Positions 1 through 64,000 of a stretch of 64,000 bases of DNA are shown here, piece by piece. The position numbers and the translations under genes were made by a program. The DNA comes from an uncultured delta proteobacterium (lineage in GTDB: Bacteria > Desulfobacterota > Binatia > Binatales > Binataceae): positions 64,001-128,000 of the forward strand of contig CAWJET010000001.1 of the NCBI GenBank assembly GCA_963842085.1, given 5' to 3'. Within the stretch, counting starts at the first letter, position 1. Every line of letters starts with the position of its first letter. The notes beneath the pieces are model-generated. The model saw nothing but the letters and a program-made list of their open reading frames with translations. It made no database searches and was not told the origin of the DNA.

Positions 1-261
1 CACCACGTCGTCACCAGATTGCCATGTCGAAGAAGTTCCAGGATCGTCCGACTGGTAGACTTCACCGGACTGCATGATGATATGGTCGCCATCGCTGGAT
101 ACCGTGTCGACGGTGTCGTCGTCCGAGGCCAGCGTCGGTCGGGCGCAAAAGACAACTGCGCCGATGACTAGTCCCACTAAAAGCACTTGGCTGAATCGTC
201 TCAGGGTAAACCACCTGCTCTCGGGCTGATGGAAACCAGTTAGTTGCTCGCTCCGAATCAT
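1..261 (-). CDS. Secreted hypothetical protein, runs off the window edge
   Basis: Manual translation MIRSEQLTGFHQPESRWFTLRRFSQVLLVGLVIGAVVFCARPTLASDDDTVDTVSSDGDHIIMQSGEVYQ...; AGGAGGA SD at 271-277 on minus strand; signal-like hydrophobic stretch; absent from ORF track. Confidence 0.7.
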   Translation of the reverse strand, partial: MIRSEQLTGFHQPESRWFTLRRFSQVLLVGLVIGAVVFCARPTLASDDDTVDTVSSDGDHIIMQSGEVYQSDDPGTSSTWQSGDDVV

Positions 262-301
262 TGTTTTCGTTCCTCCTATATTGGAGGACTCCTGAACCGC
301 A

Positions 302-964
302 TTATTTTTCCCTGACTCCGGTAATACCCGCTTTCTCGAGACAGTCCGCGAGTGCTTCCTTGGCCCTGTGATACTTCGACGCGACCGTTCCGTGGGGCAA
401 CCCCAGAGTCTCAGTTATTTCCTTGTAGGCGAGCCCCCTTTCTCTCATCCAGAAGATCTCTTGGTCAATCTGCAGGATCTGTTGGATACACCTGCCGAGC
501 TTCGTGCGGATCTCCAAACCAATCGCCTGCTCCTCGGGTCCTGGCGAAGGATCGGTGAAAACGTCGAAGGATCGCAAGAGGTCGCCGCCTTCGGTGGAGT
601 CCGTCGGTTGTTCAAAGACTTCGAGCTTGCGGCCGTGTTTTCGCAGGCAACTCCTGGCCTCATTCTCGGTGATGACTTTGAGGTACGCGCGGAACTCGTG
701 TTCAGATGATCCGCGAAAGCTCTTGAGCCCGCCGTTCAGCAGGACCGTGAAAACGTCCTGAAAGAGATCGTCAAGCGCTTCCTTTTCGAGATTTCGAAAC
801 TTCTGCAGTAGACGCCAAATCAGGGGACCGTATTGGCGAACGACTGTCTCCCAAGCCTGCACCTCTCTCGCAGAGGCTCGCGCGAGAAGATCTCGTATGT
901 CCATCCTCGACTTATCCGCGGACTTTTTGGGCGTGGAAAAAAATTCGGTGACAGGAGTCTCCAT
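302..964 (-). CDS. ECF-type sigma-70 factor
   Basis: Region 2 (DDLFQDVF...YLKVITENEARS) and region 4 (GLAYKEITETLGLPHGTVASKYHRAK) motifs. Confidence 0.9.
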   Translation of the reverse strand: METPVTEFFSTPKKSADKSRMDIRDLLARASAREVQAWETVVRQYGPLIWRLLQKFRNLEKEALDDLFQDVFTVLLNGGLKSFRGSSEHEFRAYLKVITENEARSCLRKHGRKLEVFEQPTDSTEGGDLLRSFDVFTDPSPGPEEQAIGLEIRTKLGRCIQQILQIDQEIFWMRERGLAYKEITETLGLPHGTVASKYHRAKEALADCLEKAGITGVREK

Positions 965-1008
965 TATACAAGAGCGCCGATTCAGAGAGACGGCGCCGGA
1001 ACAAACAA

Positions 1009-1365
1009 ATGGAGGATTTGGCGATGTTGAATATCAAATGGCTCGGAAAGATCGTGCTCGCGGCGGCCGTTACACTCACGGCGGCTTCCCCCTCACGCGC
1101 AGATGAGTACGTGCACGGTTACTACCGCAGTAACGGCACGTACGTCCAGCCTTACTCTCGGAGCGAACCGGACGGAAATCCCTACAACAATTACAGCTAT
1201 CCGGGCAATTTGAACCCGTACACCGGTCAGGTCGCACCTGGAAATACGGACACCTACCTCAGGAACTACTACGAACGCGAGGGGGGCTCCAGCGGATACG
1301 GATCGGACTACGACGCTGGCTCAGATGGAGGGTCAACCTCAGGTGACGGTTCCGGAGACGAGTAG
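1009..1365 (+). CDS. Secreted hypothetical protein (GYYRSNGTYV...GNLNPYTG motif)
   Basis: Signal peptide; GGAGG SD at 1010-1015 suggests true start at ATG 1024; paralog of 1857-2138. Confidence 0.75.
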   Translation: MEDLAMLNIKWLGKIVLAAAVTLTAASPSRADEYVHGYYRSNGTYVQPYSRSEPDGNPYNNYSYPGNLNPYTGQVAPGNTDTYLRNYYEREGGSSGYGSDYDAGSDGGSTSGDGSGDE

Positions 1366-1407
1366 CGGCGTGGGGCTCGACTAGCGAATAGACAAGGGTG
1401 AAGAAAA

Positions 1408-1860
1408 ATGAATCGGAATAAAAAGTTTTCTTTCTGGCCGGCGGTGGGTGATGAACAGGCGGCGGTCCTCGCCGCCCGTCAGGGCTTTCACGCGGCCGTG
1501 TACTGTTCGATCGTGACGGCGATTTTCGCGGTCTTGGGCGGTTTCGGATTTAAGATCATGGATTTTGATCTGTGGAACCTTACCGACGCTGCTCTCATGG
1601 CGCTGCTCGCTTTCGGGATTCGCCGAATGTCGAGAACGGCCGCTCTGATTGCGTTTCTGTACTACGTTGCTGGACGAATAGATTTGTGGACCGAGTACGG
1701 TTCCCAGAATGCAGTCATTGCCGGAATCTTCGTTTTGATGTTCCTGTCGGCTGTACGTGGCACATTCGCCTATCACCGTTTGAGGCCGCGACTTGAAGGG
1801 TTGAATCAGGTTCCGGCAGCCGATCCCAGCGCAGACCTTTCGCTCGAGGCTATCATATGA
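1408..1860 (+). CDS. Hypothetical membrane protein
   Basis: About four hydrophobic segments; ATGA overlap with next gene. Confidence 0.7.
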   Translation: MNRNKKFSFWPAVGDEQAAVLAARQGFHAAVYCSIVTAIFAVLGGFGFKIMDFDLWNLTDAALMALLAFGIRRMSRTAALIAFLYYVAGRIDLWTEYGSQNAVIAGIFVLMFLSAVRGTFAYHRLRPRLEGLNQVPAADPSADLSLEAII

Positions 1861-2138
1861 AGATCCACCTGGTCATTGCGTGTGCCATCGGACTGGCCTC
1901 AGCTCTGATGGTTCCAAAAGTTGCGACGGCGGGAAGATATCGCCCGTACGCTCAGAGTCAGATGAGGGTTCACTCGCCTCACTCACCCGTTCACGTGAGG
2001 AGCTACATCCGGCATGACGGGCAGTACGTTGGTCCCCATTTCAGAACTGCGCCCAATCACACCAAGCTAGACAACTGGAGTACTCGCGGAAACGTTAATC
2101 CGTACACAGGAAAAATCGGGACGAAGGCGCCCTTTTAG
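1857..2138 (+). CDS. Secreted hypothetical protein (DGQYVGPHFRT...GNVNPYTG motif)
   Basis: Signal peptide; motif shared with 1009-1365. Confidence 0.75.
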   Translation: MKIHLVIACAIGLASALMVPKVATAGRYRPYAQSQMRVHSPHSPVHVRSYIRHDGQYVGPHFRTAPNHTKLDNWSTRGNVNPYTGKIGTKAPF

Positions 2139-2141
2139 GAT

Positions 2142-2383
2142 TTGAATTCTGCGCCGCGAGAGAATGCCGTGCTCCAACAAGGTTCAGTTATCGGGGGTCG
2201 CTACGAAATTGTCGATCTTCTCGGCGGTGGGGGAATGAAGCAGGTATCGCTCGCCCGCGACCGAAGGCTCGGCGGCCGACTCTGCGCGCTGGCGGAAATG
2301 ATCGATTCCTTCGCAGCTCCGAAGGCGCGCGCGGCGGCAGAGGCTGCATTCAGACGCGAAGCCGAACTGCTTGGGAGCCTGAG
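2142..2383 (+). pseudogene. N-terminal fragment of a Hanks-type Ser/Thr kinase truncated by IS3
   Basis: IGGRYEIVDLLGGGGMKQVSLARD...FRREAELL (subdomains I-III); homology ends at the IS left end 2384. Confidence 0.85.
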
Positions 2384-2471
2384 TGTTCCCCGTCAGCACA
2401 AGTTGGACAATTCGAGGCGATTGAGGAAGAGAGGGTTTTTGGCTCATCTTTAACCGCGGAAGGAGCGGTAG

Positions 2472-2846
2472 ATGAGATCGAAAATCGATGCGCAGTCGGA
2501 TGGGGCGGAAAAGGCGGTACGCGACATAAGGCGGGCGACCCGCCGGCACTTCTCGGCTGAGGACAAGGTCCGGATCGTGATCGCCGGCCTGCGCGGCGAG
2601 GATAGCGTGGCCGAGTTGTGCCGCAAGGAAGGGATCAACCAGAACCTCTACTATCGCTGGTCCAAGGACTTCCTGGAGGCGGGCAAGAGGCGGCTGGCCG
2701 GCGATACCGCGCGTGAAGCGACCAGCGATGAAGTCAAGGAGCTGCGGGCGGAGAGCCATCAGCTCAAGGAACTGCTGGCCGAACTGATGATGGAGAACCG
2801 CCTGCTCAAAAAAAGCGTGCTGGCGGATGGGGAGTCCGATATATGA
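2472..2846 (+). CDS. IS3 transposase OrfA (HTH)
   Basis: RRHFSAEDKVRIV...SVAELCRKEGINQNLYYRW; A7G slippery site 2808-2815. Confidence 0.9.
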   Translation: MRSKIDAQSDGAEKAVRDIRRATRRHFSAEDKVRIVIAGLRGEDSVAELCRKEGINQNLYYRWSKDFLEAGKRRLAGDTAREATSDEVKELRAESHQLKELLAELMMENRLLKKSVLADGESDI

Positions 2847-3856
2847 GGTACGCGGCCGCCGAGAAGCTGGAGATCATCCGGCTGGTCGAGCAGTCGTCGC
2901 TGCCGGTGCGGCGCACCCTGGAGCAGATCGGCATCCCACGGTCCACCTTCTATTGCTGGTACGATCGCTATCGAACTCGCGATGATGAAGGGCTGGAGGA
3001 TCGCACGCCGGCGCCGCGGCGGGTGTGGAACAAGCTCCCAGCTGCAGTTACTCAGGCCGTGCTCGAGCTTGCGCTCAAAGAACCGCAGCTATCGCCGCGG
3101 GAGTTGGCGGTCTCGTTCGTCGACCAGCAGCAGTACTTCGTCTCGGAAGCCTCAGTTTATCGGCTGCTGAAGGCGCACGACCTGATCACCAGCCCGGCCT
3201 TCATCTTGATGAAGGCAGCCGACAGCTTCGCCCATCCAACCACCGCACCCAATCAACTCTGGCAGACCGACTTTACCTACCTGCGGGTGATCGGCTGGGG
3301 CTGGTTCTATCTGTCGACTGTCCTTGATGACTTCTCGCGCTATATCCTGGCCTGGAAGCTGTGTACCACCATGACTGCCACCGATGTCTCCGACACCCTC
3401 GCGATGGCGCTGCGCAACTCCGGGTTGGAGCGCGTCCGCGTCCGGCACCGGCCGCGCCTGCTGAGCGACAACGGACCGTCGTACGTGTCGGCCCAGCTTG
3501 GCTCCTGGCTCGCGGAGCATGGCATGATGCATACCCGCGGCAAGCCCTATCACCCGATGACCCAGGGTAAGATCGAACGTTACCATCGTTCGATGAAGAA
3601 CCAGATCCTGCTCGAGAACTACTACCTGCCCGGTCAGCTCGAAGCGCGCCTGGCCGAGTTCGTCGACTACTACAACTCGCGCCGCTACCACGAAAGTCTC
3701 AACAACCTGACCCCGGCCGACGTCTACTTCGGCCGAGGTCCCGCGATTCTGTCACGGAGGAAAAATGCCAAACTGAAAACCATCGAAGCCAGACGCCGGC
3801 TGCATCATTCGTTCGCAGCCAAAGGTTCAACTCAGATGGACCAGATCCTCTCTTAA
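2843..3856 (+). CDS. IS3 transposase OrfB (DDE/rve)
   Basis: WQTDFTY, LSDNGPSY, GKIERYHR motifs; -1 frame relative to orfA. Confidence 0.93.
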   Translation: MRYAAAEKLEIIRLVEQSSLPVRRTLEQIGIPRSTFYCWYDRYRTRDDEGLEDRTPAPRRVWNKLPAAVTQAVLELALKEPQLSPRELAVSFVDQQQYFVSEASVYRLLKAHDLITSPAFILMKAADSFAHPTTAPNQLWQTDFTYLRVIGWGWFYLSTVLDDFSRYILAWKLCTTMTATDVSDTLAMALRNSGLERVRVRHRPRLLSDNGPSYVSAQLGSWLAEHGMMHTRGKPYHPMTQGKIERYHRSMKNQILLENYYLPGQLEARLAEFVDYYNSRRYHESLNNLTPADVYFGRGPAILSRRKNAKLKTIEARRRLHHSFAAKGSTQMDQILS

Positions 3857-3919
3857 TTCCTGTGCCAACTTGTCCAATAGGTTCTGACGACGTACAGGGG
3901 GCGGGGTAAGGAAGGCGAT

Positions 3920-3950
3920 TCGATATGTTCGGGTTACCGTGGTGACTTGA
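3920..3950 (+). repeat. 31-32 bp direct repeat, copy 1 (copy 2 at 4527-4558)
   Basis: TCGATATGTTCGGGTTACCGTGGTGA-CTTGA vs TCGATATGCTCGGGTTGCCGTGGTGAGCTTGA. Confidence 0.8.
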
Positions 3951-3980
3951 GCGGAGGATCGAGGTTCACCGAAGACCGAG

Positions 3981-4499
3981 GTGCGCGCAATGCCAGATCG
4001 AAGGATGGTGACGTTTACTTCTGGCGGGGCCCGTTTTACGTATCGGGTCGGCGCGATCATTACTCGCGACGACAACGTGCTTCTGATGCGCAACCTGGCG
4101 GAAGATTATTGGTTCGTCCCAGGTGGCCGGGCCGAGATCGGCGAGTCCGCGGCAAAAGCTCTTGCGCGAGAAATCGCCGAGGAGCTGGGCGTCACGGCGC
4201 GCGTGGAGCGGCTAATCTGGATAAACGAGAATTTCTTCCGCATCGGAGAAACGTACCACCATGAATTGGCCCTGTATTTCAGCGTCGCGATACCTGCCGA
4301 GGTTCATCCGGACCTCTCGACGACGTTCTACATTGATGAGGCCGACGGTTCGCGATTCGAGGTGGCTTGGCACCGAAGGGACGCCCTCAAAGAAGTCCAC
4401 CTGGTACCCGGTTTCCTGACCGAAGCGCTTACAAAGATTCCGGGCGATGTTCGGCACGTGGTTCACGTCGATGACTCGGCTCGCGATTGGATATCTTGA
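3981..4499 (+). CDS. NUDIX hydrolase
   Basis: Nudix box PGGRAEIGESAAKALAREIAEELG. Confidence 0.9.
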   Translation: MRAMPDRRMVTFTSGGARFTYRVGAIITRDDNVLLMRNLAEDYWFVPGGRAEIGESAAKALAREIAEELGVTARVERLIWINENFFRIGETYHHELALYFSVAIPAEVHPDLSTTFYIDEADGSRFEVAWHRRDALKEVHLVPGFLTEALTKIPGDVRHVVHVDDSARDWIS

Positions 4500-4526
4500 A
4501 CAGGAAGAGCGTGGCCGCCGGGCCCG

Positions 4527-4558
4527 TCGATATGCTCGGGTTGCCGTGGTGAGCTTGA
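4527..4558 (+). repeat. 31-32 bp direct repeat, copy 2
   Basis: Two mismatches and one indel versus 3920-3950. Confidence 0.8.
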
Positions 4559-4589
4559 TCTCGTGATTCGGCGTGGGGCTGAAGCTGCG

Positions 4590-5375
4590 ATGACCAAAGA
4601 GCAGGTTGATCAGATCGCGCGAGAGACACTGGCCGCAGATTGCGGATGCTCGACGGTGCTGTTCGGTTCGGAAGGAGTGTCTGTAGTTCGTTCGCTTCCT
4701 TCCGGGGGCAGGCGCTATCAGCCTGCGCGTGCTTTGATGGTCGCAGCTTATGGCCAAGGTGCGGTGGTAGCTTGCTCCGACGCTCATTTCGAATGGGCGC
4801 GTCAGAACCTCGGACATCTCAGGCAGACCCAGTTGTTCTCAACCGCTTGCATTTCCGAGCTGTCGAGCAGGATCGAGAGCGAACATCCGGGATGGGAACT
4901 TGGAGGTCCTCACCTGCGATTTCTCTGCGCCAGCGACAGCCTTACGCCAGAACCGCATCTTGGGGGAGTCGAGGTGCGGCTTCTGCAGCCCGCCGAATTT
5001 GCGCATTTGTACGAACGACGTGCAGAGCTCTCCAATGCGTTGGGCGAGCCCGGTACAGAAAACAGTGATCGGCTGGTGGCTGCCGCGTATCGCGACGGCG
5101 CGCTGCTCGCCGCTGCTGGCGCTTCGGAAGACGCGCCAGCGCTTTGGCAAATTGGTGTCGATACATTGACCGATGCAAGACGGCGCGGACTCGCGAGTCT
5201 CGTGGTCTGGCATCTGACGGCGCGCCTACTGCGCGACGGAATTGCGGCCTACTACTCCACACTACTCGCGAATGTCGTTTCGCAACGCGTCGCGCGGGTG
5301 GTCGGCTATTGGCCCGCGTGGATCGAAATGGAAGCTCGACCCAACCGCCGTGTGTCAGCGACGGCGACGATTTAG
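4590..5375 (+). CDS. GNAT-family acetyltransferase
   Basis: WQIGVDTLTDARRRGLAS motif A; NVVSQRVA motif B. Confidence 0.85.
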   Translation: MTKEQVDQIARETLAADCGCSTVLFGSEGVSVVRSLPSGGRRYQPARALMVAAYGQGAVVACSDAHFEWARQNLGHLRQTQLFSTACISELSSRIESEHPGWELGGPHLRFLCASDSLTPEPHLGGVEVRLLQPAEFAHLYERRAELSNALGEPGTENSDRLVAAAYRDGALLAAAGASEDAPALWQIGVDTLTDARRRGLASLVVWHLTARLLRDGIAAYYSTLLANVVSQRVARVVGYWPAWIEMEARPNRRVSATATI

Positions 5376-5876
5376 TTTCTTCTCGAAGATGATCGCTTCG
5401 CACTGCACTTCGCCTGCCGTGTAGGGCCTCCGAATCCCAGTGTCGGTGGCGCCCATACGTTTCCACAAGTTCACGACAATGTCATTGGTCACGGGCACGG
5501 AACCGCGAACAGCGGAGATCTCAGGCCATGAAAGAGCGATTTTCTCTAGCGCCATGCATGCTCGTACGCCGAGCCCCCGCTTTTGGTATCGCTCGGAAAG
5601 CAGAACGAGTCCTAGATAGGCGGTCTTCTCGTCGGGATACCCGCGCAGCAGGTCTGCGCAGCCGATCATTTCGTCCCGCAGATAAATTCCGAAGAGATAG
5701 TCGTGTTCCGGTTCTCTGCCGGGTGGAAGCTCGGCGGGGCACATCTCCTCGAGTGTCGGAATGTGACCGATGACGCGCATGCAGTAGTCCGGTGCCTCCG
5801 CATAGACCCTCTGGAACGCCCGCTTGTCGGCCTCGGACCTTTCACGAGAGAAGCGGACGAGGCGAATCCCGCGCAT
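5355..5876 (-). CDS. GNAT-family acetyltransferase
   Basis: LGLVLLSERYQKRGLG motif A. Confidence 0.85.
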   Translation of the reverse strand: MRGIRLVRFSRERSEADKRAFQRVYAEAPDYCMRVIGHIPTLEEMCPAELPPGREPEHDYLFGIYLRDEMIGCADLLRGYPDEKTAYLGLVLLSERYQKRGLGVRACMALEKIALSWPEISAVRGSVPVTNDIVVNLWKRMGATDTGIRRPYTAGEVQCEAIIFEKKLNRRRR

Positions 5877-5884
5877 CGGCTTGG

Positions 5885-6340
5885 CTACCGGAGCTTTAGG
5901 ATTTCGATCCGATGTTTGTTGGATTCCGGTGTCGGGTTGCGATCGTGTTCCGGCAACGCGCCAAGCTCGCGAAGACTCAGCCAGTTAGCTTTCTTGCTGA
6001 TCCATATGTGATCTCCCGCGCGCACGGGAAGGTCACCCTCGACCATTCCCGTACCAATCGCGACGACCGGATTACCCGCGAACACCGAAGGAACCGCCGC
6101 GCCGCATGTTCTGCAAAAGGAGCGGCGATAGGCGGGCGGATCGCGAAGAATCGGCGCGTCATAGAAGGCGATCAGCTCCTCGCCGCGGAGCCACCGAAAT
6201 TTGTCCGCACGCACGAGAAATTCCGCCACGAACGGCGAACCGCTCGCGCACTGACATCGCGTGCAATGGCAGATTTCGATGTCCGTGATGGGACCGTCAA
6301 ACTCGAATGCGACACTTCCGCAGAAACATCGGCCGGTCAT
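5885..6340 (-). CDS. GFA/CENP-V family Zn-binding protein
   Basis: GRCFCG...CHCTRCQ...FCRTCG. Confidence 0.9.
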   Translation of the reverse strand: MTGRCFCGSVAFEFDGPITDIEICHCTRCQCASGSPFVAEFLVRADKFRWLRGEELIAFYDAPILRDPPAYRRSFCRTCGAAVPSVFAGNPVVAIGTGMVEGDLPVRAGDHIWISKKANWLSLRELGALPEHDRNPTPESNKHRIEILKLR

Positions 6341-6493
6341 GCTGATCGCTCCTCATGGCTCGCGTGCAGAGCCATCCTATCAGACTGTTGCTCTCATGAG
6401 ATGAGACGCTCGATCGGCCGCCAGGCCGTCGCTTTGCGATGGCTGGCTTGGCGCGCCGCGTAACGGAGTCGCGACGCGCACAAGGCCGGACCG

Positions 6494-7363
6494 CTATTGA
6501 AGCGGGATCAATAGATCGGTGATCAAGTCGTTGGCCGGCGTGTCGTAGGGATTGTTGCGATAGATCTCTAGCGCCGGCCGATTGTCAGGAACGAATCCGC
6601 TCTTCGGCAGCCACTCGCCGTAGAGGCGCTCGAATGCCGCGGGAATCCCGTGATACGACCCGACCAATCGATATGAGGCGTACTTGCCGCCCGGCACTTC
6701 CAGCACTTCGATTCCGCCGTCAGCCTTCAGCGGTGCATCCCAGATAACGCCGGCGTAGTAGCGAAATGCGTTATCGCCACCGTCGCCGTCGCCGTAGAAG
6801 ATTCCGATAGCTTCCCTGGTCCGGCCTGCGATTCCGTGGTCGATCTGCCATTGCCACAGGCGCGAATATGCGTCCTTGAAGTTCTCCGGCGTCATGGCGC
6901 CACGAAGACGCATCGTCCAGGCCTTGATCGGTGCACGCTCGACAATCTCGACTTGCATGTTGCTTCCTCCGCGTTTGATTGGCCGCGGACCCACCACCAA
7001 CTGCGCCAACTGCATCCCGCGATCTCGAAACTCCCTCGGTGAAACGTTGGTGAGATTTCGGAACGCGCGCGAGAACGTCTGCACGCTTTCGTACCCGGAA
7101 TCCATCGCGATCTCCGTCACCGGTGAGTCAGTCGTCGCGAGGAACAGGGCCGCGCGCGCCAAACGAAGGCGGCGCGCGGTTTCGATCACACCCTCCCCCA
7201 CCATCGCGCGATAGATGCGATGGAAATGAAAACGGGAGAAGTGCGCGATACGCGCGAGTTCGTCGAGGCTGCGCGGCACCTCCGGCTCATCCGAGAGTGC
7301 CTTGATCACGCGTTCGATGCGGGCGCGGTAGTCGGTCTCCGTGACCGGTTTCACGCCCCGCAA
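6494..7363 (-). CDS. AraC-family regulator with GyrI-like effector domain
   Basis: N-terminal AraC HTH (FSRFHFHRIY...GYESVQTFSRAF); C-terminal PGGKYA...LYGEWLPKSG...LEIYRN. Confidence 0.92.
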   Translation of the reverse strand: MRGVKPVTETDYRARIERVIKALSDEPEVPRSLDELARIAHFSRFHFHRIYRAMVGEGVIETARRLRLARAALFLATTDSPVTEIAMDSGYESVQTFSRAFRNLTNVSPREFRDRGMQLAQLVVGPRPIKRGGSNMQVEIVERAPIKAWTMRLRGAMTPENFKDAYSRLWQWQIDHGIAGRTREAIGIFYGDGDGGDNAFRYYAGVIWDAPLKADGGIEVLEVPGGKYASYRLVGSYHGIPAAFERLYGEWLPKSGFVPDNRPALEIYRNNPYDTPANDLITDLLIPLQ

Positions 7364-7440
7364 CCTAGCAAGCGCGCTGGAGAGATTCTTTGCAGAGCTT
7401 GCGAAGTTTCAGCGCCAAGGTGGTGGACTGTAACCCCATT

Positions 7441-7550
7441 TCAGTGCCCACTCAGTGCCCACTTCGGGCTTTTTCAGCATGATCTGAAATGATGTCGATC
7501 TGCTGAGAACCCTTATATTTCCTACACTATATGATCTGAGGTCATCTGAG
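7441..7550. repeat. Putative integrase arm-type/accessory binding repeats
   Basis: TCAGTGCCCAC x2 (7441-7462); ATGATCTGA at 7479 and 7531; CATCTGAG at 7543; AT-rich spacer. Confidence 0.6.
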
Positions 7551-7568
7551 AAAACGTCGTGAACAAGT

Positions 7569-7607
7569 TTAGGAATCCTGTGCTCTATCCATCTGAGCTA
7601 AGGGGGC
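7569..7607 (-). pseudogene. 5' half of tRNA-Arg(CCT), truncated after the anticodon loop
   Basis: GCCCCCT TA GCTC AGATGGATA GAGC A CAGGA TT CCT AA, then no T-arm or acceptor 3' strand. Confidence 0.85.
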
Positions 7608-7728
7608 GACCCTGACGAGTTAGCAAGTTACGCCGATGCGCGGCGCCGACCAAGAGTGTGGTGCGTGAACTGTCGCAGCGGACGCGAGGCTTGGGCATGA
7701 CGTCGGCACGTGCTGTGAGCGGGGAACC

Positions 7729-8157
7729 TTACTGCTGCTTTGAGGTCGTCTTGGCCGGGCCCTGGAGCGCGTAATGGATTGCATAGTCGGCATCGCCTCC
7801 CGCCTGCACCCACAAAGCCAGGTCGGCTAGCGTGGGATCCTCGCGCGAAACCGCCATCTCGCGCAGGATACCGACCGTCGCGGCGCGTTCGCTCTCGAGC
7901 TCTTCGCGCTTGATGTGCAAATCCTCGGCCTGCATCTTCTGCATCCGCGCCTGCGCGAGGATTAGTTCGACGTTGGCGGCATTCAGTTCGCGACTGGATT
8001 GCGTGCTCATGTAGCCGGTCGCCGTAGTGCCGGCCGTACCGGCGAGCGAAGCGGCGCCCTCGACGCCGGGCGCAAGCGCCGCGCATCCGGAAACCAGAAA
8101 CGCCAATGCAACCGAGCCGATGATTCGCACCAAGACGTTCTGATCGGTCTGACGCAT
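7729..8157 (-). CDS. Hypothetical lipoprotein
   Basis: Lipobox LVSGC; coiled-coil-like C-terminal half. Confidence 0.7.
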   Translation of the reverse strand: MRQTDQNVLVRIIGSVALAFLVSGCAALAPGVEGAASLAGTAGTTATGYMSTQSSRELNAANVELILAQARMQKMQAEDLHIKREELESERAATVGILREMAVSREDPTLADLALWVQAGGDADYAIHYALQGPAKTTSKQQ

Positions 8158-8370
8158 TTCCTGATTGCCGCTCGCGTGGGCTTACATATATGTACGTAGT
8201 TATGCATGGGCGGATGCGTCAGAGCTGTCAGCGCTGAAGCCAGCCCCGCGTGTCCGTCAAATCTACGGGATTTCGCGGGGGCGCGCGCTGTTGTACAAAT
8301 CATTAGTCGGACCTCGATGTAGAGTGAATCGAGCGATTGGCCGCGGTGTGCTCGCGGCGGGAAATGAAAC

Positions 8371-10053
8371 ATGGCAGATGACAAAAATTCTTTGAGATCG
8401 AATAGCAGCGTGCTGGTCGATGGACCGTCGCGGGCGCCGGCGCGCGCGATGCTCAAGGCCGTCGGCTTTACCGACGAGGACCTGAGCAAGCCGCTGATCG
8501 CGGTCGCGCATACCTGGATCGAAATCATGCCCTGCACGGCTCATCTGCGGGACCTCGCCGAGCACGTCAAACGCGGAATCCGCGCCGCGGGCGCGACCCC
8601 GGTCGAGTTCAACACGATCGCGGTGTGCGACGGGATCTCGATGGGGACGCATGGGATGCGCGCGTCCTTGATCAGCCGCGAAGTGATTGCCGACTCGATG
8701 GAGCTCACCGTGCGCGGGCATCTGTTCGACGGCGTCGTCGCGATGTCGGGATGCGACAAGACAATTCCAGCGACGGTGATGGCGCTGCAGCGGCTCGACC
8801 TGCCCTCGCTGATGATTTACGGCGGCTCGATCCAGCCGGGGCGCTTCGGCGATCAGCAGGTTTCGATCCAGGACGTGTTCGAAGCCGTGGGCGCGCATTC
8901 GGCGGGCAAGATGAAGCTCGAAGATCTCAAGAAACTCGAGGACGTCGCGTGTCCGGGCGTCGGTGCATGCGGTGGGCAGTTCACCGCGAACACGATGGCG
9001 ACGGCGACCGAGCTTCTGGGAATCTCGCCGATGGGCTCGAACAGTATACCCGCGACCGATTCGAAAAAGCCCGAGAGCGCGTTCCAGGCGGGGCGGCTCG
9101 CCGTCGATTTGCTCAAGCGCAAACTCAAGCCGAGCCAGATAATTACCAAGAAGGCGCTCGAGAACGCGATCGCGTCGGTCGCGATGACGGGCGGCTCGAC
9201 CAATGCGGTGTTGCACCTGCTCGCGATCGCGCACGAGGCGGGAATCGCGCTCGACATCGACGACTTCGACCGGATCAGCTCGCGCACGCCGATCCTCGCG
9301 GACCTGAGGCCGGGCGGCCGCTTCCTCGCGACCGACATGTACCAGGCGGGCGGAATTCCGTTGATTGCAAAACGTCTGAAGGAAGCGGGACTGTTGCACG
9401 AAAACGAAATGACCGTGACCGGCAGAACGATTGGTGTCGAAGCCGACGCGGCGCGTGAGACGGCGGGACAGGAAGTCGTGCGCCCAATCGCGAATCCGCT
9501 CAAACAAACCGGCGGGCTGGTGATTCTGAAGGGCAACCTCGCGCCGGAAGGATGCGTGGTCAAGGTCGCGGGGCATGAGCGCATGACGCATCGCGGGCCG
9601 GCGCGCGTGTTCGATTGCGAAGACGATGCGTTCAAGGCGGTGTCGGCGCAGAAGATCACGGCGGGCGACGTCGTCGTCATTCGCTACGAGGGGCCGCGGG
9701 GCGCACCCGGAATGCCCGAGATGCTGGGCGTAACGGCGGCGCTGTCGGGGCAGGGCCTGGGAGAGTCGGTCGGCCTGCTCACCGACGGGCGTTTCTCGGG
9801 CGCGACGCACGGCCTGATGGCCGGGCACGTCGCGCCGGAAGCGGCGGTCGGCGGGCCGATCGCGGCGCTCCGCGACGGCGACGTGATAACTTTCGACATC
9901 GCGAAGCGGCGGCTCGACGTCGCGCTCAGCGCCGACGAAATCAAGGCGCGGCTCAAGACCTGGAAGGCGCCGGAGCCTCATTATAAGAGCGGCGTGATGG
10001 CGAAGTATGCGCAGACGGTATCGTCGTCGTCGCGTGGCGCCGTGACAAATTGA
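8371..10053 (+). CDS. ilvD: Dihydroxy-acid dehydratase
   Basis: [29 protein letters not shown] motifs. Confidence 0.97.
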
Positions 10054-10841
10054 GGGTGTCAGCGGAATCGGCGGCGGCGCAGACGCGCGCGCGCGGAGCG
10101 CGCGGGCGTTTGCGCCGCGAGGCAGGGACGACGCTGGCAGTGTGCGCGATGCTCGCGGGGGTCGTCCTGGGCGCGCGCGACGCGCGCGCCCAGGACGACT
10201 GGCACGTCGTCGAGCGCCATACGACGACGCCGGCGCCGGCCGAGGCCGGCGCCCGCCCGGCGGCGCACACCCTCGGCACCGCCACCGGCCCGCTCGTGGC
10301 GTGCGGCGAGCCGGCCAAGCCGGCCGGCGAGCCGTACAAGACTATCGTCGCGCAGCTCAACGATATGTGGGGAACGAATTTCCGGGTTTATGAATCGATT
10401 GAACCCGGTTCGCCGCACGCACGCAGCGGCGGGTGCATCCTTTACAGCCAGCAGTTCCTCAACAGCCTGCTTCAGCAGTGGATGAACATCGACGACCCGG
10501 ACGCCATCCGGCCGATGCTGTACGCGATCTTCGCGCACGAGATCGGTCATCTCGCGCACGGCGACTTCGATCCCGCCAGCGAGAGCGTTCCGGTTAAGAA
10601 CAAGGAGCTCGCGGCGGATCAGTTTGCCGGCTACTCGCTCGAGCGGATGGGCATTCGGCGGCTCGATCCGGTCGAAGTGACGCGCTACTACCAGCTTACG
10701 GGCGACGACTTCGTCGGCCACGCGTCGGGACATGGCAGCGGCGACGAGCGGACCGCCGCGTTTCAGGACGGATGGCATCGCGCGGAAGTCGGACTGCCCG
10801 AACAAGGCACACAGCCGGCAGGTGGTCTCGGTGAACCGTAA
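10050..10841 (+). CDS. Secreted zincin-like (HEXXH) protein
   Basis: Signal peptide; AHEIGH...ELAADQFAG; HGSGDER. Confidence 0.7.
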
Positions 10842-10865
10842 AAATATTAGCGGCAATTCTTAAAC

Positions 10866-11861
10866 ATGAGCGCTTCAACAATTTCGAATCCATCACAGGC
10901 TGCGACCGGCGCGATCCGCGCCGAGCCTGGCGCGATCGAAGCGCGCGCGCTCGGCTTTCGCTACGGCGATCGCGAGGCGCTTGGCGACGTGAGCTTTTCG
11001 GTCGCACGCGCCGAGATCTTTGGCTTCCTCGGACCCAACGGCGGCGGCAAAACCACTTTGTTCAAGCTGCTGTCGACGCTGGCGCCGATTCAATCGGGCA
11101 GTGCGCGACTGTTCGGTCACGACCTGGCGGGCGAGACCGCTGCGGTGCGGCGGCGGCTCGGCGTCGTATTTCAGCATCCGAGCCTCGATGGCAAGCTGAC
11201 CGTCGGTGAAAATCTCGCGGCTCATGGTCATCTATATGGGATCTCCGGCAAGCGGCTGCGCGAGCGAATTGCGGCGATGCTCGAACGGCTGGGACTATCG
11301 GAGCGCGCGCGCGACCGGGTCGAGACGTTGTCGGGCGGGCTGCAGCGCCGGGTCGAGCTGGCCAAGGCTCTGCTGCACGAGCCTGAACTGCTGCTGCTCG
11401 ACGAGCCCAGCACGGGGCTCGATCCGGCGGCGCGGCGCGAGTTTTGGAATTACCTCGGGCATCTGCGCGAGCGCGAGGGCGTGACAGTCGTGCTGACGAC
11501 GCATTACATGGAAGAGGCGGAGCGATGCGATCGCATCGGGATCCTGCATCAAGGCAAGCTCGTCGCAATCGCGCCGCCGGGTGAACTCAAGTCCGAAGTC
11601 GGTGGCGACGTGGTCGTGATCCGGACAGGCGCGCCGGAAATCTTGCAGCGGAAAATTCTCGCGCGCTTCAAGCTCAAGAGCCAACTGGTGGACGGCGCGA
11701 TTCGGATCGAAAAATTGCGCGCGCATGAACTAGTGCGCGACCTGATCGACGCATTCGGCGAGGAGATCGAATCGGTTTCATTCGGCAAGCCGACCCTCGA
11801 GGACGTGTTCGTGCACCTGACCGGGCATCAGTTCTTCACGGACACGGCGGAGGCGGAATAG
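10866..11861 (+). CDS. ABC exporter ATP-binding protein (DrrA/NodI-like)
   Basis: GPNGGGKT, LSGG, LLLDEP. Confidence 0.93.
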   Translation: MSASTISNPSQAATGAIRAEPGAIEARALGFRYGDREALGDVSFSVARAEIFGFLGPNGGGKTTLFKLLSTLAPIQSGSARLFGHDLAGETAAVRRRLGVVFQHPSLDGKLTVGENLAAHGHLYGISGKRLRERIAAMLERLGLSERARDRVETLSGGLQRRVELAKALLHEPELLLLDEPSTGLDPAARREFWNYLGHLREREGVTVVLTTHYMEEAERCDRIGILHQGKLVAIAPPGELKSEVGGDVVVIRTGAPEILQRKILARFKLKSQLVDGAIRIEKLRAHELVRDLIDAFGEEIESVSFGKPTLEDVFVHLTGHQFFTDTAEAE

Positions 11862-11867
11862 GAAGCG

Positions 11868-12653
11868 ATGGGCGAGATTTTTCTTCAGGCCGAAACGCTG
11901 TGGTATCGCGAGGTCGTGCGCTTCATCCGCCAACCGATCCGCGTGATGAGCGCGATCGCGACGCCGCTGGTGTTCTGGCTGCTGCTCGGCGCCGGGCTGC
12001 AAGCCTCGTTCAAGCCGAGCGGGATGCCGTCCGGCATCGACTACGTGCAGTACTTTTATCCCGGCGTGATCGTGCTGATGCTGCTGTTCACCGCGATCTT
12101 CGCGACCGCCTCGACGGTGGACGATCGCCGCCAGGGTTTTCTGCAGGGCGTACTGGTCGCGCCGATCTCACGCGCGACGATCGTGCTGGGCCAGGCGCTC
12201 GGCTGCACGACGCTGTCCGTGTTGCAGGGGGTCATCTTCCTCGCGATGGCGCCGCTGGCGGGGATCCACCTCAGCCTCGGAGCGATCGTGGTGTCGCTGG
12301 CGATGATGGCGCTGATCGCGTTCGCGATGACGAGCATCGGGCTGGCGATGGCGTGGAAGACCGAATCGACGCAGGGCTTCCACGCCTTCATGAACATGCT
12401 GCTGCTGCCGATTTGGATGCTGTCGGGCGCCGTCTTTCCGGTGGCGGGCGCGCCGGCATGGTTTCAATGGACGACGCGGCTGAATCCGCTGACCTACGCG
12501 GTGGATGCGCTCAGGCAGGGACTCTATCTTGCGGAGCCGGCGTTGAGCGGCGCGACGATGCCGATGGGCTCGTCGGTGGCGGTCGCGATCGCGTTCGCCG
12601 CCTTCGCATTCATCCTGGCAACCCGCGTCGCCCGGACCGCCTCGACGATCTAG
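11868..12653 (+). CDS. ABC-2 type permease
   Basis: Six TM segments; LSGAVFPV...NPLTYAVD. Confidence 0.92.
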
Positions 12654-13417
12654 CGCGGCGGCATCCTTAGCGCGCCGTCGAGGCGGATCGTCTCGCCGTT
12701 GAGCATTTCGTTCTCTACGATGTGCCGCGCGAGCGCCGCATATTCGGAGGGCTTGCCAAGCCGCTGCGGAAACGGAATCTGCGCGGCTAGCGCCTTGCGA
12801 TTCGCGTCGGGCAAACCCGCCAGCATCGGGGTCTCGAAAGTTCCCGGCGCGATCGTGCAGATGCGGATGCCGAGCGACGCGAGGTCGCGCGCTATTGGCA
12901 GCGTCATCGAAACCACGCCGCCCTTCGACGCTGAGTAGGCGACTTGCCCGATCTGCCCGTCAAATGCGGCGACCGACGCGGTATTGACGATCACGCCGCG
13001 CTCGCCGTCGGGGCCGGGCTGATTCTTTGCCATCTGCGCCGCAGCCAGCCGCGTGACGTTGAAGGTGCCGATGAGATTCACCGTGATCACCTTGGTGAAG
13101 AGGTCGAGCGGATGCGGACCGTCCCGGGTGACCGTGCGCATCGCGCGGCCGATGCCGGCGCAGTTTACGGCGATATGAATCGCGGCGAACTTCGCGACGG
13201 TTTTCGCAACCGCATCGGTCGCCTGGTCGGCGGAGGCGACATCGGCCTCGACAAAGATCGCATTCGCGCTAAGCGACTCTGCGACTTTGGCGCCGGGCGA
13301 CGACGGCAGATCGAGAATCGCGACCTTGGCGCCGGCAGCTGCGAATTCGCGGACAGTTGCTTCGCCGAGTCCGGAGCCGCCGCCGGTCACAAGCGCGACC
13401 GCATTTTTGAGATTCAT
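12650..13417 (-). CDS. SDR 3-hydroxyacyl-CoA dehydrogenase (HSD17B10-like)
   Basis: [29 protein letters not shown]. Confidence 0.93.
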
Positions 13418-13506
13418 ACATCAACCTCGCGGAAGTAAGAGCTGCAGCGCGAAAACGTTATGACCGCAGACGCGATTATGCAACCGGCGAATTGGGGGCG
13501 GAAATA

Positions 13507-15558
13507 CTACGGGGAGGCTTCCTGTTGAACGGGGCGCGGCGTTTCGAGCAATCTTCTGGCGGCAGCAATAGCGTGGCTCGAGCCGGCCAGTTCGAGGATG
13601 TCGCCCGGGCGGAGAATTTCGTCGCCGGTCGCTACTACTACCTCGGAGTCGCCGCGCCCGATGGCGACCACAACCGCGCCGCTGTTGGTGTGCAGGTCCA
13701 GCTGGGACAGACTTTTGCCTACACTTTCGCTGCCGGGGCGCAGGGGCACGGGCGTGATCATACCGATGCCGGGGACTTCGTATGAATCGGCTTCCGCATT
13801 CGCGGGAACGCCTCGGAGGGCGGTCGCAATCAGGCGCGTGGCATTGCGGAGCTGTCCCTGCATCCGGTGCGCACTTCGGGTCACGACGACGATCATCAGC
13901 ACGATCGTGATCACCACGATTCCGATTCCTTCGACCGGTTCCATGAACGGCTGAACGATCGCGAGCAACGGCACGGCGGCGACCAGCAGTATCGTGATCT
14001 GCAGCAGTTCGATCAGCGCGCTCAGCGCGGGCGCGCCACTCGGCGGAAGTTCAGCGAAGGCGCGCGACGCAAGCGCTGTCGCAAGTCGGCGCGATGCGAA
14101 ATACATCGCGGCCGCGGGCGCGGCGCAGAGCAGCAGAGCGAACAGGTCGACGTATAGACCGGCGGAGAAATACGAGAGATGTTCGAGGCTCGTGACCGTG
14201 GTAGTCACGTCGAACGGGTCGCGTTCGTTGACGATAAGAATGGCGCCGATCAGAACTGCGCTCGACACGATGGCGGCCGTGGGCCATGCGATGGAATTGG
14301 CCTCGCGTGCAGGCTGCCCGGCGTTGCGGATCCGTTCGAACCACGAGTCATAGAGCGCTTCGAGCACCTTGAGCGGCCGCGGCAGCCGCGCCGAAACGAA
14401 TTCCGCGACCGGGATCGAGCCGCGGATCATGTAGGGCGTCAGGAAGGTGGTGACCGCCGAGACCGCAACCGCAAGCGTGTAGAGAAAATCGCGGGCGGCG
14501 CCGGTCTTCAGCGCGGCGCCCGCGATGATGAACGAGAACTCGCCGATTTGCGACAGACTCATGCCGGCTTCGATCGAGGTCTTGGTGCCGACGCCGCTCA
14601 GAATCGAGGCGAATGTCACGCCGACGATTTTTCCGCCGAGCACGGCCACCGTCAGCACGATCAGCGCCTGCCAGTGTTCTGCGATCAGCTTCGGATCGAT
14701 CATCATGCCGACCGAGACGAAGAACACCGCGCCGAATATGTCGCGCAGCGGCGCGACCAGATGCTCTATTTGTGCGGCCTCGCCGGACTCCGCGACGAGG
14801 GAACCCGCCAGGAAGGCGCCGAGTGCGACCGAGTATCCGGCGTGCTCGGCGAGGAGGGCGAAGGCGAAACAAATGCCGACGACTGCGACCAGCGTCGTCT
14901 CCGGCCGGCCCATCCGCACCACCATCCGCACGACCGGCGGCACAACGATGAAGCCGACGCCGACGAATGCGACGAGGAACAGAATCAGGCGCGCGATCGT
15001 CACCATCATCAGCGATGCCGACACGCTCGCGCCCGATGCCAGCGTAGTCAGAATCGCCAGCTCGACGACGGCGGTGAGATCTTCGGCAAGCAGCACGCCA
15101 AAGACAAGCTCGCGCAGGCGATCGGAGACGGGTGTTTCCTGGTAAGCCTTGGCGACGATTGTCGTGCTCGATATCGAAAGAATCGCGCCGGTGAAGATGC
15201 TCTCGAGCGGCGTCCATCCCAGCGCGCGCCCGCATACGTAACCGAGCCAGATCATGAAGCCGACCTGGAGCGCGGTGATGAAGCCCGACGTCGGACCGAG
15301 GCGAATCAGCTTGCGCACGCTGAACTCGAGTCCCAGTGCGAACATCAGGAGGATGACGCCGAGTTCGGACAGGGTGTGAATGCGGTCGGGATCGGCGAAC
15401 AGCGGAATCGGAACGTTGGGGCCGACGATCATGCCGGCGATCAGATAGCCGACGACGACGGGCTGGCGGATTTTCTGAAAAATGATGGTGGTGACGGCGG
15501 CGACGCATAGCACCATCGCGAGATCTTCGAGAAACGTGTGTGAGATGAGCAGGTGCAC
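13507..15558 (-). CDS. CPA2 cation:proton antiporter with TrkA-C domain
   Basis: LMFALGLEFS, SISST, SQIGEFSF; C-terminal RCK-C. Confidence 0.92.
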   Translation of the reverse strand: MHLLISHTFLEDLAMVLCVAAVTTIIFQKIRQPVVVGYLIAGMIVGPNVPIPLFADPDRIHTLSELGVILLMFALGLEFSVRKLIRLGPTSGFITALQVGFMIWLGYVCGRALGWTPLESIFTGAILSISSTTIVAKAYQETPVSDRLRELVFGVLLAEDLTAVVELAILTTLASGASVSASLMMVTIARLILFLVAFVGVGFIVVPPVVRMVVRMGRPETTLVAVVGICFAFALLAEHAGYSVALGAFLAGSLVAESGEAAQIEHLVAPLRDIFGAVFFVSVGMMIDPKLIAEHWQALIVLTVAVLGGKIVGVTFASILSGVGTKTSIEAGMSLSQIGEFSFIIAGAALKTGAARDFLYTLAVAVSAVTTFLTPYMIRGSIPVAEFVSARLPRPLKVLEALYDSWFERIRNAGQPAREANSIAWPTAAIVSSAVLIGAILIVNERDPFDVTTTVTSLEHLSYFSAGLYVDLFALLLCAAPAAAMYFASRRLATALASRAFAELPPSGAPALSALIELLQITILLVAAVPLLAIVQPFMEPVEGIGIVVITIVLMIVVVTRSAHRMQGQLRNATRLIATALRGVPANAEADSYEVPGIGMITPVPLRPGSESVGKSLSQLDLHTNSGAVVVAIGRGDSEVVVATGDEILRPGDILELAGSSHAIAAARRLLETPRPVQQEASP

Positions 15559-15644
15559 GGCGGCGTCGGGAATCTTAGCTTGTGGCGGAGGGAGGGCGCG
15601 AGGGCGAGAGCGCTCGCATTGAGATCATGCAAAGCAACCTTAGG

Positions 15645-15680
15645 CCTAACCCTTTCCCATCCTCCCATGTGGGAAGGGGA
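15645..15680. repeat. Intergenic palindrome, CCTCTCCC..GGGAGAGG family (also 16983-17015, 57836-57883, 63241-63299)
   Basis: CCTAACCCTTTCCC...GGGAAGGGG hairpin; similar copies elsewhere in window. Confidence 0.55.
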
Positions 15681-15707
15681 ACAATCGCGGAGAGGGGGGA
15701 AGAACCG

Positions 15708-16871
15708 CTAACGCGTGTTCATGACGCGGGGCAGCACTTTGGTCCAGAACAGCTCGATTGTCTTCATCAGGCGGTCGTGCGGCATCAGGCCGTTGTACAT
15801 CCACGCGAAGACCCATCGAATCGGCAGGCGCTCGAGCAGGTGCTCGACCTGACGGGTGACGGTGTCCACGGTGCCGACGAAGGCGAGACCGTTGGTCCAT
15901 AGATCGGCGGGCTCGCCGGTTTTGGGATCGTCGAGGCCTTTGGAAAATCCGAACGGCTCGAACCATTCGTGGCCGCAGAAGTAACCGCTCGCGCGCCAGA
16001 TTGCGCGTGCTTCGTCGTCGCTGTCAGCGATCACGATGTCGCGCAGCACTCCCATCCCTTCGCCGAGCGGCTTGCGCGAGACTTCCGCATAGACCTCGCA
16101 CAACTGATGCTCAAGCGATGGATGCAGCGGCGGCAGGATCGCGGTGACGCCCTCCTGCGCGCACCATCTGATACTGCGCTCGGACGACGCGAACGGCTGG
16201 AAGATCGGCGGGTGCGGCTTCTGAACGGGCTTGGGCACGACCGCAACCGCGCGCACGATTCCGTTTTCAATACCGCCACCCCATTTGGCGGTCGCGTCGA
16301 GGGTCCACGGCGTCTCGCCGGGCGGGATGCGCCAGTACCTGCCCTCGAAGGAAATAAAATCCTGGGTCCATGCCTGCTTGATGATGCGAAAATTTTCCTC
16401 GAAGGCTGCGCGGTTGGCGTTGTCGATCTCGTCGTGCTGATGGGGCAGCGCGCCGTGAATCCCATGCGTCTGCTGCGCCATGATGTCGACCCATCGCCGC
16501 TGATAGCCGCGCGCGAAGCCGGCGTTGGCGCGTCCGCCGGTCATGTGATCGAGCATCGCGACGTCCTCGGCGACGCGGATCGGATTCTGCGACGGCAACA
16601 CGATGCCGAGCTGGCCGACGCGCAGCCGTTTGGTCTGCATCGCGATGTACAAGTCGAGCAAGACGGGATTGTTGGACAACTCGAAGCCTTCGACGTGAAA
16701 ATGATGCTCGGTAAAACTGATCGAGTCGTAGCCGAGGTCGTCGGCGAGCCGCGCCTGCGCGCTGATGTCGTGCAGCATCTGGTCGTAGAGATGACCCTGC
16801 AATCCGGAGCGCCCCTTTTCCATGTCGGCTTTGCTGCCGACCGACGGTAAATAGAAAAGCGATACTTTCAT
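15708..16871 (-). CDS. LLM-class flavin-dependent oxidoreductase
   Basis: TEHHF, NPIRVAEDVAMLDHMTGGR, PKPVQKPHPP. Confidence 0.92.
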   Translation of the reverse strand: MKVSLFYLPSVGSKADMEKGRSGLQGHLYDQMLHDISAQARLADDLGYDSISFTEHHFHVEGFELSNNPVLLDLYIAMQTKRLRVGQLGIVLPSQNPIRVAEDVAMLDHMTGGRANAGFARGYQRRWVDIMAQQTHGIHGALPHQHDEIDNANRAAFEENFRIIKQAWTQDFISFEGRYWRIPPGETPWTLDATAKWGGGIENGIVRAVAVVPKPVQKPHPPIFQPFASSERSIRWCAQEGVTAILPPLHPSLEHQLCEVYAEVSRKPLGEGMGVLRDIVIADSDDEARAIWRASGYFCGHEWFEPFGFSKGLDDPKTGEPADLWTNGLAFVGTVDTVTRQVEHLLERLPIRWVFAWMYNGLMPHDRLMKTIELFWTKVLPRVMNTR

Positions 16872-17103
16872 TGTCACCTCGCGCGCTGCAGGCGCGTCCC
16901 GACTGTAGAACTCCTTGAATGCAAACGGCAAACGGCGGATGGCGAGTTGAGTCTCGATCTGAGGATGCGCGCAGAACCTTCACCTAACCTCTCCCGTAAA
17001 ATAACGGCCGAGGGATCAGAGCTGGCTTTGCCGATTTGCGCGGGGCGGCGCTATAGTGCGCGCATCGGCCGACGCTCAGCAACTCTTTGGAGAGGTTAAA
17101 TCG

Positions 17104-17994
17104 ATGTCGCAACAGCAACTCCAGCAGATCATCCAGATGCTCAAGGCGCAGCCGATCGCGGGCCGTCCCACAGTCCAGGAGACGCGCGCGAATTTCGAGC
17201 AGATGGCGGCACTGTTTCCGGTCGCCGCAGACGTCAAGTGCGAACCGGTGAATGCCGGCGGCGTCAAGGCGGAATGGGTAACGGCGCCGGGCGCCGACGC
17301 GGGACGTGCGGTGCTTTATCTGCACGGCGGCGGCTACGTTATCGGCTCGCTCAACACGCATCGCGACCTGGCGGCGCGAATTTCGCGCGCGGCGAAAGCG
17401 CGCGTGCTGGTCATCGACTACCGGCTTGCGCCCGAGCATCCGTTTCCGGCAGCGGTCGAGGATTCCGTGGCCGCATACCGCTGGATGCTGTCGTCGGGGC
17501 TGAAGCCCGCGCGCATCGCGGTCGCGGGCGACTCGGCCGGCGGCGGGCTCACGGTGGCGACGCTGGTTGCGATTCGCGACGCCAAGCTCGCGAGCCCGGG
17601 CGCGGGAGTGTGCCTGTCGCCGTGGACCGATCTCGAAGGACTCGGCGATTCGATGAAAACCAAGGCGGCGGTCGATCCGATGGTAAACAAGGAGGCGCTG
17701 ATCGAAATGGCGGCGCACTACCTGGCCGGCAAGGATCCACGCAGCCCGCTGGCGGCGCCGCTGTATGCCGACCTCGCGGGCCTGCCGCCGCTGTTGCTCC
17801 AGGTCGGCACTGCCGAGACCTTGCTCGACGACTCGACACGGCTGGCCGAGCGCGCGCGCAAGGCGGGCGTTAAGGTCACGCTCGAGCCGTGGGAAAACAT
17901 GATTCACGTCTTCCAGGTTTTCGCGCCGATGCTCGACGAAGGGCAGCAGGCGATCGACAAGATCGGGGAGTTTGTCCGCGCCAACGCCGCGTAA
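17104..17994 (+). CDS. Alpha/beta hydrolase, HSL-family esterase
   Basis: HGGG, GDSAGG motifs; GGAGG SD upstream. Confidence 0.93.
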   Translation: MSQQQLQQIIQMLKAQPIAGRPTVQETRANFEQMAALFPVAADVKCEPVNAGGVKAEWVTAPGADAGRAVLYLHGGGYVIGSLNTHRDLAARISRAAKARVLVIDYRLAPEHPFPAAVEDSVAAYRWMLSSGLKPARIAVAGDSAGGGLTVATLVAIRDAKLASPGAGVCLSPWTDLEGLGDSMKTKAAVDPMVNKEALIEMAAHYLAGKDPRSPLAAPLYADLAGLPPLLLQVGTAETLLDDSTRLAERARKAGVKVTLEPWENMIHVFQVFAPMLDEGQQAIDKIGEFVRANAA

Positions 17995-18709
17995 GAGCGG
18001 AGCGTCCATCGGCGACCGCATCGCGGCGCTGGACTGGGCGCAGATCGAGCGCGACCTTGACGCGCAAGGATACGCGACCACGGGAACGGTTTTGCGCGCC
18101 GCCGAGTGCGCGGAATTGATCGCGCTTTACGGCGATCGCGAGCGCTTTCGCAGCCGCGTCGAGATGGAGAGGCATCGCTACGGCGTCGGTGAGTACAAGT
18201 ATTTCGCGCGACCGATGCCGCCGCTGGTTGAGGAGTTGCGCGTCGCGCTGTACCGGGAGCTGGCGGCGACGGCGAATCGATGGAGCGAGCGGATGCGCTC
18301 GCGCGATTCGTATCCGGTTTCGCTGGCCGAATTTCTGAAAGTCTGCGCCGCTCACGGACAGACCAGGCCGACGCCGCTGATCCTTCGCTACGAGCAAGGC
18401 GGCTACAACTGCCTGCATCAGGACCTCTACGGCGAGGTGGCGTTTCCGCTGCAGTTCACGTGCGCGCTCAGCCGGCGTGGGCGCGACTTCGAGGGCGGCG
18501 AACTGTTGCTCGTGGAGCAGCGGCCGCGGGCACAATCGCGCGCCGAAGTGATCGCGCTCGACGCTGGCGAGGGAATAATCTTCGCGAATCGCTACCGTCC
18601 CGCAGCCGGCGCAAGAGGATACCATCGCGTGAACCTGCGTCACGGTGTGAGCACGATCAGATCAGGCGTTCGCTACGCGATGGGCGTCATTTTTCATGAC
18701 GCCGCGTAG
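17972..18709 (+). CDS. 2OG-Fe(II) oxygenase (DUF2086-like)
   Basis: YNCLHQDLYG...RHGVS; GEYKYF. Confidence 0.88.
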   Translation: MSAPTPRKSGASIGDRIAALDWAQIERDLDAQGYATTGTVLRAAECAELIALYGDRERFRSRVEMERHRYGVGEYKYFARPMPPLVEELRVALYRELAATANRWSERMRSRDSYPVSLAEFLKVCAAHGQTRPTPLILRYEQGGYNCLHQDLYGEVAFPLQFTCALSRRGRDFEGGELLLVEQRPRAQSRAEVIALDAGEGIIFANRYRPAAGARGYHRVNLRHGVSTIRSGVRYAMGVIFHDAA

Positions 18710-18718
18710 CCGATTGAG

Positions 18719-19000
18719 CTACGGGTGGTCGTCGGCCGGACACTTGCCGTCGGAGCATTCGCAAGTCGCGCCCTCGTTATCGGTGCGCCACTGTCCGCAG
18801 AAGTCGTTGCAGGGAGTGAGGTTGTCGTCGGTGTTGTAGAAGCCCTTGCATCCCGGCGCGGCGTTCGGCGTCTTGGGATTGGTGAAGTCCGCATGACGAT
18901 CGCGGTCAGCCGCATACGCGAGTCCCACCACCGCGATCGCAAACAGGCCCGACATGATAATCTTGCGCATCGAGTCGTCCCCTAAGCACGAAGCCCCCAA
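18719..19000 (-). CDS. Small secreted Cys-rich protein
   Basis: Signal peptide (likely start MRKII), six Cys in mature part. Confidence 0.65.
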   Translation of the reverse strand: MGASCLGDDSMRKIIMSGLFAIAVVGLAYAADRDRHADFTNPKTPNAAPGCKGFYNTDDNLTPCNDFCGQWRTDNEGATCECSDGKCPADDHP

Positions 19001-19204
19001 GCCGCGTGCGAGAATCGTTTGACGCTATCAGCAGCCTGCCCTATTCACAAACTCGATGGTGCCAGGCGCGCGAGCATGAATGCGGCGCGGTCGTTTCCAC
19101 AGTTTGTTGTCATTCAATCGATCGCTTGGTACGTTGCGGTTAGACCGTAAACGCGACCTCGCGTCGGGGGATTTCGGATGCAGCGCAGCTTGTTGCGGTG
19201 CAGA

Positions 19205-19360
19205 TCAGTTTCCACCGGTGGCAATAGGCTGTTGATTGCCTTCACATCGTTTCTTCCCTCTTTTCGTGCCCCGCATGGTGAAGCCAACGCCTGCCTTTTT
19301 CGGCGGCATTATGAAATACCAGCTCACAAGCGCGAGCGCAGCGGCGGGGCGGGGGTTCAT
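19205..19360 (-). pseudogene. Degraded small secreted protein (MNPRPAAALALVSWYFIMPP)
   Basis: N-terminus resembles a lineage-expanded family I recall from Binatia; premature stop, LRCI segment in another frame. Confidence 0.45.
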
Positions 19361-19371
19361 CGATCGCTCGA

Positions 19372-19956
19372 TCACTGAGACTGTTCGCCGGTGGGCGCAG
19401 TCGCGGTCGGTGTCGCAGAGGCAGGACTTGACCACACAGGTGTGGCGAGTCCTGTCGGAGCAGGGCTCGCGGATGGAACGGGCGTGGACGCGAGAGAAGC
19501 GGTTGGTGACGGACTCGCGTACGCCGGCGACAGCGTCGCGGTTGGAGATGTCGACCCGGCCTCCGCACTCTTTGCGGTCACGCTCAAGAGCGCGTCATTC
19601 TGGTAGCAGAACCATACCGGTTTCTTTTCGTTTCTGGTGACAGCCTCGGTGGGCGACAGGAGGATCTCTGCCAGCCCTATCGTGAAGAAATCGGCAGCGC
19701 TTTCGACGACCGCTATGGGAACCTTGCCCGCATTGCCGTAGCCGGTGATGTAAAGCAGGTACAAATCGCAGCTCGTGCCGTCGGCACTTTTGCTCGTAGT
19801 GACGGGCGCGCCCAGCTCCTCCATGACGGAGGTGCGGCTGTCACCGGGAGGGAACTTCGCCAGATCGAGAGGTGTTGGACGCGTCGCCTCCATGTATACG
19901 GAGCAGCCGGAGACAATACACAGCGCTAGGACTATGTGCTTGAGACGAAAAGACAT
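19372..19956 (-). CDS. Hypothetical lipoprotein with Pro/Ser/Thr tail
   Basis: Lipobox IVSGC; low-complexity C-terminus. Confidence 0.7.
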   Translation of the reverse strand: MSFRLKHIVLALCIVSGCSVYMEATRPTPLDLAKFPPGDSRTSVMEELGAPVTTSKSADGTSCDLYLLYITGYGNAGKVPIAVVESAADFFTIGLAEILLSPTEAVTRNEKKPVWFCYQNDALLSVTAKSAEAGSTSPTATLSPAYASPSPTASLASTPVPSASPAPTGLATPVWSSPASATPTATAPTGEQSQ

Positions 19957-19972
19957 ATTCGGAACGCCCTCT

Positions 19973-20299
19973 CTACGGGCTGCTCAAGTCCGGCAGCCCA
20001 GTGGAGCCGTCGTACGGAGCGGCGCCGACGCAAACGTAGGAGGGAACATAACCGAAGCTGAAGATGGTCAGCATGACCTGACGGCTGTGCTCCAGCATCT
20101 CGACGTTCGCGTGCGCGAGCTCATCCATGCGAGATTGGCATGCGTCGAGACCGTAGGCGGCAGCGATCACGATCTTCCGATTACCCGCGGGATCGTTCTG
20201 GACCCCCTCCCGGGTGCTGCATCCCATCAAACAGAAGAGCGCGAGAGACAGGGTTAGAACTCGCATCTCCGCTTTAGGTTGACACGCGTGTAACTGCAA
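19973..20299 (-). CDS. Hypothetical lipoprotein
   Basis: MRVLTLSLALFCLMGC lipobox. Confidence 0.6.
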   Translation of the reverse strand: MQLHACQPKAEMRVLTLSLALFCLMGCSTREGVQNDPAGNRKIVIAAAYGLDACQSRMDELAHANVEMLEHSRQVMLTIFSFGYVPSYVCVGAAPYDGSTGLPDLSSP

Positions 20300-20502
20300 G
20301 ACAACGCTCGCGACCGGCGCGGTGGTTAAACGCGAGCGGCGGATGCTCGGACTGGATCAGCGATTCGCACCGGACCAAGCCCGCGCGGTTGATTGAGTGC
20401 TGCGCCGGCTTTTCCTGGCCTGCGCGAATTCATTCATGAGACATTCATAATAGGCACGCGCGTCGTCACACGATTCACAGAGGCTTTGCAACTTCGGGAA
20501 AT

Positions 20503-20579
20503 TGGCGCGCCATGAGGGACTTGAACCCCCGACCTGATGATCCGTAGTCATCCGCTCTAATCCACTGAGCTAATGGCGC
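20503..20579 (-). tRNA. tRNA-Arg(ACG)
   Basis: Full cloverleaf GCGCCAT..GATGA CT ACG GA TCATC..GGTTCAAGTCC..ATGGCGC G CCA. Confidence 0.97.
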
Positions 20580-20645
20580 GTCGGGACCCTAGAAATTTTC
20601 ATATCGCGCGCCCGCGAGCAAGCTGACCTGCGCCCGCGCCTCCAG

Positions 20646-20700
20646 CCTCCTAACAGGCGCGAAGCGCCGCATCTTAGCACTGAGTGCAGGGGTCAGCCCT
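20646..20700 (+). repeat. Multi-hairpin intergenic element, 5' part
   Basis: ACAGGCGCGAAGCGCCGCATCTTAGCACTGAGTGCAGGGGTCAGCCCT aligns to 28897-28960. Confidence 0.75.
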
Positions 20701-20735
20701 CCCGCCCACCGCGCAGGTGACTTAATTAGTTGCGT

Positions 20736-22136
20736 TCACCCCTGCGCGGCGGGAATCCAGACCGAGACCGTGGTGCCTTCATGCACCTTGCTCTCGATCC
20801 GCAGCGCGCCATGATGCAACTGCACGATATGCTTGACGATCGCCAGGCCAAGGCCGGTGCCGCCGAGCTCGCGCGAGCGGGCGCGATCGACGCGATAGAA
20901 TCGCTCCGTCAGGCGCGGGATATCCGCGGCTGGTATCCCCTCGCCCGTATCCACCACCACCAGCGCGACGCCCGGCTTTGCGCCCGCGCCGTTGGAGTCC
21001 GCCGCTTCGCGCGCCTCAACAGTGACGCGGCCTTCGCGCGGAGTATATTTGATCGCGTTGTCGATCAAGTTGAGCATCACCTGGTGCAAGCGGTCGCGAT
21101 CGCCGGCCATCTTCGGCAATCCCGGCGGGCAATTCACTTCCAGGCGCAGCCCGCGCCGTCCCGCCTGTTCCTGCATCAGCTCCGCCGCCTCGGACAGCAC
21201 GCGCATCGGCTCTAGCTGCTCGATCTTGAGCGGAGTCAGCCCGCGCTCCAAATCCGAGAGCGAGACCAGGTCGTCGAGCAAACGCGCGAGCCGCCGCGCC
21301 TGCCGCTCGATGATGCCGAGGAAGCGCGCCGAGGTTTCCCGATCGTCCACGCCTTGCATGAGGGTTTCGGCGTACCCGTACAGCGCGCTCAGCGGCGTGC
21401 GCAGCTCGTGCGTGAGATTCGAGATGAAGTCGGCGCGCAGCGTCTCGTACGACTTGAGCTGCGTGATGTCGTGGAAGACGAACACCCACGCCGCGCCGCG
21501 CGAGGTGCGAATCTGCGCGGCACTGGCGCTGACGTAAAGTGGCGCGGGATTCTGGATCATGATCTCCGCGCTCATCACCTGATTGTCCGTCGAGCGCATC
21601 GAGCGCCCAACGAACTCCTGCAGCCGCGGGTCGCGGCATAGCTCGACGAACGGCCGGCCGCGGTAGTCGGTGTCGGCTCCCAGGGCGAAGATCCGCCGCC
21701 CGGCGCCGTTGAGCAGAATCACCTCGCCGCGCGCGCCCGTCACGACCACCGCCTCGGCCATGCTGCGCAGGATCGCCTCGAATTCGTCGCGCTGCTCGGT
21801 AAGCGAGTCGACCTCGGCGACGATCGAGTCGGCGGCGTCGAGCAGATGATGCTCCGCGATGTCGATTGCGTCGCTGCCGTTGGGCAGCAGATGCGGCGGC
21901 GGACGCCGGTCCTGCAACGCGGCGGCGACAGCGTCCAGTCTTTCCGCGCGCCGCAACAGCGAGCGTGCGATCGCACTGGCTGGAATCGCGCCGAGCGCAA
22001 GCCCGAGCACGATTACCACAACCAGCCACAGGAAGGACGCCGCGCCGGTGGCAGCGAGAACCGCCATGTAGATGGCGGCCGGCGCGAGACCGATTCCTAT
22101 CGCTGCGATCAGTCCGGCGGTCGGTGATCTATCCAA
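20736..22136 (-). CDS. phoR: Phosphate regulon sensor kinase
   Basis: PAS, THELRTPL, NLIDNAIKY, FYRVDRARSRELGGTGLGL; pst context. Confidence 0.92.
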   Translation of the reverse strand: MDRSPTAGLIAAIGIGLAPAAIYMAVLAATGAASFLWLVVVIVLGLALGAIPASAIARSLLRRAERLDAVAAALQDRRPPPHLLPNGSDAIDIAEHHLLDAADSIVAEVDSLTEQRDEFEAILRSMAEAVVVTGARGEVILLNGAGRRIFALGADTDYRGRPFVELCRDPRLQEFVGRSMRSTDNQVMSAEIMIQNPAPLYVSASAAQIRTSRGAAWVFVFHDITQLKSYETLRADFISNLTHELRTPLSALYGYAETLMQGVDDRETSARFLGIIERQARRLARLLDDLVSLSDLERGLTPLKIEQLEPMRVLSEAAELMQEQAGRRGLRLEVNCPPGLPKMAGDRDRLHQVMLNLIDNAIKYTPREGRVTVEAREAADSNGAGAKPGVALVVVDTGEGIPAADIPRLTERFYRVDRARSRELGGTGLGLAIVKHIVQLHHGALRIESKVHEGTTVSVWIPAAQG

Positions 22137-22890
22137 GCGCTTCCGGGTTGAAGCGATAGCCGACGCTTCGCACCGTGAGGATCAGTTCCGGATTGGCGTC
22201 GTCGCGCTCGATATGCTGGCGCAGCCGGCGCACGTGCACGTCGACGGTCCGCGGTTCGACGAACGTGTCGCGGCCCCACACCATGTCGAGCAGTTGTTCG
22301 CGCGTATACACCCGCATCGGATGCTGCACGAAAAATTTGAGCAGTTCGAACTCGCGCAGCGCGAGCTCCCTGCGCCTGGCGTCCACGAACACCTGGTAGG
22401 TGCCGAAGTCCATCCGCAGCCGGCCCTTCTCGTACGCGCCGCCGCCGGAGTCCGGCTCCGAGAGCGGATTGGCGCGCCGCAGCAGCGCCTTGACCCGCGC
22501 CACCAGTTCGCGCGGGCTGAACGGCTTGACCACGTAATCGTCGGCGCCCATCTCCAGCCCGAGCACCTTGTCCACCTCGGTACCCTTGGCGGTGACGATG
22601 AGAATCGGAAGATGCGCGGTGTCGCGCTCCGCGCGCATCTGGCGGCAGACCTGCAGCCCCGGCGTCCCCGGCAGCATCAGGTCGAGCACCATCAGATCGG
22701 GCACGCGGCGCTTTACCTTCTCCAGCGCCTGCGCACCGTCAGCCGCTTCCTCGACGACAAAGCCCTCCTGCGCGAGGTTGTAGCGGATCAGCTCGCGAAT
22801 GTCGGCGTCGTCTTCTACGATCAGCACGCGGTAGCGAACCCCGCGCTGCGCCTCGGAAACCGCGTTCGTGGCCTGGCTCGTCTGGTTCAT
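22129..22890 (-). CDS. phoB: Phosphate regulon response regulator
   Basis: REC + OmpR wHTH (RTVDVHVRRLR); pst context. Confidence 0.9.
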   Translation of the reverse strand: MNQTSQATNAVSEAQRGVRYRVLIVEDDADIRELIRYNLAQEGFVVEEAADGAQALEKVKRRVPDLMVLDLMLPGTPGLQVCRQMRAERDTAHLPILIVTAKGTEVDKVLGLEMGADDYVVKPFSPRELVARVKALLRRANPLSEPDSGGGAYEKGRLRMDFGTYQVFVDARRRELALREFELLKFFVQHPMRVYTREQLLDMVWGRDTFVEPRTVDVHVRRLRQHIERDDANPELILTVRSVGYRFNPEALG

Positions 22891-22913
22891 CGCTCACCCC
22901 CTCCACCTTGAGA

Positions 22914-23609
22914 TCAGGTTCCCCGCTTCTTGGTTTCGACGTGACGGATCATTTTGCCCTTGACCATGAACGTCACCATTTCCGCGATATTGGTCGCGTG
23001 ATCGGCAATCCGCTCGAGATACTTGGAAACGAACAGCAGCCGCGTCGCCGACGCTATCGTATGCGGATCCTCGGCCATGTAGCTCAGCAGCTCGCGATAG
23101 ACCTGGTAGTTAAGCAGATCGACTTCGTCGTCGCGCGCGATCACCTGGTCAGCCAGGTCGGTGTCGTCGCGCATGAACGCGTCGATACTGTCCTTGACCA
23201 TCGATTGCGCGATCTCGGCCATCCGCGGCAGGTCGATGTAGGGCTTGAGCTGCGGCACTTCGTTCAGCTCGAGCGTACGCTCGCAGATGTTGACCGCGTT
23301 GTCGCCGATTCGTTCGAGGTCGGTGGTGATCTTCAGTCCGGTGGTGATGAACCGCAGGTCGCTGGCGGTCGGCTGATGCAGCGCGAGCAGCCGGATGCAC
23401 TGCTCGTCGTTGTCGTTGTCCATCCGGTTCACTTCTTCGTCGCGCTCGATCACCTCACGGGCATGCTCGCTGTCGCGATTGACCAGCGACTCGACGGCTT
23501 CGGCGATTTGACGCTCGACCAATCCGCCCATCTTGAGCAGACCGGCGCGCAAGCCGCGCAAATCCTCTTCGTACTGCCTGTTGGTATGCTGCGGCTGAGT
23601 GCTATCCAT
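22914..23609 (-). CDS. phoU: Phosphate signalling protein PhoU
   Basis: DLERIGDNA and YLERIADHATNIAE repeats. Confidence 0.95.
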   Translation of the reverse strand: MDSTQPQHTNRQYEEDLRGLRAGLLKMGGLVERQIAEAVESLVNRDSEHAREVIERDEEVNRMDNDNDEQCIRLLALHQPTASDLRFITTGLKITTDLERIGDNAVNICERTLELNEVPQLKPYIDLPRMAEIAQSMVKDSIDAFMRDDTDLADQVIARDDEVDLLNYQVYRELLSYMAEDPHTIASATRLLFVSKYLERIADHATNIAEMVTFMVKGKMIRHVETKKRGT

Positions 23610-23626
23610 TTTTCTTTTCCCCGATA

Positions 23627-24388
23627 TCAGCCAAACCGACCGGTGATATAGTCTTCGGTCTCGCGCCGGGTGGGGTTCGTGAATATCTGCTTGGTCTCGC
23701 CGTATTCGACCAGGTCGCCGGTGTACATGAAGGCGGTCATGTCCGAGCAGCGCGCGGCTTGCTGCATGTTGTGCGTCACGATGACGATAGTGTACGCCGA
23801 CTTCAGTTCCAGCAATAGTTCTTCTATGCGCGCGGTCGAAATAGGGTCGAGCGCCGAGCACGGCTCGTCCATCAGCAGCACCTCGGGCTGAACCGCCAGC
23901 GCGCGCGCCACGCACAGGCGCTGCTGCTGTCCGCCCGACAGGCTGCCGCCGGGCCGCCGCAAGCGATCCTTCACCTCTTCCCAAAGCGCCGCCTGGCGCA
24001 GGCTTCGCTCGACTATCGAATCGCGCTCGGCGCGGCTTACCTGCACACCGTTGAGGGTGAGCCCGGCCGCGACGTTGTCCTCGATCGACATGGTCGGGAA
24101 CGGGGTCGGCTTCTGAAAGACCATCCCGATTCGCCGCCGCACCTGCACCGGATCGACGCCGTCGCCGTAGATATCGTTGCCGTCGAGCAGCACCTCGCCG
24201 CTCGCGGTCGCGCCGGGCACCACCTCATGCATCCGGTTGAGGCATCGTACCAGCGTGGACTTGCCGCATCCTGAAGGCCCGATGATCGCGGCGATGCGGT
24301 CTTCCTCGAAGGAGAGACTGACGTCGTGCAGCGCGCGATTCTTGTGGAAGTACGCGTTGAGACCTTTAACGACCAGCTTTTCAGCCAT
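23627..24388 (-). CDS. pstB: Phosphate ABC ATPase
   Basis: [35 protein letters not shown]. Confidence 0.96.
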
Positions 24389-24390
24389 GG

Positions 24391-25266
24391 CTACCTTGGC
24401 GCCTTCGCCGCCCCGCCCGTCACCCATCGCACCCCCAGCTCGAGCGCCAGGATTATCGCCGTCAGCACCAGCGCGCCCGCCCACGCCTGGCGCTGCCAAT
24501 CGGCAAAAGGCGAAATGGCATAAGTGTAAACCTGAACCGTCAGCGTGTTGATCGGATGAAACAGCGACGTTGACCAGAACCGGTTGCCGAACGCCGTGAA
24601 CAGCAGCGGCGCCGTCTCGCCCGACACCCGTGCCACCGCCAGGATGACGCCGGTGGTGATTCCCGACAGCGCCGTGCGCGCCACCACCGACAGCGTCGTG
24701 CGCCAATGCGGCACGCCCAGCGCCAGCGACGCCTCGCGAAGTTCGGGCGGCACCAGCAGCACCATCTCTTCAGTGGTGCGCGTTACCAGCGGAATCATAA
24801 TCGCCGCCAGCGCGACGGAACCGGCCAGCGCCGAGAACCCGCCGAACGGCCGCACCACGGCTGCATAGGCAAAGATTCCAACCACGATCGACGGCACACC
24901 CATCAGGACGTCGGCCGAGAAACGGACCCAGTTGGTGAACTGGCTCGTGCGATTGGCCGCCAGGTACAGCCCGGCACCGACCCCTATCGGCACCCCCATC
25001 AGGCACGCGATACCTACCACTTCCAGCGTGCCGACGATCGCGTTGGCCATCCCGCCGCCCTTTTCGCCGACCGGCGCCGGCATGTGCGTAAAGAACGCCC
25101 AGTTCACGCTCGCGACACCTTTGGTAAGCAAGTAGCCAAGCACCAGGAACAGCGGGATCAGCGTTACGATGGTCGCGCCGACCGTGACCGCCATCATCGA
25201 ATCGCTCTTGAACTTGCGATAGCGATAGCTGGTCTCGCCGTGAAGATTGCTGACGCCGGCTGCCAT
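24391..25266 (-). CDS. pstA: Phosphate ABC permease PstA
   Basis: [21 protein letters not shown]. Confidence 0.95.
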
Positions 25267-26300
25267 TACTTGCCCGTCTCCTGATAGCGGCGACGCTGCA
25301 CGCCGAGCACCAGCGCGCGCGCCACCACGTTGAGCACGATTCCGAGAATCAGCAGCACCAGGCCCAGTTCGATTAGCGCGGAGACATACAGGTCGGAGGT
25401 GGCTTCCGCGAATTCGTTGGCGATCACGCTGGCCAGCGTCGCCGCCGGCTTGAACAACGACGCGGAAATCTCCGCCGAGTTGCCGATCACCATCGCCACC
25501 GCGATCGTCTCGCCGAGCGCACGCCCCAGGCCCAGGATGATCGCGCCGATCACGCCCGTCATCCCGTACGGGATCACCGCCGTCTTGACCATCTCCCACT
25601 TGGTCGCGCCCAGCGCGAGCGCGGCCTCGCGCTGCGTATGCGGAACCACCCGAAACACGTCCGTGCAAACCGACGAAATGTACGGGATGATCATGATGGC
25701 GAGAATGACTCCCGCCGACAGCATTCCGACCGACACCTTGGGCCCCTGGAACAGCGGCAGCCAGCCGAACCAGTGCTCGAGCGGCGGCTCCACATAGTCG
25801 CGAAGCCACGGACCCATCACGAATATCGCCCACAGTCCGTACACTACGCTCGGAATTGCGGCGAGCAGGTCGACCAGGAATCCCAGCCGATGGCTGAGCC
25901 AGTCGGGCGCCATCTCGCTCAGGCACAGCGCGACGCCCAGGCTCAGCGGCACCGCTACTACCAGCGCGATCAACGACGAAACGAAGGTCCCGAAGATAAA
26001 CGGCAGCGCGCCATATTGATCAGTGACGGGATCCCATTCCGTGCTGACAAAAAAGTGCAGTCCGAACACCCGAATCGTTGGAAAGCTGTCCACGATCAAC
26101 GCAACCGCCAGTCCGAACAGCAACGCCAGAATCGCCAGCGCAAGAATAAATGTCACGGTGTTGAAAATTCGATCGCCAAACAGACGCACCTGCACCGGCG
26201 CTCTCGCACGCTCGCGCCGGACCGCCGGGATACCGTCGGCCATCGAACCTTCTAATTCGGACAAGCGATCTCTTCCTACAGAATTTGCTGGCTCTATCAC
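25266..26300 (-). CDS. pstC: Phosphate ABC permease PstC
   Basis: AIPSVVYGLW, GRALGETIAV, IANEFAEA; start uncertain. Confidence 0.95.
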   Translation of the reverse strand: MIEPANSVGRDRLSELEGSMADGIPAVRRERARAPVQVRLFGDRIFNTVTFILALAILALLFGLAVALIVDSFPTIRVFGLHFFVSTEWDPVTDQYGALPFIFGTFVSSLIALVVAVPLSLGVALCLSEMAPDWLSHRLGFLVDLLAAIPSVVYGLWAIFVMGPWLRDYVEPPLEHWFGWLPLFQGPKVSVGMLSAGVILAIMIIPYISSVCTDVFRVVPHTQREAALALGATKWEMVKTAVIPYGMTGVIGAIILGLGRALGETIAVAMVIGNSAEISASLFKPAATLASVIANEFAEATSDLYVSALIELGLVLLILGIVLNVVARALVLGVQRRRYQETGK

Positions 26301-26347
26301 GTCGGGAGCCGACCTCTGCGTCGCGGCCGGACTATCCGTCGCACTTA

Positions 26348-26390
26348 ATCATACGCACCAATTGTTGCGGGAATGTTACGGAGGCTGAAA
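26348..26390 (-). promoter_or_regulatory. Pho box and -10 upstream of pstC
   Basis: GTAACA/GCAACA at 11-bp spacing (26379-74, 26368-63), 9 nt before TATGAT (26353-48). Confidence 0.6.
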
Positions 26391-26506
26391 ATCGCAGTGA
26401 AGCTGCGAATTTTCAGCGAAATCGCAATAAGATGCTGGATCTTGCTCGTTAAAGAGTGGGCAACCTTTCCCCCTCGTCCCGTTCGAACAGAGCCAGCCCA
26501 GCCTTT

Positions 26507-26541
26507 ATCTTAACAGGGGGTGCAGGGGTCACCCCCCCGGT
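26507..26541 (+). repeat. Multi-hairpin intergenic element, partial core
   Basis: ATCTTAACAGGGGGTGCAGGGGTCACCCCCCCGG. Confidence 0.6.
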
Positions 26542-26547
26542 TTCACA

Positions 26548-27873
26548 TTAGATTTTGCGTATTCGTTCCAATCCGCCCATATAAGGCCGCAATACCTCGG
26601 GAATCGTCACGCTGCCATCCTCGTTCTGGTAGTTTTCCAGCACCGCGATCATAGTCCGCGGCAGAGCCAGCCCTGATCCATTCAATGTATGAACGAGCTC
26701 GGGCTTGCCACCCTTGGTTTTGAAACGAATCTTCGCGCGACGCGCCTGGAAGTCCGTGCAATTGGAAACCGAGCTGACCTCGAGCCATTCGCCGCATCCC
26801 GGCGCCCACATTTCCAGGTCGTAAGTGGCCGCGCTCGCGAAACTCAGATCCGCGGTGCACAGGGCGACAACTCGGAATGGAATCTTCAGCCGCCGGCAGA
26901 TCTCCGCGGCGTTCTCCACCATCTTGTGAAACTCGTCGTCCGACGTCTCCGGACGCACCAGCTTCACCATCTCAACCTTGTCGAACTGATGCCCGCGCTT
27001 GATGCCGCGCACGTCGCGCCCGGCCGACATCTTCTCGCGCCGAAAGCACGGCGTGTACGCGGTCAGGTAGATCGGCAGAATTCTTTCGTCGAGCGTCTCG
27101 TCGCGATGCAGGCTGGTGAGCGGAACCTCGGCGGTCGGGATAAACCAGAAGTCATCCTCGTCGTCGTGGTACATCGTGTCCGCGTTCTTCGGCAGATGCC
27201 CCGTGCTGGTCGCCGTCTCGCGACTCACCATCAACGGCGGAATTATTTCGAGATAACCCTGCTCCCGCTTGACGTCGAGCATCCAGTTGATCAGGGCGCG
27301 CTGAAGCCTCGCGCCCGCGCCGCTCAGGACATAGAAACGCGTCCCCGACAGTTTCACTCCGCGATCGAAATCGATGATTCCGAGATTCTCGCCGAGTTCC
27401 CAATGCGGGAGCGGCTTGAACGCGGTGAACTCAACCGGCGTCCCCTCGGTCCTGATTACGCGATTGTCGGCCTCGCTCGTGCCGACCGGCACATCCGCCC
27501 GCGGGATGTTGGGCAGCTCCAGCATGCGCGAATGGACCTCGCGTTCTGCAAGAGAGAGTTGCGCGCCCAGGAGCAGTAACGGATTGCTGGCATCGACCGC
27601 TTCGCCGGGCGGGAGCTTGGTTAGCTTTTCCTCGTCCGCTTCCTCGGCGCGAATCTTGGCGATCTCAGCCGCGCGTTGGTCCGGCGGCAGCTTGCCGACT
27701 TCCCTAGCCCGCCGCTTGCGATCGGCGCGCAGTTGATCGACTTCGCCTTGAAGCCTTCGACGCTTCTGATCAGCCTCGAGGATTCGATCGACTTCGGCCG
27801 GCTCGACGCCTCGCTTGGCAAGTTCGCCCTTCACGAAATCCGGCCGTTCACGAATCAGCTTGATATCCAGCAT
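26548..27873 (-). CDS. serS: Serine--tRNA ligase
   Basis: MLDIKLIRE, PTAEVP, FRRE..GRDVRGIKRGHQF, HTLNGSGLA. Confidence 0.98.
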   Translation of the reverse strand: MLDIKLIRERPDFVKGELAKRGVEPAEVDRILEADQKRRRLQGEVDQLRADRKRRAREVGKLPPDQRAAEIAKIRAEEADEEKLTKLPPGEAVDASNPLLLLGAQLSLAEREVHSRMLELPNIPRADVPVGTSEADNRVIRTEGTPVEFTAFKPLPHWELGENLGIIDFDRGVKLSGTRFYVLSGAGARLQRALINWMLDVKREQGYLEIIPPLMVSRETATSTGHLPKNADTMYHDDEDDFWFIPTAEVPLTSLHRDETLDERILPIYLTAYTPCFRREKMSAGRDVRGIKRGHQFDKVEMVKLVRPETSDDEFHKMVENAAEICRRLKIPFRVVALCTADLSFASAATYDLEMWAPGCGEWLEVSSVSNCTDFQARRAKIRFKTKGGKPELVHTLNGSGLALPRTMIAVLENYQNEDGSVTIPEVLRPYMGGLERIRKI

Positions 27874-27889
27874 TCAGAATGCGTTCCTC
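27836..27889. repeat. 54-bp perfect direct repeat, copy A (functional serS start)
   Basis: AAATCCGGCCGTTCACGAATCAGCTTGATATCCAGCATTCAGAATGCGTTCCTC identical at 28366-28419. Confidence 0.97.
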
Positions 27890-27927
27890 GCTAGCCTCAT
27901 ATAAGGCGGAATTCGTGAGTCTTGAGG

Positions 27928-28350
27928 CTATCGCCTGTCCATTCCACTACGAGTGTTGGCTTGAAATTGGGTTTCGCTTTTAGACATCTCGTTGTCGAAC
28001 CAACTCCTCATCATCGGCATCACTTTCACTTTGAACTCCTCGGACGCCTCATCCGGATATTTCGTGCGCCGAACGGGATAAAAATACAATTCGCCTCCTC
28101 TTCCGTATTGCAGAAGCTTGCGAAATCTCGTGAGTTCGGACTCCGGATGCATCTTAAGCGAGGCAATTACTGGTCCAGCAAACTTCGGCCGAGGAGAGTA
28201 TCGAGCGTTCCATCTGCGCGTCAAAAACGATCTCTTGGGCCGTCCGAAGCCCACCCGATTAACGGCGGTCGAATCGAATGCGGTTCGAACGTCTCGCTCC
28301 GAGCAGGCAAACCGCTCACCTGACTGTGGTTTGATGGACTGTATGTGCAC
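27928..28350 (-). CDS. Hypothetical protein in inserted cassette, possibly frameshifted near 3' end
   Basis: 140-aa ORF with lower GC; alternative frame TLVVEWTGDSLKTHEFRLI* ends at 27897. Confidence 0.6.
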   Translation of the reverse strand: MHIQSIKPQSGERFACSERDVRTAFDSTAVNRVGFGRPKRSFLTRRWNARYSPRPKFAGPVIASLKMHPESELTRFRKLLQYGRGGELYFYPVRRTKYPDEASEEFKVKVMPMMRSWFDNEMSKSETQFQANTRSGMDRR

Positions 28351-28365
28351 AATTCAATCTCGTAA

Positions 28366-28419
28366 AAATCCGGCCGTTCACGAATCAGCTTGATATCCAG
28401 CATTCAGAATGCGTTCCTC
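28366..28419. repeat. 54-bp perfect direct repeat, copy B (yraN end plus serS stub)
   Basis: Identical to 27836-27889. Confidence 0.97.
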
Positions 28420-28814
28420 AACAGTTCGATTTCCAGTCTCTTGCCCGACGCGTCAACCGCCACGATATCGAAGCGCATCTCGATTTCATCCGCTCGATAG
28501 CGCCGCGCAAAAACCTCCGCCGCGCGCCGCATCCGGTTTTGCTTGCGCTCATCGACGGCCTCTTCCGGCGCACCCGCCGCGCGCGAGCGTCGCGTCTTCA
28601 CCTCGACGAAGACGAGAGTCTCGCCGTCGATCGCGACCAGATCTATTTCCGCTCCGGCAGCGCGAAAATTCCGCGCGACGATCCGGTAGCCAGCGCGCCG
28701 CAGATACTTTTCCGCAGCCTGTTCGCCACGCCGACCTAGCGGAAGCTGCGCTCGAAGCTCCGCCAGCCATGCGACGGCCCGGCCGATCGAATCACGCAAT
28801 GTTATCTTATCCAA
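28404..28814 (-). CDS. yraN: YraN/UPF0102 family protein
   Basis: GEQAAEKYL..GYRIVARNFR..EIDLVA..LVFVEVKTR..RFDIV. Confidence 0.93.
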   Translation of the reverse strand: MDKITLRDSIGRAVAWLAELRAQLPLGRRGEQAAEKYLRRAGYRIVARNFRAAGAEIDLVAIDGETLVFVEVKTRRSRAAGAPEEAVDERKQNRMRRAAEVFARRYRADEIEMRFDIVAVDASGKRLEIELLRNAF

Positions 28815-28896
28815 CCCGCCCCCATTCCCGCGAGGCTAGAAGGCCGCACCAGCCTCCGCAAGCTGCCCGGCCAGGCGAAAGCTCTTCTCACTAACC

Positions 28897-29022
28897 CCTT
28901 CTGACAGGGACGAAGTCCCGCATCTTTTCTTTCTTAGTACTGGGTGCAGGGGTCACCCCTGCCCAAGGAAGCGTGAAACCCATGGTGGGTTTCGCATTCA
29001 ATGAAGTGATTTGCCCTTCCCC
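28897..29022 (+). repeat. Multi-hairpin intergenic element, longest copy
   Basis: Hairpins GGGAC-GAA-GTCCC, GCAGGGG-TCA-CCCCTGC, GAAACCCA-TGG-TGGGTTTC; aligns to 20646-20700 and 59186-59277. Confidence 0.85.
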
Positions 29023-29072
29023 GCAACCCTGACATGGATCGCCCGGAATGTTACGATTTGCGCAGAACCATC

Positions 29073-29369
29073 ATGCCTGAAACGAAAATCACCCTCGAGC
29101 AGGTGCGCCACGTCGCACGCCTGGCGCGCCTCGAATTGTCGCCGGAAGACGAACAACGTCTGCGCGCCGACATGGACGAAATGCTCGCCTACGTGGTCAA
29201 ATTGAACGAGCTCGACACCAGGGACGTCGCGCCAACGACGCAGGTCGGCGAGGCCGGCATGCCGATGCGCGACGACCAAGTGACCAACCGGCCCGCCGCC
29301 GACGCGATGCTCGCCAACGCGCCTTCGCGCGAGCGCGGTTACTTCAAAGTGCCGAAAATCATCGAGTAG
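29073..29369 (+). CDS. gatC: Asp/Glu-tRNA amidotransferase subunit C
   Basis: [11 protein letters not shown]...NAP...YFKVPKIIE. Confidence 0.95.
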
Positions 29370-29383
29370 AAATTCCCTCGAGC

Positions 29384-30844
29384 ATGGCATCGGAACTGAA
29401 CAAACTCACAATCGCCGAGGCGTCGGCGAAACTTCGCGCGCGCGAAATCACGGCGACGCAACTGACGCGCGATTGCCTGGACCGCATCGCCGCGGCCGAA
29501 CCCAAGCTCCATGCGTTCATCACGGTATGCGACAAGGAGGCGCTCGAGCAGGCGCGCGCGGCCGACGCTCGCCTCGCCGCGGGCAACGCGCCGGCGCTGT
29601 GCGGGATTCCGCTCGGCATCAAGGATATCTACGCGACCAAAGGCGTTCGCACGACCTGCGCGTCGCGAATTTTGGAGACGTTCGTGCCGCCGTTCGACGC
29701 GACCGTGATCGAGCGCCTGCGCGCCGACGGCGCGGTCTTCGTCGGCAAGACGAACATGGACGAGTTCGCGATGGGCTCGTCGACGGAGAACTCGGCGTTC
29801 GGCGCAACGATGAATCCGCATGATACCGCGCGCGTCGCCGGCGGCTCGTCGGGCGGCTCTGCCGCTGCGGTCGCGGCGCACGAATGCTTAGGTTCGCTCG
29901 GCACCGACACCGGCGGCTCGATTCGCGAGCCGGCGTCGTTCTGCGGCGTGGTCGGGATCAAGCCGACTTACAGCCGCGTCAGCCGCTATGGCGTGGTTGC
30001 ATACGCGTCGTCGCTCGACCAGGTCGGCCCGTTCACGAAATCGGTGCGCGACGCCGCGATAATCCTGCGCACTCTCGCCGGCAAGGACGTTCGCGACTCG
30101 ACCTGTTCGGCGCGGCCGGTGCCCGACTACGAACGCGCGCTGACGGGCAACGTGAAGGGGCTCAGAATCGGCGTGCCGCGGGAATATTTCGTCGAGGGGA
30201 TGCAGCCCGAAGTCGAGCAGTCGGTGCGCGCCGCGCTCAAGAACTACCAATCGCTCGGCGCCTCCACGGTTGAGATCTCGCTGCCGCATACCGGTTACGC
30301 GATCGCCGCCTATTACCTGGTCGCGACCGCCGAGGCGAGTGCCAATCTCGCGCGCTACGACGGTATCCGCTACGGCCTGCGCGTCAACGCCGAGGACAAT
30401 ATCGCGCTGTACGAAACCACCCGCGCGCAGGGGTTTGGCGCCGAGGTCAAGCGGCGGATCATGCTCGGCACCTTCGCGCTCTCGGCGGGCTACTACGACG
30501 CCTACTACCTGAAGGGCATGAAGGTGCGCACGCTGATTCGCAATGACTTCGAGCGCGCGTTCGAGAAGTGCGATCTGATCGTGACGCCGGTCGCCCCGAC
30601 CACCGCCTTCAAGCTCGGCGAGAAGATGAACGACCCGCTCACGATGTACCTGTCGGACATCTTTACGATTTCGGTCAACCTGGCAGGCCTGCCCGGGATG
30701 GCGATGCCATGCGGTTACGACGCCAGCAGCCTGCCGATTGGGATGCAACTAATCGCGCCGCCGTTCGCCGAGGAAACAATTCTGCGCGCGGGCGACGCGT
30801 TCGAGCGCTCAGGAGCGTTCAAGCCGCGGACGCCCGCGGTCTGA
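29384..30844 (+). CDS. gatA: Asp/Glu-tRNA amidotransferase subunit A
   Basis: [23 protein letters not shown]. Confidence 0.97.
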
Positions 30845-30855
30845 CGGAAATTGCG

Positions 30856-32292
30856 ATGAATCGGGAAGCATACGAGGCCGTGATTGGACTCGAGGTTCAC
30901 ACCCACCTCCTGACTCGCTCTAAACTCTTCTGCGGATGCTCGACCACATTCGGCGCAGGTCCAAACGAAAACGTCTGCCCGATATGCATGGGTATGCCCG
31001 GCGTTTTGCCAGTACTCAATCGGCGCGCGGTGGAACTGGCTATTCGAACTGGACTGGCGGCGCATTGTACTATAGCGTCCTACTCTATTTTCGATCGCAA
31101 AAGTTACTTCTACCCCGACCTGCCGAAGGGCTATCAGATTAGTCAGTACGAAACTCCAATTTGTAAAGGTGGCTATATCGATTTGCCGGCGACGGAGAAT
31201 GGCAACACGCGCCGAGTCAGGCTCACGCGAATCCATATCGAGGAAGATGCGGGCAAGAATATTCACGGTGAGAGCGCGAGCCTGGTCGATTTCAACCGCT
31301 CGGGCGTGCCGCTGATCGAGATCGTGAGCGAGCCCGACCTGCGCTCGGCCGAGGACGCGGGCGCGTACCTGCGCCAACTGCGCGCGATACTTCGCTACGT
31401 CGACGCGTCCGACGGCAAGATGGAGGAAGGCAGCTTCCGCTGCGATTGCAACGTGTCGATCCGCAAGCGCGGCGCAACTGAGTATGGCGTCAGGACTGAG
31501 ATAAAAAATCTCAACTCGTTCCGCTTCGTCGAAGACGCAATTGAGTATGAGGTCGGACGGCAAATCGAAGTTGTCGAATCGGGCGGCAAAATCGCGCAGG
31601 AAACTCATCTGTGGGATCCCGTCCGCAAGCAAACGCGCCCGATGCGCTCGAAAGAGTATGCGAATGACTATCGCTATTTCCCCGAGCCGGACCTGCCGCC
31701 GCTGATCGTGCCACCCGAGATGGTCGAGCAAGTGCGCGCGTCGATGCCCGAGCTGCCGGCCGACAGGAAAGCCCGCTACGTCCGCGAAGGACTGACGGAA
31801 TACGAGGCGGGCGTGCTGATCGCCGATCGCGACGTCGCCGACTACTTCGAAGCGACGCTGCCGGGAATCAAAAATCGCAAGAGCGCCGCGAACTGGGTGA
31901 TGACCGAAGTACTGCGCGTCGCGCGCGAGTCAAACAAACCGTTCGTCGAAGCGGTGCCTCCTGCGGCAGAAGTCGGCGCCCTGCTGCGGATGGTCGAAGC
32001 ACAGAAGATAAGCCTGAACGCCGCAAAGACCGCATTCGCGGCGATGGTAAAATCCGGCAAAGGCGCTGACGCGACAGTCGCGGAGCTGGGCTTGGCGCAA
32101 GTGTCAGATGAAACCGCGATCGCAGCAACCTGCGACAGGATACTCGCGGCGGAGCCTGAGAAGGTCGCCGAGTACCGCGCAGGTCGCGACAAGCTATTCG
32201 GCTTCTTCGTCGGCGCAGTGATGAAAGCAATGGGCGGAAAGGCAAATCCAAAAGTAATCAACGACATCCTGCGCGCGAAGCTTGCAAGCTGA
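30856..32292 (+). CDS. gatB: Asp/Glu-tRNA amidotransferase subunit B
   Basis: VIGLEVH, YPDLPKGYQISQ, YRYFPEPDL, GKANP. Confidence 0.97.
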   Translation: MNREAYEAVIGLEVHTHLLTRSKLFCGCSTTFGAGPNENVCPICMGMPGVLPVLNRRAVELAIRTGLAAHCTIASYSIFDRKSYFYPDLPKGYQISQYETPICKGGYIDLPATENGNTRRVRLTRIHIEEDAGKNIHGESASLVDFNRSGVPLIEIVSEPDLRSAEDAGAYLRQLRAILRYVDASDGKMEEGSFRCDCNVSIRKRGATEYGVRTEIKNLNSFRFVEDAIEYEVGRQIEVVESGGKIAQETHLWDPVRKQTRPMRSKEYANDYRYFPEPDLPPLIVPPEMVEQVRASMPELPADRKARYVREGLTEYEAGVLIADRDVADYFEATLPGIKNRKSAANWVMTEVLRVARESNKPFVEAVPPAAEVGALLRMVEAQKISLNAAKTAFAAMVKSGKGADATVAELGLAQVSDETAIAATCDRILAAEPEKVAEYRAGRDKLFGFFVGAVMKAMGGKANPKVINDILRAKLAS

Positions 32293-32322
32293 CGATTCAG
32301 TTCTGCGACGAAGGCCACTCAA

Positions 32323-32646
32323 TCATCTGGCCGGGCGCGGGAACGATTCGGGCTTCCTGCCAAGCCGCTCGAAAAAAGCTTGAACGAATGCAGCGGCGCG
32401 GAGTTGGGGCAGTGTAACCCGCACAACACAGAAATCGGGGTATGTTCTGAGCGCGACCGTCGCCGCTTCTCCGAACAGCCGATCCCGCGTCAGTAGAACG
32501 GTAAACTTCGCCTGGGCCGCGGCGCTGACCAGACTGCCATTGCTGAGTGTGTTCCAGCCCCGAGCCACGGCCGAGTCGGCCTCAATGGCCAAGTCTTGGA
32601 GCAGCGCAACCAGCTGCACCGGCATGTTTGCATCAAGCAGCCACAT
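32323..32646 (-). CDS. DUF5615 PIN-like putative toxin, probable 3' frameshift
   Basis: MWLLDANMP...LLTRDRLF; coupled to DUF433 gene. Confidence 0.8.
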   Translation of the reverse strand: MWLLDANMPVQLVALLQDLAIEADSAVARGWNTLSNGSLVSAAAQAKFTVLLTRDRLFGEAATVALRTYPDFCVVRVTLPQLRAAAFVQAFFERLGRKPESFPRPAR

Positions 32647-32878
32647 GCTCGGAATCGAGCAGCTCCGAGGCAACTTTCATAATCTCCGGGATTGCCTCTT
32701 GCGGAAACGGGCCGTAGGTCTGCGCGATCTCCTCCTCGCTCATGCCCTCTGCCAGACAGGCAAGCACAAACGAGACCGACAGGCGCGTTCCTCGGACCGC
32801 GAGCTTGCCGCCCAGCAGGTCCGCGTCGCGAACGATCCAGTCGTACTTTTTGTAAGCCGCGGGTTTCCAATCACTCAT
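32633..32878 (-). CDS. DUF433 putative antitoxin
   Basis: LLGGKLAVRGTRLSV..LAEGMSEEEIAQTY. Confidence 0.88.
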   Translation of the reverse strand: MSDWKPAAYKKYDWIVRDADLLGGKLAVRGTRLSVSFVLACLAEGMSEEEIAQTYGPFPQEAIPEIMKVASELLDSEHVAA

Positions 32879-32952
32879 GGCTTGTCACCGCGGTTGATTC
32901 TACTCCAGCGCCTTTCGAAGAGCGAAGTGGTATCGGCGGCGTCTGAGGCGGG

Positions 32953-33366
32953 CTACTTCCGAACAAATAGTTTGTAGGTCACGCCGCCGGGGGTTGTCTC
33001 GCCTTCGGCGAAGGCCTGGACGCCGTTCAGCCAGGCGTACTTGCCCTTGGTCGAGGCGGCAAAGACCGGCGCGGTGGCCAGGCCGGTCGGGCCGCTCGGT
33101 CCCATCTTTGCGCGGCCGCTGTAAGTCATGTAGATGGTTTCGCCGTCGTCCGTTTTGAGCGTGAGGCGCACGTCGATGACGCCGACGCCGTCAGAGCGCA
33201 TCAGGAACCAATCGGCGCCGCTGGCAAGCACCGTGCCTCTTATGCGTGGACCTTCGAATTTGCCTCCGCTCACGTGAACGATTACGCGGGTTCCCTCGGG
33301 AGTGTCGGGAATGAGTATTGGCGGAGCGATTTGGGCGGTGATTTCAAAGAGTGGTTCCAGTTCCAT
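32953..33366 (-). CDS. DUF3237 family protein
   Basis: GGKFEGPRIRG..GADW..DVRLTLKTDDG..YAWLN. Confidence 0.85.
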   Translation of the reverse strand: MELEPLFEITAQIAPPILIPDTPEGTRVIVHVSGGKFEGPRIRGTVLASGADWFLMRSDGVGVIDVRLTLKTDDGETIYMTYSGRAKMGPSGPTGLATAPVFAASTKGKYAWLNGVQAFAEGETTPGGVTYKLFVRK

Positions 33367-33407
33367 GTTAGGTACCTCGTCGATTGTTAGAGTGTCCTGG
33401 TCGAAGT

Positions 33408-34598
33408 TTATCCCTTGGGGAGACCTAGGGTGCGCTCGCCTATAATGTTGCGTTGGATTTCGCTGGTGCCGCCCGCGATTGTGTATTGGCGCGAGCTCAG
33501 CACGCGGTTGAGCCATCGCGGAGAATCGGCGACCACGCCGGTGGGTTCGCCGACCAGGCCGTAGGCGCCGAGCAGTTCGGTCGAGAAGCGCGCGATGCGC
33601 ACGCCGAGTTCGGAGCCGAACAGTTTCAGCATCGAGCCTTCGGGCCCCGGCGGCAACCCGCGCAGTTGGCGCGTGAGCGAGCGCAGGCGCGTGTAGCGCG
33701 CGGCCTCGCATTCGATGATGAATTGCGCGAGCTGCTGTCGCACCCACTCCTGCTCCCACGCGGGCCTGCCGGCGATGCGGACGATCTTCGCGAGCTCCGC
33801 GAGGCGGCGCACCTGCGAGCCGTGCCCGCCGCCGCCGGCGAACGATCGCTCGTAGCTGAGCGTCGTCATCGCGACTTTCCATCCTTCGTTGAGCGCGCCG
33901 ACCAGGTTTTCCTTCGGCACCTGCACGTTGTCGAAAAAAACTTCGTTGAAATGCGAGTGCCCGTTCATCAGGACCAGCGGCCGCACGGTGATGCCCGGGC
34001 TTTTCATGTCGAGCAGCAGGTAGCTGATGCCGCGATGCTTGGGCGCTTCGGGGTCGGTGCGCGCTAGCATGAACATCCAGTCCGCGTACTGCGCACCCGA
34101 GGTCCAGACTTTCTGGCCGTTGACGAGAAAGTAGTCGCCCATGTCGGCGGCGCGCGTGGACAGGCCGGCGAGATCGGAACCGGCGCCCGGCTCCGAGTAG
34201 CCCTGGCACCAGATGTCGTCGGCGCCGAGGATTCGCGGGAGGAAGCGTTTCTTTTGCACCTCGGTGCCCCAGTTCATTAGCGTGGGACCGCACAGGCCGA
34301 GCCCGAAATATCCGGGCAGCACGGGGGCGCGGGCGCGGGAATATTCCTCGTCCCAGATAATCTGCTCGATGAGGGTGGCGGCGTGGCCGCCGTACTCCCT
34401 GGGCCACGACAGGCCGGCGTAGCCGGCGGTGTGGAGCTTCGCCTGCCACGCGCGGCGGCGTTCGAAGACGTCGCGATTGGGCGCGATGCGTTCGTCCTGG
34501 GCGTCGTCGACGCAGAGATCTTTGGGGAGGTTCGCGTCGAGCCATGCGCGGACTTTATGGCGGAAGGATTCCTGTTCCGCGGTGTACTCGAAATCCAC
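33408..34598 (-). CDS. Acyl-CoA dehydrogenase
   Basis: WCQGYSEPGAGSDL, NGQKVWTS, IAGGTSEIQRNII. Confidence 0.95.
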   Translation of the reverse strand: MDFEYTAEQESFRHKVRAWLDANLPKDLCVDDAQDERIAPNRDVFERRRAWQAKLHTAGYAGLSWPREYGGHAATLIEQIIWDEEYSRARAPVLPGYFGLGLCGPTLMNWGTEVQKKRFLPRILGADDIWCQGYSEPGAGSDLAGLSTRAADMGDYFLVNGQKVWTSGAQYADWMFMLARTDPEAPKHRGISYLLLDMKSPGITVRPLVLMNGHSHFNEVFFDNVQVPKENLVGALNEGWKVAMTTLSYERSFAGGGGHGSQVRRLAELAKIVRIAGRPAWEQEWVRQQLAQFIIECEAARYTRLRSLTRQLRGLPPGPEGSMLKLFGSELGVRIARFSTELLGAYGLVGEPTGVVADSPRWLNRVLSSRQYTIAGGTSEIQRNIIGERTLGLPKG

Positions 34599-34607
34599 TT
34601 TGATTAC

Positions 34608-35726
34608 TCAGTTAAAGTTGAAGGCTCTGGTTGCGTTGTCCCAGAGGATCTTCTTCTTGCTCGAGTAGGGGATTGATTGTTTGAGCAACGCGTCGATGCC
34701 CCATGGAAAGGTGCCGTCTGGATGTGGATAGTCAGTGTCCCACAGGAAGTTGTTGTCACCTACTATATCAAGCGCGGCTTTCATGGTTGGTTCGTCGCCG
34801 CGGAAGGCTACATAGAAGTTGCTTTTGAAATACTCAGTCGGGCGTTTGGTCAGGTACTCGTGTTCTGAGTTGCCGCTGAAGTTCCAATGCTGTTCCATCC
34901 GTTGCAGCCAGTAAAGAACCCATCCGCCGTCGGCCTCGACCTGGACGACGCGGAGCTTGGGGAATTTCTCGATGACGCCGTACCAGATAAGACCCGCCAT
35001 CGCCGCCATCGCTTCGAAGGGATGGGAGAGGATGTGGCCGGTGACGTGGGTGTCCATCCGATCGCCGAACGACTCGACGGAGGCGGAGCCGGAATCGTGG
35101 GTGGAAATGGGGCGTCCCAATTTTTCGACTTCGGCCCAGAGCGGCAGGTAGTCCTCGTGGAATATCGTTCGGCCGCGGACCGGGTTGGGACGCACGTAAA
35201 AGCTGATGGCGCCATTCTTCGCGGCGCGATTTGCTTCCTTGATCGATTCGCCCACGTCCTGCATGGGTAAAATAGCGGCCCACTTGACGCGGTCCTTCGT
35301 CTTCGAGCAGTAATCAGCGCTCCAATCGTTGTAGGCGCGGCAGCAGGCCGCGAGCAGTTGCGGGTCGCGGAATTCGCGGCCGAGCATCTGGCCGGCCGCC
35401 GTCGGATAGACAATCTGTACGTCGACGCCCTGCTCGTCCATGTCAAGGATGCGGCTTTCAGGGCTGAACCCGAGCTTGGCGGCGCGCTCGAACCGCTTCA
35501 TCGCCTTGCGGACGGCGGCGAGGAAGCCGGGCGCCGCCATCGGGTATTTGCCTTTTTCGCGGGTGAAAGGTTCGCCCTCAACCAGGAACGTGCGGCGGCC
35601 AGACTCGGGCGCGATACCGATTTCGGGCGCAGCGGACTTGTAACGATCGTCGATGTATCGTTCGAATACGTAGTCTGGTTCCATCAAGTGAGTATCTACA
35701 TCGGCAATTTTGAATCCGTCTTTCAT
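34608..35726 (-). CDS. Amidohydrolase family 2 protein
   Basis: DVDTHLME, AYNDW, WDTDYPHPD. Confidence 0.9.
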   Translation of the reverse strand: MKDGFKIADVDTHLMEPDYVFERYIDDRYKSAAPEIGIAPESGRRTFLVEGEPFTREKGKYPMAAPGFLAAVRKAMKRFERAAKLGFSPESRILDMDEQGVDVQIVYPTAAGQMLGREFRDPQLLAACCRAYNDWSADYCSKTKDRVKWAAILPMQDVGESIKEANRAAKNGAISFYVRPNPVRGRTIFHEDYLPLWAEVEKLGRPISTHDSGSASVESFGDRMDTHVTGHILSHPFEAMAAMAGLIWYGVIEKFPKLRVVQVEADGGWVLYWLQRMEQHWNFSGNSEHEYLTKRPTEYFKSNFYVAFRGDEPTMKAALDIVGDNNFLWDTDYPHPDGTFPWGIDALLKQSIPYSSKKKILWDNATRAFNFN

Positions 35727-35777
35727 GGTATTTCTCCGAATACTACTTCACTTAGCTAACTGCTGGCGCCGAATCCG

Positions 35778-35813
35778 GGATTCTTCGCTCCGCGGACTCC
35801 GCGCAGAATGACA
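35778..35813. repeat. REP-like GTCATTCTGAGC..CGAAGAATC family (also inverted pair 55915-55948 / 56053-56087)
   Basis: GATTCTTCGCTCCGCGGACTCCGCGCAGAATGACA resembles GATCCTTCGCGCCGCCGACTCCGCTCAGGACGAC. Confidence 0.65.
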
Positions 35814-35851
35814 TAACGATAGTCAGCCGCCGAAATCCTTATACTCATTGA

Positions 35852-36880
35852 CTAGTCGCTTGGGATAATCAGCGCTTTTACTCCGCGGCGCTCGCGCAGC
35901 AGGTCGAAGGCTTCGAGGCCGTGCGAGATGGAATAGCGATGCGTGACCATCGGACGTAAGTCGACGGCGCCGCTGGCGACCATCGCGATTGCGCGGCGCC
36001 AGGTTTCCGGGGTGCGGATGCGGGAGTTGATGATCGTCACACCGTGGAAGAACAGAGCGCGCAACTCGGCGGACTTAAGATCGCGCGCGGGCCACCCGAC
36101 TTCGACCAGCTGACCGCCGCGGCGGAGCAACTCGCGCGGCGAATCGATCGCGCCCGCGGCATCGAACACGACGTCGGCACCCTCGGATGGGAGCATCGCG
36201 CGCGCTTGCTCGATCCAATCGCGATCGCCGACTGAAACGGTGCGAAAGCCCATCTTGCGCGCCAGGGCCAGTCGATCCGCATCCACCGCCAGCCCGGTCA
36301 TTACTATGGAGGTGACGCCGAGGGCGCGCGCGGCGAGAGCGATGCTGAGGCCGATGGGTCCGGGACCCTCGATGACGGCGCTGTCGCCGGCCTTGAGACA
36401 CGACTGTTCGACGGCATGGAGGCCGGTGCCGAAGGGCTCGAGCAGCGCGGCCTGCTCGATGTTCATGGTGGAGGGAACGAGGTGCGCGTTTTCGACGGGC
36501 GCGACGGTGAATTCGGCGAAGGCGCCGGAGAGCGTGGTAGGCGCTGAGCAAAGGTGGAAGCGGCCGGCGCGGCACGGACCGCATCGCCCGCAATGGCCGA
36601 AGGGATCGAGCGCGACTCGGTCGCCCACCTTGAAGTTGGTAACCCGCGCGCCGACCTCGACGACTTCGCCGGCTGGTTCGTGGCCGAGGATGACGGGGAG
36701 GCGCGCGACCATGCGCTCGGCGCCGAGTTCCCAATCGACGATGTGCAGGTCGGAACCGCAAACCCCGCACGCGCCGACGCGAACGAGCAGCGTGGAGTCC
36801 GCGGGCGCCGGCACGGGAGCGTCGATCAGTTCGGCGCCGGGAGCGGGACGGGTCTTTGCGATCGCTTTCAACGCACGCAA
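35852..36880 (-). CDS. Zn-dependent medium-chain dehydrogenase
   Basis: CGSDLH, GHEPAG, CGRCGPC..C, GPGPIG. Confidence 0.93.
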   Translation of the reverse strand: MRALKAIAKTRPAPGAELIDAPVPAPADSTLLVRVGACGVCGSDLHIVDWELGAERMVARLPVILGHEPAGEVVEVGARVTNFKVGDRVALDPFGHCGRCGPCRAGRFHLCSAPTTLSGAFAEFTVAPVENAHLVPSTMNIEQAALLEPFGTGLHAVEQSCLKAGDSAVIEGPGPIGLSIALAARALGVTSIVMTGLAVDADRLALARKMGFRTVSVGDRDWIEQARAMLPSEGADVVFDAAGAIDSPRELLRRGGQLVEVGWPARDLKSAELRALFFHGVTIINSRIRTPETWRRAIAMVASGAVDLRPMVTHRYSISHGLEAFDLLRERRGVKALIIPSD

Positions 36881-36961
36881 CCTCCGGGTCTTTCAATACG
36901 ACGGCGCGGTGGTCTGCGTCAAAGAGGAACAGGCGCGAACGAGATCCCCGCGGCGCGAAGG

Positions 36962-38248
36962 TTACTCCCAGTGGCGCAGCGGGGCGCCGCGATAACGCAT
37001 TCGCGGGCGGATGAGGCGGTTGTCGGCGTATTGCTCGAGCGCGTGCGCGATCCATCCCGAGGCGCGACCGATGGCGAAAATTGCGGCGGGCATCGAGCGC
37101 TGAAATCCGAGCATGCGGGCGCATACAGTGAGGTAGAAGTCGAGATTGGGGCGCAGGCGCTCGCGCCTGGAGACGGCGGCTTCGACTTTCAGCGCGGTCT
37201 CGAACAGCCGACGGCCGCGGCGCTTGGCAATCCCCTGCGCGACTTGCCGCAGCAGCGCAGCGCGCGGGTCGCCCTCGGGATAGATGGCGTGACCGAAGCC
37301 GGGCGGCAGCCGATGCTCGCGGGTGAAAGCGGCGAGGCACTCGTCGACGCGCGCGCCGGATTCAAGCTCGGCGAACATCGCCTCGATTCGATCGCACGCG
37401 CCGCCGTGAATGGGTCCGCTCAAGGAGCACAAGGCGGAGAGCACGGAGGCAAAGAGGTCGGCGCCGGTGCTCGCAACGACGCGGGCGGCGAAGGTCGAGG
37501 CGTTGAGCTCGTGCTCGGCGCAGGCGATCAGCACGCGGTCGAGCGCCTCGAGTTCCCAGTCGGCGGCGGTGGAAACGGGCACCCATCCGAGCAGGCGTCC
37601 GGCCATGCCGGGGCCGCCGGGCGCTCCTGGAGCGGGCGGCTGCGCGAGTGCGAGCGGAAGCTGGCTGATGATCAGCTTGGCGCGATCGATTCGAGTGCGC
37701 GGCGGCTGACGGCGATCCCACGCGGCAAGACTGGGCATCACGGCCGCGAGCCGCAGCAGCGGCGGCGCGTCGTCACCGACGGCGGCGAGGGCGTCGGCGA
37801 CCGAAGCGGGCATCTGCGCGCCGTGGATCTCGGCACGCAACGCGGCGATTTCCTCGGCGACGGGGCGCTCGCCGCTCCACAGCAGCAGGCAGACTTCCTC
37901 GAACGAGGCGTGCGCGACAATTTCCTCGATCGGATAGCCGCGATAGGCGAGCTTGCCCTCGTTGATCGAACTGACGGCGGATTCAGCGACGATCACGCCG
38001 GGCGCGCCGTCGTCAATGCTCTTGGGTTGCGCGACGGTGACCCACGTCGATGCGGCGGGCAGGCTGCGGCCGCGGCGTCCGCGTTCGGTGGAAACGACAC
38101 CGCGCAGCGCCTCGATGTCGGCGCGCCGATAGAGCGCCTGGCGGCCGACCTTGCGGCGGTAACTCTTGAGCCAGCCGCGGCTGACGTAGGCGTAGAGGGT
38201 GCCGAGCTTAACCCCGAGCTGATCGGCCGCCTCGTTGGCGGTCATCAT
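36962..38248 (-). CDS. Citrate synthase-family protein with N-terminal HTH
   Basis: EAADQLGVKLGTLYAYVSRG HTH; HELNAST, HGGA, GFGH, PNLDF. Confidence 0.9.
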   Translation of the reverse strand: MMTANEAADQLGVKLGTLYAYVSRGWLKSYRRKVGRQALYRRADIEALRGVVSTERGRRGRSLPAASTWVTVAQPKSIDDGAPGVIVAESAVSSINEGKLAYRGYPIEEIVAHASFEEVCLLLWSGERPVAEEIAALRAEIHGAQMPASVADALAAVGDDAPPLLRLAAVMPSLAAWDRRQPPRTRIDRAKLIISQLPLALAQPPAPGAPGGPGMAGRLLGWVPVSTAADWELEALDRVLIACAEHELNASTFAARVVASTGADLFASVLSALCSLSGPIHGGACDRIEAMFAELESGARVDECLAAFTREHRLPPGFGHAIYPEGDPRAALLRQVAQGIAKRRGRRLFETALKVEAAVSRRERLRPNLDFYLTVCARMLGFQRSMPAAIFAIGRASGWIAHALEQYADNRLIRPRMRYRGAPLRHWE

Positions 38249-38400
38249 ACCGGCGCGTTCGGAATTGGCACGTTCGGAGTTGCGAGTGGCCACCATCAGA
38301 ATCACGCCATGCGCACGGGGGCGGCGTCAAGCGGCATCGAATCAACTTGCATCAAGATGGAACCAGTTATATACAGTCAAGCTCACGGGAGGAACATCGC

Positions 38401-39195
38401 ATGAGTTCGGCGGAAGTGCGATTCAAGGAGTTGCGCGCGGATTTCGGGAAGACCGCCAGTGACTACGGGCGGCATCGCGCGGGATTCCCCGACGAATTTT
38501 TCGAGCGGCTGGCGGCGTTGGGAATCCTGCAAGCGGGAATGCGCGCGCTCGACCTGGGAACCGGCACCGGGACGATCGCGCGCGGGCTGGCGCTTCGGGG
38601 ATGCAAAGTTACCGGGCTCGATCGATCGGCGCCGCTGATGGAGCAGGCGGCGGAGCTGGATCGCGGTGCGGGCGTCGTCGTGAAGTACGTCCATGCGGCC
38701 GCGGAGGAGACGGGGTTATCGGCGGCGGAGTTCGACCTCGTGACGGCGGGACAATGCTGGCATTGGTTCGATCGCCCGCGCACCGCTGCGGAGGCGCGAC
38801 GAGTGTTGAAGCCTGGTGGGAGACTCGTGATTGCGCATTACGACTGGATTGCGTTGCCCGGCAACATGGTCGAGGCGACGGAGAAGTTGATCGAGCAGCA
38901 TAATCCAAAATGGAAGCTGGGCGGAGGACTGGGAATTTATCCGCTTTGGCCGCGCGACATGGCGCTCGCGGGTTTCAGGAATATCGAAACGTTTTCGTTC
39001 GACCTCGACGCAATCTACACGCACGAGGCGTGGCGCGGGCGGATTCGCGCGAGCGCGGGAGTGGGTGCGAGCTTGGCGCCGGAGGAAGTTGCGGCGTTCG
39101 ACGACGAGTTGCGCGCGATGCTGGCGGAGCGGTGGCCCGAGGATCCGATGCGCGTGATGCATCGCGTGTTCGCGGCAATCGGCGTCGCGCCGTAA
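38401..39195 (+). CDS. Class I SAM-dependent methyltransferase
   Basis: LDLGTGTG; GQCWHWFD; VLKPGG. Confidence 0.92.
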   Translation: MSSAEVRFKELRADFGKTASDYGRHRAGFPDEFFERLAALGILQAGMRALDLGTGTGTIARGLALRGCKVTGLDRSAPLMEQAAELDRGAGVVVKYVHAAAEETGLSAAEFDLVTAGQCWHWFDRPRTAAEARRVLKPGGRLVIAHYDWIALPGNMVEATEKLIEQHNPKWKLGGGLGIYPLWPRDMALAGFRNIETFSFDLDAIYTHEAWRGRIRASAGVGASLAPEEVAAFDDELRAMLAERWPEDPMRVMHRVFAAIGVAP

Positions 39196-39257
39196 CTCGC
39201 TTTGACGGAACACGGTGAAGGTCGGCTATAGTCGCGTCCCAGAGAGAGGGAGCGACC

Positions 39258-40328
39258 ATGGATTTCGGAACACTGATCTTCACCAAGCCGGAGCGCGCGA
39301 TCACCGACGTCAAGTACGCGGAAGAGCGCGGCTTCAGTCACGCGTGGATTCCCGACTCGCACATGATTTGGGGCGACGCTTACGCCTGCATGGCGTTGGC
39401 GGCGGTAAATACGAAGAAGATCAAACTCGGCACGGGCGTGGCGATAGCGTCGAACCGGATCGCGCCGGTGACGGTGCATTCGATCGCAACGATCAACCAG
39501 CTCGCGCCGGGCCGCGTGATCCTGGGCTTCGGCACCGGGCATACGGGGCGACGCGTGATGGGATTGCCGCCGGTCAAGCAGGCGGAGTTCCGCGAGCAGG
39601 TGCGCGTGATTCGCGATCTGCTCCGCGACGGCGAAGCGATTTACAACACCGAAGGTCTCAGCCGGAAAATCAGGTACCTGCATCGCGATCGGCGCTTCAT
39701 CAACCTCGACGACCGGATTCCGCTGTACGTGGCGGCCAATGGTCCCAAGACGCTCGCATTGGCAGGCGAGTTTGGCGACGGCGCGATCACGACGGGAATC
39801 ACGGACGCCGATCGAGTCGGCGCGGTGCGGAAAAGTATCGAGGCGGGCGCGTCGAAGGTGGGTCGTCGCGCGGACAAGATGCCGCTCGTGTCGCTGACGC
39901 ACATTTGCGTGCTGAGGCCGGGCGAGAAACTCGATTCGGCGCGCGTGAAGGCAATGACCGGGCACTGGGTGATGGCGAGTTTCCATGCGATCGCGGCGGG
40001 ATACGCGCGCGCGGGCTACCTGCCGGAGGCGGTCGCGCCGGTGTACCAGGCGTACGAGGAGTACGTCGCGCGGATGAAGACGCCGCCGGCCGAGCGCTAT
40101 CTCGAATTGCACGTCGGGCATTGCACGTATGTCGCGCCGCTCGAGCAGAAGTACGTGACGCCCGAAACGATCGCCGCCACTACGATAGTCGGAACCAGGG
40201 AGGAAGTCGTCGAGCGGCTGCGATCGATGGAGCGCGCGGGTCTGTCGCAGGTGTTCATCAATCCGCCGATGGACGGCTACGATGACTGCATCGACGAAAT
40301 TTCCCGTGACGTGATCGCGCGGATGTGA
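39258..40328 (+). CDS. LLM-class (possibly F420-dependent) oxidoreductase
   Basis: WIPDSH, LAPGRVILGFGTG, AANGPKTL..AGE. Confidence 0.9.
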   Translation: MDFGTLIFTKPERAITDVKYAEERGFSHAWIPDSHMIWGDAYACMALAAVNTKKIKLGTGVAIASNRIAPVTVHSIATINQLAPGRVILGFGTGHTGRRVMGLPPVKQAEFREQVRVIRDLLRDGEAIYNTEGLSRKIRYLHRDRRFINLDDRIPLYVAANGPKTLALAGEFGDGAITTGITDADRVGAVRKSIEAGASKVGRRADKMPLVSLTHICVLRPGEKLDSARVKAMTGHWVMASFHAIAAGYARAGYLPEAVAPVYQAYEEYVARMKTPPAERYLELHVGHCTYVAPLEQKYVTPETIAATTIVGTREEVVERLRSMERAGLSQVFINPPMDGYDDCIDEISRDVIARM

Positions 40329-40333
40329 TTGAG

Positions 40334-41857
40334 CTAACTGGGTGCTACTTCGGACAGCTCGATCGAGTCCGCGGCTATAGCGGGGACGTAGTAGGCCTCG
40401 GGCGAGCCCCACACCGTTGCCGGACGCGGGCGCGCTCCGACCGCGAGCGGATGCTCGAAGACCTCCGCGATGTTCGCGTTGATGCGCAAACAGTTGGGGG
40501 CGAGCGGCACTGCGATTTTGCCGTTGCGGACGAGGTAGGAGTCGCCGGTGACGGTGCAGGTGAAATCCCCCGCGCGCTGGCCGTTGATTGGATAGGTGTA
40601 CCAGATGCGCCCGACGTAGATTCCGTCGCCGACGGCGCGCACCAGTTCGGGCTCGGTGACTCCGCCGCGCGCGCGCATAACGACGTTGGTGCCCGCCGAG
40701 CCCGGACTCGCGTCGAAGCGCCGGCCTCCGCCTTCGCCGAGGCGGTAACCGCTCAGCGGAGGGAAGTCAAGCTTGGCGGGAGCGCTAGCGCCGAGCTTCT
40801 CAGCGCGATGCTCGTCGGTGAGCAGGCGGTGGGTATCGTAGAAATTCGAGAGCAGGCCTACGAGCTTGCCGTCGCGGATCAATTCAACGCGGCGCGTCGG
40901 GATTCCTTCGCAGCTGATTCGACGGCGAAGCGCGCCCGCCGCAAAGGCCGGATCGTCGACGAGGCTCAAGCGTGAATCCATCACGGGCGCGCCGAATTTT
41001 GCATGATAGGCGGAACTGGCGGCGTGAAACGCGCCGGCGGTGAGCGAGCCCATCACCATGTAGTTGAGAATCTCGGCAACCGGCTGCGGTCCCAGCACGA
41101 CGCGAAATTTTCCCGACGCGGACCGGGCGCCGTGGGACAGCGCGAGCGCGCGACGAACGGCGTCGCGGCCGATGACGCGAGCGTCGCGGCGCATCGCGGC
41201 AGCGGAATCGCCGAGCGCGCTGGCAGTACCCTTGGCGTCGAGCGATTCGATTATCGACGTGACGGAAGCGTTGAAATGCGCGCTCTCGTCGGTGCGGACT
41301 TCAGCGAAATTCGAATTCAAGACCGCGATTCGATCGCGAATTACCGACACGTCGCCGCCGATGATCAGACCCGGGTGTTCAGTTCGAGAGGCGCCTGAAC
41401 GTTTGCCGAAGGCAGCGAGTGCGCCGTCGAGCACGTCCCACGCGGCGGCAGCGATCGCGCCGTCCCCTACTCTCGCCAGATCGCCGTTTCCAGACGGCGC
41501 AGGGTTGCGATCGAGCGGGACGGCCGGGAAGCCGGGGAAATGCGGATCGACGACGGCGGCGCTGCGAGCGCGGCTGAGCGCCGCGCGTACGGAGCCGGCG
41601 GTGAAATCGCCTGCTTCGGATGCGGCACCGACTTCGTGCGGGTCGCGACACATCGCGATGCGCAACTGGAATCCGTCGGCGTGCAGCGACTTGAATTCCT
41701 CGAGGCCGCGGCTCGGAATGTCAGAAGTATAGTTGAGGCGGGCGATTCGGTGCTCCACCGTGGCGCAGTAAATTTCGTAGCTCGCGAGGTCCTTCTCGTG
41801 CGCGAGAATGCGCGCCGCTTCGCGCGTGAAAGACTTGAGGTCGGCGAGCGGGCGCAT
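40334..41857 (-). CDS. TldE/PmbA family protein
   Basis: DDP..CEGIP..LIRDGKL; GDFTCTV..NGKI; follows tldD. Confidence 0.85.
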   Translation of the reverse strand: MRPLADLKSFTREAARILAHEKDLASYEIYCATVEHRIARLNYTSDIPSRGLEEFKSLHADGFQLRIAMCRDPHEVGAASEAGDFTAGSVRAALSRARSAAVVDPHFPGFPAVPLDRNPAPSGNGDLARVGDGAIAAAAWDVLDGALAAFGKRSGASRTEHPGLIIGGDVSVIRDRIAVLNSNFAEVRTDESAHFNASVTSIIESLDAKGTASALGDSAAAMRRDARVIGRDAVRRALALSHGARSASGKFRVVLGPQPVAEILNYMVMGSLTAGAFHAASSAYHAKFGAPVMDSRLSLVDDPAFAAGALRRRISCEGIPTRRVELIRDGKLVGLLSNFYDTHRLLTDEHRAEKLGASAPAKLDFPPLSGYRLGEGGGRRFDASPGSAGTNVVMRARGGVTEPELVRAVGDGIYVGRIWYTYPINGQRAGDFTCTVTGDSYLVRNGKIAVPLAPNCLRINANIAEVFEHPLAVGARPRPATVWGSPEAYYVPAIAADSIELSEVAPS

Positions 41858-43437
41858 CAGGTGCCCGCCAGTCGCGCGCGCGAGCGCAGCGTCGGCCCGC
41901 CGTTGGACATCCGCTTGACCTGCATCGGCTGACCCTTGCCGCAGTTGGGGATCGCGATGAGACGCAGATCGTTGCCGACCGCATCCACGTTGGTGAAGAA
42001 GCTCTTCGAGTCGGCGATCACGCTGCCGGAGCGATAGAGGCGCCCGATTCGTCCGTGCTCGATCTCGTAAACGCGGCGAGCGGAGATGCGGAAATTTTCG
42101 CGCGACTCGGAGATCGAGGGAATCTGATGGCCGCAAACGTAGTAGCCGTGCTCGACATCGGCGATGATTTTTTCGGGCGGCGTTTCGCCGGGGAGGAAGA
42201 ACGTATTGGACATTCTGATCAGCGGCGCGTGCCATCCCTCGCTCGCGCGTGCCGAGCCGTTTGGCTCCGCGCCGAGCACCGCGGCGGTCGCGCGCGAATT
42301 GAGGAAGCCGCTGAAGACGCCGCGCTCGATGTGCATCACGCGGCGCCCGCGCGTGCCTTCGTGGTCGTAGCGGTAGTGGCCGTAGCCGTCGAGGCTCGGA
42401 TCGGAGCAGGCTGAGAGCAGCGGCGACGCGACCACCTTGCCCAACTGGTTGTCCGCGAGCGAGCGCAGGAACCAACTGCGTCCGGCATATGCGGCTTCCA
42501 TCTTGAGCGCGCGATCGGCTTCGCATGGATGGCCGATCACCTCGTGCGAAACGAGCGCATTAAAATGCGGGTCGGTCACGACCGCGACCTCGCCGTCGGG
42601 CGGCTCGAGGACAGGAGCCGCGGCAAGCTCGCGCGCCTCGGTGGCAAGGTTGACGCAAAATTTCGGGAGAGAGGGATTCGGCATCAGCTCGCCGCGCCAT
42701 CCGTCACTCAGGCACTCGAGCCCGCGCTGCTGGCCGATGGAGTCGTAGCTTTCCTGGTGGCCGTCGCCGATTTGCGCGACGACGTAACAGTCGCCCTGCG
42801 AGAACGCGAATGCCTGTGACACCACGGTGCCGGCGGTGTCGATGAAAATTTCGCGGCGCAACTCGGTCATCGCAGCAACGACCTGGTAGGCGATCGCATC
42901 GCCAAGTGCGGCGACCTCGCGCGAGGCGTCGAGCGAAATTTTCTTGAGCTCATCGGTCGAGAGCGCGCGTGGATCGCGACTGAAACTCGCGTCAACGTCG
43001 TCTCGGATTTTTTCGCGCGACGGAATCTGTGCGACGAGCAGACCTTTCGCTAAGTCGCCGAGGTGCGCGATGAGTTCGGATTTTTTGCGGGCGCTGAAAC
43101 GTGCCCGATCGTACGCCTCACTGAGCCCGCGCCGGAGCTCGGCGACGAGCTTCGCCGGCCGGCTCGCAAGCGTGCCAATTTCCGCGCCCGTTTGACCGTG
43201 ACCGACAGGACCCGCCCGGTCGGCGACATGAACGGAGACAAAATACGCTGCATTCTCGCTCTCAGAGCCGTCACGAGGCTCACCATTCACGGCCGCGCCG
43301 GAACGGTTGAAGACGACCTCGAAGCGGAGATCAGCGTACGCGACGCCGGGCTTCGAGCGGGCGAAGCGTGCGAGGATGCCCTCGCCCTCGCGCCGCAGGT
43401 ATTCGATCGCTTCGAACAGGTCGCCGTGCTCGATCAA
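41857..43437 (-). CDS. tldD: TldD family metalloprotease
   Basis: SHEVIGHPCEAD, RMSNTFF, CGKGQPMQ; TTG start inferred. Confidence 0.88.
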   Translation of the reverse strand: MIEHGDLFEAIEYLRREGEGILARFARSKPGVAYADLRFEVVFNRSGAAVNGEPRDGSESENAAYFVSVHVADRAGPVGHGQTGAEIGTLASRPAKLVAELRRGLSEAYDRARFSARKKSELIAHLGDLAKGLLVAQIPSREKIRDDVDASFSRDPRALSTDELKKISLDASREVAALGDAIAYQVVAAMTELRREIFIDTAGTVVSQAFAFSQGDCYVVAQIGDGHQESYDSIGQQRGLECLSDGWRGELMPNPSLPKFCVNLATEARELAAAPVLEPPDGEVAVVTDPHFNALVSHEVIGHPCEADRALKMEAAYAGRSWFLRSLADNQLGKVVASPLLSACSDPSLDGYGHYRYDHEGTRGRRVMHIERGVFSGFLNSRATAAVLGAEPNGSARASEGWHAPLIRMSNTFFLPGETPPEKIIADVEHGYYVCGHQIPSISESRENFRISARRVYEIEHGRIGRLYRSGSVIADSKSFFTNVDAVGNDLRLIAIPNCGKGQPMQVKRMSNGGPTLRSRARLAGT

Positions 43438-43448
43438 GAGGCCCGCAT

Positions 43449-44645
43449 CTAGATGATGCCTTCGCGCTTGAGGTCTTCGAGCTGGCCGCTGCCCAGTCCG
43501 AGCAGCTCGCCGTAAACGTCGGCGTTGTGCTGGCCGAGCAGCGGCGCGGCTGTCACTTCGACGGGCGAATCTTCGAGGCGTACCGGGCATCCCGGCATCG
43601 TGAAATCGCCGCGCACGGGATGCTTGATCGTGACGATCATGCCGCGCTCTTTGAGATGCGGGTCGTTCAGCAACTCGACGCTGTCGAGTACGGCGCCGCA
43701 TGGTACGCCGGCCTCGCCGAGGATGCGCATCACCTCGAACTTGGTGTGACGGCCGGTCCATTCGTTGATCATCTCGGTCAGCGAGTCGACGTTTTTAGCG
43801 CGGTTTCGTCCCGCGAAACGCTCGTCGCTTGCGACTTCGGGGCGGCCGATCACCTTCCACAGGCTCTCGAACATTTCGGGCGAAGTGCACAGGATGTAGC
43901 AATAATCGTTGTCGCCGCCGGGTGCGCATTTGTAGATGTCGCCGGGACCGCCGCCGCCGACACGGTTGCCGGTGCGCGGCGTGGGTTTGTGCGTGACGTA
44001 CGTGCCCATCATCGGGACGCGCACAAAGTTCAGCACCGCCTCCTGCATCGCGACTTCGACTTTCTGTCCCTTGCCGGTGCGTTCGCGCTGGATATAAGCG
44101 GCGAGCACGCCGACCGCCGCATGCATGCCGGTGCCGGTGTCGCCGATGGTGGGTCCGGGCTTCAGCGGCGGCGAACCGGGAAAGCCGGTCAGCGCCATCG
44201 CGCCGCCAGACGCCTGTGCAATCATATCGAAGCTCTTGTACTTGCTGTACGGTCCGTACGTGCCGAAGCCCTTGATGGTCAGGTAGATGAGCCGCGGATT
44301 TATTTCGCGCAGCCGCTCGTAACCGAGGCCGAGACCTTCGAGCGTGCCGAGCGAGAAATTTTCGGTGAGGATGTCGACGCGCTTGACCAGGTCGAGGAAA
44401 ATCGCGCGGCCCTTCTCGCTCTTGAGGTTGAGCGTGATGCCGCGCTTGTTGGCGTTGAGCAAAATGAAGTAGTAGGAATCGACGCCCTGTTTTTCGGTGA
44501 GCAGCCAGCGGCCCTGCTCGCCCATCTTCGGCGACTCGACCTTGATGACGTCGGCGCCGAGCCACGCCAGCATCTCGGTGCACGAGGTGCCGGCCTCGAA
44601 TTGCGTCATGTCCAGAACTTTGATCCCGCTCAGCGCCTTCTCCAT
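43449..44645 (-). CDS. CoA transferase family III (CaiB/BaiF, Frc-like)
   Basis: VLDMTQFEAG, LGADVIKVE, NANKRGITLNLK. Confidence 0.93.
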   Translation of the reverse strand: MEKALSGIKVLDMTQFEAGTSCTEMLAWLGADVIKVESPKMGEQGRWLLTEKQGVDSYYFILLNANKRGITLNLKSEKGRAIFLDLVKRVDILTENFSLGTLEGLGLGYERLREINPRLIYLTIKGFGTYGPYSKYKSFDMIAQASGGAMALTGFPGSPPLKPGPTIGDTGTGMHAAVGVLAAYIQRERTGKGQKVEVAMQEAVLNFVRVPMMGTYVTHKPTPRTGNRVGGGGPGDIYKCAPGGDNDYCYILCTSPEMFESLWKVIGRPEVASDERFAGRNRAKNVDSLTEMINEWTGRHTKFEVMRILGEAGVPCGAVLDSVELLNDPHLKERGMIVTIKHPVRGDFTMPGCPVRLEDSPVEVTAAPLLGQHNADVYGELLGLGSGQLEDLKREGII

Positions 44646-44807
44646 TGCCGCCCTCCTGCCGCGCGCGACGACGAGGATCGCCCGAGCGCGCGCTGTCACT
44701 TGATCTAGCGCCAGCGGCGGCGCGGCGGCAAGGTGCGTGGGGTTAAGTCTTCGGCTCCGGTCTGGTAGAAATCATGATGAGCCGGACGATGGATCGGCTC
44801 GCATGCA

Positions 44808-45941
44808 ATGGCGGACACGGCAATATCCAAGCTCGCACGAATCCGCGAGGAACTGAACCGGGTGTTCCTCGAGCGAGCCGATTTGATCGACGGTGCAATC
44901 GTGGCGATGCTGTCGGCGAATCACGTGCTGATTATCGGTCCGCCGGGAACGGCGAAGTCGATGCTGGCCGACGAACTGTGCCGGCGAATCGAAGGCGCGA
45001 ACTATTTTCAGTGGCTACTGACGAAGTTCAGCACGCCGGAGGAAATTTTCGGCGCTGTCAGCCTGAAGGGACTGGAGGAAGACGATTACCGGCGCGTCAC
45101 CGCGCACAAGCTGCCCGAGGCGCACATCGCATTCCTGGACGAAATATTCAAGGCCAACTCGTCGATCCTCAACGCGCTGTTGACGATCATCAACGAGCGT
45201 ATTTTCCATAACGGACGCGAGCGCGTCGCCGTGCCGCTGATCACGATGTTCGGCGCGTCCAACGAACTGCCCGACGAGGACGAGCTGACCGCGCTCTACG
45301 ATCGCTTCATGCTGCGCTTCATGGCCGATTACATCACCGAGGAACACGGTTTCATCCGCATGATGGCGGGCGGTCCGGAGCGCACACGCACGACGCTGAA
45401 ATTTGCGGAGCTCGACGAGCTGCGCGCCGCGGCGGCGTTGGTCACGGTGCCGGGCGCGATCCTCGAGGCAGTCGCGCAAATCAGGCGCGAACTAGCGCGC
45501 GAGCAAATCGTCGTATCGGATCGGCGATGGAAAAACTCGCTCGGCATTTTGCGCGCGCACGCGCTCGTGGCGGGACGTTCCGCGGTGGCCGAAGAGGATC
45601 TGATGTTCCTCGCGCACGTCCTGTGGAAAGACCCCGAAGAGCGGCCCAAGGTGGTCGAGGCGCTGCGCCGAATCGTCCGGGGATACGAGGACAAGCTGCA
45701 GGAGCTGGTGTTTGAGAGCCGCGAGCTGCGCGAATACGCCGAGGGCGCGTGGGAGAGCGAGGAGCTGCGGCGGCGAGCTCTGACCGAGGCGAATGCGAAG
45801 CTCGCAAATATCGCGGCGCGCTTCGACGTGCTGCTGAAAGAAGCGTCGGACTCGGGCCGGGCGGTCGCCAACGCGGAGCGGATGCGCGTCGAGGTCAAGG
45901 ATATTCAGCAGGCCGTGTTCCGCAGAAGCGTCGGCGATTAG
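44808..45941 (+). CDS. RavA/MoxR-like AAA+ ATPase
   Basis: GPPGTAKS, FSTPEEIFG, DEIFKANSSILNALL. Confidence 0.9.
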   Translation: MADTAISKLARIREELNRVFLERADLIDGAIVAMLSANHVLIIGPPGTAKSMLADELCRRIEGANYFQWLLTKFSTPEEIFGAVSLKGLEEDDYRRVTAHKLPEAHIAFLDEIFKANSSILNALLTIINERIFHNGRERVAVPLITMFGASNELPDEDELTALYDRFMLRFMADYITEEHGFIRMMAGGPERTRTTLKFAELDELRAAAALVTVPGAILEAVAQIRRELAREQIVVSDRRWKNSLGILRAHALVAGRSAVAEEDLMFLAHVLWKDPEERPKVVEALRRIVRGYEDKLQELVFESRELREYAEGAWESEELRRRALTEANAKLANIAARFDVLLKEASDSGRAVANAERMRVEVKDIQQAVFRRSVGD

Positions 45942-45947
45942 AAATTC

Positions 45948-46721
45948 ATGCCCCTCGAAGAATCAACACCAGCGATCGTGCTTCGCGCGCGCGACTACGC
46001 CGAGTCGGATCGAATCGTCACGCTGCTGACGCTCAACGCCGGCAAGCTCAGCGGAATCGCGAAGGGCGCCAAGGCGTCGCGGCATCGCTTCGAGCGCAAG
46101 CTCGAACCATTCTCGCACGTCGTGTTGCACTACCGCCGGCGGCCGCACGGGCAGTTGGTGTTTATCACGCGCGCCGAAGCAGCCGACCTGACCCAGCACG
46201 TGCTCGACGACGACCTCGCCAAGATCGCGCTCGGCAGCTACATGCTCGAACTCACCGACGCGCTGACGACCGAGGAGAGCGAGGCCGCGGATGCATACCG
46301 CGTGCTGTCGGAGGGACTCGGCGCGCTCAGCACGCGGTTCGCGGACGCGGCGATTCGGCAGGCTTTCGAGATGCGGCTGCTGGGATGGGCCGGTTTCGGA
46401 CTCGAGTTCACGCGCTGCCGCATCTGCGCGAGCCCCAACGGCGACAACGGCGCGACGGTCTATTTCGTAGTGTCGAGCGGAGGGATCGTGTGCGCGAAAT
46501 GCCGGCCGTCAGTAGCGGAGGGCGCAATCAAGTTGTCGAGCAGGGGCGCCGCTAGACTCGCGCGACTGGGCAGGCTGCCGATGGACGATTCGCCCGGCTC
46601 GGAAGCCGCAGGGCCGGACGGCGCACTTGCGCTGGCGCGGTTCATCAGTTCGATCGTCGATCGGCGGCTGCGCAGCCAGGAATTTCTCGATTCAGTTTTG
46701 CCGCGCGCGGGAAAAGAGTGA
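45948..46721 (+). CDS. recO: DNA repair protein RecO
   Basis: IVLRARDYAESDRIVTLLT..GK..AKGA; CxxC...CxxC. Confidence 0.93.
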   Translation: MPLEESTPAIVLRARDYAESDRIVTLLTLNAGKLSGIAKGAKASRHRFERKLEPFSHVVLHYRRRPHGQLVFITRAEAADLTQHVLDDDLAKIALGSYMLELTDALTTEESEAADAYRVLSEGLGALSTRFADAAIRQAFEMRLLGWAGFGLEFTRCRICASPNGDNGATVYFVVSSGGIVCAKCRPSVAEGAIKLSSRGAARLARLGRLPMDDSPGSEAAGPDGALALARFISSIVDRRLRSQEFLDSVLPRAGKE

Positions 46722-46733
46722 AAGACTGAACAA

Positions 46734-47336
46734 TTATCCGCCGGATTCGCGCGCCGGAGTTTCTCCGTACACGACCTCGGGCTCGCGGTAGCGGCCATTT
46801 CGATGCTCGATCAAAACGATGCCGCAGTTCGGCGGCACGTGAGCATTTTCCCATTTGCCAGTTACGTGAGCCCATACCGCTCGCATTACACCGCCGTGAC
46901 TGACGATCACGATCTCGTCGTCGGAATATTTTCCGGCTACGCGATCGAGAACCGGTGCGACACGCCTGAGCACGTCTTCATGACTCTCGCCGCCCGGTGC
47001 GCGCCACGCCCACGAGCGCTTCGGATCGAAGGTGGGATCGTTGGCGAGCGACTCGTACGGCTGCCCGGCGAGGTTGCCGAGACTCATCTCGCGGAACTCC
47101 GCCTCGTATTCGATCGGGATGGCCAGTTCGGCGGCGATGATGAGCCCGGTTTCGCGGGCCCGCGCGAAGGTGCTCGCAATCACCAACCTCGGCTGGAACT
47201 TCAGCTTGATTCTCTGCGCGGCCTCGCGCGCCTGGCGGCGGCCAAGCTCCGTGATTTTCGCTTCGCCCGACGTGGTGAAGCGTCGAATCGCGTTGCCTTC
47301 GCTCTCGCCATGACGAACCATTATCAGCTTGCCCAT
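46734..47336 (-). CDS. Histidine phosphatase family protein
   Basis: RHGES, PGGES, SHGG. Confidence 0.92.
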   Translation of the reverse strand: MGKLIMVRHGESEGNAIRRFTTSGEAKITELGRRQAREAAQRIKLKFQPRLVIASTFARARETGLIIAAELAIPIEYEAEFREMSLGNLAGQPYESLANDPTFDPKRSWAWRAPGGESHEDVLRRVAPVLDRVAGKYSDDEIVIVSHGGVMRAVWAHVTGKWENAHVPPNCGIVLIEHRNGRYREPEVVYGETPARESGG

Positions 47337-47392
47337 TGGGTAAAAATTTTCTCCGAAAATTCAGTTTGGCGCTAACGAAACGATGCGGCTCT

Positions 47393-48172
47393 TCAGGTCT
47401 TGGGCTTGTCGTCGCCGCCACCGGCAGCCTTTGCAAACGCGCGGAACGGTTCGAACAGATCGATCGGAAGCGGAAAGACGGTCGTGGAATTGTTCTCGGT
47501 CGCGATCTCCTTGAGCGTCTGCAGGTAGCGAAGCTGAAGGGTGATCGGACTTTTGCTCATAACCTCCGCCGCATCCGCGAGCCGCTGCGAAGCCTGGAAT
47601 TCGCCCTCGGCCGCGATTACCTTGGCGCGCCGCTCGCGCTCGGCTTCGGCCTGCGCCGCGATTGCGCGCTGCATGTCCTGCGGCAGATCGATATTTTTCA
47701 ACTCGACGAGCGTGACCTTCACACCCCACGGCTCGGTTTGCGAATCGACGATCTCCTGGATGCGCGCGTTGAGCTTGTCGCGCTGGCTGAGCAGCTCGTC
47801 CAGCTCGGTCTGACCGCCCACGGAGCGCAGCGTGGTCTGCGCGAGTTGCATCGTGGCGAACAGGTAGTTTGCGACCTCGGTGACCGCGCGCGACGGATCG
47901 ACGACACGAAAATACAGCACGGCGCTGACCTTGACCGTCACGTTGTCCTTGGTGATGACATCCTGCGGCGGGATGTCGAGCGTCACCGTCCGCAGATCGA
48001 TTCGCGCCATCCGCTCGAGCACGGGAATCACGAAAATCACGCCCGGCCCTCGATACGGGGTGAGGCGGCCGAGTCGAAAGACCACGCCGCGCTCGTACTC
48101 GTTGAGGACCTTGAGCCCGCTCAAAACGAAAAGTGCGCCGATGAAGACGACTATGCCGACTCCAGTGGCCAT
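47393..48172 (-). CDS. SPFH/stomatin-like (slipin) protein
   Basis: [25 protein letters not shown]. Confidence 0.95.
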
Positions 48173-48253
48173 CGCGATTCTCCTTCGCCTCCAAGCGCGC
48201 GAGGCTTGCCGATACCCTACGCTATCTTGCGAACCCTGCGAAATCTTCCAGGC

Positions 48254-49651
48254 TCACGGCATCTTCTGCACTTGCAATTCCAAACCGTTAATCGACTTGA
48301 CGCGAGCGCGTGCGCCCGGGCTGAGCGCGTCGCTGCTGATGGCACGCCAAATCTCGCCATGCACAAACACTTTGCCGGGCGCGCCGGGAGCGATCGCCTC
48401 GCGCACTTCGCCGACCTCGCCGACGATGCCTTCGGCGCCGATAGTCGAGCGCCGTCGGCGCTCGCGCGTCACGATGTATCCGATGCCGAGGATGATCAGC
48501 GTCAGCGCGGCGGCAGCACCATATATGATGTCGCGGTTCACCACCAGGTCAGTCTTCGAAGTGTCGATTAAAAACAGCGAGCCGATGACGAACGCGGTGA
48601 CGCCGCCCAAGCCGAGGATTCCGTAGCTGGTAACGAAGGCCTCGGAGATCAGCAATCCAACCCCGAGAAAAATCAGCAGCAAGCCGGTGAGATTCACCGG
48701 CAACACCTGGAACGACGCGAGCGCGAGCAGCAGGCAAATCGCGCCGGCGACGCCGGGAAAGATCACGCCCGGATGCGCGAACTCGAAGTACAGCCCGATC
48801 AATCCCGCCATCAGCAACAGATAGACGATGTTAGGATCGGCCAGGACGTTGAGCAGTTGCTGCCCGGTCGTCATCCGCACGCGGCGCACGGTGGCGTCCG
48901 CCAGCGCGAGCGTGATGGTGCGGCCCTCGACCCGCACCTTGCGGCCGGTGGCTTGGGTCAGGAGGCTGCGGAGGTCCGGTGCGACGATATCGATCACGTT
49001 CTTCGCCAGCGCCTCGCGCTCGCCGATCGCGATACTGTGGCGGACGGCCTGCTCCATCCAGTCCTGGTTGCGCCCCCGCTGCTCGGCGATCGTGCGCGCA
49101 AAGGTCGCGGTGAAATTCTCGATCTTCTGACCCATCGCGCCCGTGATGTTCTCGCCGCCCTCTTCGACCGGATGAGCGGCGCCGATCGTTGTTCCCGGAG
49201 CCATCGCGGCCACGTTCGCGGCTTCGGTTATGAAGGTACCGGCTGATGCTGCGCTGGCGCCCGACGGCGCGACGTAAACGATTACCGGCACGGGCGCAGC
49301 CAGGATGGCTTTGACGATCTTTTCCGCTGAGTTGAGCAGCCCCCCCGGCGTGTCGAGCTCGATCACGAGCGCGCTCGCGCCTTCGGCATTTGCGGACGCA
49401 AGCGAATCCTCGATGTAGGAGGCGACGGCGGGATTGATCGAGCCGTCAATCGTGATCAGCTCAACCCACGGCGGACGCGCCGCCAATTTCGCGGGCGCGT
49501 CGGCGGCAACGGCTCGTCGCGAGGCGGACGATCCGATCGCGATCGCCAACGCGGCGACGACGACCAGCCTTGCGCGAATGCTCACGCGGAACCGCCGCGG
49601 CGCGGAATCGGCATCCCCAGAAATCTCATCACTTCCTGGATATCCGCCCAC
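48254..49651 (-). CDS. nfeD: NfeD long-form membrane serine protease
   Basis: DTPGG, AASAG, GAAHPV, VHGEIW; start uncertain. Confidence 0.92.
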   Translation of the reverse strand: MGGYPGSDEISGDADSAPRRFRVSIRARLVVVAALAIAIGSSASRRAVAADAPAKLAARPPWVELITIDGSINPAVASYIEDSLASANAEGASALVIELDTPGGLLNSAEKIVKAILAAPVPVIVYVAPSGASAASAGTFITEAANVAAMAPGTTIGAAHPVEEGGENITGAMGQKIENFTATFARTIAEQRGRNQDWMEQAVRHSIAIGEREALAKNVIDIVAPDLRSLLTQATGRKVRVEGRTITLALADATVRRVRMTTGQQLLNVLADPNIVYLLLMAGLIGLYFEFAHPGVIFPGVAGAICLLLALASFQVLPVNLTGLLLIFLGVGLLISEAFVTSYGILGLGGVTAFVIGSLFLIDTSKTDLVVNRDIIYGAAAALTLIILGIGYIVTRERRRRSTIGAEGIVGEVGEVREAIAPGAPGKVFVHGEIWRAISSDALSPGARARVKSINGLELQVQKMP

Positions 49652-50373
49652 ACCAGCCGTTTGTCGCTCGGGTTACGCAGCAGGTACGCGGGATGAAACG
49701 TGGGCATGAATCGGATGCCACGAAAATCCTGCCAGTTGCCGCGCAGCTTGCTGATGGGAATCTTCACCTTGAGCACCGCCTGCACGGCGAAGGTGCCAAG
49801 CCCAACGATCGCGCGCGGGCGCACGACCTCAATCTGGCGAAACAGAAATGGCTCGCACGCGGCGACTTCGTCGGGTTCGGGATTTCGATTGTCGGGCGGG
49901 CGGCACTTGATCACGTTGCAAATGTACACGTCGGCGCGGCGGAGACCCATGCCGCGCTCGATGATGTCGGTCAGCAACTGGCCGGCGCGCCCGACAAACG
50001 GCTCGCCGCGCGCGTCCTCGTCGGCGCCGGGCGCCTCGCCAACGAACATCAACTGCGCGTTGGGATCGCCGACCCCGAAAACGAGATGGGTACGGCGCGG
50101 CGCGAGTTTGCATCGCTGACAATCACCGATGAACGCGCGCAATTCATCGAGCGTCGAAGATTTTTCGAGCCCGGGATATTTCGAGAACAGTTCTGTCGAT
50201 ACAGGTACAGCTTCAGCCTTGGTCGCAGTAGGCATAAGCGATGGCGGCATTGCGCGCGTCGCGGAAGTAACAGGTGCAGGCAGTCCTTCCATCCCCTCCT
50301 CGCGCAACTGCTCGACGTAGTCGCGAATCGATGCAACCAGCGTGCGGCGATCCGGCGGCGATGACGCGTCCAT
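49582..50373 (-). CDS. Uracil-DNA glycosylase family 4
   Basis: [30 protein letters not shown]. Confidence 0.95.
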
Positions 50374-50380
50374 GCGGGGA

Positions 50381-51631
50381 TTATCTGACGGCGCGCAACC
50401 GTGAGGGTTTGTCCGCGCGGCCCGACTTCGGTTTGGCAGCGCGAAGCGCGACGATTCGATCGAGGATCAGGTCCGCAACCGCTTCCTTGGACATCTGCGG
50501 ATGGCTTTGGGAGCTCCCGTCGGCACCCATGAGAGTCACGATATTGGTATCGACCTCGAACCCGGCGCCTTCTCGCGTCACGTCGTTCGCGACGATAAGG
50601 TCGAGCCCTTTGCGCTTGAGCTTGGCCCGCGCGTTGGCTTCCAGGTCCTCGGTTTCGGCCGCGAATCCAATCAAAAGGCGCGCGCCCTTCTTCGCCGCCA
50701 GCCGCGGCATCTCGTCCGCGATCGATTCCATCTCGAGTCGAAGGCCGCGCGCGTCTTTCTTGATCTTGCCGCCCGCCGGGTTCGCGGGACGGAAGTCGGC
50801 AATCGCCGCCGCCATCACGAGCGCCGTGGACCAGGGAAAGTTGCTCGACGTTTGGGCGAGCATCGCGGCCGCCGTCACAGTTTCAATTCGTTCGACGCCA
50901 TAAGGCGTCGCGAGCGCTGAAGGCCCCGCGATGAGTCGCACCGACGCACCGCGGCGCCACGCCGCCCGCGCGATCGCAAAGCCCATCTTGCCCGACGAAC
51001 GGTTGGTGACGAATCGCACCGGATCGATCGGCTCTCGTGTCGGTCCCGCCGTTACCAAAATATTTTCGCCCGCAAGATCCTGCAGGGACAGCATCTTCTC
51101 GATTTCCGCGACGACGATTGCTGCGTCCGGCAACCGGCCCTTGCCCTCGTAACCGCACGCGAGCGCGCCCTCGCCCGGCTCGATTATCACAGCGCCGCGC
51201 GTGCGCAGCTTGTCAAGGTTCTCGGCAACCGTCGGATGCTCGTACATGTGCACGTTCATCGATGGCGCAAACGCGACTTTCGCGCGCGTCGCAAGCAACA
51301 CAGTGGTTACGATGTCGTCAGCGATGCCGACGGCAGCCTTGGCGATCAAGTCGGCCGTCGCGGGCGCGATCACGATCGCGTCGGCGCTGTCGGCGAGCCG
51401 GATGTGCCCGATCTCGGATTCCTGCGTCAGCGAGAACGTGTCGGTGGCGACCGGATTCGAGCTGAGTGTCTGGAGCGTGAGCGGCGTGATGAACTCGGTC
51501 GCGTTGCGCGTCATCATCACCCGGACAATCGCGCCCGAGTTGACGAGCAGGCGCACGAGTTCCGCGGATTTGTAAGCGGCGATTCCGCCACTCACGCCGA
51601 GCACGATCGTCTTGCCGCTAAGCACGCCCAT
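50381..51631 (-). CDS. coaBC: Bifunctional phosphopantothenoylcysteine decarboxylase/ligase
   Basis: GGIAAYK, PSMN, TAGPTRE.IDPVRF..SSGKMG, GFAAET. Confidence 0.97.
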
Positions 51632-51685
51632 CGAGCTTGATTCTAGTGCGGCGCGCCTGCGAGCGAAACGGCCCCCGTACCGCCG

Positions 51686-53005
<1,320 letters not shown>

Positions 53006-53026
53006 AACTTCAGAGACTCCTTGGCA

Positions 53027-53362
53027 TCAGCCCTTTCGGAACCGCGAGGGAAATTCGGCGCCGAAAGTTTGATCGGGATGGAGCACGCGCGCGCGCTCGA
53101 TCAGAACCTCTTCGGTCTCGGGAATGTTCGGGTCGGGAATGCAGCAATCGACCGGACATACCGCCGCGCACTGTTCCTGGTCGAAAAAGCCGACGCACTC
53201 GGTGCACTTGTCCGGGACGATGTAATAGATGTCGTCTTTGATCGCGGGCTTGGTCGCGCCGTTGAGTTCCCACTGCGCGCCACCTTCGTAAATCGCGGTG
53301 TTGGGGCATTCCGGCTCGCACGCACCGCAATTGATGCATTCTTCTGTTATCAGCGTGGACAT
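53027..53362 (-). CDS. YfhL-family 4Fe-4S dicluster ferredoxin
   Basis: [12 protein letters not shown]; [15 protein letters not shown]. Confidence 0.93.
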
Positions 53363-53489
53363 CTTCCAGCTCCGAAACCGGTCCTTGCGAAAATGGATTG
53401 CGCGCATCGGCGGCGACAAAACGATCGGACCGAACGGCAACAATATCGGCGCGCGGCAGGTCGAGCAAGTACATCAAGCCGCCAGGCCG

Positions 53490-54539
53490 TCAGTCGGCCA
53501 CGGCGTTCACAATCCGTCGCGCAAGTTCCAGGAACGCAATGCTGGCGGGATGCGCCGGATTCGCGATCGTGATCGGCATGCCGTCGTCGCCGGCCTGGCG
53601 TACATCGGGGTAAATCGGAATCCGCGCGAGCAATTGCGTCCCCTCCTCCGCCGCCATCCGCTCGCCGCCGCCGTAGCCGAAAAGTTCGTCGCGCTCGCCG
53701 CAATCCGGACATACGAAGTAGCTCATGTTCTCGACCACGCCGAGAATCGGGCAATGCACCTGGCGAAACATCTTCACTGCGCGAGTCGCGTCGAGCAGCG
53801 CAACGTCCTGCGGCGTCGTCACGATCACGGCGCCGTCGAGCGAGACCTGCTGCGCGAGCGTCAACTGCGCGTCGCCGGTACCGGGCGGAAGATCGACCAC
53901 CAAGAAATCCTGGCTGCCCCACAGCGTGTCCTTCAGGAACTGGCGCACCGCGCCCATCACCATCGGCCCGCGCCAGATAACCGGCGCCTTTTCGCCCAGA
54001 AAAAATCCGATCGAGATCAGCTTCACGCCGTACTTCTCGATCGGATAAAAGTTCTGCCCGCCCGCCGACTTCGGCCGCTCGTCGCCGACGTTGAACATCA
54101 TCGGCACCGACGGCCCGTAGATGTCCGCGTCGAGCAGGCCGACGCTGAGCCCCAATCGCGCCAGCGCCACCGCGGTGTTTGCCGCGACGGTCGATTTGCC
54201 CACGCCGCCCTTGCCGCTCCCGACCGCGATAATGTGCTTCGTCCCTTCGAGGCGCACGCGCCCGGTTTTCTCGCCAAGCTCGGCTTCAATTCGATGCACC
54301 CGAAGCTCGACCTTGGGCACGCCGAGGTCGTGGGTGAGCGCATGATGGATTTTCGCGGCGAGCTCGCGGATCACCTCGTCGCGCTCGGTGGCCTGCCGAA
54401 TCGTGATTGTGTAGCCGCCGTTGGGCGCCGGCTGAGCATCCTCGACGATTCCAAGCGCAACGAGGTCGGCGGAGTAACCGGGATACTCTACGTGTCCGAG
54501 CGCCTCGATAACCGCATCGTTAGATACCTGCCGTGCCAC
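53490..54539 (-). CDS. mrp: Mrp/NBP35 Fe-S carrier ATPase
   Basis: GKGGVGKST, DLPPGTGD, ENMSYFVCPDC. Confidence 0.95.
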   Translation of the reverse strand: MARQVSNDAVIEALGHVEYPGYSADLVALGIVEDAQPAPNGGYTITIRQATERDEVIRELAAKIHHALTHDLGVPKVELRVHRIEAELGEKTGRVRLEGTKHIIAVGSGKGGVGKSTVAANTAVALARLGLSVGLLDADIYGPSVPMMFNVGDERPKSAGGQNFYPIEKYGVKLISIGFFLGEKAPVIWRGPMVMGAVRQFLKDTLWGSQDFLVVDLPPGTGDAQLTLAQQVSLDGAVIVTTPQDVALLDATRAVKMFRQVHCPILGVVENMSYFVCPDCGERDELFGYGGGERMAAEEGTQLLARIPIYPDVRQAGDDGMPITIANPAHPASIAFLELARRIVNAVAD

Positions 54540-54632
54540 TAATGCAATTATCGCAGATGCATTAGAGCGTCGGAAGCATCGCTTGCTATAGCCATGCTTC
54601 CAAGCTTCTCGAAGCGAACTCCCAAGGCCGAC

Positions 54633-55052
54633 TCAAGGACGCTCCTGGCTGTAATCCCACGAGACCGTATGCGCCGGCTTGAAGCTCACCACCACGACCT
54701 TGTTGCCCTTGAGCGATTTCGCGTACGCCTTGCCGAGTTTCTTGCCCAGGTACTCGACCGCCATCCGCTCCGTGCGCTTGTCGTCGATCTTTTCCTCGAG
54801 CGTCGCGCGCCCCTTCAGCACCACCGTCTTGTACGGCGCCTTCTTCGTGTCGATCACCAGCGTGACGCGCGGATCGCGCACCAGGCACTTGTATTTGAAC
54901 GACTCCGCGGCCGTGTGAAACACCACCTGCCCGTCGGCGTACTCGTACCAGGTCGGCACGGCGTGCGGCGCGCCGTCGGGCGCGGTCACGGCGACCACTG
55001 CGACGATCGGTTTTCTGAGCAGCTTCTCGATATCTTTTTTCTTCATCGGCAT
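54633..55052 (-). CDS. PPOX-class (putative F420-dependent) oxidoreductase
   Basis: DGAPHAVPTWY..K..LVRDPRVTL. Confidence 0.82.
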   Translation of the reverse strand: MPMKKKDIEKLLRKPIVAVVAVTAPDGAPHAVPTWYEYADGQVVFHTAAESFKYKCLVRDPRVTLVIDTKKAPYKTVVLKGRATLEEKIDDKRTERMAVEYLGKKLGKAYAKSLKGNKVVVVSFKPAHTVSWDYSQERP

Positions 55053-55086
55053 CGGGACGAAGTCTCCTGTGGCGGCGGCAGCAATC

Positions 55087-55887
55087 TCACTTGCCTTTGA
55101 AATTCGGTTTGCGCTTCTCGTGGAAGGCTCGCGTGCCCTCGCGCACGTCCTCGGACGGATTCGTGATCATCACGTTGAGCGCGGCGTCCTCGAGCGCATT
55201 TTCGAGCGTCATCTCGCGCTGCTTGTACATCATCCGTTTGGCCAGCCTGATTGCCAACGGCGGTCCGTCCGCAAGCCGCCGCGCCAAGTCGTTCACGCGC
55301 GCTTCGAGTTCCGCGTGCGGCACCACTTCCGTCACCAACCCAAGTTCGAGCGCCGTCTTGGCGTCATAGACTTCCGACAGCAGCGTCATCTTGAGCGCGC
55401 GGTCCAATCCCATGAAGCGGGGAAACAGGTACGCTCCACCTTCATCGCAGAGCAGCGCGAACTTGAGCGCCGTGTCTCCAAGCCGCGCCTGGTCCGACGC
55501 GATCCTGAAGTCACACGACAGGGCGAGCGTCAGGCCACCGGCCACCGCTGCACCGTTAATCGCCGCGATCGCGGGCTTGTCGAAGCGATGCAACGACAGC
55601 ACGAGCTGATGGAACCCTTCGCGCATCTCGAGCATGTGTCCCATCGGATGCCCACGGAATCGCGAGCGGCTTTCAGGCGCGCCGCTGATATCGCCGCCGG
55701 CACAGAACGCGCGCCCGCTGCCGGTGATGATCAGCACGCGGATGTCGTCGTCCTGGCGCGCGAGATCGATCGCCGCGCACATTTCCTTGACCATCGTCTC
55801 GTTGTAGCCGTTCATCCGCTCGGCCCGGTTGATCGTGATTTTCGCGACGCCGTCGCGCGAACCGTAGATGATTGTTTTGAAGTCCAT
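55087..55887 (-). CDS. Enoyl-CoA hydratase/isomerase
   Basis: AFCAGGD, INGAAVAGG. Confidence 0.92.
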   Translation of the reverse strand: MDFKTIIYGSRDGVAKITINRAERMNGYNETMVKEMCAAIDLARQDDDIRVLIITGSGRAFCAGGDISGAPESRSRFRGHPMGHMLEMREGFHQLVLSLHRFDKPAIAAINGAAVAGGLTLALSCDFRIASDQARLGDTALKFALLCDEGGAYLFPRFMGLDRALKMTLLSEVYDAKTALELGLVTEVVPHAELEARVNDLARRLADGPPLAIRLAKRMMYKQREMTLENALEDAALNVMITNPSEDVREGTRAFHEKRKPNFKGK

Positions 55888-55914
55888 TGTCAGTGACCTC
55901 TCTTCATTTTTTCG

Positions 55915-56087
55915 TGTCATTCTGAGCAGAGGCTGCCGCAGCGAAGAAGCTGGCCCGCCATTTTTTGGCGGGCGCAATCCGTGTAGCTAAGTCCACCCCC
56001 TCCCAGGCTTCGCGAGCGCGTCGATCACGGTCGCGCCGCGCTTCGCGCGGCCAGATCCTTCGCGCCGCCGACTCCGCTCAGGACGAC
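55915..56087. repeat. Inverted REP-like doublet with internal hairpin
   Basis: TGTCATTCTGAGC..GCGAAGAA ... GATCCTTCGC..GCTCAGGACGAC; CCCGCCA-TTTT-TGGCGGG inside. Confidence 0.65.
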
Positions 56088-56110
56088 GACCGGGAGCTGC
56101 GGCCTGGCAG

Positions 56111-56920
56111 TTACCTACCCTTAAACGTCGGCGGACGCTTCTCCAAAAACGCCTTGACCGCCTCGCGATGGTCCTCGGTCCGGCCCGTCATCGTTTGTCC
56201 CCACGCCTCGCGATCGAGCAGCTCATTGAACTCGTGATTAAGCGCCGCGTTGAGATTCGCCTTCATATAGCCGTAGGCAATCGTCGGACCGTTGGCGATC
56301 CGCGACGCTAGTGCATGCACCTCGTCGCGGAACGATGCCGCCGGCAGCACGCGATTTGCCAGTCCGATTCTGAGCGCCTCGTCCGCGCCGATCACGTCGG
56401 CCAGGAAATACAGTTCGCGCGCTTTCGCCGATCCCACCAGATGCGTCAGCGACCAGGTGCCGCCGTAGTCGCCTGAGAATCCAACCTTGGCGAACGCCGT
56501 GCCGAAACGCGCCGCGTCCGACGCAATCCTGATGTCGCACGCCATCGCGAGGCTGAGCCCTGCGCCCGCCGCCGGGCCGTTGACCGCCGCGATCGTCACC
56601 TTCGCCATCTCGTGCAACATCAACGACGCCTCTTCGCCGCGCCGCAGCCCCGCGACGCGATCCTCGATCGTCTGCGCCGCGCCCGCACCCGAGCCCACGC
56701 TCTCGTTGCGCTCGCGCATCCCTCCTATATCTCCGCCCGAGCAGAATCCGCGCCCTGCTCCCGTCAGCACGACAGCGCCGATTTCGGGATTGGTCGCGGC
56801 ACGCGACAGGTTATCCACCAGCCCGCCCATCATCTCGGCGCTCATCGCGTTGAGCTTGTCGGGCCGGTTCAGCGTGAGGTAAAGCACGCGGTCTTTCACT
56901 TCGGTCAGCAGGTCTGCCAT
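56111..56920 (-). CDS. Enoyl-CoA hydratase/isomerase
   Basis: GFCSGGD, VNGPAAGAG. Confidence 0.93.
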   Translation of the reverse strand: MADLLTEVKDRVLYLTLNRPDKLNAMSAEMMGGLVDNLSRAATNPEIGAVVLTGAGRGFCSGGDIGGMRERNESVGSGAGAAQTIEDRVAGLRRGEEASLMLHEMAKVTIAAVNGPAAGAGLSLAMACDIRIASDAARFGTAFAKVGFSGDYGGTWSLTHLVGSAKARELYFLADVIGADEALRIGLANRVLPAASFRDEVHALASRIANGPTIAYGYMKANLNAALNHEFNELLDREAWGQTMTGRTEDHREAVKAFLEKRPPTFKGR

Positions 56921-56956
56921 TTTTGAGCCTCCAAAAGTCCGTGTTCGACTCTGGTA

Positions 56957-57823
56957 CTACTTCACGTCCGCCAGTCTGTCGAGTGCCGCCGCGATCGCCT
57001 GCGTGCCGTCGAGATCGTGACCGAGCGCGGCCGACGCGTTGAACATCGACGCCATCAGCGAAAGTCCGGGCAGCGCGAGCCCCGCTTCACGCGCCGCCTC
57101 GGCCACCAGCCGGAGGTCCTTGCGAATCAGCTTGACAAAAAAGCCGGGCCGATAATCGCCGGCGATTATCTTCGGACCAAGATTCGACAACTGCCACGAC
57201 CCAGCCGCGCCCGCGCCAATCGCCTCGACTACCCGCGCCGCGTCGAGACCGCCGGCGCGCGCGAACTTGATCGCCTCGGCCGCCGCCTCGAGCGCGAGCG
57301 CCACCGCGATCTGATTTGCCAGCTTGGTCAGCTGGCCCGCGCCCGGCGCGCCCATGTGCGTGATTCTCTTTCCGAGCAGCTCGAACAACGGCCGCGCCCG
57401 CTCGAACGCGGCCGCGTCGCCCCCAACCATTATCGCGAGCGCGCCCTCGCGAGCGCCGACGTCGCCGCCCGATACCGGCGCGTCGAGGTAATCGACGCCG
57501 GCCTGCTTGAGCCGTGCCGCGATCCCGCGCTCGGCCGCCGGCGAAATAGTGCTCATATCGATCAAGAGCTGCCCCGCCTTCAGAGCGGGCTCGATCTTCG
57601 CTATCGTCGCCACCACGTCGGGCGTGTCGGTCACCATGACAAACACGACCTCCGCACCCGCGACGCACGCCGCCGCGTCCGCCGCCACGATCGCGCCATC
57701 GGCCGCCATTACGCGAGCCTTCTCGGGCGAGCGATTGAAGACGCGCACGCGATGACCCCCGCGAATCAACCGCCGCGCCATCGGCGCGCCCATTATTCCA
57801 GTCCCAATCCATCCGATTTCCAT
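56957..57823 (-). CDS. Beta-hydroxyacid dehydrogenase (3-hydroxyisobutyrate/tartronate semialdehyde reductase family)
   Basis: GTGIMG, DAPVSGG, KLANQ. Confidence 0.93.
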   Translation of the reverse strand: MEIGWIGTGIMGAPMARRLIRGGHRVRVFNRSPEKARVMAADGAIVAADAAACVAGAEVVFVMVTDTPDVVATIAKIEPALKAGQLLIDMSTISPAAERGIAARLKQAGVDYLDAPVSGGDVGAREGALAIMVGGDAAAFERARPLFELLGKRITHMGAPGAGQLTKLANQIAVALALEAAAEAIKFARAGGLDAARVVEAIGAGAAGSWQLSNLGPKIIAGDYRPGFFVKLIRKDLRLVAEAAREAGLALPGLSLMASMFNASAALGHDLDGTQAIAAALDRLADVK

Positions 57824-58071
57824 GAGTTCCTCTTAGCCTCTCTCTGTCAGCGAGAGGCCGCGCTTCCGGCGCGGGTGAGGGTCAACATAACAAGATGACC
57901 TTCTGGTTGTCTCGTGTGAGCCAATCTCGGAGTCGGCTCTTCAGACTGAGCGAAAAGGCCGGATCGAACGCTTTTTCTGTTCCTGCCGTAACACCAATGG
58001 CAACAAACAGTTGTCACGATATAGTCATGCAGTCATCTTCGCGTTAAACAATTCCCGGGAGAAACAAAAAA

Positions 58072-58242
58072 CTGTTACGCATCAGACATATCGCGGCGGC
58101 GCTCTGCTACGGGTTTGCGTGGCTCTCGATGGTCGCATTGATTGCGATGGTCACCGTCGCCGAGGTGCTGCAAGGCGAAGCGCCGGTAAGCGACGCCGAC
58201 ACCCTGGCGCGACTCGATCTCGCGCGGCGAATACCCCGCTAG
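58072..58242 (+). CDS. Putative small membrane protein with CTG start
   Basis: GGGAG SD; LLRIRHIAAALCYGFAWLSMVALIAMVTVAEVLQGEAPVSDADTLARLDLARRIPR*; shares CTAG stop with convergent gene. Confidence 0.5.
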   Translation: MLRIRHIAAALCYGFAWLSMVALIAMVTVAEVLQGEAPVSDADTLARLDLARRIPR

Positions 58243-59171
58243 CGCTGTCCAATCCAATCGGCAGGCGCGACCGCACGCCATCGGGCGCGAATCGCTTCGT
58301 ACTCGGCCGGCGGCAACGGTCCGGCACCAGCGTGCGCGACATTCTGCGCGACGCGCTGCGGCCGCGTCGTGCCGACGATCGCGCTAGTCACGCCCGCAGT
58401 GCCGAGCGTGAATCTGAGTGCGACCGCGACCGCATCCTCGACTCCGCGATGGAGGAAATCGTAGTCGAGCTTCTGCAGCCGATCCCAATACGGACGCGTA
58501 TACCAATCGCCCGGCGGCTGTTTGCGATGTCGCCACGCCACGTTGGCGATTGGCCGCTTGACGATCACGCCCATCCCGCGCGCGGCCGCCCTGGGTAGCA
58601 CGCGACCGATCGCTTCCTGGTCGGCGATACTCACCGAGATCTGAATCGTGTCGAACGCGCCGCTCTCGACCGCGTACACCGCTTCATCCGAATCGGTGCT
58701 GCACCCAACGAAGCGCGCCTGTCCGCGCTCGCGCGCCTGGTGAACAACTTCAATCACGCGGCCGTCCTTGAGCGTCGCGAGCGGCGGGCTGTGGAACTGC
58801 ATCACATCGACGTGGTCGGTGCGCAGGTTCCTGAGGCTGCGCTCGATGCTCCGCGCGAGCATCGCGGGCTCCCAATCCGGCGAAGCGTAACCTGAGGCGC
58901 GCGCGGACGCGGACCCAAGCGGCGCATGCCCGCATTTTGTCATCAGGACGACTTCGGCGCGCCGCCCGGCAATCGCCTTGCCGACGAGTGCCTCGCTGTC
59001 CGCGTAGCACGCGGCGGTATCGATCAGATTGATGCCGGCGTCGAGCGCAGCGTTCAGAATTCGATCGACTGTCTTCTGCGCGACAGCCTGGTAGCCAATT
59101 TCAGAGCCGCCAAACCCAAGAGTGCTGACGCGAAGCCCGGTCTTTCCCAGCACCCGATACTCGATTGCCAT
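58239..59171 (-). CDS. Aldo/keto reductase
   Basis: LGKTGLRVSTLGFG, IDTAACY, SLRNLRTDHVD. Confidence 0.93.
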   Translation of the reverse strand: MAIEYRVLGKTGLRVSTLGFGGSEIGYQAVAQKTVDRILNAALDAGINLIDTAACYADSEALVGKAIAGRRAEVVLMTKCGHAPLGSASARASGYASPDWEPAMLARSIERSLRNLRTDHVDVMQFHSPPLATLKDGRVIEVVHQARERGQARFVGCSTDSDEAVYAVESGAFDTIQISVSIADQEAIGRVLPRAAARGMGVIVKRPIANVAWRHRKQPPGDWYTRPYWDRLQKLDYDFLHRGVEDAVAVALRFTLGTAGVTSAIVGTTRPQRVAQNVAHAGAGPLPPAEYEAIRARWRAVAPADWIGQR

Positions 59172-59185
59172 TTCCCGTTCCTGAC

Positions 59186-59277
59186 TAAGGTGGAGGGACT
59201 GGCCCCTGCCGAAGGAAGCAATGAAAAACGAAACCCACCGCAGGTTTCATATTCAATAAAATGATTTGTCCTTCCCC
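59186..59277 (+). repeat. Multi-hairpin intergenic element, 3' part
   Basis: CCCCTGCCGAAGGAAGC..GAAACCCACCGCAGGTTTCATATTCAATAAAATGATTTGTCCTTCCCC aligns to 28956-29022. Confidence 0.85.
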
Positions 59278-59279
59278 AT

Positions 59280-60113
59280 TCACACCCCGAAGAATTCCTT
59301 GATCGCCGCGAGCGCTTCGACCTCCGTCAGCGTCGGCGCATGCCCCACGCCCGGCACCTCGACCGCTTTCGCCTGCTTGTGCACCCTGCACATCCTGCTC
59401 GCCGTCGCGCTGGCCAGGATGTCGCTCTCCGCTCCGCGCACGATCAAGATCGGGCACGCGATGCGCGCGTACGGCACCCACATATCAAGCCGCTGCTGCG
59501 CGGTGCCGCCGCGCAGCGGCCGCCTGACCTTGGCGTCCATCTTCCAGACCAGGCCGCCGTCGGCGCCCAGCTTGACCGACCACTTCACTTGTTCCGCGAC
59601 AACCTCGTCCGCGAGCTTCGCCATCGGCGGATAGTTTTCCTTGTAGTACTTCACCACTTCGCCGAGATCTTTGAAGCGCTCCGGCGCCTCGCCGACGTAG
59701 CTGGCGATTCGCGCCATCCCCGCCGGGTCGATTTCGCACCCGATATCGTTGAGCACCAGCCGCTCGACGCGCTCGGGCCACCCGCCCGCGTACATCATCG
59801 AGATCATCCCGCCCATCGAGGTGCCGATCAGGCTGGCGCGCGCGACGCCGAGCCTCTCGAGCATCCGCGCCAGGTCGGTCACGTAATTCTGCGGTATATA
59901 TTCCGTCGGCGGACCCCAATTGCTGTCGCCGCGGCCGCGCACGTCGACCGATATCACGTGATACTTCGCCGCCAGATACGGCGCGAGCGCGTCGAAGTTA
60001 TGCGCGTTGCCGGTCAGCCCGTGCACGCATACGACCCATGGCGCGCCCTCGTTGCCGTGATCGATGTAATGAAGCCGCAGTCCGTTCGCGTCGACGAATT
60101 TATCCGATGCCAT
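59280..60113 (-). CDS. Alpha/beta hydrolase
   Basis: HGLTGN, GTSMGG, GHAP. Confidence 0.92.
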   Translation of the reverse strand: MASDKFVDANGLRLHYIDHGNEGAPWVVCVHGLTGNAHNFDALAPYLAAKYHVISVDVRGRGDSNWGPPTEYIPQNYVTDLARMLERLGVARASLIGTSMGGMISMMYAGGWPERVERLVLNDIGCEIDPAGMARIASYVGEAPERFKDLGEVVKYYKENYPPMAKLADEVVAEQVKWSVKLGADGGLVWKMDAKVRRPLRGGTAQQRLDMWVPYARIACPILIVRGAESDILASATASRMCRVHKQAKAVEVPGVGHAPTLTEVEALAAIKEFFGV

Positions 60114-60151
60114 CGTTCTCCTGAATTACTTCCGCTCGCCGCTCACCCTTA

Positions 60152-60859
60152 TCACTCCGGATGCGGCGTCTGCGCGAGCTGCCACAGTTTCTCTGGCACG
60201 ATTATCAGCCGGCGTCCGTCGCGGGTAATAACGCCCTCGCGCTCGAAATCGTTGAGCTGCTCGGTCGTCCGCTGACGCGACGCTCCCACCAGCTCGGCCA
60301 AATCCGCATGCGTCAGCTTGATCGTCAGCAACGTGCCGCGCGAGTCGCGCACGCCGAATTTTTCCGCCAGCTCGAGCAGCGCGCCCGCCAGCCGCGCGCG
60401 CAGTCCGAGCCCGACGAAGTTCGCGTAGCGCACCAGCATCCCCCACCATCGCCCGACCGTCGCGTCTAGGATTATGCTCAGCCGCTCGAGCGGAACGCCG
60501 AGCACACTATCAACAAAAACCTCCGGCTTCACCACCGCCACCAGGCAATCGCTGTACGCTTCGCATCGAAACGGCCGCGTGGTCTGCGGCAGCAGCGACG
60601 ACAATCCGAAGACCTCGCCCGGCCCCACGAATCCCACCAGCACCCGCTGCTCGCGATTCACGTAACAGAGCTTCGCTACGCCCGACAGCAGGATATAAAC
60701 GTGACTCGACGCCTCGCCTTCTCTGAAGATGGCATCTTCGCGCCGCACTTTAAGCGGCGCCGACGCCGCCGCCAGCCGCGCCGCCTGCTCCTCGCGCATC
60801 CACGAGAGCGACTTGAGCCGAGTGAGCGATTTCGGATCCAAGGTGCCTTCCGCCGCCAC
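60152..60859 (-). CDS. Crp/Fnr family transcriptional regulator
   Basis: IFREGE, GPGEVFG, LTHADLAELVGASRQRTT. Confidence 0.93.
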   Translation of the reverse strand: MAAEGTLDPKSLTRLKSLSWMREEQAARLAAASAPLKVRREDAIFREGEASSHVYILLSGVAKLCYVNREQRVLVGFVGPGEVFGLSSLLPQTTRPFRCEAYSDCLVAVVKPEVFVDSVLGVPLERLSIILDATVGRWWGMLVRYANFVGLGLRARLAGALLELAEKFGVRDSRGTLLTIKLTHADLAELVGASRQRTTEQLNDFEREGVITRDGRRLIIVPEKLWQLAQTPHPE

Positions 60860-60887
60860 AATCGGTTCCTACCACATCTGCTCCAAA

Positions 60888-60954
60888 TGTCGCGAATGTG
60901 ACATCCAATGCCATTTTTTGCTCCGATTTGCGGGCTTTCGTCACCCGTGCGACA
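60888..60954. promoter_or_regulatory. Two palindromic Crp-type boxes TGTCR-N6-YGACA
   Basis: TGTCG-CGAATG-TGACA (60888-60903) and CGTCA-CCCGTG-CGACA (60939-60954). Confidence 0.65.
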
Positions 60955-61049
60955 AATGTAAGCGTATCTAATGCTTGACCTAACTGTTATATTAATGCAA
61001 CTTACTGACCGAATGCGGTTCGGTCTCCGAACCAGTGAGGAAATTGACC

Positions 61050-61730
61050 ATGGCCAATAACAATGACAACCCAAGGAGCAAGCTGAATAACAACGACAGT
61101 TCGTTTTCCGATGAGATATTGAAACTGGCGCAATGCCTGATGCCCGAACCGCCAACCGCCAAGGTCAAGCGGATGGCCACCAACATTACCGATAGAGGGA
61201 TGGATCGGCAGGTTCATGAAATTGCCTGGAAGGCGTACGACACTGTCGTCGGCGCCGCCAACAGTGCCACCAATCGCATCTACTCCAGTCCCGCCGTCGG
61301 CAATGTGCTCGGCGGCGCAATCGACATCATGCTGCGATGGCAGCGCCTCAACGCCGCAGTCGCCGGCGCATTCTTCTCGGCGCTCTGGCCCGCAGTCGGC
61401 CTGCCATCAGCGAATGAGGTCGAAGCGATTCGCAGCGAGGTGCGTTCGATGCGGGAGGAACTGCGCGACGCGGTCGCCGAGCGCGACTCGAAAGACGACT
61501 TCGCAAGCGAACTGCACCTCGCCGTCCGCGAATCGATCATCAGCCAGCAGGCCGACGAAAAATCCGCCGCTCGCAAGACCAACGGACATCCGGCGGCGGT
61601 GCCGACCGGCGCTGACCTGGATCCCGCGGCATTACCGGCGGCGAAAAAATCCAGCGTTTACCAATTCTCGGTCTGGTCGGGATGGCCCGGCGCGGATCCG
61701 ATGGAGCTGAGCGAAAATGTCGGCAATTAG
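61050..61730 (+). CDS. Putative PhaE/PhaR-like PHA synthase partner
   Basis: GLPSANEVEAIRSEVRSMREEL resembles PhaE C-terminal motif; overlaps phaC start. Confidence 0.55.
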   Translation: MANNNDNPRSKLNNNDSSFSDEILKLAQCLMPEPPTAKVKRMATNITDRGMDRQVHEIAWKAYDTVVGAANSATNRIYSSPAVGNVLGGAIDIMLRWQRLNAAVAGAFFSALWPAVGLPSANEVEAIRSEVRSMREELRDAVAERDSKDDFASELHLAVRESIISQQADEKSAARKTNGHPAAVPTGADLDPAALPAAKKSSVYQFSVWSGWPGADPMELSENVGN

Positions 61731-62853
61731 CGAAATAGCTTCGCTCTGGATGGAAGGCACGATGCGTACGCTCGACGCGTTTCGCACCGGCTTCGGCACC
61801 GCCATGGACGACCCTCCGCCCGCCACGCGCTCGCACGTCATCTACGAGTCGGGCCTCGTGCGGCTGCGCCACTACGAGGCGCGCGGCGCCAACAAAAGAC
61901 GCGTGCCCCTGCTGCTCATCTACTCGCTCATCAAGCGCCCCTTCATCCTCGACCTGCAGCCCGGCCGCAGCGTCGTCGAGTACCTGGTCAAACAAGGCTT
62001 CGACGTTTACCTGATCGATTGGATTCCGCCCCGCGCCGACGACAAATGGCGCGGCTTCGACGCTTACGTAAACACCGATATCGCCAACGCCGTCCGCGCC
62101 ATCCAGATTTACACCGGCGTCGAGCAGATCTCGATCCTCGGCTACTGCTTCGGCGCGCTGCTGGGCTTGCTCTACAGCGCGCTGCACCGCGACAACGTGA
62201 AAACCCTCGTTTCCCTGACGATTCCGCTCGATACCAGCGTGCGCCAGTTGCCAATCGAGCACCTGACGGCCGCGATGACTGCGCGCAGCGCCCGCACGAT
62301 CGTCGAGACGTACGGCAACGCGCCCGCCTGGATGATCTACTCGTTCTTCAACACACTGGCGCCTACCCACCATCTGCTCGACAAGTTCGTCGGCGCCTAC
62401 CGCACCAGCTCCGCGCGCCCGGGTTACATCGACACCTTCCGGCTGTTCGAGCGATGGCTCCATAGCGACGTGCCGATGGCCGGTCAAATCTTTCTCGAGA
62501 CCGGCGAGATGTGGCGCGAGAACTCGCTGATGAAAGGCACGATGAAAGTCGGCGACACCGTCGCGGACCTGACGCGCGTCGCATGCCCACTGCTCAACGT
62601 CATCGGCGACCGCGACGACATCGTCAATCCCCTGTCGAGCGAGCCGTTGCCCGAACTCGTGTCGAGCGACGACAAGCAGAATCTGCACTATCCGACCGGC
62701 CATATGGGCGCGGCGATCAGCGCCGACTCGCTCAAGCGGCTGTGGCCGCAAATCGCGAATTGGTTGAGTGCGCGCGATGACTGGGAACTTAAAATCGCCG
62801 GTTTCGTCGCGTTCGCGACCAAAGAAACGGGCAAAATCGGCTTCAATGGCTAA
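61717..62853 (+). CDS. phaC: Class III/IV-like PHA synthase subunit
   Basis: SLIKRPFILDLQPGRS, lipase box GYCFG, Asp in DDIV, His in GHMG. Confidence 0.8.
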   Translation: MSAISEIASLWMEGTMRTLDAFRTGFGTAMDDPPPATRSHVIYESGLVRLRHYEARGANKRRVPLLLIYSLIKRPFILDLQPGRSVVEYLVKQGFDVYLIDWIPPRADDKWRGFDAYVNTDIANAVRAIQIYTGVEQISILGYCFGALLGLLYSALHRDNVKTLVSLTIPLDTSVRQLPIEHLTAAMTARSARTIVETYGNAPAWMIYSFFNTLAPTHHLLDKFVGAYRTSSARPGYIDTFRLFERWLHSDVPMAGQIFLETGEMWRENSLMKGTMKVGDTVADLTRVACPLLNVIGDRDDIVNPLSSEPLPELVSSDDKQNLHYPTGHMGAAISADSLKRLWPQIANWLSARDDWELKIAGFVAFATKETGKIGFNG

Positions 62854-62908
62854 CGTTAGTAAACCAACCGGCGGACTCGAGTCGCGCCGACAATCAGGAG
62901 AAGAGGCA

Positions 62909-63169
62909 ATGGCAGAAAAAGAAAATGGTTCCGTGTTCGAGGGTTTTCCCAGCAATCTGTTGAGCGTCGAGGGCGCCAAGAAGTTCGCCGCGTGGTACAT
63001 CGACACCAGCGAAAAAGTCGCCAAGCAGGCGATCGAGTTCCAGGAATCGGCGACCAAGTGGGCCAAGGAAACTCCGCTCGCGCCGATCTTCGATGCGCAA
63101 ATCGAGTATGGCAAGAAGTTCGTCGAGCGCTCCGCCAACGCCGCGCGATCCCTCTGGCGTCTGGAATAA
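62909..63169 (+). CDS. Small helical protein, possible phasin
   Basis: AGGAG-type SD upstream; amphipathic helix; follows phaC. Confidence 0.55.
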   Translation: MAEKENGSVFEGFPSNLLSVEGAKKFAAWYIDTSEKVAKQAIEFQESATKWAKETPLAPIFDAQIEYGKKFVERSANAARSLWRLE

Positions 63170-63335
63170 CCTGGCAGCACAGGGTTAGGTTTGCTCGCGC
63201 CCTCCTTCCGGCGCACTTCTCCTAAATACCTGAGTGCATGGCCTCTCCCTGACCAGCAGGGAGAGGCCGCGCCGACTCCTCGAGGCGTGGCCGAGGGTCC
63301 GCTTTTGACGACGCCCTGCTTCGCCGAGTTGTCGG

Positions 63336-64000
63336 TTATCGAGGTGCTGATCGCGCGAGATCCGCGCTCGATGACGAGGCGGCGCGCTGCTTGAAGCCCT
63401 TTAGTATTATGTCGGCGAGCACGCCGTAGTTGCCGTCGAAATGATGCCCGCCGTTGCGGCGATAGGTCTCAACGCCTCGCAACGCCAGGGCGGGGCATGC
63501 CGAATCCCGTTCGTCCGACCCGTAGAAGCACTGCATCAATCGCGGCGGAATCTTGTCGGCTTGCGGCAACGCCGCAATCGCGTCTGCGCCCGGCGGCTCG
63601 CCCAGCCACCCGCGCACCGTGATTTCAAAATCCGCCGTCTTCGAAAATGCCAGCAGCGCGATCAATGCAACATGCGCCCGCAAATTCTCCGGCAGCCGAT
63701 TGTACGCGAACGGCATGACATCCGCGCCAAACGAATAGCCGATCAACGCCACCTCGTCGGTGTGCCATTTGGCCATGAACGTCTGGATTATCGCCGCGAC
63801 CACGCTCGCCGTCTGCTCCGGCGTTTTCTTGCTCCAGAAATATCGCAGGCAGTCCAGGCCAACCACCGGCACGCCTTGCCGCTGAAGGTCTTCCGCGATC
63901 GTCTTGTCCAGGTCCCGCCATCCACCGTCCCCCGACAGCACTACCGCCATCAGCTTGCCCGGATGTTCAACCGGCAGTTCGGCCAACGGCAGTCCGGAAA
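63336..64000 (-). CDS. AcvB/VirJ family lysyl-phosphatidylglycerol hydrolase, 5' end outside window
   Basis: SGDGGWRDLD, GYSFGAD, GGHHFDG. Confidence 0.9.
   Translation of the reverse strand, partial: SGLPLAELPVEHPGKLMAVVLSGDGGWRDLDKTIAEDLQRQGVPVVGLDCLRYFWSKKTPEQTASVVAAIIQTFMAKWHTDEVALIGYSFGADVMPFAYNRLPENLRAHVALIALLAFSKTADFEITVRGWLGEPPGADAIAALPQADKIPPRLMQCFYGSDERDSACPALALRGVETYRRNGGHHFDGNYGVLADIILKGFKQRAASSSSADLARSAPR

Follow-up and report, generated by a model that had tools for sequence, protein, structure and literature searches.

The window, a stretch of 64,000 nucleotides, carries the 5' remnant of a Hanks-type Ser/Thr kinase gene (2142-2383, plus strand, 80 codons), recognized by translation and homology. 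The open reading frame in which it lies (2142-2453, plus strand) translates into LNSAPRENAVLQQGSVIGGRYEIVDLLGGGGMKQVSLARDRRLGGRLCALAEMIDSFAAPKARAAAEAAFRREAELLGSL, in which the kinase residues are followed by 23 unrelated codons read from an insertion sequence. The true start of the gene is likely the GTG codon at 2169, judging from the MLQQGS start of an intact ortholog. The Gly loop of the remnant reads GGGGMK, with Lys33 (codon AAG, 2238-2240, plus strand) at the position of the third Gly (GxGxxK), and the beta-3 strand reads CALAEM (2283-2300), with Ala51 (codon GCG, 2292-2294, plus strand) at the position of the VAIK Lys. The Glu of the alpha-C helix was retained as E73 in FRREAE (codon GAA, 2358-2360, plus strand). 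Among the alpha-C Glu, the HRD-Asp, the Asn and the DFG-Asp, it is the only one that survives in the window, the others having been cut away. The earlier note had picked out this Lys and this Ala from the letters, and translation confirmed their coordinates.

The register of the two residues was fixed by two canonical paralogs of the same genome, which read GGGGMG...CAIKEM and GVGGMG...VAVKEM, and by the HMMER alignment of an intact paralog with the solved StkP. A DNA pattern covering both motifs matched once in the window, against 0.00 matches expected from 100 shuffles. The Pfam search of the 80-aa fragment alone gave no family match, even at E up to 10. The fragment was assigned to the Pkinase family because it is 52% identical (E 1e-19) to the intact paralog of its own genome and 82% identical (E 3e-33) to the intact ortholog in a relative, G015. 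Both of these match Pkinase, so the earlier description of the fragment as a bacterial Ser/Thr kinase was borne out.

The kinase gene is preceded by three small genes (1009-2138, plus strand), found as open reading frames conserved in G015. They encode, in order, a secreted-looking protein of 118 aa, a membrane protein of 150 aa and a second secreted-looking protein of 93 aa, and none of the three matched a Pfam family. An NPYTG motif occurs in both secreted-looking proteins (1009-1365, …NLNPYTGQV…; 1857-2138, …NVNPYTGKI…), which are rich in Tyr, Gly and Asn and conserved in G015. Divergent from this string of genes is an ECF-type sigma factor (302-964, minus strand), assigned by Pfam (Sigma70_r2, r4_2) and synteny. 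No anti-sigma gene was evident within 302-2138 of the window. Regulation of the ECF sigma factor by the kinase is a possibility. The gene order in G015 is the same (ECF sigma factor, small secreted-looking protein, membrane protein, second small protein), and there it leads to an intact ortholog of the broken gene. This ortholog has 614 aa, matches Pkinase with E 4.7e-40 (138 bits), and carries the Gly-loop Lys and the beta-3 Ala together with YRDLKPSN and DFG. Beyond the kinase domain a membrane segment follows, and at the C-terminus there are three repeats that match BamE weakly.

The nucleotide alignment of the window with the G015 locus covers 1-2383 (78.5% identity over 2402 nt) and stops exactly at 2383, which is the left edge of an insertion sequence and not the end of the gene. 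This element of 1513 bp (2384-3896, plus strand), delimited by its inverted repeats, open reading frames and copies, cuts the kinase gene. Its ends are 27-nt imperfect terminal inverted repeats (2384-2410 and 3870-3896) of the TG...CA type. Within it lie orfA (2472-2846, plus strand), which encodes the HTH N-terminal part of the transposase (HTH_Tnp_1 in Pfam), and the overlapping orfB (2843-3856, plus strand), which encodes a transposase with a DDE integrase core (rve in Pfam, E 1.4e-27). A run of seven A in orfA (2808-2814) is likely a -1 frameshift site. The overlapping HTH and DDE/rve reading frames, the A run and the TG...CA inverted repeats place the element in the IS3 family. The 4.93-Mb genome contains 10 copies of it with 100% identity, the window copy and nine others, and its activity is recent. 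There are also three more pieces in a degraded state, and contig 1 begins with a relative of the element (89%).

A target duplication is absent at the window copy because its flanks share no matching bases, and most of the 10 copies have no obvious target duplication within their 15-nt flanks. When the flanks of all 10 were compared, no matching pair pointed to a reciprocal rearrangement. The 3' part of the kinase was then sought across the genome with two tblastn queries, the paralog from residue 80 to 279 and the ortholog from residue 81 to 614, and it was absent; all matches fell in kinase genes already known elsewhere in the genome. Downstream of the element there is no continuation of the kinase either. 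With no 3' part past the insertion or elsewhere in the genome, the window copy is therefore a dead, non-functional remnant, which went through an insertion and the loss of about 1.6 kb. The IS3-family element inserted after codon 80 of a gene for a membrane PknB-like kinase.

An intact counterpart with the same two residues exists in the source genome. This paralog, P0002 (L002:1504-3012), has 503 aa, matches Pkinase with E 2.5e-34 (119 bits), and reads GGGGMK...CALAEM...YRDLKPSN...DFG. Its score, like that of the G015 ortholog, exceeds the curated cut-off of Pkinase (PF00069), 31.7 bits. Its kinase domain is followed by a zinc ribbon, by a membrane segment and by a C-terminal domain, and its gene sits 3' of the gene of a double-FHA membrane protein. 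The Lys/Ala clade has a second paralog group, with the ECF-sigma neighbourhood and BamE-like repeats, and the window copy is a member of it. The two canonical paralogs that fixed the register belong to the same subfamily. Directly 5' of a canonical paralog, at L003 1-1443 (G000:C1:2084965-2086407), a gene encodes a kinase-like domain joined to a PP2C-like phosphatase, and this kinase-like domain matches just Pfam positions 52-198.

To place the Lys/Ala kinases among their relatives, the kinase domain of P0002 was used as the query of a HMMER search against 1.84 billion representatives, and the best 150 proteins were taken. Among these best 150, 172 aligned domains of 130 proteins were obtained, of which 51 were Lys/Ala (Gly loop/beta-3), one was Lys/Ser and one was Lys/Lys; the last is a degenerate second domain of 29% identity. 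In the remaining domains the loop residue is Gly, Ala, Ser or a different one, and the beta-3 Lys is almost always there. Restriction to first alignments of at least 44% identity spanning positions 19-250 kept 94 of the 150 proteins and removed 56, which were either fragments or multi-domain proteins at a distance. Those kept comprised 51 Lys/Ala, one Lys/Ser and 42 in which the beta-3 Lys is accompanied by Gly, Ala or Ser in the loop. The tree had 98 rows, these 94 plus P0002, the G015 ortholog (both with the Gly-loop Lys, here K-type) and the two canonical paralogs of the source genome, and the window fragment was left out. A quick IQ-TREE run was made with the two trait columns removed, SH-aLRT as the only support and the root not inferred.

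In this tree, whose candidates were picked by similarity to a Lys/Ala query, a single branch (SH-aLRT 98) separated all 54 K-type rows from the rest, with one change of the trait. The sister group is canonical and includes a paralog from the same genome. The swap arose once on the tree, and the co-occurrence of the Gly-loop Lys and the beta-3 Ala is therefore a single event and not repeated covariation. The covariation that the earlier note had proposed to test goes back to one ancestral event.

The conservation of the clade was then compared with that of the canonical relatives, with Lys24 and Ala42, in the alignment positions of the intact paralog, standing for the Gly-loop Lys and the beta-3 Ala. 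Only positions 24 and 42 separate the clade cleanly from its canonical relatives, and Ser84 does so weakly (0.8/0.2 threshold). The Gly-loop Lys is present in 54 of 54 clade rows, and the beta-3 Lys, a hallmark of Hanks-type kinases, is missing in the window and in all 54, its place being taken by Ala in 53 and Ser in one. The alpha-C Glu and the HRD-Asp were each found in 53 of 54 rows, and Lys144, Asn147, the DFG-Asp, the APE-Glu, Asp196 and Arg250 in all 54, a retention that matches that of the canonical rows. Lys24 is one of 12 invariant columns among 268 in the clade rows, whose identity has a minimum of 37% and a median of 54%, on a tree of 28.3 substitutions per site. Two word-index searches added 194 further homologs at the 90% cluster level; Lys/Ala was found in 194 of 194 and all six catalytic residues in 193 of 194. 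The earlier note had named two findings that would speak against it, namely close homologs with a canonical beta-3 Lys and Gly, or close homologs without HRD or DFG. Neither turned up, since the further homologs and the 54 rows are throughout Lys/Ala or Lys/Ser and keep their catalytic residues in the proportions just given.

The names attached to the homologs were Candidatus Binatus or Binataceae wherever one was given, apart from three short contigs labelled otherwise, and when homologs were sought again starting from P0037, in the most basal subclade, the labels were likewise Binataceae wherever a source was named. The distribution was followed with a strict DNA pattern for the swap, GG[G/A]MK-x-V...A-x-A-E. 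It was found in 146 of 151 genomes of the source's bacterial family, in 28 of 30 genera, and in all 95 family genomes with a completeness of 90% or more and a contamination of 5% or less. The five family genomes without a match are 53-85% complete. The reversed pattern, as a control, had 0 matches in the family genomes. When the phylum was drawn evenly, the pattern occurred in 5 of 401 genomes, all five of that family, and in 0 of the 396 genomes of other families of the phylum.

A scan of bacteria and archaea with one genome per species, which is a sample and not a census, gave at least 118 stretches, and 80 were fetched. Among these 80 listed loci, 63 held full K-type kinase domains, four held partial ones and 13 were unrelated chance matches. 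The 67 kinase loci among them were labelled Candidatus Binataceae, Binatus or Binatia in 29 cases and, in the other 38, as vague delta/proteobacterium metagenome-assembled genomes. In the four partial loci (L048, L051, L065 and L086 of the 67 listed), 52-134 aligned residues translate, which could reflect more broken copies, frameshifts or errors of assembly. Judging from the genomes, the Lys/Ala kinase clade belongs to the core of a single uncultured family of soil bacteria (Candidatus Binataceae/Binatus).

Among solved proteins, the closest sequences were StkP (E 1.5e-36), Staphylococcus aureus Stk1/PknB, and PknB, PknA and PknG of Mycobacterium tuberculosis. In the HMMER alignment with StkP, Ala42 stands opposite the beta-3 Lys (VAVK) and Lys24 opposite the last residue of GRGGMA. 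The AF2 model, which contains no ATP, had a pLDDT of 92 and a pTM of 0.89, and its best Foldseek matches were PknA, Stk1 and PknB (TM 0.74-0.82; PknA 0.82), with WNK3 at rank 35 (TM 0.73) amid other eukaryotic kinases. No WNK was among the 60 best solved sequences, and a search with the N-lobe (38 residues) returned bacterial kinases and one spurious match, with no WNK. None of the NCBIfam models scored above its cut-off, PknB_PASTA_kin being far below. The clade shares with the Hanks kinases PknB, StkP and Stk1 the Gly-loop Met, the gatekeeper Met and the alpha-C RF motif, and both are membrane-anchored with an extracytoplasmic C-terminal part. PknB, StkP and Stk1 keep the canonical beta-3 Lys, whereas the clade has neither this Lys nor PASTA domains. 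These kinases are thus of bacterial ancestry, and the clade is a PknB-like lineage.

As the earlier note gives them, the WNK kinases of eukaryotes read GRGSFKTV in the Gly loop and VAWCEL in beta-3. According to the available text of Kannan 2007 (PMC1821047), Wnk is the sole functional ePK family without K72, and K55 is needed for its catalysis. WNK1 K233 lies at PKA position 55 and the beta-3 residue is Cys, as stated in the accessible parts of that paper and of a review (PMC1821047, PMC12599244). By these descriptions, WNK and the clade both have a beta-3 strand without Lys and a Lys at the third Gly of GxGxxG (PKA position 55), and both retain the alpha-C Glu, the HRD-Asp and, at the DFG position, the Asp. 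The positions were equated by the GxGxxG register, set against the canonical paralogs and StkP, and by the WNK positions in the available published text. Unlike WNK, the clade has Ala and not Cys in beta-3, and its motifs are YRD and DFG. No WNK-type accessory domain was detected by Pfam in the intact paralog or ortholog, which matched kinase-fold families and the zinc ribbon or a weak BamE. None of the results connects the clade with the sensing of chloride.

The likeness of the clade to WNK is thus limited to two positions. Since the clade is nested in bacterial PknB-like kinases and its nearest solved relatives are StkP, PknB and PknA and not WNK, this likeness is likely convergent. The earlier note had left the choice between a convergent and a related family; the bacterial nesting and the canonical sister group favour the former, and the absence of WNK from the best 60 speaks against the latter.

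The positive charge of another kinase-like group has moved in a similar way, since CAK-chloro is described in the available text of Kannan 2007 (PMC1821047) as having it shifted from position 72 to 55. By that text, CAK-chloro are small-molecule kinases of the choline/aminoglycoside type with Met72 and Arg55, and their alpha-C Glu is lost, whereas the clade consists of protein kinases (Pkinase) with Ala and Lys at these positions and the Glu kept. In a 2025 atlas of bacterial Ser/Thr kinases (bSTK), as far as its available text goes, any kinase without the VAIK Lys is counted as a pseudokinase. That text and the review PMC12599244, in the parts available, give seven pseudokinase families (ActPs1-3, GLW, CP1, DYD and DLHK), which also lose the HRD-Asp and/or the DFG-Asp, or have Lys replaced by Arg with the alpha-C Glu lost. 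The same parts invoke WNK solely as a eukaryotic analogy.

The clade and the pseudokinases of the accessible atlas text have in common that the VAIK Lys is absent. Compared by description in that text, the clade keeps the HRD-Asp, the DFG-Asp and the alpha-C Glu, unlike the atlas families. No pseudokinase family described in that text combines a Gly-loop Lys with a catalytic core left intact, and the atlas may include the clade, without comment, in one of its "canonical" families. In our literature search, no published bacterial Hanks kinase turned up whose catalytic Lys lies in the Gly loop, and in the available text of a 2026 WNK review (PMC13686953) the strings "bacteria" and "prokaryot" occur nowhere.

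In the clade the ATP-anchoring Lys of beta-3 has given way to Ala, and the place of the third Gly in the Gly-rich loop is invariably taken by a Lys; we propose that this relocation arose once, independently of WNK. The Gly-loop Lys would reach the ATP site from beta-2, contact the phosphates and pair with the retained alpha-C Glu, after which the HRD-Asp, the Asn and the DFG-Asp would perform ordinary phosphotransfer. The functional argument is built on the long retention of the swap without reversal, the intact catalytic core and the precedent of WNK. On this basis the intact members are probably active kinases with a relocated catalytic lysine, and we infer from the sequences that they bind ATP via this Lys and are catalytically active.

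The clade could instead consist of pseudokinases, serving as ATP-binding or nucleotide-free scaffolds or switches in which the Gly-loop Lys has a structural or regulatory role. The usual sequence definition, as worded in the available text of the atlas preprint and the review, would class them so for want of the VAIK Lys, and the canonical paralogs of the same subfamily in each genome could be the active partners. Against this, the remaining catalytic residues are no less strictly conserved than in the canonical relatives and Lys24 is invariant like the catalytic core, while the seven families of the atlas and review texts lose the HRD-Asp and/or the DFG-Asp, or the alpha-C Glu, as well; we therefore regard the pseudokinase reading as unlikely. 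It is very unlikely that the members are active with Lys24 not being the replacement, in which case another basic residue or an altered mode of metal or nucleotide binding would serve, and Lys24 would be fixed for another cause, e.g., regulation or substrate contact. A candidate for such a residue is the alpha-C Arg63, which is common in the clade (47 of 54 rows) and, by the available atlas text, dynamic in bacterial kinases, but it is equally common in the canonical relatives (30 of 44), and at the 0.8/0.2 threshold no position other than 24, 42 and the weak Ser84 separates the two groups.

The odd motifs of the window could, finally, have come from mutational decay of a pseudogene fragment. 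The window copy is truly truncated and dead, yet both residues occur in the intact ortholog, in the intact paralog and in every clade member examined. We rejected decay as the cause of the motifs on these grounds and leave it practically no chance, in line with the earlier judgement that simple pseudogene decay is unlikely.

A family-wide bacterial clade with a WNK-like rearrangement of two residues, accompanied by canonical sister paralogs in the same genomes, constitutes a natural experiment. Two positions set the active-site layouts cleanly apart, and swap mutants could therefore be used to probe the moving of the ATP-anchoring lysine; they could also show what a relocated lysine buys a kinase. 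The rule that a kinase without the VAIK Lys is a pseudokinase probably mislabels a whole clade. One could go further and suppose that placing the lysine in the Gly loop is a kinase design which recurs, can be selected and brings a regulatory property of its own, the Binataceae clade being one of several independent bacterial inventions, but this is speculative and we give it little credence. Chloride regulates the WNK kinases, and by comparison such a property might be sensitivity to a small anion, to an osmolyte or to the conformation of the Gly loop. If this were true, the active site of WNK would be a convergent solution and not a eukaryotic oddity. The biology of the window itself is modest, being that of one gene copy destroyed by a recently active insertion sequence.

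In two members of the clade, P0012 and P0022, a Lys stands one or three residues past the beta-3 Ala (…VLAKMV and …ALAEIK). These residues might have arisen secondarily, close to where the Lys used to be.

Follow-up and report, generated by a model that had tools for sequence, protein, structure and literature searches.

Gene insertion with long target duplication was reportedly first described in H. pylori by Nobusato et al. in 2000, and HpyII is said to be a case of deletion and reconstitution in the same species. Minimal mobile elements reportedly go back to Saunders and Snyder in 2002. Insertion with long target duplication has since been set out as a class by Furuta et al. 2010, whose repeats run across translation starts or stops; its authors propose restriction-enzyme breaks as the cause and, in the part of the paper cited here, leave the mechanism open (PMC2853133). 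In E. coli, duplications arose in 56 of 60 clones from linear DNA that had homology on one side, and they measured 109-950 bp in 14 sequenced clones; the authors interpret them as the products of trimming, ligation and a single crossover (PMC3240628). The minimal mobile elements of Neisseria hold variable content between conserved genes and rely on homologous recombination with no integrase (PMC3787668). In T6SS/rhs arrays, the end of a donor gene displaces that of the host, which is left behind as an orphan 3' end (PMC5361080).

The locus that we describe here lies between yraN and serS in an uncultured delta proteobacterium (source genome G000, 4.93 Mb in 2 contigs), within a window of 64,000 nucleotides, the whole stretch of DNA analyzed. 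A sequence-only reading had put it forward as an undescribed system. This claim is not supported, since the class is already published (PMC2853133): the insert is real, it is not a new element, and it works like an insertion with long target duplication, without being a restriction-modification member of the class. So far as the cited excerpt describes the class, the likenesses are an insert below 20 kb (476 bp here) with no mobility gene; a repeat above 30 bp (54 here) that is present in single copy at the empty site of relatives (37 of 43); a variable repeat length, here 0 to ~143 bp at one site; a repeat that runs across a translation start or stop, here the stop of yraN and the start of serS, so that the target is left intact; and an insertion into an operon (PMC2853133). 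Cargo in the published class includes restriction-modification genes, which were a screening criterion, whereas here there are none; in addition, ~20 cases occur here in one genome, and the repeat copies resemble donor and host alleles (PMC2853133). Long target duplication, so far tied to restriction-modification genes, is thus found without them at ~20 gene ends. A literature search that reached mainly open-access work returned no paper on this gene-end pattern as a genome-wide, non-restriction-modification process.

The remaining systems resemble the locus in part. With the E. coli products it shares variable duplications of a single homologous flank and the lack of an integrase; those, however, came from laboratory conjugation with 1 kb of homology and duplications of 109-950 bp, whereas the present events are natural, of 27-180 bp, and reconstructed (PMC3240628). 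The site has the variable content of a minimal mobile element, as yraN-serS may be empty or hold the passenger, hairpins or spacers of 30-43 bp. The Neisseria definition does not call for flanking repeats, while here the site is mostly empty and receives one gene family (PMC3787668). As in the T6SS/rhs arrays, a donor gene end appears to have displaced that of the host and left it as an orphan; those arrays concern toxins and immunity genes, in contrast to the housekeeping gene ends and unrelated cargo seen here (PMC5361080).

Anatomy of the insert between yraN and serS

Two identical 54-mers lie at 27836-27889 and 28366-28419, offset by 530 bp, and they are the only two copies in the whole of G000. 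Read on the minus strand, each comprises the last 16 nt of yraN, with the GAGGA motif and the stop, followed by the first 38 nt of serS, as the earlier reading had stated. Pfam identifies the two genes as UPF0102 (yraN) and seryl-tRNA synthetase (serS). The yraN family has been reported, in the excerpt cited, as the partner nuclease of ComM in natural transformation (PMC13663708). The features of the locus are as follows.

26548..27873, minus strand: serS, seryl-tRNA synthetase, intact, 441 aa, with its start within repeat copy A (open reading frame and Pfam)
27836..27889, minus strand: repeat copy A, made of the orphan last 16 nt of yraN, which give the GAGGA motif, and the working first 38 nt of serS
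27890..27896, minus strand: right junction, common to 6 other filled loci with small changes (locus comparison)
27897..28350, minus strand: passenger, a member of an unnamed family of ~135-153 aa, a pseudogene here (homologs and model)
28350-27928, minus strand: passenger open reading frame as it stands, 140 aa
27955..27957, minus strand: frameshift, with 2 nt fewer than in G004 and sequencing run X8 and the last two predicted strands lost
28351..28365, minus strand: left junction, 15 nt of passenger leader fused to nt 38 of serS (locus comparison)
28221..28403, minus strand: 60-codon open reading frame from the serS stub of copy B, overlapping the passenger out of frame
28366..28419, minus strand: repeat copy B, made of the working last 16 nt of yraN and the orphan first 38 nt of serS
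28404..28814, minus strand: yraN (UPF0102), intact (open reading frame and Pfam)

The interval between the repeats, 476 bp, has a GC content of 51% compared to 61% for G000. The lower GC that had been noted is therefore correct, but the single open reading frame that had been noted, of 140 aa, is that of a frameshifted gene. Likewise, the serS start in copy B had been described as a dead-end stub of 13 residues, and its frame is in fact open for 60 codons (28403-28221). In other filled loci the stub frame varies between 7 and 53 codons and its start is mutated in one (L041); we considered a conserved translational coupling through the stub and dropped it, since stub length and frame vary. The working serS retains its ribosome-binding motif and start, in support of the earlier reading. 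The TAG at 27893-27891 in the right junction is the passenger stop in loci L039 and L042, and it is likely the original stop of the passenger in G000, too, placed one base from the repeat. The left join of G000 is unique among the loci fetched, and run X8 has it as well.

The absence of integrase, transposase and terminal inverted repeats was borne out: no long inverted repeat bounds the 476-bp interval, the closest tyrosine recombinase is 49 kb off and the closest serine recombinase >400 kb off, from a total of 14 tyrosine and 9 serine recombinase matches in G000. An insertion sequence or MITE was rejected, as there is no terminal inverted repeat and the gene has one copy in G000. As a separate observation, a multi-copy REP-like motif occurs at window positions 26508-26535 and 28932-28959, the two copies bracketing the yraN-serS unit.

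The junction in relatives and in independent sequencing runs

Of 47 genus genomes, 43 have a readable yraN-serS junction. An empty site, which the sequence-only reading had predicted, is present in 37 of the 43, with yraN abutting serS without a gap in 36 and with 1 nt in one. The passenger occupies the junction in G000 and G004. Different passengers had also been anticipated and did not appear: this is the one gene family at yraN-serS among the 43 genomes, accompanied by a 248-bp insert in G055 (L074:1260-1545), with three REP-like hairpins and a 28-bp copy of the serS start, and by spacers of 30-43 bp in G020, G048 and G024. A REP-transposase route, suggested by the G055 hairpins and duplication and by one Y1 match in G000, was set aside because the cassette has no flanking hairpin. 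With a profile search, the passenger turned up in 3 of the 47 genomes, the third (G006) carrying it elsewhere and without repeats. Of 17 metagenome loci with the gene, yraN-serS accounts for 8, and the other 9 form a sister clade (~50% identity) located elsewhere; no flanking repeat was found at these nine, some of which are on short contigs.

Besides G000, 9 loci hold the passenger at yraN-serS. The repeat measures 27 bp in G004 and L038, 30-31 bp in L036, L037 and L040, 54 bp in G000, ~46 bp with small changes in L041 and L043, ~143 bp in L042 and 0 bp in L039. Its outer edge mostly ends at the GAGGA motif needed by serS and its inner edge is variable. Six different left junctions occur among the 10 filled loci, one of them, older and drifted, being common to L036, L037, L038/G004 and L040. 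Since the right junction is common to most filled loci, they descend from one early event. These 10 loci and six junctions form a natural series in which the route of insertion is testable.

A fixed minimal element, as originally proposed, is contradicted by repeat lengths of 0 to ~143 bp at this one site, and an att-type integrative element or satellite was rejected because neither core nor crossover point is fixed (six left junctions in 10 loci). We also regard as very improbable a dedicated minimal integrative circle that would use a 54-bp att core and either a recombinase supplied in trans or the passenger as a homing-type nuclease. The return of the same gene to one site with a nearly fixed outer boundary would suit such a circle, as would the 14 tyrosine and 9 serine recombinase matches in G000 and a passenger whose function is unassigned. 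Against it, the range of core lengths largely refutes a fixed core, 20 unrelated gene ends bear the same scar with no shared motif by eye, the sister clade sits elsewhere without repeats (in G006 and at the 9 metagenome loci), and G000 itself has a broken passenger.

Filled loci occur at scattered positions of the host tree (6 changes for 7 rows), and a single clade of filled hosts is rejected (p-AU 7e-140). This tree has 46 rows; L037, L039, L040 and G024 were left out as too short and G019 for its long branch. The coiled-coil arm of serS (window 27560-27760) holds an insertion that is highly variable across the genus and unusually divergent in L042.

Contigs from independent sequencing runs support the arrangement. 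In 4 of 4 soil runs, from 2 studies, contigs match the window at the frameshift and include the insert-to-repeat join on the serS side; the yraN-side join is found in 3 of the 4 (X1, X2 and X4), among the pieces listed. A peat run from a third study (X8) contains the cassette with the same joins and a full-length passenger frame. An assembly artifact of the long-read genome could draw on the fact that one of the four soil runs may be the window's own source. It is refuted, and we give it practically no credence, by the insert-to-repeat joins in contigs of three studies, by run X6, which has the 54-mer as a separate contig at ~2x the depth of the insert, and by the same arrangement at 9 other loci. 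Because contigs of the four soil runs share the frameshift, two further runs have an additional 4-nt deletion at 28102 and the peat run has the full-length frame, the arrangement is real and the gene is decaying in this population. The ratio of insert to flank contig depth is about half in X1 and X8 and about equal in X3 and X4, with contig depth not equivalent to copy number; filled, empty and circular forms all yield identical pieces as k-mer contigs. Contig depth is very high at window 28896-29000.

The age of the gene and the age of the repeat differ. Between filled loci, the passenger has a dS of 0.54 versus 0.63 for yraN, and its identity of 0.75-0.92 tracks that of yraN (0.78-0.94), with the exception of the near-identical G004/L038 pair. 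Because it tracks yraN, the gene has long travelled with this junction; it is old at the site (dS about 0.5), and only the repeat and junction of G000 look young. Perfect identity of the repeats, on which the proposal of a recent event had been based, is by itself weak proof, given that 25 of 30 empty sites of other species are only 1-2 bases off the 54-mer. One codon state present in both G000 copies occurs in 1 of these 30 empty sites.

It is conceivable, and in our view unlikely, that one old insertion with a long duplication was inherited vertically, lost often through its repeats, and trimmed lineage by lineage, with gene conversion preserving the identity of the G000 copies. It would explain why passenger divergence equals flank divergence, and it is in keeping with the shared right junction and the older, drifted left junction of four of the rows above (L036, L037, L038/G004 and L040). 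However, very many precise losses would be needed (37 of 43 sites are empty), and for a spare stub of 38 nt and such an age, the probability of remaining unaltered is only 2e-3 to 4e-6, at distances of 0.17-0.33 per lineage. Moreover, in L042, a metagenome contig of 2.2 kb whose serS arm is divergent, the serS stub and the working copy have 8 mismatches in 75 sites. For 7 of the 8, the state is one that also occurs in working alleles of other species, and the working copy itself lies closest to its host clade. As its changes are working-allele states, the stub derives from a working gene of another lineage, and conversion cannot yield such allele-type differences from its neighbor.

The X8 cassette also speaks against the old insertion, being far nearer to G000 than the X8 flanks are. 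Over 562 nt, 13 substitutions and one gap of 2 nt separate it from the G000 cassette (97.7% identity), as opposed to 26/231 and 22/261 differences in the flank contigs, which are 89-92% alike (Fisher p 6e-7). This contrast points to a recent transfer between species, as far as the sequences go, with cassette and flanks linked through common contig ends and no single contig spanning both.

Gene-end duplications and the route of insertion

The earlier suggestion that other genes of the genome might show the same arrangement proved correct. We scanned 6997 gene ends, from gene calls made with our own script, for a same-strand copy 150-8000 bp away and outside any long gene. The scan returned 25 rows: 19 3'-ends copied downstream, 3 5'-ends copied upstream, serS included, and 3 copies on the wrong side; in an internal-segment control, 0 of 2328 segments had such a copy. 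After removal of 4 rows (two that stem from a single paralog pair, and the other two on the wrong side), 21 pairs of orphan gene-end copies at 20 genes were kept in G000, serS among them. These include glmS and an Rrf2 gene, together with the following cassettes.

C1:2773877-2774886, G000: murI gene-end cassette
C2:660937-662027, G000: clpA gene-end cassette
C1:2476226-2477533, G000: other gene-end cassette
C1:2980201-2984714, G000: other gene-end cassette
C1:2383418-2384763, G000: other gene-end cassette

The cassettes of G000 other than that at serS (about 20, L146-L163, with those just listed among them) include at least 4 toxin-antitoxin pairs and two 5'-end cases like serS. Their cargo is unrelated, comprising HicAB, BrnT/CopG, TumE/HVO_A0114 and Gp49/HTH pairs, enzymes and lipoproteins. 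Among 37 chosen cargo reading frames, none belongs to an integrase or transposase family, and no junction motif common to the 20 gene ends was seen by eye. Orphan copies recur in relatives within 1.5 kb of the clpA end (3 of 30 loci, one of them that of G000, varying in length and content) and of the murI end (2 of 30 loci). At one clpA 3' end (L101, genome G041), the same HicB-like gene that G000 has there is present without hicA, with a 126-bp repeat and 442-bp spacing. In the window, two small genes sit directly behind gatB (32323-32878), for which the scan gave no gene-end repeat. They resemble a toxin-antitoxin pair of the DUF433/PIN type.

Third codon positions account for 57 of the 91 mismatches within the 21 pairs, and 54 are silent against 37 non-silent; the 13 ungapped pairs have 30 silent and 9 non-silent mismatches. 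Against a null of 40% silent changes, which is our own assumption for the decay of a copied target, the silent excess has a p of 3e-6 for ungapped pairs and 1.5e-4 for all pairs. Owing to this bias, a repeat is better understood as two working alleles, one from the donor and one from the host, than as a copied target. The series of filled yraN-serS loci also offers an easy means of recognizing gene flow between species among uncultured soil bacteria.

For the insert at yraN-serS, the reading that we favor, with somewhat better than even confidence, is that a foreign gene was placed between two 54-bp junction copies by host recombination of circularized donor DNA and not by an integrase, and the homology-driven capture that had been suggested is to this extent supported. 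DNA from a related lineage, in which the gene already stood beside the junction, would enter the cell, likely by natural transformation. The donor DNA would then be trimmed and its ends joined, likely by Ku/LigD or microhomology, to give a non-replicating circle that contains the gene together with junction sequence of random length. This circle would integrate through one crossover at the empty junction of the chromosome, such that the junction length on the circle becomes a direct repeat of mixed donor and host origin, with donor-derived inner halves. Survivors would be those events that keep the GAGGA motif and start of serS, and later deletions could trim the spare copies to the motif. Recombination between the repeats would give back the exact empty site, and filled alleles may also move by ordinary two-flank replacement. 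As other outcomes would sever serS from its ribosome-binding motif, the carried serS start is best read as survival bias.

G000 encodes ComEC, DprA, a ComM-family ATPase, and Ku with an adjacent 902-aa ATP-dependent ligase. Competence genes are present in at least 10 of 14 control genomes, which makes this equipment permissive and not diagnostic. A length of 54 bp is short for an efficient RecA crossover. In addition, the match between passenger and yraN in identity and dS counts against the circle route, as it resembles what long vertical descent would give, and so does the right junction common to most filled loci.

A one-sided capture without a circle could explain one inherited and one new junction, as well as donor-type gene ends, equally well. 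Single-stranded DNA would pair at one flank and its free end would join behind the anchor, so that the stretch between is duplicated, either through homology-facilitated illegitimate recombination or through a template switch at the transformation D-loop. A route of this kind has been proposed for T6SS arrays with orphan 3' regions, in the excerpt cited (PMC5361080). Its expected product, however, is a deletion, and in the cited part of the E. coli work it was the minority outcome (4 of 60; PMC3240628). We judge one-sided capture to be distinctly unlikely.

Returning to circularized donor DNA, the process might be a general one, in which DNA of sister species is end-joined into circles that enter at the ends of housekeeping genes with the donor end swapped in, single genes such as the passenger cycling in and out of one site across species, with a new repeat length for each entry. 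We propose this integrase-free capture tentatively, as a possibility that we rate below even.

The passenger family

The passenger, of which G000 has one copy, is 2 nt short near 27956 relative to G004, and the last ~18 residues of the family lie in another frame ending at 27897. Since the frameshift removes the last two strands of the structure model, the G000 copy is likely inactive. The gene is intact (151-153 aa) in 8 of 8 metagenome loci at yraN-serS and is under purifying selection, with a median dN/dS of 0.21 at a dS of 0.54. Its relatives comprise 22 close homologs and 124 clusters at 50% identity, the farthest being on plasmids of Priestia (30-37% identity); the family was not found in a draw of 300 other genomes of the phylum. 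No common partner gene was seen near distant members (2 of 10 Priestia plasmid matches, and the metagenome loci). A promoter-like match lies within the passenger.

Searches against Pfam and NCBIfam matched 0 of 90 family members and PHROGs 0 of 6, the sequences of solved structures gave no match to the passenger, and PADLOC returned single weak matches for 2 of 90 (E about 1e-3). The best ESM Atlas matches, at 0.90-0.92, were unnamed clusters with recognition slightly below threshold and were left unused. A structure model from 14 sequences was poor (pLDDT 48), whereas one from 90 sequences reached a pLDDT of 89.9 and a pTM of 0.86 and predicts a mixed sheet against one long helix. With the 90-sequence model, Foldseek found nothing at E 0.001 or better in the PDB and viral libraries, and the best VIA match was an HtpX domain (Z 5.2, rmsd 3.3, 84 aligned). 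The structure search that had been recommended thus delivered a confident model but not a clear fold match, and the absence of a match does not show the predicted fold to be new. Our best guess for the passenger is an accessory protein that the cell can do without and that is carried along at the site without driving insertion. It constitutes a separate, modest lead: a widespread unnamed family with purifying selection, a confident model and no structural match.

Two further observations were made outside the cassette. A small lipoprotein-like open reading frame (window 19973-20299) lies near tRNA-Arg (20503-20579) and has a homolog in G006 (L031:2561-3331), ~3 kb from the passenger homolog and beside an IS1595-like reading frame. 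G000 also contains a long CRISPR-like array (G000:C1:2051500-2057300) with ~36-bp repeats at ~72-bp spacing.
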